A stretch of 63,250 bases of DNA, the filler included, from Reticulomyxa filosa (lineage: Eukaryota > Protista > Foraminifera): assembly GCA_000512085.1 (NCBI GenBank). It is 11 parts of 11 records of this genome, joined end to end, with 100 filler letters (N's around TTAATTAATTAA, not from the genome) between each part and the next. Parts side by side here need not be neighbours in the genome. Positions count along the whole stretch, not along the records: positions 33,218 to 38,113 come from ASPP01021642.1; 10 more parts are not named here. One strand, given 5' to 3'. The position numbers were made by a program, and so were the translations under genes. This document shows, in pieces, positions 1 to 63,250 of this stretch (within the stretch, counting starts at the first letter, position 1; each line of letters opens with the position of its first letter). The notes beneath the pieces are model-generated. The model did not search any database and was not told the origin of the DNA. It worked only from the letters and a program-made list of their open reading frames with translations.

Positions 1-27557: not shown

Positions 27558-28507
27558 TCATAACAATTTTCTAAAGAACATGCATATTGTATCACTTATT
27601 ACTTCCCATTTCGTCAATAATGTCCCTGCATTTTTTTTTTTTTTTTTTTTGCATAATTTAAAAATGCGCCATTAGAGATTACAAAAAAAACAGAGGTAGA
27701 CAAAACGTAACTGAATTTCAGTCAAGACCCAATTAATATCTTGCACAATTTGTTCTAACTCAGAAAGCTCTTGATGAAGTCGTGGCCTCCAAATATCTCC
27801 TTCGGCAGAAGAGTCGCAAAGGTTATGCTGCTGAGAATGTGTGGACTTTTTATGTTGATGCAGTTTGGAAATAATAGCATTTGCTTTGGGATGGCTCCCA
27901 TGTTCATGACATTGTTGTTCATGGTTGTCTTTTGGTCTGCATTGCAGTATTTTTTGTTTTATTCCCATCTCCTAAGGTTTGGAAATATACAAAAAACATA
28001 GACAAATTTGGAGGGCGTTTTTCATCCAAAATTTGTCGCATTCATTCATCGACACTGTTGATCAGAAAAAAAAAAAATTGTTTTTATTTTGTTCGTTATT
28101 AACTAAGCTAAATTTTTGGCTTTCCAATTTTTGTAATTTTATCAAAAGATTGGACTGCTTTTCATTTTGCAAATTTGTTATTATCTCTTTCATTTGATCG
28201 TTCACTGTCTGAAATTGTACAATTGCTTTTTTGCAACCATCCAAATATTCCTCATCTGTTTTGGTGCCTTTTATCAATTCTCTGAAGGATCTGTTGTTAG
28301 AATTGTTTGGTGCATGAAAAAAAAAAAATGATGCTAGCATATGGATCGACTTATCAGCGTTGGATTTTGTTTTTGTTGGCACAAAGAATTCGAGTTTAAC
28401 AGTTCCAGCACGTTTGACGCTTTTGCGCGTTCCTCTTGAAGAATTAATGATTTTTTCAACAACAAAAGAGGATTTGACGGTTCTTCTTTTTTATCTTCAT
28501 TTTGCAT
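27558..28507 (-). CDS. REX1-B (C19orf60)-like protein
   Basis: 'LQEERAK...SFRELI...EYLDGCKKAIVQFQTVNDQM...LLIKLQKLESQKFSL...IVQDINWVLTEIQ' matches the REX1-B helical pattern. The last exon is uncertain. Confidence 0.65.
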
Positions 28508-28945
28508 TTCAAGCAGGATTCCACTTTTTTGGTGAATTTTTTTATTTAAGAACAAGCGCAATCTTCCTTTTTCAGCTGATGACCTATCCGCAATCTTTTA
28601 ATCGAAAATTTCAAATTGCATAACTCTAAATTTTTGTGAAAAAATTTTTTAGAGATTTATTTGATGTTCAAATTTATAAACATTCTTTATATCTTCCGAC
28701 CTTGTTTAAGACAGCTTGAAAATTAAAGCTAAACGATGAAAGAATCTCATCTAGTAAATATTTAAATGGAGAAAAAATTTACAACAGCCAACGAAAAGAT
28801 AATGTTACTTTTCTTCTACATCTACGTCCATTTCATGACAAAATTTTTTTGGGAATGTTTGCACGCAGTCGCCCAACACCAACCCTCTGCAGAGGAGAAG
28901 AATTTTTCTAACAAAAAAAAAATAATATACGAAATACATAATATA

Positions 28946-29663
28946 ATGGAAGGTATATGGAAGGTCGAAGGTGAAACCGAGTTCAATGGCCATTTTCTCA
29001 ATATTGAAGATAACGGCCACTCTTTTGTTGTAAGCAATCCTCTCAACAGCAAAAAGCTGGGAGACCTGACCCCAGATCCAAGAAACCCAAATAGTGTAGT
29101 GATGAATTTTTGCAGTGAAAGAAAAAGACGGAATTTTGGGGCTTACTTTAAGCAAGGCCAAAGAATCGTTATGTTTTACGTAATGGAAGAAAGGGAAAAG
29201 GAGGAAATAGATGTTTTAAAAGGGAATTTTTTTGGGGGGGGGGGGCATTGCATGTGTAAGTTCACTCGGTTGTCTCTCGCGTTGAATGTTTAACAGAAAT
29301 GGAAAGATGGCAGAGACGGCGTCGATGGAGAAGATTGGGTGAAAATAGCAAATAACATAAATGAATGGAGGCGACAAAACAGCAAGAGAAACAAATCAAA
29401 CCGAGGTAATAATAATAATAATAATAATAACAATAGCGGTAATGACAATTGGACAACGTATGAGTTGAATGAAGATCCAAGTCAACACCACTCGTCCCAA
29501 CGCATTCAATATAAACTCCATGCATCACAGCGACAAAGACATCAACAAGGAGCAGAGAACGAGCGTAACAAGCTTATGTCTGATCCTTCCATCATGGCTG
29601 CATCCTTACCTTCGCTCCCATTCATTCGTCACCATCAGTTATGTGCATATTATTTACTGTGAT

Positions 29664-29699
<36 letters not shown>

Positions 29700-32600
29700 T
29701 GAGAGAAGCTTCGGAATTTATTATTATTATTATTTTTTTTTTTTGGATTGATTGATTGACAGAAAAAGAGGGGGTAGAGGGCAACAACACAATGTGACAA
29801 GATTAGTCCACGCATTTCCCAAAAATTCCAAGCAACAAATGTTCGACTATGACGATGGTGAAGAGGACGAAGATGACGACGACAATAGCGATGATGATAA
29901 TAATGATGATGACAATGATGGACTACACCAATACCAGCCGTTTAAACAGTACGGAACTCATCATCCTGCACGTGGACAACAAGGTCGTGGCCGTGGAGGC
30001 CGTGGTGATCGCGGTCATGCAGGTCGAGGCTATGGCCGTGGCCGTGGACGCGGATATGGGAATGAACGTGGACGTGGACGTGGACGTGGGCATGGTCGTG
30101 GGCGTGGTCGCGGTTATAATCATGAGCACGAGCATGAACACCAGCATGAGCACGAACATGAGGAAGAGGAGGACAATTTTGAAAGTGAAGAAGATGATGA
30201 TGAAAATAATTTTGATTTTGGTTTTGATTTTGATAATCTTAACCTTGATGATATTGATTTTGATGACGACGATGATGACGATGATGACCAACCTTGGAAA
30301 AGTCGTGGACGCGGCGGTGGTCATATTCGCGGGCGTGGACGTGGTCACCTTCGCGGCCGTGGTCGTGGTCGTGGTCGTGGTCGTGGCCGTGGTCGTGGCC
30401 ATGACTACGAGTATGAGGATTACCTGCCCCGTGGACGAGGAAGGGGAAGAGGAAGAGGAGGAACAGGAGGATGGAAAGGAGAAAGAGGAAGAGGAAGAGG
30501 AAGAGGAAGAGGGGGAAGAGGCAGTGGAAATGGACGGAGCCGTGAAGCAAAAAGCTTCAAACGACCGAGATACACGAAGTATTTAACAGACCAAGAGCTC
30601 GCTGAAGCCATCGAAAAAGGGTATGTCGTGATTGGCCAGTTGAGCATTTCCAGACACTCTCCGGACATTGCATTTGTTCGAGGAAAATTTCCCAATGATG
30701 TGCGTATCATGAGATTGGTGGATAGAAGTTATGATCTAAATTCAAAAAAAAAAAAAAAAAAAAGAGAGTATGGGAAGGGGGATAGAACAAGAAGGGGGAA
30801 AAAAAAAACACACACACACACACACCACAGACCGATGTTTTCAAGGGGACACTGTGGCCGTCTCTTTGTATCCATTTATGGAATGGTATCCCAAAGAGTC
30901 TGCAGACTACATTGAGCTTGAACAGAGACTCAATGCAAGGGACGAATCTTCCACCAACATTGAAACCAAATCGGGCGAAGAAGATGAGAATGAAATGGAC
31001 GAGGATGAAATAGAAGAGTATGAAGACTTTGAAGATGACGAAGAGGACTACGAAGATGAAGATGAAGATGAAGATGAAGATGAGGATGACTTGATGGATC
31101 TGGAAGCTGAAGAGGATAATAACGGTAGTGCAAGTTTAAGAACGATGCAAAAGACAACACAACACGACAACATGGGGACTCTATTGGCAAAAAACACACC
31201 AGTAGAAAAGTCATGTCCACAATTGAGTCCGACCAATCGAGAGAAAAAACCAAAGAGGGGGAAGGATCGTCGTCATTGCTTCATTTGACCTCCAATCAAA
31301 AAAAGCCAAGTGGTGATAAGGACAACGGAAATGATGATGAAGACGAAGATGAAGGCGAAGACGAAGAGGCTATGAACGAGGCAATACAGGGAATTGACAA
31401 GCTTTCTATGAACATTCCCGAAAATGCCCCTCCCGTGTTGAGGGCACTATTGGAACAAGAACACCGTCGAATGCAAAGCCAAAACCTCACATCTTCTCAG
31501 TCGCAAGCTAACAAAGGGACAGCCGTAAAGAAAACACCAAAAGACGGCAATTTGACAGCCCAAACTAAAAAAAAAACAAAAAAACAACAAAAAGGGGCCT
31601 CCTCCACAAGTTTGAGCGACAACAGCAAACAAAAGACTCCCGCTTCGCGAAACATTCGTGAAATGCGACAATTGGTGAACTCCCAAAGTGTATGCTATTG
31701 GGAGTATGTACAGCGAAAGCGCAGACCAGTGGTGAGCCAGCCAGATTTGAAGACAGAAGAGAACATATATCCAAACCCTTCTGAAAAACCGGGTTACTCG
31801 CCAAGGGGAAAGATCGTGGCCGTGTTTCTCGAAAAGCGAACCAAAGTCATCTCCGCCGTGTGTGGATATATCAAGTTTCCAAATCAACCTTTTGAGTTTT
31901 TCCGAGACAACCTAGTCGAATTTGTCCCGTTGGATAAGAGAATGCCAAAAGCACATTTTCCGTTTGAAGAAGGTTTGTTTGGCAAACTTTATTTTTTGTA
32001 CATACGATATATACATATATATTACATATATATATCTTTGATCTAACTTATTACTATCAATAATCTTACAACAACAACAGCGCCATCAGAGGCGTATGAG
32101 TTAATGATGCAACGTGTGGAAATATCGCGACAGCAAAGAAGGAATAATTCTGGAAAAACGGCAGAAGGGTAAGGATAATTCCGAACGATCTGATACGGTC
32201 AAGGAGATTGATCGATGTTTACAAACTTATATCATTGAAGTCAAATTCCAAGAGGACTGGCCCATCACCGACATTTATCCTACCTGCCATTTTGTCCAAG
32301 ACCACGGCTACAGAGGCGAAATCAAAATGGAAACGGAACTTGTCTTGAAAACGAACGACATTCACTACCGAGTTTGGAGATAACTTGCACTGTATCCTCT
32401 TCTTTTGTCCCCTTTTGTTAGCCTTTGGTGTTCTGTTTTAAATTTGCGTTGTCCATTAAATAATCTTTTTTTTTTTTTTTTTTTTTTTTGATATTGTAAA
32501 CAAATAGTCCTTCACACAAGAAGTTGAAGATTTTGTCGCTAAAATGGCCATTACCGAGCGAGATTTTGTGAACAGATTGGATTTGCGAAAGTCAAGAATC

Positions 32601-33047
32601 TTTACCATTGACCCAACGTCTTCCAAAGATTTTGATGACGCTTTGTCAATTAAAATCATTGGAAACAACAAGTACCGCATTGGCATTCACATCGCGGATG
32701 TCACTCACTTCGTCAGACCAGGCACTCCTGTCGACAACGAGGCAAGAAAACGTGCGACCAGCGTCTATTTGGTCGACCAAGTCTTGCCAATGCTGCCACA
32801 TCATTTATCCTCGAATTTATGCAGTTTGAATCCGGATGTGGATAGACTCGCTTATTCGGGTGTGCGTTTTTGCTTTTTGTTTATTTAAGGTTTATTCATT
32901 TGATATATTTTTTAAAAAAAAAAAAATCATTGTTTGCCTTTGTTATTCTCTTTTGCACTTCGTTCGCATAGTATTTGTCAACGTCGATGAACAGTGCCAA
33001 ATCGTGTATGAGGAAAACTCTCCATGGTTTGGCAAGACAGTAATCAG
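28946..33047 (+). CDS. DIS3L2: DIS3-like exonuclease 2 (RNase II/RNB family), 3'-truncated, with long RG-rich and acidic N-terminus
   Basis: CSD1 '[23 protein letters not shown]...DR|[10 protein letters not shown]'; 'PRGKIVAV', 'FVPLDKRMP'; RNB '[25 protein letters not shown]...[11 protein letters not shown]...RATSVYL...[11 protein letters not shown]'. No PIN domain seen. Confidence 0.85.
29980..30530 (+). repeat. Coding RG/GR dipeptide, HE and poly-Asp repeats
   Basis: (CGTGGH)n, (GGAAGA)n, (CAYGAR)n and (GAY)n tracts. Confidence 0.85.
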
Positions 33048-33077
33048 GTAGTGTTGTTTATGTTGTGTCTGTGTGTT

Positions 33078-33112
<35 letters not shown>

Positions 33113-33217
33113 TTTTTNNNNNNNNNNNNNNNNNNNNNNNNNNNNNNNNNNNNNNNNNNNNTTAATTAATTAANNNNNNNNNNNNNNNNNNNNNNNNNNN
33201 NNNNNNNNNNNNNNNNN

Positions 33218-33369
33218 AAAGAGATTATAAAGATGATGGAATATTATGTCTTACATTCTTAGGTTTTGAAGAAAAAGAAAAAAAGAAAAAAAAGAAAAGT
33301 TATGATTATAGTCGTGGTATTAGTCTATGTTTTGGTTCAAACCAAGGTCCTATTAGTATTTGGAGATAA
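33218..33369 (+). CDS. C-terminal fragment of a WD40-family protein
   Basis: 'GILCLTFLG...ISLCFGSNQGPISIWR*' looks like a terminal WD repeat. Confidence 0.45.
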
Positions 33370-33592
33370 ATGATTTTGTTGTTTGACTTGAACCTTTTGT
33401 GAATTAAAATAAGTAAATTTTTTATCTTGATATCTGATTAAATATTTGACGATAATTTATATTTCTCCCTTTTTTTTTTTACTGATTTTACTATTTTATT
33501 CATAACATTGATTTTTGTATTTTATGTTTTTTAGAAAATAACACTTTTTACAAAAGAAAATAAGCTCTGTGCCAATTTTATTCATTCAATCG

Positions 33593-36561
33593 TTACCATG
33601 CCATAAACCGTCCTCTCAATTTTTTTATTTTTGCTTTCGCTTCCAATGTCTCTGCATGAGATTCTCCCAATACATTATTGTAGATCTTGTATGCTTCTTC
33701 GTAATATGTCAATGCTATCTCTCTTTCTTTTTTGGCTTCGAATGCTGCTCCCAAATTCCAATTTGAATCACCAATTGATCTATCTGTATCTCTATACTCT
33801 TTTCTTATCTTCAAAGCTTTTTTATGGCATTCAATTGTCTTGTCATATCTTTGAGGTTAAAATAGTAGAGTCCCAGCTTAAAGTACAAGCCAGAGACATC
33901 AACGTGATTTTGACCGGAAATGTCTGATCTTATCTTCAATGATTGTTCGCAACATTCAATTGCTTTGTCACACTGTTTGTTATTATAATATATATTCCCT
34001 AAATTATTGTACAGCCAGGCGATCTCTTCGCGATTTGTTCCAGATATCAGTTTTATATTCAATGACTCTTTATAGCATTCAATCGCTTTGTTATATTGTC
34101 CATTATGGTAATAGGAATTTCCTAACTCTTTATACGAATCAGCAACCTCTCTGGAATTTTTTCCAAAATTTTCTATTCTTATTTTCAACGCTTGTTCATG
34201 ACATTCAATTGATTTGCCATACTGTTTATTATTATAATAGGAATGTCCCAAATTATAATACGAAGTAGCAACATCAACAGAATTTATTCCAAAAATGTTT
34301 GATTTTATGCTCAACGACTCTTCATGGCATGCAATTGATTTGTCAAATTGTTTGACATTATAATAAGAAATTCCTAATCGAGAATAGGACCGGGCAACAT
34401 CGACATGGTTTGTCCCAAAAATGTTTACTCTTATTTTCAATGAACTTTCATGGGATTTAATCGCTTCTTTATACTGTTTATTGTAGAAGTATGAATTTCC
34501 TAAATTATAATATGACCAAGCAACGTCAACATGATTTGTTTCAAAGATACCTAATCTTATTTCCAATGCCTTTTCAAAATTTTCGATAGCTTTATCATAC
34601 TGTTTAAAATTACAATAGGAAAGTCCTAAACTATAAAGCACATCAGCAACATCTTTGTGGTTTATTCCAATAGTGTCTAATCTTATTTTCAATGATTTTG
34701 TATAGCATTCGATTGATTTGTTATACTCTTGTTTCTGGGAATATGAATTTCCTAGATTGACATACAATTGTGCAACAAAAGGGTAAACCTTGTCAAAATT
34801 GCTTGACACGATCTTCAATGCTTTTTGATAGGATTCAATTCCTTTATCATAGTCGCCTTTATTGTAATAAACAACACCAATTATGTTGTTGGCAACAGCA
34901 ACAAAAAGATGATTCAATCCAAAATTGTCAATTGCAATTTGTGAGTATTTGTGCAAATGGCGAAGGGATTTATCATAGCATTCTTTTTTTGTACATTCTT
35001 CTTCTTTGCATTCAATGTCCTGGAGCTGTAATGGAATATCGTGATGTATTTTTGAATTCCATTGAATAATAGAAGCGGATTGTTCCGATTGTGGATCAGT
35101 CTTTGCATTTTTTGTTACAAATATTTGTCGAGTGGTAATTGTGACACTTCCTTTGCATTGAAGGTCACAATTAATAGCATAAACAATTCCATCGATATTT
35201 ACATTTTGCAATATAACCAACTTTTTTGGTATTATATACATGCAATATTCATCGAATACCTTTATATTATCTGCTAAAGTGGTAAATAGAGAAAGATTAT
35301 CATTTCTATTTTTCCATTTCGATGTATCATAGGCAATAACAATCAATCCTTGTTCATTGTTGCTTATCATTTTTTTCTACTAATCTCACTGCTTCTGCAT
35401 TTGCTTTTCTCCATGTCCTGCGCCAGTGTATTTTTAAATCCAGAGTATCTGAAGCGTTGTCATTTTTACACTCACCATTGTCATTATTATCATCCATTTC
35501 CTCATGTTGTAATTTCTGAATAAAATAAATATCAAAAGAGGCAGTTGAAACAAGTTGAACGATTTCTCTTCCCAATGTCTTGTCATTCATAATGTTTCTA
35601 GTTTTTTTGATGACAAAATCAAAGCTTTCATTAATATTCTTTTCGATGGTTTGACAAAAAATTTCAGTGAAATAACTTCCTTTTTTAATAATATCATACT
35701 CGCTTCCTGAACTATCAGCTATTACTTTGCCTGGAGTGGTTGCGAACACTATAAATGTATCTGCCTCTATATTGTACCATGATACTTTTCCACGATTAAT
35801 CTTTATTTGATCAGGATGTTGCTCCCCTCTGCACCCAATTTTTATAAATATTTTTGGTTTTTTAACAAAGTGTTTTGATTTCATAAAAGTATTCTGAATA
35901 TCTTTGAAATCATTTGTTTCTTCGTCACTTGTAATTAATGTATCTCCATTCATTCCAAATCCTCCATGTCCACACCACACAAAAATAAATGCATCAAAAC
36001 AAGCATTGCTAGTATGCAAAGCCTTATGATGATCAAGAAAACTTTCCAATTGGCTTGCAGTAAGTGATTCAGTTGCCGAATTTTTTGGATCATAAGTGTT
36101 AAATACTTGATAACCAAATTTGGATTGGAATAATCTTTGGAATAACAAAAGATCTCGTTTTACACCTTCCAAATATGGGAGTTGCTTATATTTAATTGCT
36201 CCTGTTAATAATACCAATGGATTCTTTATTTTATGTAATAATTCATTTTTTTTTTTTTTTTTTGGTTAATGCATTTCATTTGTGCTTATTTCAAAATGTT
36301 TCGTAGTTCGTTAATAGAGAATAAACTTGGCTGAAGCTGCAAATTGAAAATTACAGGACGATCTTCAAATGCATCAATTACATTTTCATCATTTTCAACA
36401 CAACAACCATCTCCATCAGTGATCGCAATCAATTTGTCGTTTGCATGAGCAGATTCCATAATTTGAGCGATTTTTCGTTTCAGGTCTTTTAATGTCAGTT
36501 CTGACAACGTTATTTTGTGTGCTTTTTTACCATCGCTGATATGTGCTTCGTACAAAGACAT
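33593..36561 (-). CDS. PB1/ubiquitin-like + caspase-fold (peptidase C14) + linker + ~10 TPR fusion protein
   Basis: Exon 1 MSLYEAHISDG...; catalytic 'FVWCGHGG' and 'KPKIFIKIGCRG'; p10-like 'ADTFIVFATTPG...KGSYFTEIFC...QLVST..IYF'; 42-aa TPRs. The ORFs join via 1-nt shifts at A runs (~35373, ~33851). The intron-1 acceptor is obscured by a poly-A run. Confidence 0.85.
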
Positions 36562-36792
36562 GTTATTAAAAGTCTTTAGTGTTTCAAGTCTTAATATTTT
36601 TTTCTTCAAAAATTATAGAGTGACAAAAACGCTTTGAACCAATTGGTTCCCGTGTACACGAATTTATTCGATAATCCACCACGGTGGTAATTTTGTGTTC
36701 ATTTAACTTGTTCATTCGTTTTTCATATTTTGTTTTGCCCCTTTTTGTGTTGAAAATCACAAGGGAAATCTTTATAGAAATTATTCTAAGTA

Positions 36793-37809
36793 ATGTCGAA
36801 AATTGAAGAAAAAGAAGCTGATGGCCCACCCTTTGGCCTTCAAAACATCCCTTCTCGTAATTTGGTAGACTTTGTGTTGAAGACAAGAGATAGCGCACAA
36901 AAGGCAAGCTATTTGGTAGAATACACGCCGCAGCCAATTGAAATAAAAGACGAACAAAACGAAAAAATAATCTTTGCTTTATGCCTAGCAGAAAATTTAT
37001 TGAAAAAACCAACTGCGATTCCTCCAAAAACCCAAGAGAACCAAAGTAAGAGTGAAAACGTGGCAAAAAATAGTCCGTTTTTGCCACCGTTTGCAAAAGG
37101 TTCTCACGTGTGTAGTATTAGTTTAAGCGAAAATATCAAGTATGAATTAATTTTGAACAAATTTCCAGTTTGGCCAAATCATTTGTTGTGCGTATCTAAC
37201 CCTTATGTAAATCAAACAGATCTATTGAGCAAACAAGAGTTATCAATGCTATTAGGATTATTGGAATCTTTTGATAGTGATGATCATGAAAGTATAATAT
37301 TTATGAACAGTGGCGCAGAAAGTGGAGCCACTCAGCTGCATCGTCATGTTCATTGCTTGTTTATAAAAAAGCCGGTCTCTAAAAAATTGCTTAAATTATC
37401 AAACGATGATCAATATGTCAATGAATTATTTAATGAAAAAAACAAGTTATTTCATTTTTTGAAAGTGGATTTTGACTTGCAATCTAAACAAACAAAGCTG
37501 AATCTTCCTCAACTGTTACATGATGAATACATAAAAATTCTTGATAAATGGAACACTGTTGATTTGCTCGCCCCTAAAGGTGTTTCCTACAACCTGGTAT
37601 TGCTGAGAAACACCATGATCATTATCCCAAGAAAAGAGTCACACTGGGTTTTTCACGACAAAAATGAAAATGATCCTGTTCGTATTGCGATCAACGCACT
37701 ACCATTCGTTGGTGTTGTATTTGCTGATACCAAACTGGGTTTCGAATGTGTCAAAAAAATTGGTTTGCAGTCAATTCTTACCCACGTTACCTTTCCTTTA
37801 AAAAAATAA
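36793..37809 (+). CDS. Ap4A phosphorylase / ATP adenylyltransferase (APA1/2 family, HIT-like)
   Basis: SPFLPP, LILNKFPV..HLL, Q.DLL, FMNSGAESGATQLHRHVH, YNLVL...IIPR, INAL.F.G; intronless, 338 aa. Confidence 0.88.
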   Translation: MSKIEEKEADGPPFGLQNIPSRNLVDFVLKTRDSAQKASYLVEYTPQPIEIKDEQNEKIIFALCLAENLLKKPTAIPPKTQENQSKSENVAKNSPFLPPFAKGSHVCSISLSENIKYELILNKFPVWPNHLLCVSNPYVNQTDLLSKQELSMLLGLLESFDSDDHESIIFMNSGAESGATQLHRHVHCLFIKKPVSKKLLKLSNDDQYVNELFNEKNKLFHFLKVDFDLQSKQTKLNLPQLLHDEYIKILDKWNTVDLLAPKGVSYNLVLLRNTMIIIPRKESHWVFHDKNENDPVRIAINALPFVGVVFADTKLGFECVKKIGLQSILTHVTFPLKK

Positions 37810-38613
37810 AATATGCAAAGAAAGGATGAGAGACAAAACTGTTTATCCTGTTCTCTTTCTGCGTCTGGTTGTTCTCATCAAAAATATTATCTTTTTGCTT
37901 TCATGTACAAAAAAAATTTTCAAAATCAAAAGTGGTCCAAAATAATTTGGAGTCGGTTATGACTCATACAACGGATAATTGAACATCTTTTTCATTCATA
38001 TGAAAATAATATTTTTTTAACATTATCTGCAAACATTCAAGTGTTCCATTTGTTTCATATTGTGATAATATATATATATATATTTATTTAATAACAAAAG
38101 AATAAAATACAATNNNNNNNNNNNNNNNNNNNNNNNNNNNNNNNNNNNNNNNNNNNNTTAATTAATTAANNNNNNNNNNNNNNNNNNNNNNNNNNNNNNN
38201 NNNNNNNNNNNNNCTTTTAACTTATGTTTTTTCTTTTAAAAAGCTTTAGAACACACAAAATACGACGTCGATTTATATGCTGAGTTGGGCTTAACCATAT
38301 ATTTTGTGGAATCACAAGCAACATGTTTTATTTCTTGCATTCGACTAGCAGTATGGACTGGTCAACAGTCTAGTTTAAGTTTTAATATATTCTACGTTAT
38401 CTGTTTTTAAAAATATATGTTGAAGGCTTGCAATTCATAGTCTATTTAAACTGCATATAAGGTACTAAAAAGTAGTCTTATGATTTCATTACTCATTCAA
38501 CGAACAAATGACGACGCATGAAAATAAATTGTTAAAGTTAGTTCAAGCTTTAAATAATTTTAAAAACGTTGAAATCGACTACGAAATTTTAATAGTTTTT
38601 TAAGAACAATAGA

Positions 38614-40040
38614 TTATATCTGATTAAAATAAAAAACGTTCTTGAGTTCCCACAATTTTTGCAGACATTTTGCTAAAATAACAGCGTCAGTCAAAGCCCC
38701 ATGCTTCTCTGATCTGTCGCAATCAACTTTTAAAAAAGATGCCATATCATCTAATTTATATGATTTTTTGCTGTGACAATTGCGGTAATACTTCATCGTA
38801 CAAAAGACATCTTGCTCATCAATGAATTTCCATTTCCATTTTTTGTGGGAGTCGCTCGAATGTAGGAGCTCAATACCTTGATTTAACTTTTTCATATCAA
38901 ATTTAGAGTTGTGCATTACCATCAAAGTAGGATGATACACCGTTGCTTCGTCCAGATTATCGCTGCTGCAATGAAAGCCTTTATATATATATGTATGCAT
39001 ACATATATTGTGTATCATTCTCAATCTCTTTGCTCGGTTGTAATGGAAGGCAATTGGAAATGAAGACGTACATTGATAAAACAAATAAATATATGTATAT
39101 GTATACAAAGGAGTGCACATGGTTTATGTACACAAAGCAAAGTAACGGAACATGGTCTTTGCAAGTGAACAAATTCCAGAAAGCATTGCATAGCGGTGCG
39201 CAAATCCTTGCCATTGGCATCTAAAAAACTTTTGGAAAGCTTGTGAATTTTATATGCGTGAGGATTAATCCACCCATTCCAAGGCTTTACGTATTCGTGA
39301 AATTGCCATGAGGTTGTTTGGCCATGCATTAACTCCACACAGCCGATTTCCAAAATATATTCATTGTCTCTCAAACCTGCTGTTTCTGTGTCCACGCACA
39401 ATATACGGTATCCGTTCTTGTTTGGCAATCTGTTCTCGACTATGGCGTTTAGATCCAGAAGAGCCATTGCTTTTTCCAATTCAGTGTCTTCTTTGAAGTC
39501 TGTTGTGTGGTGTGAGGGTACTGCGTTCTTTTCTTTGTATTTGCTGTTTTTCAATGAATGTGCTTGCGTTCTGGGAAGGTTCTGGGAACGTGTCTGTTTT
39601 CCTGCAGCGAACGCTGGTAATATACGCTTTTGCAGGATATCGTTTGTGTCATTTTTTTCAGGCTCTTCTTTTTGTTGTGGCTGTGGTTGTGGCTGTGGTT
39701 GTGGCTGTGGTTGTGGCTGTGGTTGTGGCTGTGGCTGTAGTTGTGATTGTGGCTTCTCCTCGTTTAAACTCAATAAGTCTAGTGTTGCTGTTTCACATTC
39801 CTCAGAAAACTTTTTGTAATGCTTAAGTATTTTTACCTTTATTTGCGTCAACACAAAAGCAAGCAAAAACGTAGATTTTTTACTATCTCTTTTCTTTTTT
39901 TAAACTGTTTCTATTTTCAGGTTTGGTGAACTTTCTTTGTTTTCTGCTGTGTCGCTTGCTTGATATTCCTTCCCAAGTTCTTCTGATGGATGATCATTCT
40001 CTACTACTGCAGTGGATTTTAGAGTGTTTTTATCTTCCAT
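38614..40040 (-). CDS. DnaQ/Pol III epsilon-like DEDDh 3'-5' exonuclease (3 exons)
   Basis: ExoI 'VDTETAGL..ILEIGCVEL', 'FHEYVKP', 'AYKIH'; ExoII 'HNSKFDM'; ExoIII 'YKLDD...HGALTDA'; (QP)n linker. Confidence 0.88.
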
Positions 40041-40434
40041 GTTGTCCACTGCTGAAGATTCGCTTTTTTAAAAACGCAACTGTTTCCCCAAAAAAAAGGC
40101 AAAGAACGCCTGTTGTAGTTGTTCTTATTAGTTAACGTACAGTTACAAAGATATACAAAATTTTCAGTATAAACAATTGTACTTTCGCTTTTTGGCTAGG
40201 CTTTTCCATATTTTCAAATGAATATCTTTTTAATTTGTCATTGAAATTTACTTCATATACCTTGTTTAAATTTCAAAAAAATATGAACAATAGCAAGTTT
40301 CCATTTTATAAAAAAAGAGTGAAAAACATTTTAAACTAGTTTTCCCTCTTTTAAAAAATTCTTCCTTTGTTCTTTGGGTTGTTGTTACAAAGTGTTTGGT
40401 TGTTCCAATAAATACAAAAACAAAATCACTTAAA

Positions 40435-41337
40435 ATGTTTGAATGCACATTAATTCAAGGAGAATTGTTCCGCAAGTTGATAGTGTCAATTCAGGACTTG
40501 GTTCAAGACGGGAACTTTATGTGTGATTCGAACGGAATTTCGCTGCAAGGGATGGACAGCAGCCACGTGGCACTGGTCGCCATGGCATTGAAAAAAGAAG
40601 GATTTGCGGACTACCGATGTGACCGAGATGTAACATTGGGAATAAACTTTGCGAATTTGGGCAAAATATTGAAATGTATGGGATCCAAAGATCGTTTGTC
40701 CATTCGAGCTCAGGAAGAAGGTGACAGTGCATTGTTCGTATTTGAAAGTGAAGATAGCAATCGAATGAGCAATTTTGAACTGAAATTGATGCAAATCGAT
40801 CAAGAGCAATTAGGCGTTCCGGAAACACAATACAAAGCTGTTATTCGAATGCCAAGCTCTGAACTTCAACGAATTTGCAAAGATTTGTCTGCCATTGGAG
40901 ACACCGTGTCGATCAGTGCCACCAAAGAAGGAATTAAATTCAGCGTTGGAGGTTACAAATAACACTTTTTTTTGGAAAACACTTTTTTTTGATGAGTTTG
41001 GCAAAAGTAAAGTCCGACGTGTCAGCGTTTTTACTGAATTTTGTTTGTCGGGAATTGAAAAATAGGCGATATCGGTAGTGGTGATATGACATTGCGACAG
41101 AGTGACAGTGGAGAAGTTGATGGTGACGATAGTGAGAAAATAATGATTGAGTTGGAAGAACCGGTCCAGCAAAACTTTGCCTTGCGTTATCTTAACAACT
41201 TCACAAAAGCTTCTTCTTTGAGTTCAATGGTGACTTTGTCCTTGGGTACGGATATGCCTTTGGTGATTGAATACAAAATGGACAACCTTGGCTATATCAG
41301 ATACTATTTGGCTCCCAAAATTGATGACGAAGCTTAA
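40435..41337 (+). CDS. PCNA: Proliferating cell nuclear antigen (2 exons)
   Basis: LQGMDSSHVALV, YRCDR, QLGVPE, ICKDLS, FALRYLNNFTKA, YYLAPKI. Confidence 0.98.
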
Positions 41338-42851
41338 ACACTTGTTTTTGATCACAAATCGAACAAACAGTTATCGATGAGTAATAAAAGATTCGGTTTA
41401 TAACTGCAAGGGAGGAAAAATAAAAACAAAGTGTTGCACGTTTTTTTTTCGTTGATGGATGTGTAGGATTTTCAACACATTTGTTATTTAATTTAATCAA
41501 AGTTTTATTTTGACTTTTTTCGCCTTCTCAGAAGGCACGAATCGTGCTAATTCTTTTAACAAATTTTATTTAGGCTAGGTGGAATAAACATGTTCACATT
41601 ATAATGGTGAAACTAAATTTCGAATGAAGTTAAGTGGAACTTTGCAAAAAATTTAGTGTATAAGCAGATATCTTTAACTAAGTTATTACTAGTTTAAATG
41701 TTCATACTATTTTCGCGTGCTTGGTGTGGGAAATTTTAACAAAAATAATATTTGTTTTGCTTATTTTCTTGTGTTTACTTCATTTACTCGTTTATTGAAA
41801 TATGTGGGAAAAAAAAGATATTTCATACATCTATCGATAAAATCTTAGATCGTTATCAAAATTTATTTTGTTCTTAAAAAAAACTTGAAATTCCGATCTA
41901 TTTTAACAGTATACACCACAAAGTATTTGTTTTGCATACACATAATGATACAATATTAACATATGTAGGGTAAGGCCATATCTAAGTGTTAAGCGAACAG
42001 TGAGTCCCCAGTGAGTTAAAACCTTCTTCAAAACTCACTTTTGTCTTGTTTCTTTTTACTCTTTTCTTTATTTTGTTCCAATTATTGTTGTCAATTTATT
42101 TCTTCTTTACTGAAATCGATTTCCGAGCTAAGTTCATTTCGTACACTTAGTCTAGCTCACTGTTCCTGCACACATTATATTAACTTCAACATATTGTAAT
42201 GACTATTTTTGCGCAAAAATTACATATCGTGTGTAGCAGACTTGCTTCAAAATTGTTATATTTTTCATAACAATATTAAAATTTGTTCTTTTACATTGCC
42301 TTTCTAACAACCTGCAGTTACAAAAGTCATGAAACATGAATGATATATATGAATACTTCAATTTTCTTAAAAAAATTAACACTTTAAAATTTTAAAAATT
42401 TACATAAATCTTCGGTGGTTCAAAATATATTTTACTTTTTTGTCACTTACAAATATTTTATTTTTTCTTGTTTATTTTTACGAATTTTTTATATATTAAT
42501 TTTAACTTTTTAATGTATTTTAGTTTATCGTTGTCGTTGAATATTGCTTTTTTTAAATATTGTTTGCGTAGACCATCATTTTTGCTTAGTTATTTACTTT
42601 TTTTGGCGGTCATAATATTTTCCACTTAAATTTTCTTGAGCCAAACATTGCCTGTTACCAGATCGAACAGCTAGAATATTCATTATAGATACCTGGATAA
42701 CTTTGCTGTCTGAATTCTGGCTGTAACTTATTGTTATTTTTGACAGCGTACCAAAAAAATAAAAATCATATTTTGTGAGAATTGTCCTCGTGCAGTACTT
42801 TTAAGAAAGGGTATAAAGTTTGAAAAATTCAATAATCAATTGGAAGTGATA

Positions 42852-45800
42852 ATGTGGCCATTCAACAATAAAGATAAGAAATTAGAGCAATTCTCTTCTG
42901 ATAAATGTGATGCAAAAACACGGTTCAAGGCATTAATTTCAATTCAAAGTTCGATCAGCAAAAAACTCGTTTTTTTTGTTTAACAAAAGCATAAGACGGA
43001 TATGTATTTCTTGAGCACCGTGAAAAGGTCTTTTACAAAAGAAAGAAAAAAAAAATACACGTAGAGGATAGTGGAAACAATGCTGAGCGTAAAAAGTGGC
43101 ACGAAGCAAATTGTCGCCAGGTATTTAATGTGTGTCGAAGCGCTTTAGAGGAATATGCAAAGAATCCATCAAAGAAAGGTGTCACTCTGAGCATTTTTTT
43201 TTTTTTTTTAACAAAGAGGGGAGGAGGGGTGCGTGTATGGAACATATGCATATTGATGCAATATATTCAAACTAGCATATTCTTCATTAAAAAAAAAAAA
43301 AATCCTTTTTTTTTTGTTTTGTTGTAACAAAAGATACGAACTTTGAAGATCCACAACGAGTGTGCGATATAATAAACTGCTTGACAACACTTTGCCAAGA
43401 CATTGCAGAGTTGTTAGCACAAAAATGGAATGTGAACGCAAATACGGAATTGCTGACGAAACTGTTGCACTATCAAACGAATGAGCAAATCCGCTACGAT
43501 GCCATTACACTGGCATTTGTGATTATCAATGGCTGCAAAGACAAAGCTGCGCCCAAATATGTGCAATTACTAAAACACGCCATCGATTTTACATGCTTTT
43601 GCACCGAAGGTGGCTTTATCCAATATGAAAAGAATTTCAAGCAATATTTGATCATTTGTATGTGGTCATGACAGAGCAATTACATTCTTTTTTTCTTTTT
43701 TTTTTTTCCACACACAAGCCCCCCCCCCCTTCCTTGCCCCTTTTTTTTTCTCTTTGTCCATGTTTTGTGCTACGCTGATAAGAAAATTGATGCAAGCAAA
43801 TAATGAATAATGAAACACAATGAAAAGCACCAGAACCAATTCCATGGACTCGAAAGGGACGCTCGAATCAACAGCACGCTCTGAAATTGCTAAAGAGGAT
43901 ACTCGAGTTAGCACTACAGAGTAGCGATTTTGATTTCTGGTATGGATTTTTGGTCGACCATATCTATCCGCAACTGTTCCATCAGTGCACTTACGATTAC
44001 CAACATCTCGTCTTTAACTCCAAAGACGACGATGAGAAAGCAAGTTTTGTCTTTTTATTTTTTAACAATACAAAAAAAAAAAAAAGAAGAGGTGGAGGAG
44101 GGGGGTTGTTGGATAGGTCCAGGTAAGAGTTTTTTTTTTTTGGAACAAAAAAATTTAAAAATAAATATGAAATGTGGACACTATTTTCGAAACGAAAACA
44201 TAAAATTAGAAGAGATAGCGAATGTCGAAGCGTTCGGCTTTGGGAGTGGCCCGCCTCCACCGGATATTTTAGCAGCGCTTGTTGAGTGGCTGTGGACAGT
44301 CATTCAGAACGAACAGAAATGGTCCAAAATATTCAAAACGGAATTGCAAATGCGCTATTTCATTGAGATTATTTACAGAACCTTTGGGTTGCCGTTGACC
44401 ATGAATAGTACCATCCTTCGAATATTGCGAAGCATTGAACTTTTTTTTTTGGTATGCGTTTTTTTTTTTTTTTTTTGTAATGTGTTATTGGTGAGAAAAA
44501 AATGATACGTTAAAAAAAAAAAAAAAAAAAGGGGGTTTAAAGTGTCGGATGAACCGAAATCAAAGTATCAAGAATATTGTCGAGAAGTCTTTGAACGAAT
44601 GGAAGTGATGTTGGAATTGGGAGTTACAAACCCCACACAATTGCAGACAAAACTCCAATTGAGTGCATTTGTAATTTATTTGTATCGCATTGCAGCAGGA
44701 CAGCCCTATGTGGATTGGGAATCCCAAACCTGGGAAGTATTGATACGTTGTCAATTATCGCCTGTGCTTAAAATTGTTCAGAGCCATACCAAAGACAAGG
44801 ATACTTTGTCCCAACTCGTCTATCCTCTGCTTCATGTATGTGTGCTCTTTCTGTACTTGTATATGTACATTTTCCTCGAAAAACAAAAAATTGTAATGGT
44901 TTTCTGCTTTCCAGTCTTTGTTTCGATCGTTGGTGTTATGTACAATTTCCGACGCGGAAACCGGTAACCGCATGTTTGAATTGATAGTGAGAAACATTGG
45001 GAAATTAATGAAGTATCCACCATTTGTTATTGTGTGGAGAGTTTTGTAAACGAGGAGGGTACATTTCATTCGTCGTTGTTGTTCACATGGAAGAGACGAT
45101 TTTGAACAAAAGGGGGGTGCATAATTTGGTTATTATTTGCCAAAGAACCAAAAAAAAAAAAAAAGAGAACTACAACAATATTTTTTATGGAATGTATATA
45201 AAAAAAAAGGAAATGGTGCGCACACTGACAGTAGAGATGCTACGAGTTCATATTGAAACAACTCTCGACGAAGAGGATGGTGATGACTCAGGAAACTCCA
45301 GTCGGCCAAAAGCACAAATTTATCGACAGTCGAATAGAACAGATAACAGCGAAGTCCCGGCATTGTTCCTGGACCGTGCTTATGCAGACTTTGACAAACA
45401 GCCGTTTGAAATTGACGATCGATGTAAAGAAATTAACGTGGATGTCTTTGACTTCAAAGTTCTTTTTTGTTTATTTTATATACATATGTATATGTATATA
45501 CGTGTTTTTGTTTTATTGCAAAGCTGATTTGACTTTAATAAAAAAAAAAAAGTGTACGTAAACAAAACAAAAAAAAATTGCACATAAAAATATTTATATA
45601 AATGTTTAAAAGAAAACGAAAAAGGATTTTGAACAAGTGTTTATGATATGGGATCGTGTGATTCATCTGTTCGGTGATCCGAGCAAGAACACAGATGACG
45701 TATCGCGCTCTTTGCATTTGGAAGGATTTACGGACGCGACGAAGCTGTTGATAATCGCGTTGTACAGTGTGCCAATGTCAAAGGCACGACGAGTGAAAGA

Positions 45801-48800
45801 GAATCTGAAACGATTGAAACAAACCACAGGGATTGGAAGTTCCACCTCGTTGCTAAGTAGTGCATCATCATCGGAACGTTCGTTGCCGGGATCGACCACC
45901 GACTTGCTGATCAGCGAGAAACGCGAATACGGGTTTTCGTTCTCCACCATTCCAATTCATATCGACATCAATGATTTGGAACATGTCAATCCAGCAATTT
46001 TCGATGTGTTGCCATTGCCACCTCGTCACTTGTTACCACAAGGAAACACATTGGCCCGGCTGTTCGCACCATTTCTGTTCAATTGCTGTTTCGATCTGTT
46101 GAAAAAGGAGGGATTGGAACAGCAACTTCGACAGGACGAGTTTGACACGGCCTTTCAATGTCTGGCCAATATTTTTTTCACGCCTTCGGAAGTTGCGTTT
46201 GAAAGTGAAATCTTGGCCCAATTTTACAATTTGGTTTTGAAGAGCTTGCAGGGTCCATCACTGTCGATCCGCAACATTGTCATTCGTGAGTGCGCCAAAG
46301 GCTGTCTGTTTGGAAAAAATCTCCCCGGTTCACACGTTCTGCTCTCGCCCTTTGTGGACTTGATTGATAACTGCTGCAATGCCGAAGACAAGCCCAAGAA
46401 CAACAAAACTGACATGGAGTCCAATGCCACGGAAGATATCACCGATCTGTTGACTATCGCTTCGTCGCTCATCTCCTCCGCCACGCATTTCAGCACCTGC
46501 AAAATCGTCAATTCCCAAACTAAAGCCAAAGCTAGTGGTGCCAGTGCGTGGAAATTTACCGATTTGAAACAAATCTTTCTTCAAGCTTATAAAAACGCTT
46601 CCGAAAAGCAATTGGAGGCAAAGCCTGATTTCGCAAATTTGGTCATTTCTGGGTATTTACACACATACATGAATATACAAATATGTATATATGTATATAT
46701 GTATATATGCGTGTATATATTTTTTTTAAATTATTGTTCACATTATTAAAATATATATTCATATATAAAGGTTGACACTGATAATATTTGATGAACTGGC
46801 ATCGACAAGAGACGCCAAAGTGTTGAAAACAGCGTTGCGATGCATAGTAAGCTGTACGAATCCAAAGAAACTATCGTATGGCATGTACGCAGCACGTGCG
46901 TTGGATGGACTGTCGACTGTGTGTGGACAATTGGTGGAGATTGATCAAGACCTTGTTGTCGACACCATGTTCCCGAATCTCGTGAATCACACCATGGAAT
47001 TCTTGAAGTTAACAATGGCAGCGACGGTGTCTAGAAGTCGAACCGTCTGTCAAGTCGCGTCCGATCTCATTTTCTGTCTGTTGTCTTGGATATTCAATTT
47101 CCCACCATCGCTGTTACAAAACGGAAATCTGATTGGCGGCGTCTTGGAAGTGCTTACCTATGCCTTGCAGAACCTCCACTCCGTTCCGGAGGGCAAGAAA
47201 CTTCACGAACTGCCGCAGACACAACAATTAGTAGTTAAGTAAACTGTGTTGCAATGTTCGTTGGACGAGACAACAAAAACACACCAATTGACAATTGATA
47301 TTTTAACCAATAACAAAAAGGTGCATGCTAAAACGGCAATATTGTCATTGTTTAATTATTTGAACAACTATCCATTGAAACACGATGTTGGTGCGATATC
47401 CAGTAATGCACCCGATGTAAAGTCACCACAAGGCCTGTATCTTGTGAATGGGAACCACTCGATCGTCAATGTGTGCGATGGATACGTGTCACATGAAAGG
47501 GGTCCGGAGCGAGGCGTCCGAATGGTCGTTCGTGACGACTCGGGCAAATACTGTTGGAAGTTCACCCCGTGCAGCATTCGCGCACGACTGAGTCACAAGT
47601 TGGGACAGAGCAAAGACAATGCCAATAATAACAACAACAACAATAACAATGGCGGCAAAAAGCCTTTGTCCAATGACGGCAATGTCGAGACGCAAAAAAA
47701 AAAGACCCCCATTGGCATTGAAGAATCCAAGTCCGAGATTGTTTCACGTGTCAGCGTCCATTTGGACGACAGTGACACCCATGACGAAAGGAGAGAAGAT
47801 ATTCGTTTTCAAATCGAGCACATTCATCAAAGTACCTTGGAACGATTGCAGTCGCTACGTTTTGTAATGCACACAATTTGTACATACATCTATTTAAAAA
47901 AAAGAACAGTACACACACACACACATACTTTCTCTTTCTTCTCGTCATTTTGATAATTGCGTTTAACTCTTTTTCAACAGCCACTCCACATTTGGCCCAG
48001 TATTTGAAGGACAAGCCTGCATTTGATTACGACTTGGGATCTCAGACGGATGGACTGATGCAAGTATTGCAATACATTGGTGGCAAGTTGCATGAGCCAG
48101 ACAAGTCGGATACTGCAAGAACGAACCAAACAGAACATCCACTTTCATCGACTCCCACCACTACTGATGGCCAAAACGATGATCATCGCGACACTACTAT
48201 CGAGATTCCTGACCACGTCGCATTGGAAAAGAGTAGCAACTCCAGTGATGCAAGCAAGCACAAGAGATATTCCCGATTCGGTGCTTTGCCCGCAGGAACT
48301 TTGACAGAACAAGAACGCAGTAAGCTGTTTTCACAGCTGTCGGCTCACGTAAGCAATCACATAAGGACTAACTTACATACAATATTATATACATACATAT
48401 ATACGCATGTAAATAAATAAATAAATATATATATATATGTATATGTATATATGTTTATATACATATATATATGTGACATGCTTGAAACAGGAAACGGAAG
48501 AAAAACAGTTGAATGACAAATCGAAAGCCACTCGAGATAGACAGTCGAAAAATGCGCACTCATCCGATCCGAATGTGAACAAAACAGGTGAAATAATGGA
48601 TTCGCAAACGACTCCAACAAACTCTGCCAGTAACTCACCAGTGTTAACCGGAGACTCGTTATCGCACGAGGAACATGCGACTTCACTCCACTCGGCGCAA
48701 AAGATGAATGAGTTAGACTTGGATCCTTATCCACAAGAGGCCATTACTTGTCTAAATCAATTCGACTGCAGTCGCTTCTTATTTTCCCATTTGGGCTTAC

Positions 48801-50063
48801 TCACCCCTGGCCAAGCCATTGGCGTCGGCGATTTCACCTTTTCGTTTCTCGAAACTCGAAAGCAAACGGGACAAATGGTCGCGTCCGATCGCAATGACGC
48901 TGCATTGACCCGACATACCATCAAGACAGTGTCGCGAAAGGAAATACAACAAATACGTCAGAACGTGCCACGCACTCGTTCCGATGTCGGAGCCCCGAAT
49001 ACCAGTCTTCTTTTTGAGTGGGAGAGAGTCCTTGGCAAAGTGGACTTGGAAAAGTATCAGAGCCAATTGAACGAAGAAACCCTGGGTGTTATTGCCACAC
49101 AAGAAGGTGAAACACTCAATAAACGTTTGGACTTAATGGACCGGGCTCAAAGCACTACGTATGTTTGTTTTTTTCTATTACGTGTATGTGCACTTGTTCT
49201 GAAACAATGTATATACATATATATATATATATATATGGATGGGCCCTGTGGTGATCAGACGAGAATTCCACAAAATTGGAGTAGAATTTGTTGGGCGTGA
49301 TCAAGATCAACAGCGGCTGATTTTAGGAAATAACGAAGGTAGCTATTGTTATGAAAAGTTCATTGACGACTTGGGTTGGTTGGCTGACCTAACTGTACAT
49401 GAAGGGTTTGTAGGTGGATTAGCGGTCAGTTCGACAGGTAGGTTTGCGTGCTATTATGCTACTGGGACCTATGAGATGATTTTCCATGTTGCTACACGCA
49501 TGCCTCCACGCGAGGGTGATTTGCAACATACCGAACGAAAACGACATGTGGGGAATGACCATGTCAATATTGTGTGGACTGAACACACACGTCCCTATTT
49601 GCCCGATACCATTTCCACGGATTTCAATACTGTTAACATTGTCATCTATCCTTTGCAAAATGGCCTATTTCGAATACAAATACATAAAAAAGATAACGTT
49701 GGCAATTTTGGACCATTGATCAACAATATGGTGGTTCGACAACACGTTTTGACTCCATTGGTGCGACTCACTGCTTTGGAGGCCAATCGTACTGTTCAGT
49801 TGAGTCATTAACTTGCCTTTTCTTGATTTATTTATTTTTTTTACTAAGTAAAAACACTTTGCATTATTGTATTTGATTGTTTGTTTATTCGCCGGTGTGC
49901 CATCATGGCAACCCCTTTCTAACATGACAGAACAAGAGATGTGAAATTGCGGCTGTCCTTCCGTGAGCGAAGAACAAATTTGGACGACTACTACAAGAAG
50001 TGGCAAAGAAAAGATGGCCCTTCCCTGTTGGCAGGATTCTTTCCGTCATTGATTCAAGAATAA
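42852..50063 (+). CDS. Ral GTPase-activating protein alpha-like (Rap/Ran-GAP domain), large multi-exon gene
   Basis: Helical N-terminus from ATG 42852; 'SRFLFSHLG'; GAP domain 'REFHKIGV...LGW...HEGFVGGL...EMIFHVATRMP...KRHVGNDHVNIVWTEH...IVIYPL...FGPL'; last exon ends at TAA 50061-50063. Confidence 0.85.
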
Positions 50064-50629
50064 TAGTGAAGGAGAAGGAGTCATTCGTGTGTCTTTCCTT
50101 TCAACATCTTTCGTTCGAACGTTTTGTCTTGGCTTTTGTTTTTCATTGTGATTTGATTTGTCTTTGTATTGTTAATAATGAGTATTGGAGTGAACACGCA
50201 CTTTTCATTTTGATGGTTTGTAATCACGCTATTAAAAATTTTCTCTCATCAACCTCCCTTGTTTATAACTTCAAATTCCATTTTTTTATTGATTTTTCTT
50301 TAAACAGTTCCCTCAAAAAATTATTATTGTCTTAAACATTTGCTCCGAAATATATCATGTGAGTATCGTGAGCTGTTCCTAGCACATTTTTTCTTTTTTT
50401 TTTAAAAAATGAACAATTAGAATTAATTTCGATGCAATTTTTCATTTGCTCGATTTCAGAGTTGAAACATTCTTTGATACTAGTCAGTTTAAAATTATAA
50501 TTTTATTTGCAAAAATTATTTTTTTGTGTAAGAGGGAATGGAAATTGAACTCTCAAAACAGCCAAATATTTCTATTATACCGTATTTAATTAATTAACTC
50601 CCATTCTTTGCCACAAAAAAAGAGAAATA

Positions 50630-51943
50630 ATGACTTGGAAATCGTTGACAACGAATTATGGAACAAATGAAGTGTATTTTGTAGACAACAGCATGAGTGA
50701 CTGTAAAAAGAAAAAGCATGTAGACAACGTGGTATATTTTGGTGGGGACGTGCAAGATAAATATATGAATATGATGAAGCAATATGGGAACACACAAGAA
50801 GAGCAATACGTAGCATACGATTTGGAGTCAACAGCGTCGATATTAAGCATGAAATTCCCATACAGCAAAATTGTGATAATCCGCCCGTGTGTATTCAACG
50901 CGTACATTAGCGTCTACGAAAACTTTTTGCATAAAGTGAACAAAAAAAACGGCGAAAACATTCCGACATTCAATGATATAGAATGTCAAAACAAATGCAG
51001 CCAGCATTTGTATGAGCTGTTGGATAGTTTGAATATGGTCAAATATCCCATCCATTTGATTGGGTTCAGTCGAGGTGTGGAAGTGCTGACCCAATTTTTG
51101 TACGAATTCGAGACGATTCAAAACCAGCATAAGTGTAACGGCACGATGTCATTGCTGGCCTACCATATCCACGCGTTGTATTTCTTGGACGGAGGAAACG
51201 GAAGCATTAAAGACACATTGCCAATCAAAGAAGCAATTGTTTATAATTTCCTGAAGCAATGGAGTGTCGGACAATTTGATCCACTTTTGTCGAGTGATGA
51301 TGAGGAAGACCATATGCACGACAGCGACAATGACAATGACAATGACAATGACAATGACAATGGTAATGACGATGATGATACTATTGCGAGTGATGTAGAT
51401 TCTGTTATCAGTACTGTCATTGCTACTACTCCTATCACTACTCCAACTACTCCTACGACTCCAATTACAACAAATGTCATCACTACTACTACTACTATGA
51501 TGACGACGACAACACAAACAATAACAACCACAGATGCAACTACTCCAACAATGGATACTACCACTAGTACTCCTCTTTACGCTTGCTGCACCCCTACAGT
51601 GGACAGTACCGCCTCGGACGACCTCTGTTATTGCGCAAAAGCGCGGAGATCGGAAAGGAGCTTGTGTTTCAATATTTATGGGACGAGTTATTTGTGGAAT
51701 GAGACCCGCCATCCTTGGATTAAGGAGGAAAAGGAACAGTTTGTACAATTGCTACAAAATACGAAGCAAAAGCACACACGTGTCCCCTTGCATCTCCATG
51801 TCCATCAATGGAGTGAACAAGAGCTAAATCAATCCATTGTTCAATTTCTTTCTCCCAAAAACTGTGATCGATTCATGACTCCTTTGCATCGACACTTTCA
51901 GGTTCTTCGCTTGTTTCCTGTTTGCCAACATGCTTTGAAATAA
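50630..51943 (+). CDS. C2orf69/UPF0565-family protein (alpha/beta-hydrolase-like)
   Basis: YFGGDVQD, YDLESTASIL..KFP...IIRP, YENF, LIGFSRG, YFLDGG, GTSY...PWI.EE..F, HFQVL. Confidence 0.8.
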   Translation: MTWKSLTTNYGTNEVYFVDNSMSDCKKKKHVDNVVYFGGDVQDKYMNMMKQYGNTQEEQYVAYDLESTASILSMKFPYSKIVIIRPCVFNAYISVYENFLHKVNKKNGENIPTFNDIECQNKCSQHLYELLDSLNMVKYPIHLIGFSRGVEVLTQFLYEFETIQNQHKCNGTMSLLAYHIHALYFLDGGNGSIKDTLPIKEAIVYNFLKQWSVGQFDPLLSSDDEEDHMHDSDNDNDNDNDNDNGNDDDDTIASDVDSVISTVIATTPITTPTTPTTPITTNVITTTTTMMTTTTQTITTTDATTPTMDTTTSTPLYACCTPTVDSTASDDLCYCAKARRSERSLCFNIYGTSYLWNETRHPWIKEEKEQFVQLLQNTKQKHTRVPLHLHVHQWSEQELNQSIVQFLSPKNCDRFMTPLHRHFQVLRLFPVCQHALK

Positions 51944-53856
51944 TTTATTTTTCTTCTCTCCCTTCCCTCCTCCTCTTTTTTTTTGATCCACTCTCAGCTA
52001 TACGTGCCAAAGAATAGTCACGTCTTTATTATTCTTATTGTTATTCTTATTGTTATTATTGCCAATTCGTTTGATGGCAATAATAATAGTTTGGTTTCTT
52101 TTTTTTTTTGAGTGATACTGGACAAATTCCAATAGCCCGCTCTTTGACTCTCTCTTCATTTCAATTAATTATTTGTACGTAGGCCGATAATATATGTGTG
52201 CGTACGTTATATATAAGATATATAATGTCTTCGTATATATGTTATCCTTTTCTTTTTTTGGTGTGTTTTTTTCGTTCATTTATCTCAAGCGCAACAGTTT
52301 GCTCAACCATTTAGCGTAATTTGTTTTCGACAATTTTCTTGAAGGTCTTTGTGTGTGTGCATGCATTGTTTAAAAGTTGAGTCATTTTTTAAAAAATTTA
52401 TCCGTTTTGGTTTTGGATTGTTATTGTTGCCTGAGTAGTTAGCTTTTTTTTTTTGGAGTTGGAAAGCAACAAAGGTGATATAAAAAGAAGCAGCAATAAC
52501 AAGAAAATCCTCTAGTGGAAATCTTTTTCATTTTTGAATCATTATTGTTTGTTATCCGTTAGTTTCACAATGTCTGGAGGTTTTTTTTGTTGACGAGAAT
52601 TGGGAATTATTCGTTTTTTTTTTTGGTTTTTTTGGTATGTTTCTCGTTTTTTATTTGTTTGTTTGGTTGTTGTAACCTCTCCTTTTTGGGAGAGGAGAAA
52701 AGAAGCGGTGGAGGGTTTGTTAATTTGGTGATTGGTTTAAAAATTAAGTTTGTGAAGCAACAGCGAGGTGATGCAGAGTAGTGGAAAAGGAGGAGCTGAA
52801 GCATTGAGCATGAGGAATGTGTGAAAGATTGCTCTTTTTGAAAAAGCTGCTTTTTTAATATAAATTTTGTCTTGTTTGCGAGTTGTTGCCAAAACAATCA
52901 GCTGCGAAAGATTTTGATAACTACAATTCACCAAAAAAAGATCTTCCTAAAATTAACTCCTACAAACATTGCAGTTTTATTTAAGGAAAATCAAGATTTT
53001 TTAATAATATAGGACAAAATTTATGGCACATGAAAAGTACAAACATTTAAGTATTTTTTAGTTTGTTTTAATTTTTTTGGAATTTAAAGATTTGTTTTGT
53101 TTATTTTGCATCATGATAATGCTAGATATTTTTTTAGAATTGTTGACATTTGACTTGTGATGATTCTCGACAGCTTGACCTTCGTATTAGCTATTTGACT
53201 TTTTTATGATTTGTCTGTGGGTCTTTTTACTTATTTGTTACTTTGTGTTAAAGCTTTTTGTGTTATTTGAAAAATGTCAAATTTTAAAAAGATTTAATTT
53301 TTCCAATTTTGTTATTGTATTCAATTTATTCATTTTTAATTTATGGTTTAATGTCAAAAAAAGTTTTGCTTTAAAAAACTGATATTATTGTATTTTTAGC
53401 ATTATTTTAATCAAAATACTAATGCAAAAAAAAGCAAAATTAAACGAATTACAAAAAAAACATTTATAATTAAAAATGAAACGTATTTTGAAACATTCTA
53501 GATATTTTTAAAAATATTGATAGGATCACAAGGCTACTTTATATATTCAAATCTTCTTTGCAAATAATCAATAATTGATATATTATTTGTTTTGAAATTA
53601 AACCAAAAACAATTGAATAAAGTATTACTTGAACCTCAAAAAAAATAAGCACATTGACTAATATAAATTATATTGAGAAACAAAAAAAAACTAGTTCTGT
53701 TCTTGAAAATAGCCCAATGATTGACACGAATAGCAAAAAGGAGAAATGAAAATGTACTTCTGAGAATATTTTTGTTAAGATATACCTCTTTAATCATATT
53801 GAAAAACATGGTGGTTTCATTGTGGCAATAATCGAAAAGTGTCAAATTGCATGTTT

Positions 53857-55769
53857 TCAAGTTTGGACAGAAGAATCATCAACATGATTTGTAATGACTT
53901 TTGGAATAGCGATTTGATCACCATTTTGGTCAGCTTCACGAATTTCACTTAAGTTAATATGATCAACATGTTTATCAGCTGAAGTTACAAACAAGTGGGG
54001 TGATTTATTATAGTTTTTGCTTTTGTTCGTGCTGGTATTTGTTATATCTGTCTTTGTTGCAACCTTGCCCGATCGAGAAGCCAGAGTTGTGTTAATTATA
54101 CCAGCTCTTTTATTTAATGCTTTCATGCAACAGCCAAATAGGGTATTGAAAACTATATCCCCAAATTTGAATGCGCACAACATGCAAATACCTGTATATT
54201 TATCACGTATCACGCATTGTTATACATTTGATGTATGTTAAAAGTAATCTACAAAAGTCTATGTTCGTTCGATCAAGCAAAAAAAAAAAAGAGCATTCAA
54301 AAATACAACGTATACCATTGAGACAAATATCCCAAGGAATAGCCAAATATCCAACATCAGTTAAAGCTGCAGCAAATCCCAAACAAAAGACAGTACTGAA
54401 TACAGAAGTGATAGCAATGACACAACTCCTTTCGATTTTGTATACTTTGTGTTGTTCGCTATGACTAATTGCCCCCAACGAAACCCGTCGAATGACAGCG
54501 GCGCTGAGCGGGTCCACACACACGTACAAACATATAGAAATGATGCGACTTAAGGGATACTGTGTGGTGTAAAAGACATGACAAAGAGAAACAATAGAAT
54601 AAGTCTCAACAGACGAATGATATATCCATAAGACAAATACGTATTCACCAGCGACAAGCACAAGACACCCAATCCCAAGTATATTCTTTCATACCACGGC
54701 GGCCACCTTTGTGTGTCCATGCCCATTAACACGAACGAGTTTGACCGAACTTACACTCCTCTTTCAAGAAAGAAAGAAAACACTTGTAATGAACTACATA
54801 CCCAGCGCATGTGTACAAAGATCGTCCATGAAATGGATTAAAATCTCGGACGGTCAATTGTGTAGCGCACATATTAGGAGTAGCACTCATGAGAGACACC
54901 AACACAGTATACAAAATACTACACACAGCCACCAACGTCCAATATGAGTATCGTTGCCAGCGTTTGATGTTAAATATCGTTTTTTGAAATGCAATCTCTT
55001 TTTTTTTTTTTTTTTTTTTGGCAACTAAAATAAATAAATGATGGAAACAAAACAAAGCCAACAGGATTACCTAATCGGGAAAACCAAAATAATTCCTATA
55101 TATATATTTTTTTTTTTTTTGATCCCTCTTACATTTGCTTTTTTTATTGATGTATACGTATTTGTGGGTACAAATACAGGAACAGATAATGACACTTCTT
55201 AAATACCATGCTTAAATTTAATTCGAATTACAGTATGTGATTTTTTTATAATATGGCACAAATTAATGCGATCGTGCGTCGGGGTATGTAATGTAACAAA
55301 TATATTTACATTTTTTTTTTTTTTGCGAATTGACTTGCATTGGTGAACGAAACAAACGAATAAAATAAAAACCTTAGGCTGTATAAATAACCACATCCCC
55401 AAACAACAGGCACAAAAAAGCGGCAGTAATAAGGTGCTTGAGTGGGCCATTCATAATATCGACCAAGAGTATAGTGCAACCCATTCATTACAATGTACAC
55501 CGTAGAAAAGAGAAAATATGCAATGCAGCTGTATTGCAAGTTTCCTCGTTCCGATTGTTGCAACAAATGATATATTGTGTATAACATCAGCATCACTTGG
55601 ATTGGAGTGACAAGCGAATAGGTTATTACTTTTTTTTAATTATCGTTGCAACAGGGGTTGAGGCTGCGTCCGAGAAAAGAATAAGGAAGAAAGGAGGGAA
55701 GGAAAAAGGATCACCTTGCCCTGTTGCGAGCACATTTTCAAAACGGCCTGGACAAATCGCGTCGGACAT
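53857..55769 (-). CDS. GPCR-like multi-pass (probably 7TM) protein
   Basis: Successive exons with hydrophobic helices, extracellular Cys ('YYCRFF', 'NMCAT..YTCAG'), TM6/7-like 'RSCVIAITSVFST...WDICLNGICMLCAF', a Cys-Cys helix-8-like segment and a polar tail. Confidence 0.55.
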
Positions 55770-56172
55770 TCTGTCGTCACTGCAGATTATTCAAAAAAAG
55801 GAGCGCTGTTTTGAAGCTGGTTCAGTTTTTACTTTCAAACGTGACGGTATTTCATTTTTTTTGGAAATATATCGCATTTGAGGCAAAATGAGTTGTATGC
55901 ATTACACCTATTAGCAAGTTCTCACATTACATAAACAAAAAGGGGTGTTGACGATTTTATGCTAAAAAAAAAATAATAATATGAAATTGACAGCCTTAGG
56001 ACCAAGAGAAGATTGGGGTAGTGTGAAAATTGCCTTAGAGAAAAAGGAAAAGAAAGAAGTTTAAAACAAAAACAGAAGCAAGAGCCTATGCAACAGCGCA
56101 TGACAGAGGGTGTGAAGGAAAAAAAGTTTGCTATAGTGTTTTGTGGCATGGATGCGTGTATGTATGTGAATA

Positions 56173-57016
56173 ATGAAGTTAATAGAGTTAATAGGAGATA
56201 TGTGGAACGAATTGAAAGAAAAGCAACACGAATTAAATCATTTATACTTACAACATTTGAAGCCCCCTCGACAGCTTCTCGATCAAATGGACAATTTTTT
56301 AGACGAATGTGACAATCTGTCACCTCCACTTGTCGAATTAGTAAGCACATGTTTGGCACTTTTCTTACCAAAATTCACTCCCCTTTACTCTGGCTGTCAC
56401 TGATTTTTTCCCTTCAAAAAATCGATCAAACAAACAAACAAAGGGGACAGATTCGAAAAAGGATGAAATGGACAACATTCCATCAGTGCCAACTCATGAA
56501 GGTCAATATCCCTCTTTCAATCCAACTTTTGATGAAAAAGCAAGTATTGTTCAACTAAGAGTGAGCAAGTTGCATTCCCTATCTCAGCAAATTTTGTCAA
56601 CCGATTTACCGGTGATATATACATATATAACTATTTGTAATATAGAAGAGAGTAGTTTTTTTTTCTTCAGAATGATCTTTTTTTGGTGAAACGAACAGCT
56701 AAACGATGAATACGAAGAAAATGAGGTGGAAGAAAATAAGACGGAGGAAAAGAAACAGAAATCACTCCATCGTGTAGACTTTGATTATGGATCTGCAGCG
56801 GCAGTGAGTGAAATGCAGTTGAAAACAGATTGTTATGAATGTGGATTTCAATTAACAAGGATGTTAGATCCAGTCAATGCAAATGAAGGCATTGGAATTG
56901 TTTGTAGTGGATGTGGTCGGTCCAAAGATGAGTTGCGGAGCACTGACTTTTATTATCATTGTACTGTTTGTGAATCTGTCGATTTGTGTATTATTTGTGT
57001 TGCAAGATGGTCTTGA
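56173..57016 (+). CDS. Small protein with C-terminal ZZ/DC1-like Zn finger
   Basis: 'CYECGFQL...IVCSGCG...YYHCTVCESVDLCIIC'; 5' end uncertain. Confidence 0.55.
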
Positions 57017-57636
57017 AACATTTTTTTTTTATCCTGTATATCACTTTTTTCTTCTTCGGTTGTTTTGCGCTTGCCAAACGTGTTCATTTTTTATGAGGTT
57101 TTTCTTACATCCCCAAAAAAAGTTATTGGCCTACAGCGCCCAAAAGAACATCAACTTAAAATTTATTGTTAACTTGGTAAAAATTAAAAATATATTATAT
57201 TTTTTCAAAAAAGTTGTTAGATTATAAATTTTTATCTTATTGAACTACAAAAATTACTTGCTTCCTAATCTCTTCAAAGCTTAGTTAAGCAATAAACGGA
57301 CAACGTCCATCTGTTGTCCTTATTTTTAACTGGACATTTTTTTTGAACGTGTACGAAAACTAGTTTTCAAATTGCATTCTATTTTGGATCAATTTCAAAT
57401 ATTTTCGATGCATTCAGATTTGCAGATTAAATTTAAACAATTAACATTTGAGTTACAATTTTTTTTACAATTTTAATTACAAAAACGAAACAAAATAAAA
57501 GCAACTCTATATACTACCGTTTTGCCTTTTATTAAAAATATCTCTGTCGTGAAGTTAAATCAAGCTTAAGGGAAAATCCGGTAATTGAAATACGAATAAA
57601 TATCTCGGCATTGAATGATTGAGAAATTGAAATGAA

Positions 57637-60506
57637 TCAGTTAACATTATTGTTATCCTTTTTTAGCAATGCAATACTCTCAAACAATATCTTTCGGTCG
57701 TTCTTATCTTTGACACCGAGTTCTTCCAAAGTTTCTCTGTCCAATTGGGCCAAAAGCTCACCAACGAATTCTTTTTTCTGGGTGGCATACCACAATTGTC
57801 GAAAATCGTCAATTCTTTTAAAATACTTTTCAAACCTTTGTCTGTCGATTCGGATCAAATATGTTTGAAAGTCTTCAATATTCCATTTTTGCCATCGTTG
57901 TAAGAAATTTTCCCAGCGGCTCTTTTGAGTCACAATTACTTGTTTGTGGTGTACTTTTTGTTGGATCTCATCGTACCTTTGTTCCAAAGTCTTTCCATTG
58001 GACTTTTCTTCCTGAAGAATATTGGCCAAGTCTAAGTAACTACGATTTGGATCGGTGGGCAATTCACTTCTTACCATCGCCAAATCTTTGGGTGATAAGG
58101 TAGTTTGATGGATGCTCTCCAAAGTTAACAAAGTTGACTTTGGAGATACCTCTTGTTCGTTTTAATGAACAAGCGAATCATACTTATCATAGCCAATTGT
58201 TCAAAAGGTGTTTCACAATATTTTCGCAAAATTTCATTTGCCTTTGTTTCTTCCTCAAATATACGCAACACGTCTTGAAGGCAACTGCATTCCATTGCTA
58301 TCAGATCGTCATACAATGACGGCGTTTTGACGCTTTCACATAACTTTTTTAACTGTTCTTCATTGTCATTAGTATTGTTCGAAAATATTGACTTGTCACT
58401 TTTGCAATCACTGATTAAAAGTGACACTTTTTCGTCGCTCTTGCATACAGTATTACTTTTTTCGGAGTCCATTTTTTGATATGGCTCCGTTCCTGAAACA
58501 GAGTCCCTCTTGAGACTCTGTGCCATCGCAATTGTTGCGTCTAGAGAGTAAGTGGAGGTAATATTTGGCTCGGTTTTGATGATTGCATCAGTAAGACATG
58601 GCTCTGAAGTATTCAATCGTGATTGCTGTGGTAGCGAGGAAAAGGGAGCAACATTTACTGAAGTTGTTGGGTCACAAACATTATTCAATACATTGTTAGG
58701 GAATAACGAACACATTGGAACGTTTCTATCTCCTTCCGGAGAAAACACAAACATTTGTGGGACAAATCCGTACGTGTGACTGTTTACTTTATCATCATAT
58801 TTGAATTTTTTTTTAGGCACAGTGGTATGGTCGTCATCAAGCCACGGCATGTGTTTGCGTTTTTTTGCTACATTTTTGCGATCTATTTTGTTTTAAGAGG
58901 AAAAAAGACATCTTATTGTGAGAAAGCAAGTACAAAAGATTTTTAATGACAAAATTCTCTTCTTTCAAGAAATGGGGCCCTTACTTGGTGATATGCTTTT
59001 TCCATCCTTTTTTTGTGTCTATTGATTAAGGTTACAAACATTGCGACGTTTGTGACATACATTTCAATCACACAAACAATTTTGTAAACGTTTATTTTTA
59101 AAAATTTTCTCCAAACTTTGCGGAGTGGTCGGCCTTTCTTGAAATGAAAGCTGTTTGTAAGACAATAGAAAGGAAACATGCCTAACCTGCTGACTATCGA
59201 CCACAATCGCAGGATAGGTAACTCCATTGACAGAAGTGTTTTGAAATTCCTTAGAGCCAATCCTGAAAGAGAAGAGATTAAAGGCATTACAATCGCCCGT
59301 GCAAAGTTGATAAAACTGATCATTTATATCTTGGAAGTGAAAGGCCTCTTTGGCATCCGTAGAGTCGGAATGAAATTGCCGGTTGCAATTTTTGTGAATG
59401 AGGACCTTGACGTCGATAGGACATCCCAAACTTTTTAAATATTCATGCTTCAAATATAAATCGAAAGACACACGTCTGGAATCCCCATTTTTGCCAAAAT
59501 TGGACTCAAAAGAGGATTGCAAAGACAGACAAATCTGCATAGAAGAATCTACAGTGGCTCCAATTACGCTATCAATTGGTATGTGCTGAAACTCCCTTTG
59601 TGTGTTATGAGCTGTGATACTCATGTATGCCGCATCTGTGACCAGCTCAATCCAGAAGCGTCCGTATGTCAAATTCAATGGTTGTGTCGATCCTTGTTTT
59701 GCAGGCTAAACGACAGATGTCCAACCAATGACAAGCAAACACTTTTCCTACTTCAGCTTAATTGTTTTTGCAAAATAGAGCCAGTAAAAAAAACTTACGG
59801 TAGATGTTCTGATTTTTTCAAACCACAATCTTTTCAATACTTTGATAATCCATTGTTGATCGCACAGTGTCAAACCACTGTCATCCTTCATTGCAGTGCT
59901 GTTTGCCATCTTCATTCGGATTTGCAATGTCAGCACTGTGTTTTCAATTACGCTCATTTTGTCTCTTTGTACATATACACTGACAAAGTCATTCAAATGA
60001 GAACTCACTCTGTGAAAGTCTTCATGAGCGATATGTGTCCATTCCTCTTTGTTATGTAAGCAATGCCTTTTTGTAGGACAATTTATGCAATTATCGATAC
60101 AAAGTGGTGCTGAGGTCATCGTCTCATACCCTTCCTGGCGAATGAAATCAATTACATGGCACCGAGGACACAAATAATTATATCTCTGCAACTTTTCGTC
60201 ACCATGTTTTCCACCTATTTATACAGTAGATCCGATATACGTATATTCTCACTATAGGAAAAAAAATCGAGTCTTATGGCTCTGTTTTCGAGACAAGACT
60301 GGGAAGGAAAGAAGTAGGCCCAAACTCAATCTTTTGACTTCATTATCTTTGAGAACTTTGCCTGTTTGTTCAAAGGACCAAGCCAGCATCAGCCGGCGAA
60401 GTTTTTCTGCAGTGAACTGCAGCTTTCGACGTCCACTCTTCACTGTTTCATCGCCTTTGTTGGCTTTCACTTCGCCATTGTAACTCCAACAATCAATACT
60501 ACTCAT
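57637..60506 (-). CDS. Orphan multi-exon protein with a Cys/His cluster and C-terminal SAM domain
   Basis: 'LCPRCH...CIDNCINC..RHCLH'; SAM 'KWNIEDFQTYL...FEKYFKRI...VGELLAQLDRETLEELGVKDKNDRKILFESI'; 1-nt shift near 58161. Confidence 0.65.
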
Positions 60507-61167
60507 TGAACTTTGCTGTAGTATGGCCTACTAAAAACTGATATTTTCGCGTAAACTGACAACCTTCTTTTTCCCTTTTTTAAAACAAAATTTTTTAAAC
60601 GCTATATTGAGTCTAGTGTGACTCGATGGCATAACTTTAGGTCATGCTTTAACCGTCATATTTTTGCAGTTTTTATAGGCTGACATAACCATTCCATTTG
60701 TAAAGATACTCTTTACAAAGAAAAAACTATCGTGGTGATTATTTTGTGATTCAAAGCACACCATTTTCTCGACATTAAATAGCTTAAATTTTCACTTATT
60801 TGCAATGGCTAAAATATCTAATTTTTTTCGTTTTCTTACAAAATGGACTATCTAGATTTAAACTCGTATCATTAGTACAGTCAAAAACAACGTTACCCCT
60901 TTTTTGTTGTGAATGACTCGATTGCAGTATTTATTTTTTGCTAAAAACACTGTCTGTTTCAAACGTGCAACCAACTGCTAGCAGATCGTCTGACAATAGT
61001 AAAAAAAATGATCAAGTTCTACGATATTGAAGAGAGTGACACTTGTACTAAAATTTGGCGTAGGTAATATAATCACCCACTGTTCCACTAAAACGAATTT
61101 TATTTTTTTACATTTTCACAGACACATTGAAATTTTCTCATTGTCGAAAATATTTTGTTGTAGTTTT

Positions 61168-61587
61168 TTAACTATCTTGATGAATATTCCTTTGCTCTGT
61201 GGATAGTTTATCCGTTAATTTCTTCAGTCTTAATTTTACGTGCAACGTCTCTCGATTGAATTCTCCTAACAATGTACTGTAGAGCCTCCAAGCTTCTTCA
61301 TAATGTTTACAAGCACTTTTAATTTCTCCAGTCTTCTCAAATATCAATCCCAAATTCCAATTTGAATCGGCTGTGGATTTATTCTTTCCAAATATTTGAT
61401 TTTTGATTTCTAATGCTTTGTGATTGTATTCAATCGCTTTATTGTATTGATATCTTTTTTTATAACAAGACCCTAAACTATGATACGAATGTGCAACGGA
61501 AGTATGATAAAGGCCATGAATTTGCAATCGAATTTTTAAAGATTGTTCATGATGATCAATTGCTTTATCATATTGTCCCATTTTAAA
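61168..61587 (-). CDS. TPR protein C-terminus, paralogous to 33593-36561
   Basis: 42-aa TPRs plus the shared cap 'DSNWNLG..FE...YEEA...Y...LGE...ETL'. Confidence 0.85.
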   Translation of the reverse strand, partial: FKMGQYDKAIDHHEQSLKIRLQIHGLYHTSVAHSYHSLGSCYKKRYQYNKAIEYNHKALEIKNQIFGKNKSTADSNWNLGLIFEKTGEIKSACKHYEEAWRLYSTLLGEFNRETLHVKLRLKKLTDKLSTEQRNIHQDS

Positions 61588-62293
61588 NNNNNNNNNNNNN
61601 NNNNNNNNNNNNNNNNNNNNNNNNNNNNNNNTTAATTAATTAANNNNNNNNNNNNNNNNNNNNNNNNNNNNNNNNNNNNNNNNNNNNGCATGGATTTTAA
61701 AGTAACATGACTGTACAAAGTTTTAATCTCATCGCACAAATAAGGTTTAAGATAACCGAATACCATCAAATTAAGTTGATCAATCATTTCGATAAAACAG
61801 TGGCAATATTTTAAGTCATTTGTTTTGTTTTATTTGAGTTTACATTTCAACTTGATATTGATTTTCAAATATTGAAAATTTTAAATAGGCCTAATTGTGA
61901 AATAAACAGTATAAAATTTTCAGTAAATGATTGTCTTTAAGTTATTGTTATATTTATTCATAGTGTAGTGAGACTACTTACGTCACAATGGAGTCAGTAT
62001 GACTCCAAATATACAAAGTTATTTTCTTTATAATTTAAGTTTCAAAAACGCATTCTTACTTTTCTTAAAACGTGCTTTTCCGTTCCAGGTTCTCTACAAT
62101 AGATAGGTATTTATGTAAATATACATATTGATAAGACACTTAGATTTATGTTTAAGCAATTTATTGAATACATTTACATTCGTTAAGACTTTTTTTTTAT
62201 GACGCGGCCTTTTGCTTTAAATAATAGCCCCAACGCTCATTTGACTTCCTTTGGCATTAAAAAGGACAAATATTGCTAAAACAAAGGGTTTGA

Positions 62294-62458
<165 letters not shown>

Positions 62459-63250
62459 TGAGTGCGTATTCTCGAATGCAAAAAATCTCAAGAGCTAAAA
62501 GATATATTTTGGCCTATGGTCCCTTCTAAAAGACACGAAAAGCTCAAAACAAAGACTTACAAGTGTTCATGACAAGTGATGGAAAAGATTCCGGGCTGTT
62601 GCTGCAGATTATGTGATTACTCCGGCGATAAACACAAAAGTGCTGATGACGAATTAGTGCCACTACGAAAAAACTAAAATTGATGAATCAAAACTAAATG
62701 TTGCGTTTACTCGAAGAATCAATTCTATCGGAAAAACTCTTTGAAAATAATTGATTTTTTGTGCCTCCTTCCTTCACTTGAATAGCTTTGTTGTTACTCC
62801 AATGCTATTTCCCGGAAGTTGACAAAAGTGATATTGACATTATTAAAAAAAAGTTGTTCTTCATCAACAAACATCTTTAATGATCAGGGCGGTGATAATG
62901 CAATTTCATTTTTTTAAAAAAGCAAACCAGCCAAATGCTTTTTTTTTTAATGTAAATTTTTAATTAGTTGTTATATATCATAACATTAATAACTCAGACG
63001 TTTATATCAAAAATATTTTTCGTAAAAAAAAATGTTGTTATAGTCCGTTTTGATTATCTCAACAACTTTCGCACATCGAATATCTTCGGCAATCCAGGAA
63101 TAAAAATTTTATCCTTGAAAACTTTGAAAATAATGATTGAAATAAATGATGCAACATAAAAAAATAAAAAATCTGGAACTAGACCCTTTTTAAGGAACTA
63201 TTCAACTCATCATTATTTTTCAATTCAAAAATAGGTTTTTATTTATTTAC

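What the first reader, a model, noticed from the sequence alone, without database searches (positions are those of the whole stretch)
33593..36561. PB1-like/caspase/TPR fusion: candidate one-component sensor-protease system in a protist
Seen: a ~78-aa ubiquitin-fold-like N-terminus with an acidic 'ITDGDG..VENDENV..AF' (OPCA-like) patch. It is followed by a caspase fold with intact His (CGHG) and Cys (KPKIFIKIGCRG, compare animal KPKLFFIQACRG), a p10-like half in the same chain, a ~120-aa linker and ~10 TPRs. Known: initiator caspases activate by death-fold-driven clustering, PB1 domains polymerise, and 42-aa TPR arrays act as sensors in fungal NLRs and bacterial TPR-CHAT/caspase systems. Inference: ligand sensing by the TPRs, clustering via the PB1-like domain and proteolysis, all in one chain without an NTPase or death domain. 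This would suit defence or self/non-self recognition in a fusing syncytial network. Caspase-like genes in Reticulomyxa have been noted before as I recall; the architecture and function are what appear uncharacterised.
Basis: partly seen in the sequence, partly recalled or inferred. Interest (0 to 1): 0.88.

Follow-up and report, generated by a model that had tools for sequence, protein, structure and literature searches.

The report
PB1-like caspase-TPR gene, foraminifer family
This stretch of the foraminifer Reticulomyxa filosa carries one gene that joins a PB1-like clustering domain, an animal-type caspase protease with intact catalytic residues, an unknown middle domain and ten TPR repeats; it belongs to a family of about 100 undescribed paralogues, most with dead protease sites, and this copy has three single-base frame breaks in the draft assembly.

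Summary
On the minus strand, 36561 to 33593, lies one gene with four parts:
- An 78-aa beta-grasp domain whose closest folds are PB1, Par3-NTD and CIDE-N.
- A Peptidase_C14 domain closest to animal caspases, with His and Cys intact.
- Ten 42-aa TPR units.

The joins are not simple introns. There is one short intron after the N-domain. There are also three one-base frame breaks: in an A18 run, in an A7 run and near 33847. No RNA run was listed, so I cannot tell assembly error from recent pseudogenisation.

Paralogues show that the single chain is real. In RFI_05612 one 890-codon ORF holds the caspase-like, middle and TPR parts. The N-domain marks about 100 cluster representatives; all those whose source I saw are Reticulomyxa, apart from a few environmental sequences. 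Half carry TPRs. Only about 8 of 44 keep the His-Cys dyad, and this copy is one of them. The S1 pocket lacks the Asp-binding arginines.

The sensor-clustering-protease mechanism is plausible but inferred. Caspase homologues in Reticulomyxa were already published; the architecture and the family were not found in the searchable literature.

The parts
36327..36561 (-). Exon 1: N-terminal PB1-like beta-grasp domain (aa 1-78), with an acidic OPCA-like loop at residues 47-60. The beta-1 position holds Glu where the family consensus has Lys.
   Evidence: AF2 on a 78-sequence alignment gives pLDDT 92.9 and a b-b-a-b-(b)-a-b topology, with the last strand at residues 71-77. The top 8 of 48,161 VIA-align chains are PB1, Par3-NTD or CIDE-N, Z 8.9-7.8. 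The top Foldseek hit is AtNBR1 PB1, E 1.8e-3. The family profile against PDB is best on Bem1 PB1, E 0.017. The top three named ESM-feature clusters carry PF00564.
36285..36326 (-). Proposed intron 1: 42 nt, phase 1, GT..AG, at the position where paralogues have their intron.
   Evidence: Paralogue introns lie directly after the last strand, with the same A|GTT donor: L002 about 61-64 nt, L003 about 79-82 nt, L004 91 nt. The NCBI model RFI_25175 instead splices 36354..36224. That removes the beta-5 strand, which the AF2 model needs.
36218..36284 (-). Lys-rich spacer holding an A18 run (36246-36263). This is frame break 1, where the frame is off by one base.
   Evidence: The frames are shown. 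Downstream of the run, the caspase frame reads P-K-K-K-K-K-N-E-L-L-H-K-I-K-N-P-L-V-L-L. This matches paralogue P0004, K-K-K-K-E-D-N-E-G-Y-K-I-M-N-P-L-V-L-L.
35543..36214 (-). Caspase-type Peptidase_C14 domain with p20 and p10 halves. The His codon is at 35968-35966 and the Cys codon at 35833-35831.
   Evidence: Pfam PF00656, E 2.5e-19. PDB by sequence: caspase-7, E 1.5e-4. The family profile hits caspase-3 at E 2.5e-10 and Dronc at 4.5e-10, and all top 60 hits are caspases. At the S1 positions, the Arg179 equivalent is Leu, Gln283 is Ile and Arg341 is Asp.
35370..35376 (-). Frame break 2: an A7 run where paralogues read straight through, implying one extra A.
   Evidence: tblastn of P0007 aligns residues 122-420 in one frame up to 35372 and residues 419-636 in the next frame from 35376. 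P0002 reads A-E-A-A-K-I-V-E-Q-M-I-S-D-N-K-Q-G-L without interruption.
34966..35461 (-). Conserved orphan middle module: a helix (H-W-x-x-x-W-R-K-x-N-A-E-A) followed by a ~135-aa beta-rich domain. Gly8, Gly61 and Trp104 are invariant.
   Evidence: The module occurs in about 55 family members; the alignment is A4. AF2 gives pLDDT 77.8, about 90 in the core. Nothing known matches it: Foldseek best E 0.54, VIA best Z 4.0, ESM Atlas TM 0.40 or less, no Pfam hit.
33596..34902 (-). Ten 42-aa TPR units of the TPR_12 / TPR_10 / NPHP3 type, plus a C-terminal capping helix. Frame break 3, one base missing, lies in unit 9 near 33847. The stop codon is at 33593-33595.
   Evidence: Pfam TPR_12 E 5.6e-86, TPR_10 E 7.4e-53, and TPR hits for the last segment. 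Unit segmentation and about 47% internal identity are. In the shifted frame the text reads Y-D-K-T-I-E-C-H-K-K-A-L-K-I-R, the family TPR consensus.

Best explanation
**Shown.** The locus is one two-exon gene, or a very recently broken copy of one, from a large Reticulomyxa filosa family. Its order is:
1. A PB1-like beta-grasp domain.
2. A short Lys-rich spacer.
3. A caspase-clade C14 protease domain.
4. A conserved orphan middle domain.
5. Ten 42-aa TPRs.

This copy keeps the catalytic His and Cys. Most paralogues have lost one or both.

**Inferred mechanism.**
- The TPR array binds a partner or ligand and holds the protein in check.
- The N-terminal beta-grasp makes front-to-back contacts with the N-domains of other family members, as PB1, Par3-NTD and CIDE-N domains do.
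- The resulting proximity dimerises and activates the caspase domain, as death-fold clustering does for initiator caspases.
- No NTPase is involved.
- The S1 pocket has Leu, Ile and Asp in place of Arg, Gln and Arg. The protease is therefore unlikely to cut after Asp and may prefer a basic P1 residue.
- The many dead paralogues would act as cFLIP-like partners, decoys or scaffolds.

**My odds.**

| Claim | Probability |
|---|---|
| Single-chain architecture | about 0.95 |
| N-domain is a PB1-type interaction module | about 0.7 |
| Proximity-activated proteolysis | about 0.4 |
| This copy is intact in the organism | about 0.45 |
For: **Domains.** See (caspase; N-domain; middle domain; TPR).

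**Single chain.**
- Paralogue loci L001-L003 show the same order on one strand.
- RFI_05612 has exon 1 covering aa 1-78, a 91-nt intron, then one 890-codon ORF.
- RFI_00728 and RFI_23453 are annotated with the N-domain, C14 and TPR in one protein.

**Family size and make-up.**
- An HMM of the N-domain finds 101 representatives at E <= 1e-3 among 1.84 billion.
- Of the ten whose source I checked, eight are R. filosa and two are environmental.
- 49 of 98 carry TPRs.

**Catalytic state.**
- The dyad is intact in this copy. In a midpoint-rooted FastTree tree (no support values), the members that keep His and Cys sit near the base, which would fit an active ancestor.
- An acidic residue at the Arg341-equivalent position occurs in 26 of 38 representatives.

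**TPR variability.** The most variable TPR positions across 109 family units are helix-A positions 3, 6, 7, 10, 13 and 14 and three loop positions. From my own knowledge of TPR structures, these helix-A positions face the concave groove. That fits a diversifying binding groove, though only weakly.
Against: - There are three frame breaks in 2.97 kb, and no transcript data.
- No Pfam PB1 hit at E <= 1 in 78 N-domains. The weak hits go to other beta-grasp families: GRHL1_C in 11, DWNN in 4 and CIDE-N in 2.
- The VIA Z-scores of PB1 domains (8.9-7.8) are within 1 of ubiquitin-like domains (7.8-7.0), so the fold subclass is favoured, not proven.
- The OPCA-like loop is three residues shorter than the canonical motif, and this copy has Glu at the beta-1 Lys position.
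- Most paralogues are catalytically dead, which suggests that proteolysis is not the family's main business.
- The TPR units are only about 47% alike. The near-identical repeats of some fungal NLR sensors are absent.
- No oligomerisation, ligand or substrate has been tested.
Confidence: 0.5

Rival explanations
1. This copy is a recent pseudogene of the family. The three one-base indels are real, and the locus makes at most a truncated N-domain-plus-caspase product.
For: - There are three frame breaks.
- Other family loci are also split. L001 has a one-base loss (TT to T) inside the middle domain. L003 is in five or more pieces.
- Non-family neighbours on the same contigs look whole. The Ap4A phosphorylase gene is a single 338-codon ORF with three 7-base runs. 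The AAA ATPase gene in L003 is called as one 813-aa product.
- Large, fast-evolving families usually hold many pseudogenes (my own knowledge).
Against: - Two of the three breaks lie in A18 and A7 runs, the classic sites of sequencing error.
- The assembly is a very fragmented draft, with N50 3.6 kb in 50,809 scaffolds (PMC13746701).
- There is no in-frame nonsense substitution anywhere. All four segments stay open for 91-519 codons where chance allows about 12.
- The catalytic residues and all conserved family positions are kept.
Confidence: 0.45
2. The family is a non-proteolytic scaffold or adaptor. The caspase fold serves only as a dimerisation or binding module, and the kinesin-light-chain-type TPRs bind cargo or cytoskeletal partners in the reticulopodial network. 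The intact dyad here would be a relic.
For: - About 36 of 44 representatives lack His and/or Cys, most often replaced by Tyr.
- Several members, such as P0008, P0039, P0065 and P0077, have the N-domain followed directly by the middle domain, with no caspase part.
- The middle domain and the TPRs are the best conserved parts.
- The TPRs score well on TPR_12 and TPR_NPHP3. TPR_12 is, from my own knowledge, the kinesin-light-chain type.
Against: - The dyad is retained in several separate lineages, including an environmental homologue (P0103), the K-N-A-C-R-G clade and this copy. That retention argues for selection on catalysis in a subset.
- The residues around the active site are conserved in those members (C-G-H-G, K-P-K-I-F-I-K, C-R-G, G-S-Y-F).
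Confidence: 0.25
3. The N-terminal domain is a generic ubiquitin-like fold used for something other than PB1-style front-to-back assembly, such as binding a different partner or acting as a plain spacer.
For: - No Pfam PB1 hit. The weak hits are to GRHL1_C, DWNN and CIDE-N.
- Ubiquitin-like domains score within one Z unit of PB1.
- The Foldseek E-values are all above 1e-3.
Against: - Three independent methods rank PB1 first: profile against PDB sequences, two structure aligners and language-model features.
- The acidic loop sits between beta-3 and alpha-2, where the OPCA motif sits.
- The family consensus has Lys in mid beta-1, in a context like the conserved PB1 lysine (the PB1 comparison is from my own knowledge).
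Confidence: 0.25
4. The locus holds two separate genes, as in the public annotation: a 358-aa N-domain-plus-caspase protein (RFI_25175) and an independent TPR protein starting at the ATG at 35370.
For: - The NCBI model ends at the stop that follows the A7 run.
- The third segment begins with ATG.
Against: - That Met is a near-invariant internal residue of the family (V-E-Q-M-I-x-x-N-x-Q-G-L).
- Paralogues read through the same point in one frame.
- The annotated intron removes a strand that the fold needs.
Confidence: 0.07

Closest known systems
Animal initiator caspases (caspase-9, Dronc, caspase-8)
   Same: Both have a C14 fold with p20 and p10 in one chain and a His-Cys dyad in the C-G-H-G and C-R-G contexts. 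The best sequence matches among solved structures are caspase-3, -7, -6 and Dronc. Both also carry an N-terminal homotypic interaction domain ahead of the protease.
   Different: The prodomain is a PB1-like beta-grasp, not a CARD or DED death fold. The S1 residues Arg179, Gln283 and Arg341 are Leu, Ile and Asp here, so Asp specificity is not expected. The protein carries its own C-terminal TPR array and an orphan domain instead of relying on a separate adaptor such as Apaf-1 or FADD.
Published Reticulomyxa filosa caspase-like proteins (Klim et al. 2018, PMC5982838; used as outgroup ETO10778.1 in PMC10959488)
   Same: Same organism and the same kind of C14 domain, which groups with animal caspases in their trees.
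   Different: Klim et al. (2018) contains no mention of TPRs and discusses domain architecture only for the AIF proteins. No paper in the searchable library holds Reticulomyxa, TPR and caspase together. I did not check whether ETO10778.1 belongs to this N-domain family.
PB1 domains and PB1-like polymerising beta-grasps (p62, NBR1, Par6/aPKC, Bem1, Par3-NTD, CIDE-N of FSP27/DFF)
   Same: Same fold and topology, and these are the top structural neighbours. Both have an acidic loop at the OPCA position and, in the family consensus, a mid-beta-1 Lys.
   Different: No Pfam PB1 match. The acidic loop is shorter than the canonical OPCA motif. This copy has Glu at the Lys position. To my knowledge PB1 is not known as a caspase prodomain.
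Prokaryotic caspase homologues fused to repeat sensors (orthocaspases with C-terminal TPR or WD40; the TPR-CHAT protease Csx29 of type III-E CRISPR). This comparison is from my own knowledge, not tested here.
   Same: A caspase-superfamily protease sits in one chain with a TPR array that binds a partner and controls activity.
   Different: The domain here is closest to animal caspases, not to CHAT or orthocaspases. NCBIfam and PADLOC models give no hit for it. The organism is a eukaryote, with a PB1-like N-domain and a large paralogue family.
cFLIP-L, the pseudo-caspase partner of caspase-8 (PMC7586951)
   Same: Both are paralogues with a caspase fold but without catalytic residues, coexisting with active members that share the same interaction domain.
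   Different: Here dead forms outnumber active ones about 4 to 1 across dozens of paralogues. Heterodimerisation is untested.
Fungal and other NLR / STAND receptors with TPR sensor arrays
   Same: Both are large, divergent, lineage-specific repertoires with an N-terminal effector or interaction domain and C-terminal 42-aa TPRs.
   Different: No NACHT or NB-ARC NTPase appeared in the Pfam output I saw. The repeats are not highly alike (47%).

Membership tests
Peptidase C14 (Pfam PF00656, caspase domain) | Profile match above the curated cut-off, covering both the p20 and p10 parts | tested here: met
   70.3 bits against a cut-off of 21.4, E 2.5e-19, model positions 4-227 of 233.
Peptidase C14 (Pfam PF00656, caspase domain) | Catalytic His and Cys at the aligned positions | tested here: met
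   The His of C-G-H-G aligns with the caspase-7 S-H-G motif. The Cys of G-C-R-G aligns with Q-A-C-R-G. Codons are at 35968-35966 and 35833-35831.
Caspases in the strict sense (C14A, Asp-specific) | Closer to C14A than to metacaspases or paracaspases among characterised proteins | tested here: met
   In the family-profile search of PDB, the top 60 of 159 hits are all caspases (caspase-3, Dronc, caspase-7). Klim et al. 2018 report the same grouping. No full phylogeny was made here.
Caspases in the strict sense (C14A, Asp-specific) | S1 pocket residues Arg179, Gln283 and Arg341 (caspase-1 numbering) that bind the P1 Asp | tested here: not met
   The aligned residues are Leu, Ile and Asp in this copy. 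Family counts are Leu 41 of 51, Ile or Asn 37 of 43 residues aligned there, and Asp or Glu 26 of 38. The assignment rests on sequence alignment only.
Caspases in the strict sense (C14A, Asp-specific) | Death-fold prodomain (CARD or DED) in initiator-type members | tested here: not met
   The N-domain is a beta-grasp. No death-fold family appears in the Pfam output.
PB1 domain (Pfam PF00564) | Match to the family's sequence profile | tested here: not met
   None of 78 N-domains hits PF00564 at E <= 1. The family profile does hit the Bem1 PB1 chains at a marginal E of 0.017.
PB1 domain (Pfam PF00564) | Beta-grasp fold of about 80 residues, closest to solved PB1 domains | tested here: met
   pLDDT 92.9. 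VIA top ranks are PKC-iota/Par6 PB1 at Z 8.9, MEKK3 8.8, MAP2K5 8.6, Bem1 8.3, NBR1 8.0 and p62 7.8. Foldseek's top hit is NBR1 PB1. The margin over ubiquitin-like domains is under 1 Z unit.
PB1 domain (Pfam PF00564) | OPCA acidic motif (type A) and/or conserved beta-1 lysine (type B) | tested here: inconclusive
   An acidic loop sits at the right place: D49 in 62 of 78, N/D51, G52, E56, and D58 in 62 of 78. It is three residues shorter than the canonical OPCA motif. The beta-1 position is Lys in 47 of 78 and Glu in 12 of 78, including this copy.
PB1 domain (Pfam PF00564) | Front-to-back homo- or hetero-oligomerisation | not testable with these tools
   This needs multimer modelling or biochemistry.
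TPR repeat proteins (TPR_12 / TPR_10) | Tandem helix-turn-helix repeats matching the TPR profiles | tested here: met
   TPR_12 E 5.6e-86 and TPR_10 E 7.4e-53. Ten units of 42 aa.
NLR / STAND receptors | Central NACHT or NB-ARC type NTPase | tested here: not met
   There is no NTPase family in this gene or among the 25 most common Pfam families of 98 members. The middle domain matches no known fold.
Metacaspase / paracaspase / orthocaspase / CHAT | Best similarity to those subfamilies | tested here: not met
   None appears among the top 60 PDB hits. There is no NCBIfam or PADLOC hit for the protease domain. The acidic residue at the Arg341 position resembles their basic-P1 logic only by analogy.

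The most novel reading that the evidence does not exclude
The roughly 100 paralogues form an NTPase-free innate-immunity or self/non-self recognition repertoire of a syncytial protist. In this reading, variable TPR grooves sense ligands and PB1-like N-domains co-polymerise members of the K-type and E-type. A minority of live caspase-clade proteases, including this one, are switched on in the polymer. The dead paralogues act as decoys or regulators. This would be a caspase-activating platform built on a PB1-type fold instead of a death fold.
Probability: 0.18. Interest if true: 0.85.

Novelty: new variant of a known kind. Interest (0 to 1): 0.6.

Why it matters
Caspase-clade proteases outside animals are rare, and they are central to arguments about how regulated cell death arose. 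This work gives the Reticulomyxa caspase homologues an anatomy:
- a PB1-like prodomain in place of CARD or DED;
- a built-in TPR array;
- a conserved domain of unknown fold;
- a family in which most members have become pseudo-enzymes.

If the N-domain polymerises and activates the protease, proximity-induced caspase activation would have been built at least twice on different clustering folds.

The S1 pocket change makes a concrete, testable prediction that P1 is not Asp.

The work also corrects the public gene model RFI_25175. That model cuts off a strand of the N-domain and stops at a homopolymer frame shift.

Tried and rejected
1. **A GTGAGT...AAG intron of about 125 nt joining the caspase and TPR segments.** Rejected. 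Paralogues encode that stretch (D-T-L-D-F-K-K-H-W-N-R-N-W-R-K...), and P0007 aligns straight across a one-base shift at the A7 run.
2. **The annotated intron 36354..36224.** It keeps the frame but deletes strand beta-5, so I consider it unlikely.
3. **RNA evidence.** No run was listed.
5. **The genome paper (Glockner 2014).** It is not held, so the sequencing platform is not documented here.
6. **The middle domain.** Foldseek PDB, VIA wide, ESM Atlas by shape and by features, Pfam, NCBIfam and PADLOC all gave nothing usable.
7. **Distant caspase relatives for a tree with animal, meta- and paracaspases.** The word-indexed profile search returned only Reticulomyxa and two metagenome proteins, so no cross-kingdom phylogeny was made.
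8. **Near-identical TPR units, as in some fungal NLRs.** Not seen; internal identity is 47%.
9. **A link between the beta-1 K/E type and catalytic state.** I compared the two by eye across the intact-dyad members and ran no statistical test. No pattern was evident.
10. **The joined, frame-corrected protein.** All searches used the separate segments by reference.
Full report
**Source and gene structure.** The piece (33218-38113) is a 4,896-bp contig of Reticulomyxa filosa. Its caspase segment is 100% identical to the NCBI protein RFI_25175. The minus strand from the ATG at 36561 to the TAA at 33593 holds four open segments:

| Segment | Codons |
|---|---|
| 36286-36561 | 91 |
| 35354-36217 | 287 |
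| 33811-35370 | 519 |
| 33593-33814 | 73 |

In this 32% G+C DNA a random codon is a stop with probability 0.085, so chance gives open runs of about 12 codons. These segments are coding sequence.

*Join 1, N-domain to caspase.*
- Paralogues have a phase-1 intron directly after the last strand of the N-domain, with donor A|GTT. Lengths are about 61-64 nt in L002, about 79-82 nt in L003 and 91 nt in L004.
- The same donor is present here at 36326, and an AG lies at 36286-36285. That gives a 42-nt intron.
- The following Lys-rich spacer contains an A18 run (36246-36263). After it the frame is off by one base.
- Downstream of the run, the caspase frame reads a spacer like that of paralogue P0004.
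- The public model splices 36354..36224 instead. That removes residues 70-78, which are strand beta-5 of the predicted fold.

*Join 2, caspase to middle domain.*
- This is not an intron. P0007 aligns up to 35372 in one frame and from 35376 in the next.
- P0002 reads the same text without interruption.
- The shift lies in an A7 run (35370-35376).

*Join 3, inside TPR unit 9.*
- One base is missing near 33847. In the shifted frame the text becomes the family's TPR consensus.

Every search used the separate segments by reference.

**N-terminal domain.**
- A profile of five paralogue N-domains found 101 proteins at E <= 1e-3 among 1.84 billion cluster representatives.
- AlphaFold2 on a 78-sequence alignment gave pLDDT 92.9, pTM 0.82 and a strand-strand-helix-strand-(strand)-helix-strand beta-grasp.
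- An exhaustive structural scan of 48,161 chains ranked these first:

| Structure | Z |
|---|---|
| PKC-iota/Par6 PB1 | 8.9 |
| MEKK3 PB1 | 8.8 |
| MAP2K5 PB1 | 8.6 |
| Par3-NTD | 8.4 |
| Bem1 PB1 | 8.3 |
| FSP27 CIDE-N | 8.2 |
| NBR1 PB1 | 8.0 |
| p62 PB1 | 7.8 |

- Ubiquitin-like domains follow at 7.8 and below.
- Foldseek's best hit was the NBR1 PB1 filament, E 1.8e-3.
- The family profile's best PDB sequence hit was Bem1 PB1, E 0.017.
- The three nearest named ESM Atlas clusters carry PF00564, with scores of 0.89-0.90.
- Against this, no N-domain hits the Pfam PB1 model. The weak hits go to other beta-grasp families.
It is three residues shorter than the canonical motif.
- The family consensus has Lys in mid strand 1 (47 of 78). 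This copy and 11 others have Glu.

I read the domain as a PB1-type beta-grasp by structure. Family membership is unproven.

**Caspase domain.**
- Pfam Peptidase_C14 gives E 2.5e-19 over both halves.
- The single sequence hits caspase-7 and caspase-6 in PDB.
- A 16-member profile hits caspase-3 (E 2.5e-10), Dronc (E 4.5e-10, nearly full length) and caspase-7. All top 60 hits are caspases.
- This agrees with Klim et al. 2018, who grouped Reticulomyxa homologues with animal caspases.
- His and Cys are in place.
- The residues aligned with the Asp-binding Arg179, Gln283 and Arg341 are Leu, Ile and Asp. Across the family the first is mostly Leu and the last mostly Asp or Glu.
- P1-Asp specificity is therefore unlikely. 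An acidic pocket suggests a basic P1. This is an inference from alignment.

**Middle domain.**
- The model is mostly beta, with pLDDT 77.8 overall and about 90 in the core.
- It has no match in PDB (best Foldseek E 0.54; best VIA Z 4.0), the ESM Atlas (TM 0.40 or less) or Pfam.
- My model left out the conserved helix upstream of the A7 break, so the fold is provisional.

**TPR array.**
- There are ten 42-aa units plus a capping helix, about 47% alike.
- Across 109 units from 40 family proteins, the most variable positions are helix-A positions 3, 6, 7, 10, 13 and 14 and three loop positions.
- From my own knowledge of TPR structures, these helix-A positions face the concave groove. This fits a diversifying binding groove, but it is weak evidence, because surface positions vary in any TPR family.

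**Family context.**
- Three paralogue loci show the same order of parts on one strand, split into adjacent gene calls.
- In RFI_05612 the whole region after the intron is one 890-codon ORF. The single chain is therefore shown in genomic DNA, even without RNA.
- RFI_00728 (649 aa) and RFI_23453 (933 aa) are annotated as N-domain plus C14 plus TPR.
- Of 98 N-domain proteins, 49 carry TPRs and 15 reach Pfam C14. A family-specific search finds the caspase-like domain in 50.
- Only about 8 of 44 with both positions aligned keep His and Cys. Tyr is the commonest replacement at both sites.
- In a midpoint-rooted FastTree tree, the intact members lie near the base. These are an environmental sequence (P0103), the K-N-A-C-R-G clade, and this copy next to P0038. 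Rows with fewer than 170 aligned residues were left out, and no support values were examined. That pattern would fit repeated loss from an active ancestor, but the rooting is untested.
- Some members have no caspase part between the N-domain and the middle domain.
- No NTPase or death-fold family appeared in the Pfam output I saw.

**Is this copy intact?**

*For assembly error:*
- Two breaks lie in A18 and A7 runs.
- There is no nonsense substitution.
- All conserved residues are kept.
- The assembly is very fragmented.

*For real decay:*
- Family loci carry roughly one break per 2 kb (my rough count).
- Neighbouring non-family genes look whole. The Ap4A phosphorylase gene here is one example, despite three 7-base runs.
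- A paralogue (L001) also has a one-base loss at a two-base run.

I put the odds near even, 0.45 that the copy is intact. No sequencing run was listed, so reads could not settle it.

**Mechanism.** The architecture is shown. What follows is inferred.
- The N-domain brings molecules together by charge-complementary front-to-back contacts.
- Proximity dimerises the caspase domain. The spacer between the large and small halves is short, about 15 residues.
- The TPRs bind a ligand or partner and gate activity.
- Dead paralogues act as cFLIP-like partners or scaffolds.
- A purely scaffolding role for the family is a serious rival, given how many members are dead.

**Novelty.**
- Caspase homologues in Reticulomyxa are published.
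- C14 or CHAT proteases fused to TPRs are known in prokaryotes (my own knowledge).
- Klim et al. (2018) contains no mention of TPRs and discusses domain architecture only for the AIF proteins. No paper in the searchable library holds Reticulomyxa, TPR and caspase together.
- The apparently undescribed points are the PB1-like prodomain, the orphan domain, the size of the family, the dominance of pseudo-caspases and the altered S1 pocket.
- I rate this a new variant of a known kind.

Noticed in passing
window 36793-37809 (+): A divergently oriented neighbour gene, a single 338-codon ORF, encodes an Ap4A phosphorylase / ATP adenylyltransferase (Ap4A_phos_N E 3.7e-17, ATP_transf E 5.6e-13). It lies 231 bp from the caspase gene's start codon.
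   Followed up: partly
window 36224-36354 and 35354-35376 (-): The public model RFI_25175 (358 aa) appears mis-built. Its intron removes strand beta-5 of the N-domain, and it ends at a stop created by the A7 frame shift. The middle domain and the TPRs are therefore left out of the protein.
   Followed up: yes
family proteins P0008, P0039, P0065, P0077, P0047, P0035: Several annotated family members go from the N-domain almost directly into the middle domain, with no caspase-like part. This could be a true second architecture or exons skipped by the gene caller.
   Followed up: no
L006:2-1714 (JGI metagenome 3300030741): An environmental protein (P0103, 570 aa, cut by the contig end) has the same N-domain, a spacer of about 280 aa and a C14 domain with intact His and Cys (D-A-C-R-G). 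The family therefore exists outside the sequenced R. filosa strain. P0070 (Logan) and the C14-only proteins P0108 and P0109 (JGI) are further non-NCBI sequences.
   Followed up: partly
L001:8908-9195 (-) and L002:7895-8395 (+): Two paralogue loci are each followed within about 0.5-1 kb by ORFs with WD40-like repeats (D-K-T-I-R-I-W-D type). This could reflect segmental duplication of a larger block or a functional pairing.
   Followed up: no
L004:799-2406 (+): A separate 527-aa TPR_12-rich gene lies about 600 bp upstream of the full-length paralogue RFI_05612 on the same strand. This hints at tandem clustering of TPR family genes.
   Followed up: no
family caspase-like domains: Both catalytic residues are most often replaced by Tyr: His to Tyr in 19 representatives and Cys to Tyr in 23. 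Each is a single-base change (CAT/CAC to TAT/TAC; TGT/TGC to TAT/TAC). Whether this reflects mutation bias in an AT-rich genome or selection for Tyr is open.
   Followed up: no
L001:7620-7640 (+): Paralogue RFI_03776 has a one-base loss at a two-base run inside the middle domain (expected ...D-E-H-L-K-I-C-V-P-I-I-Q-W...). This is the same kind of break as the third one in the window.
   Followed up: partly
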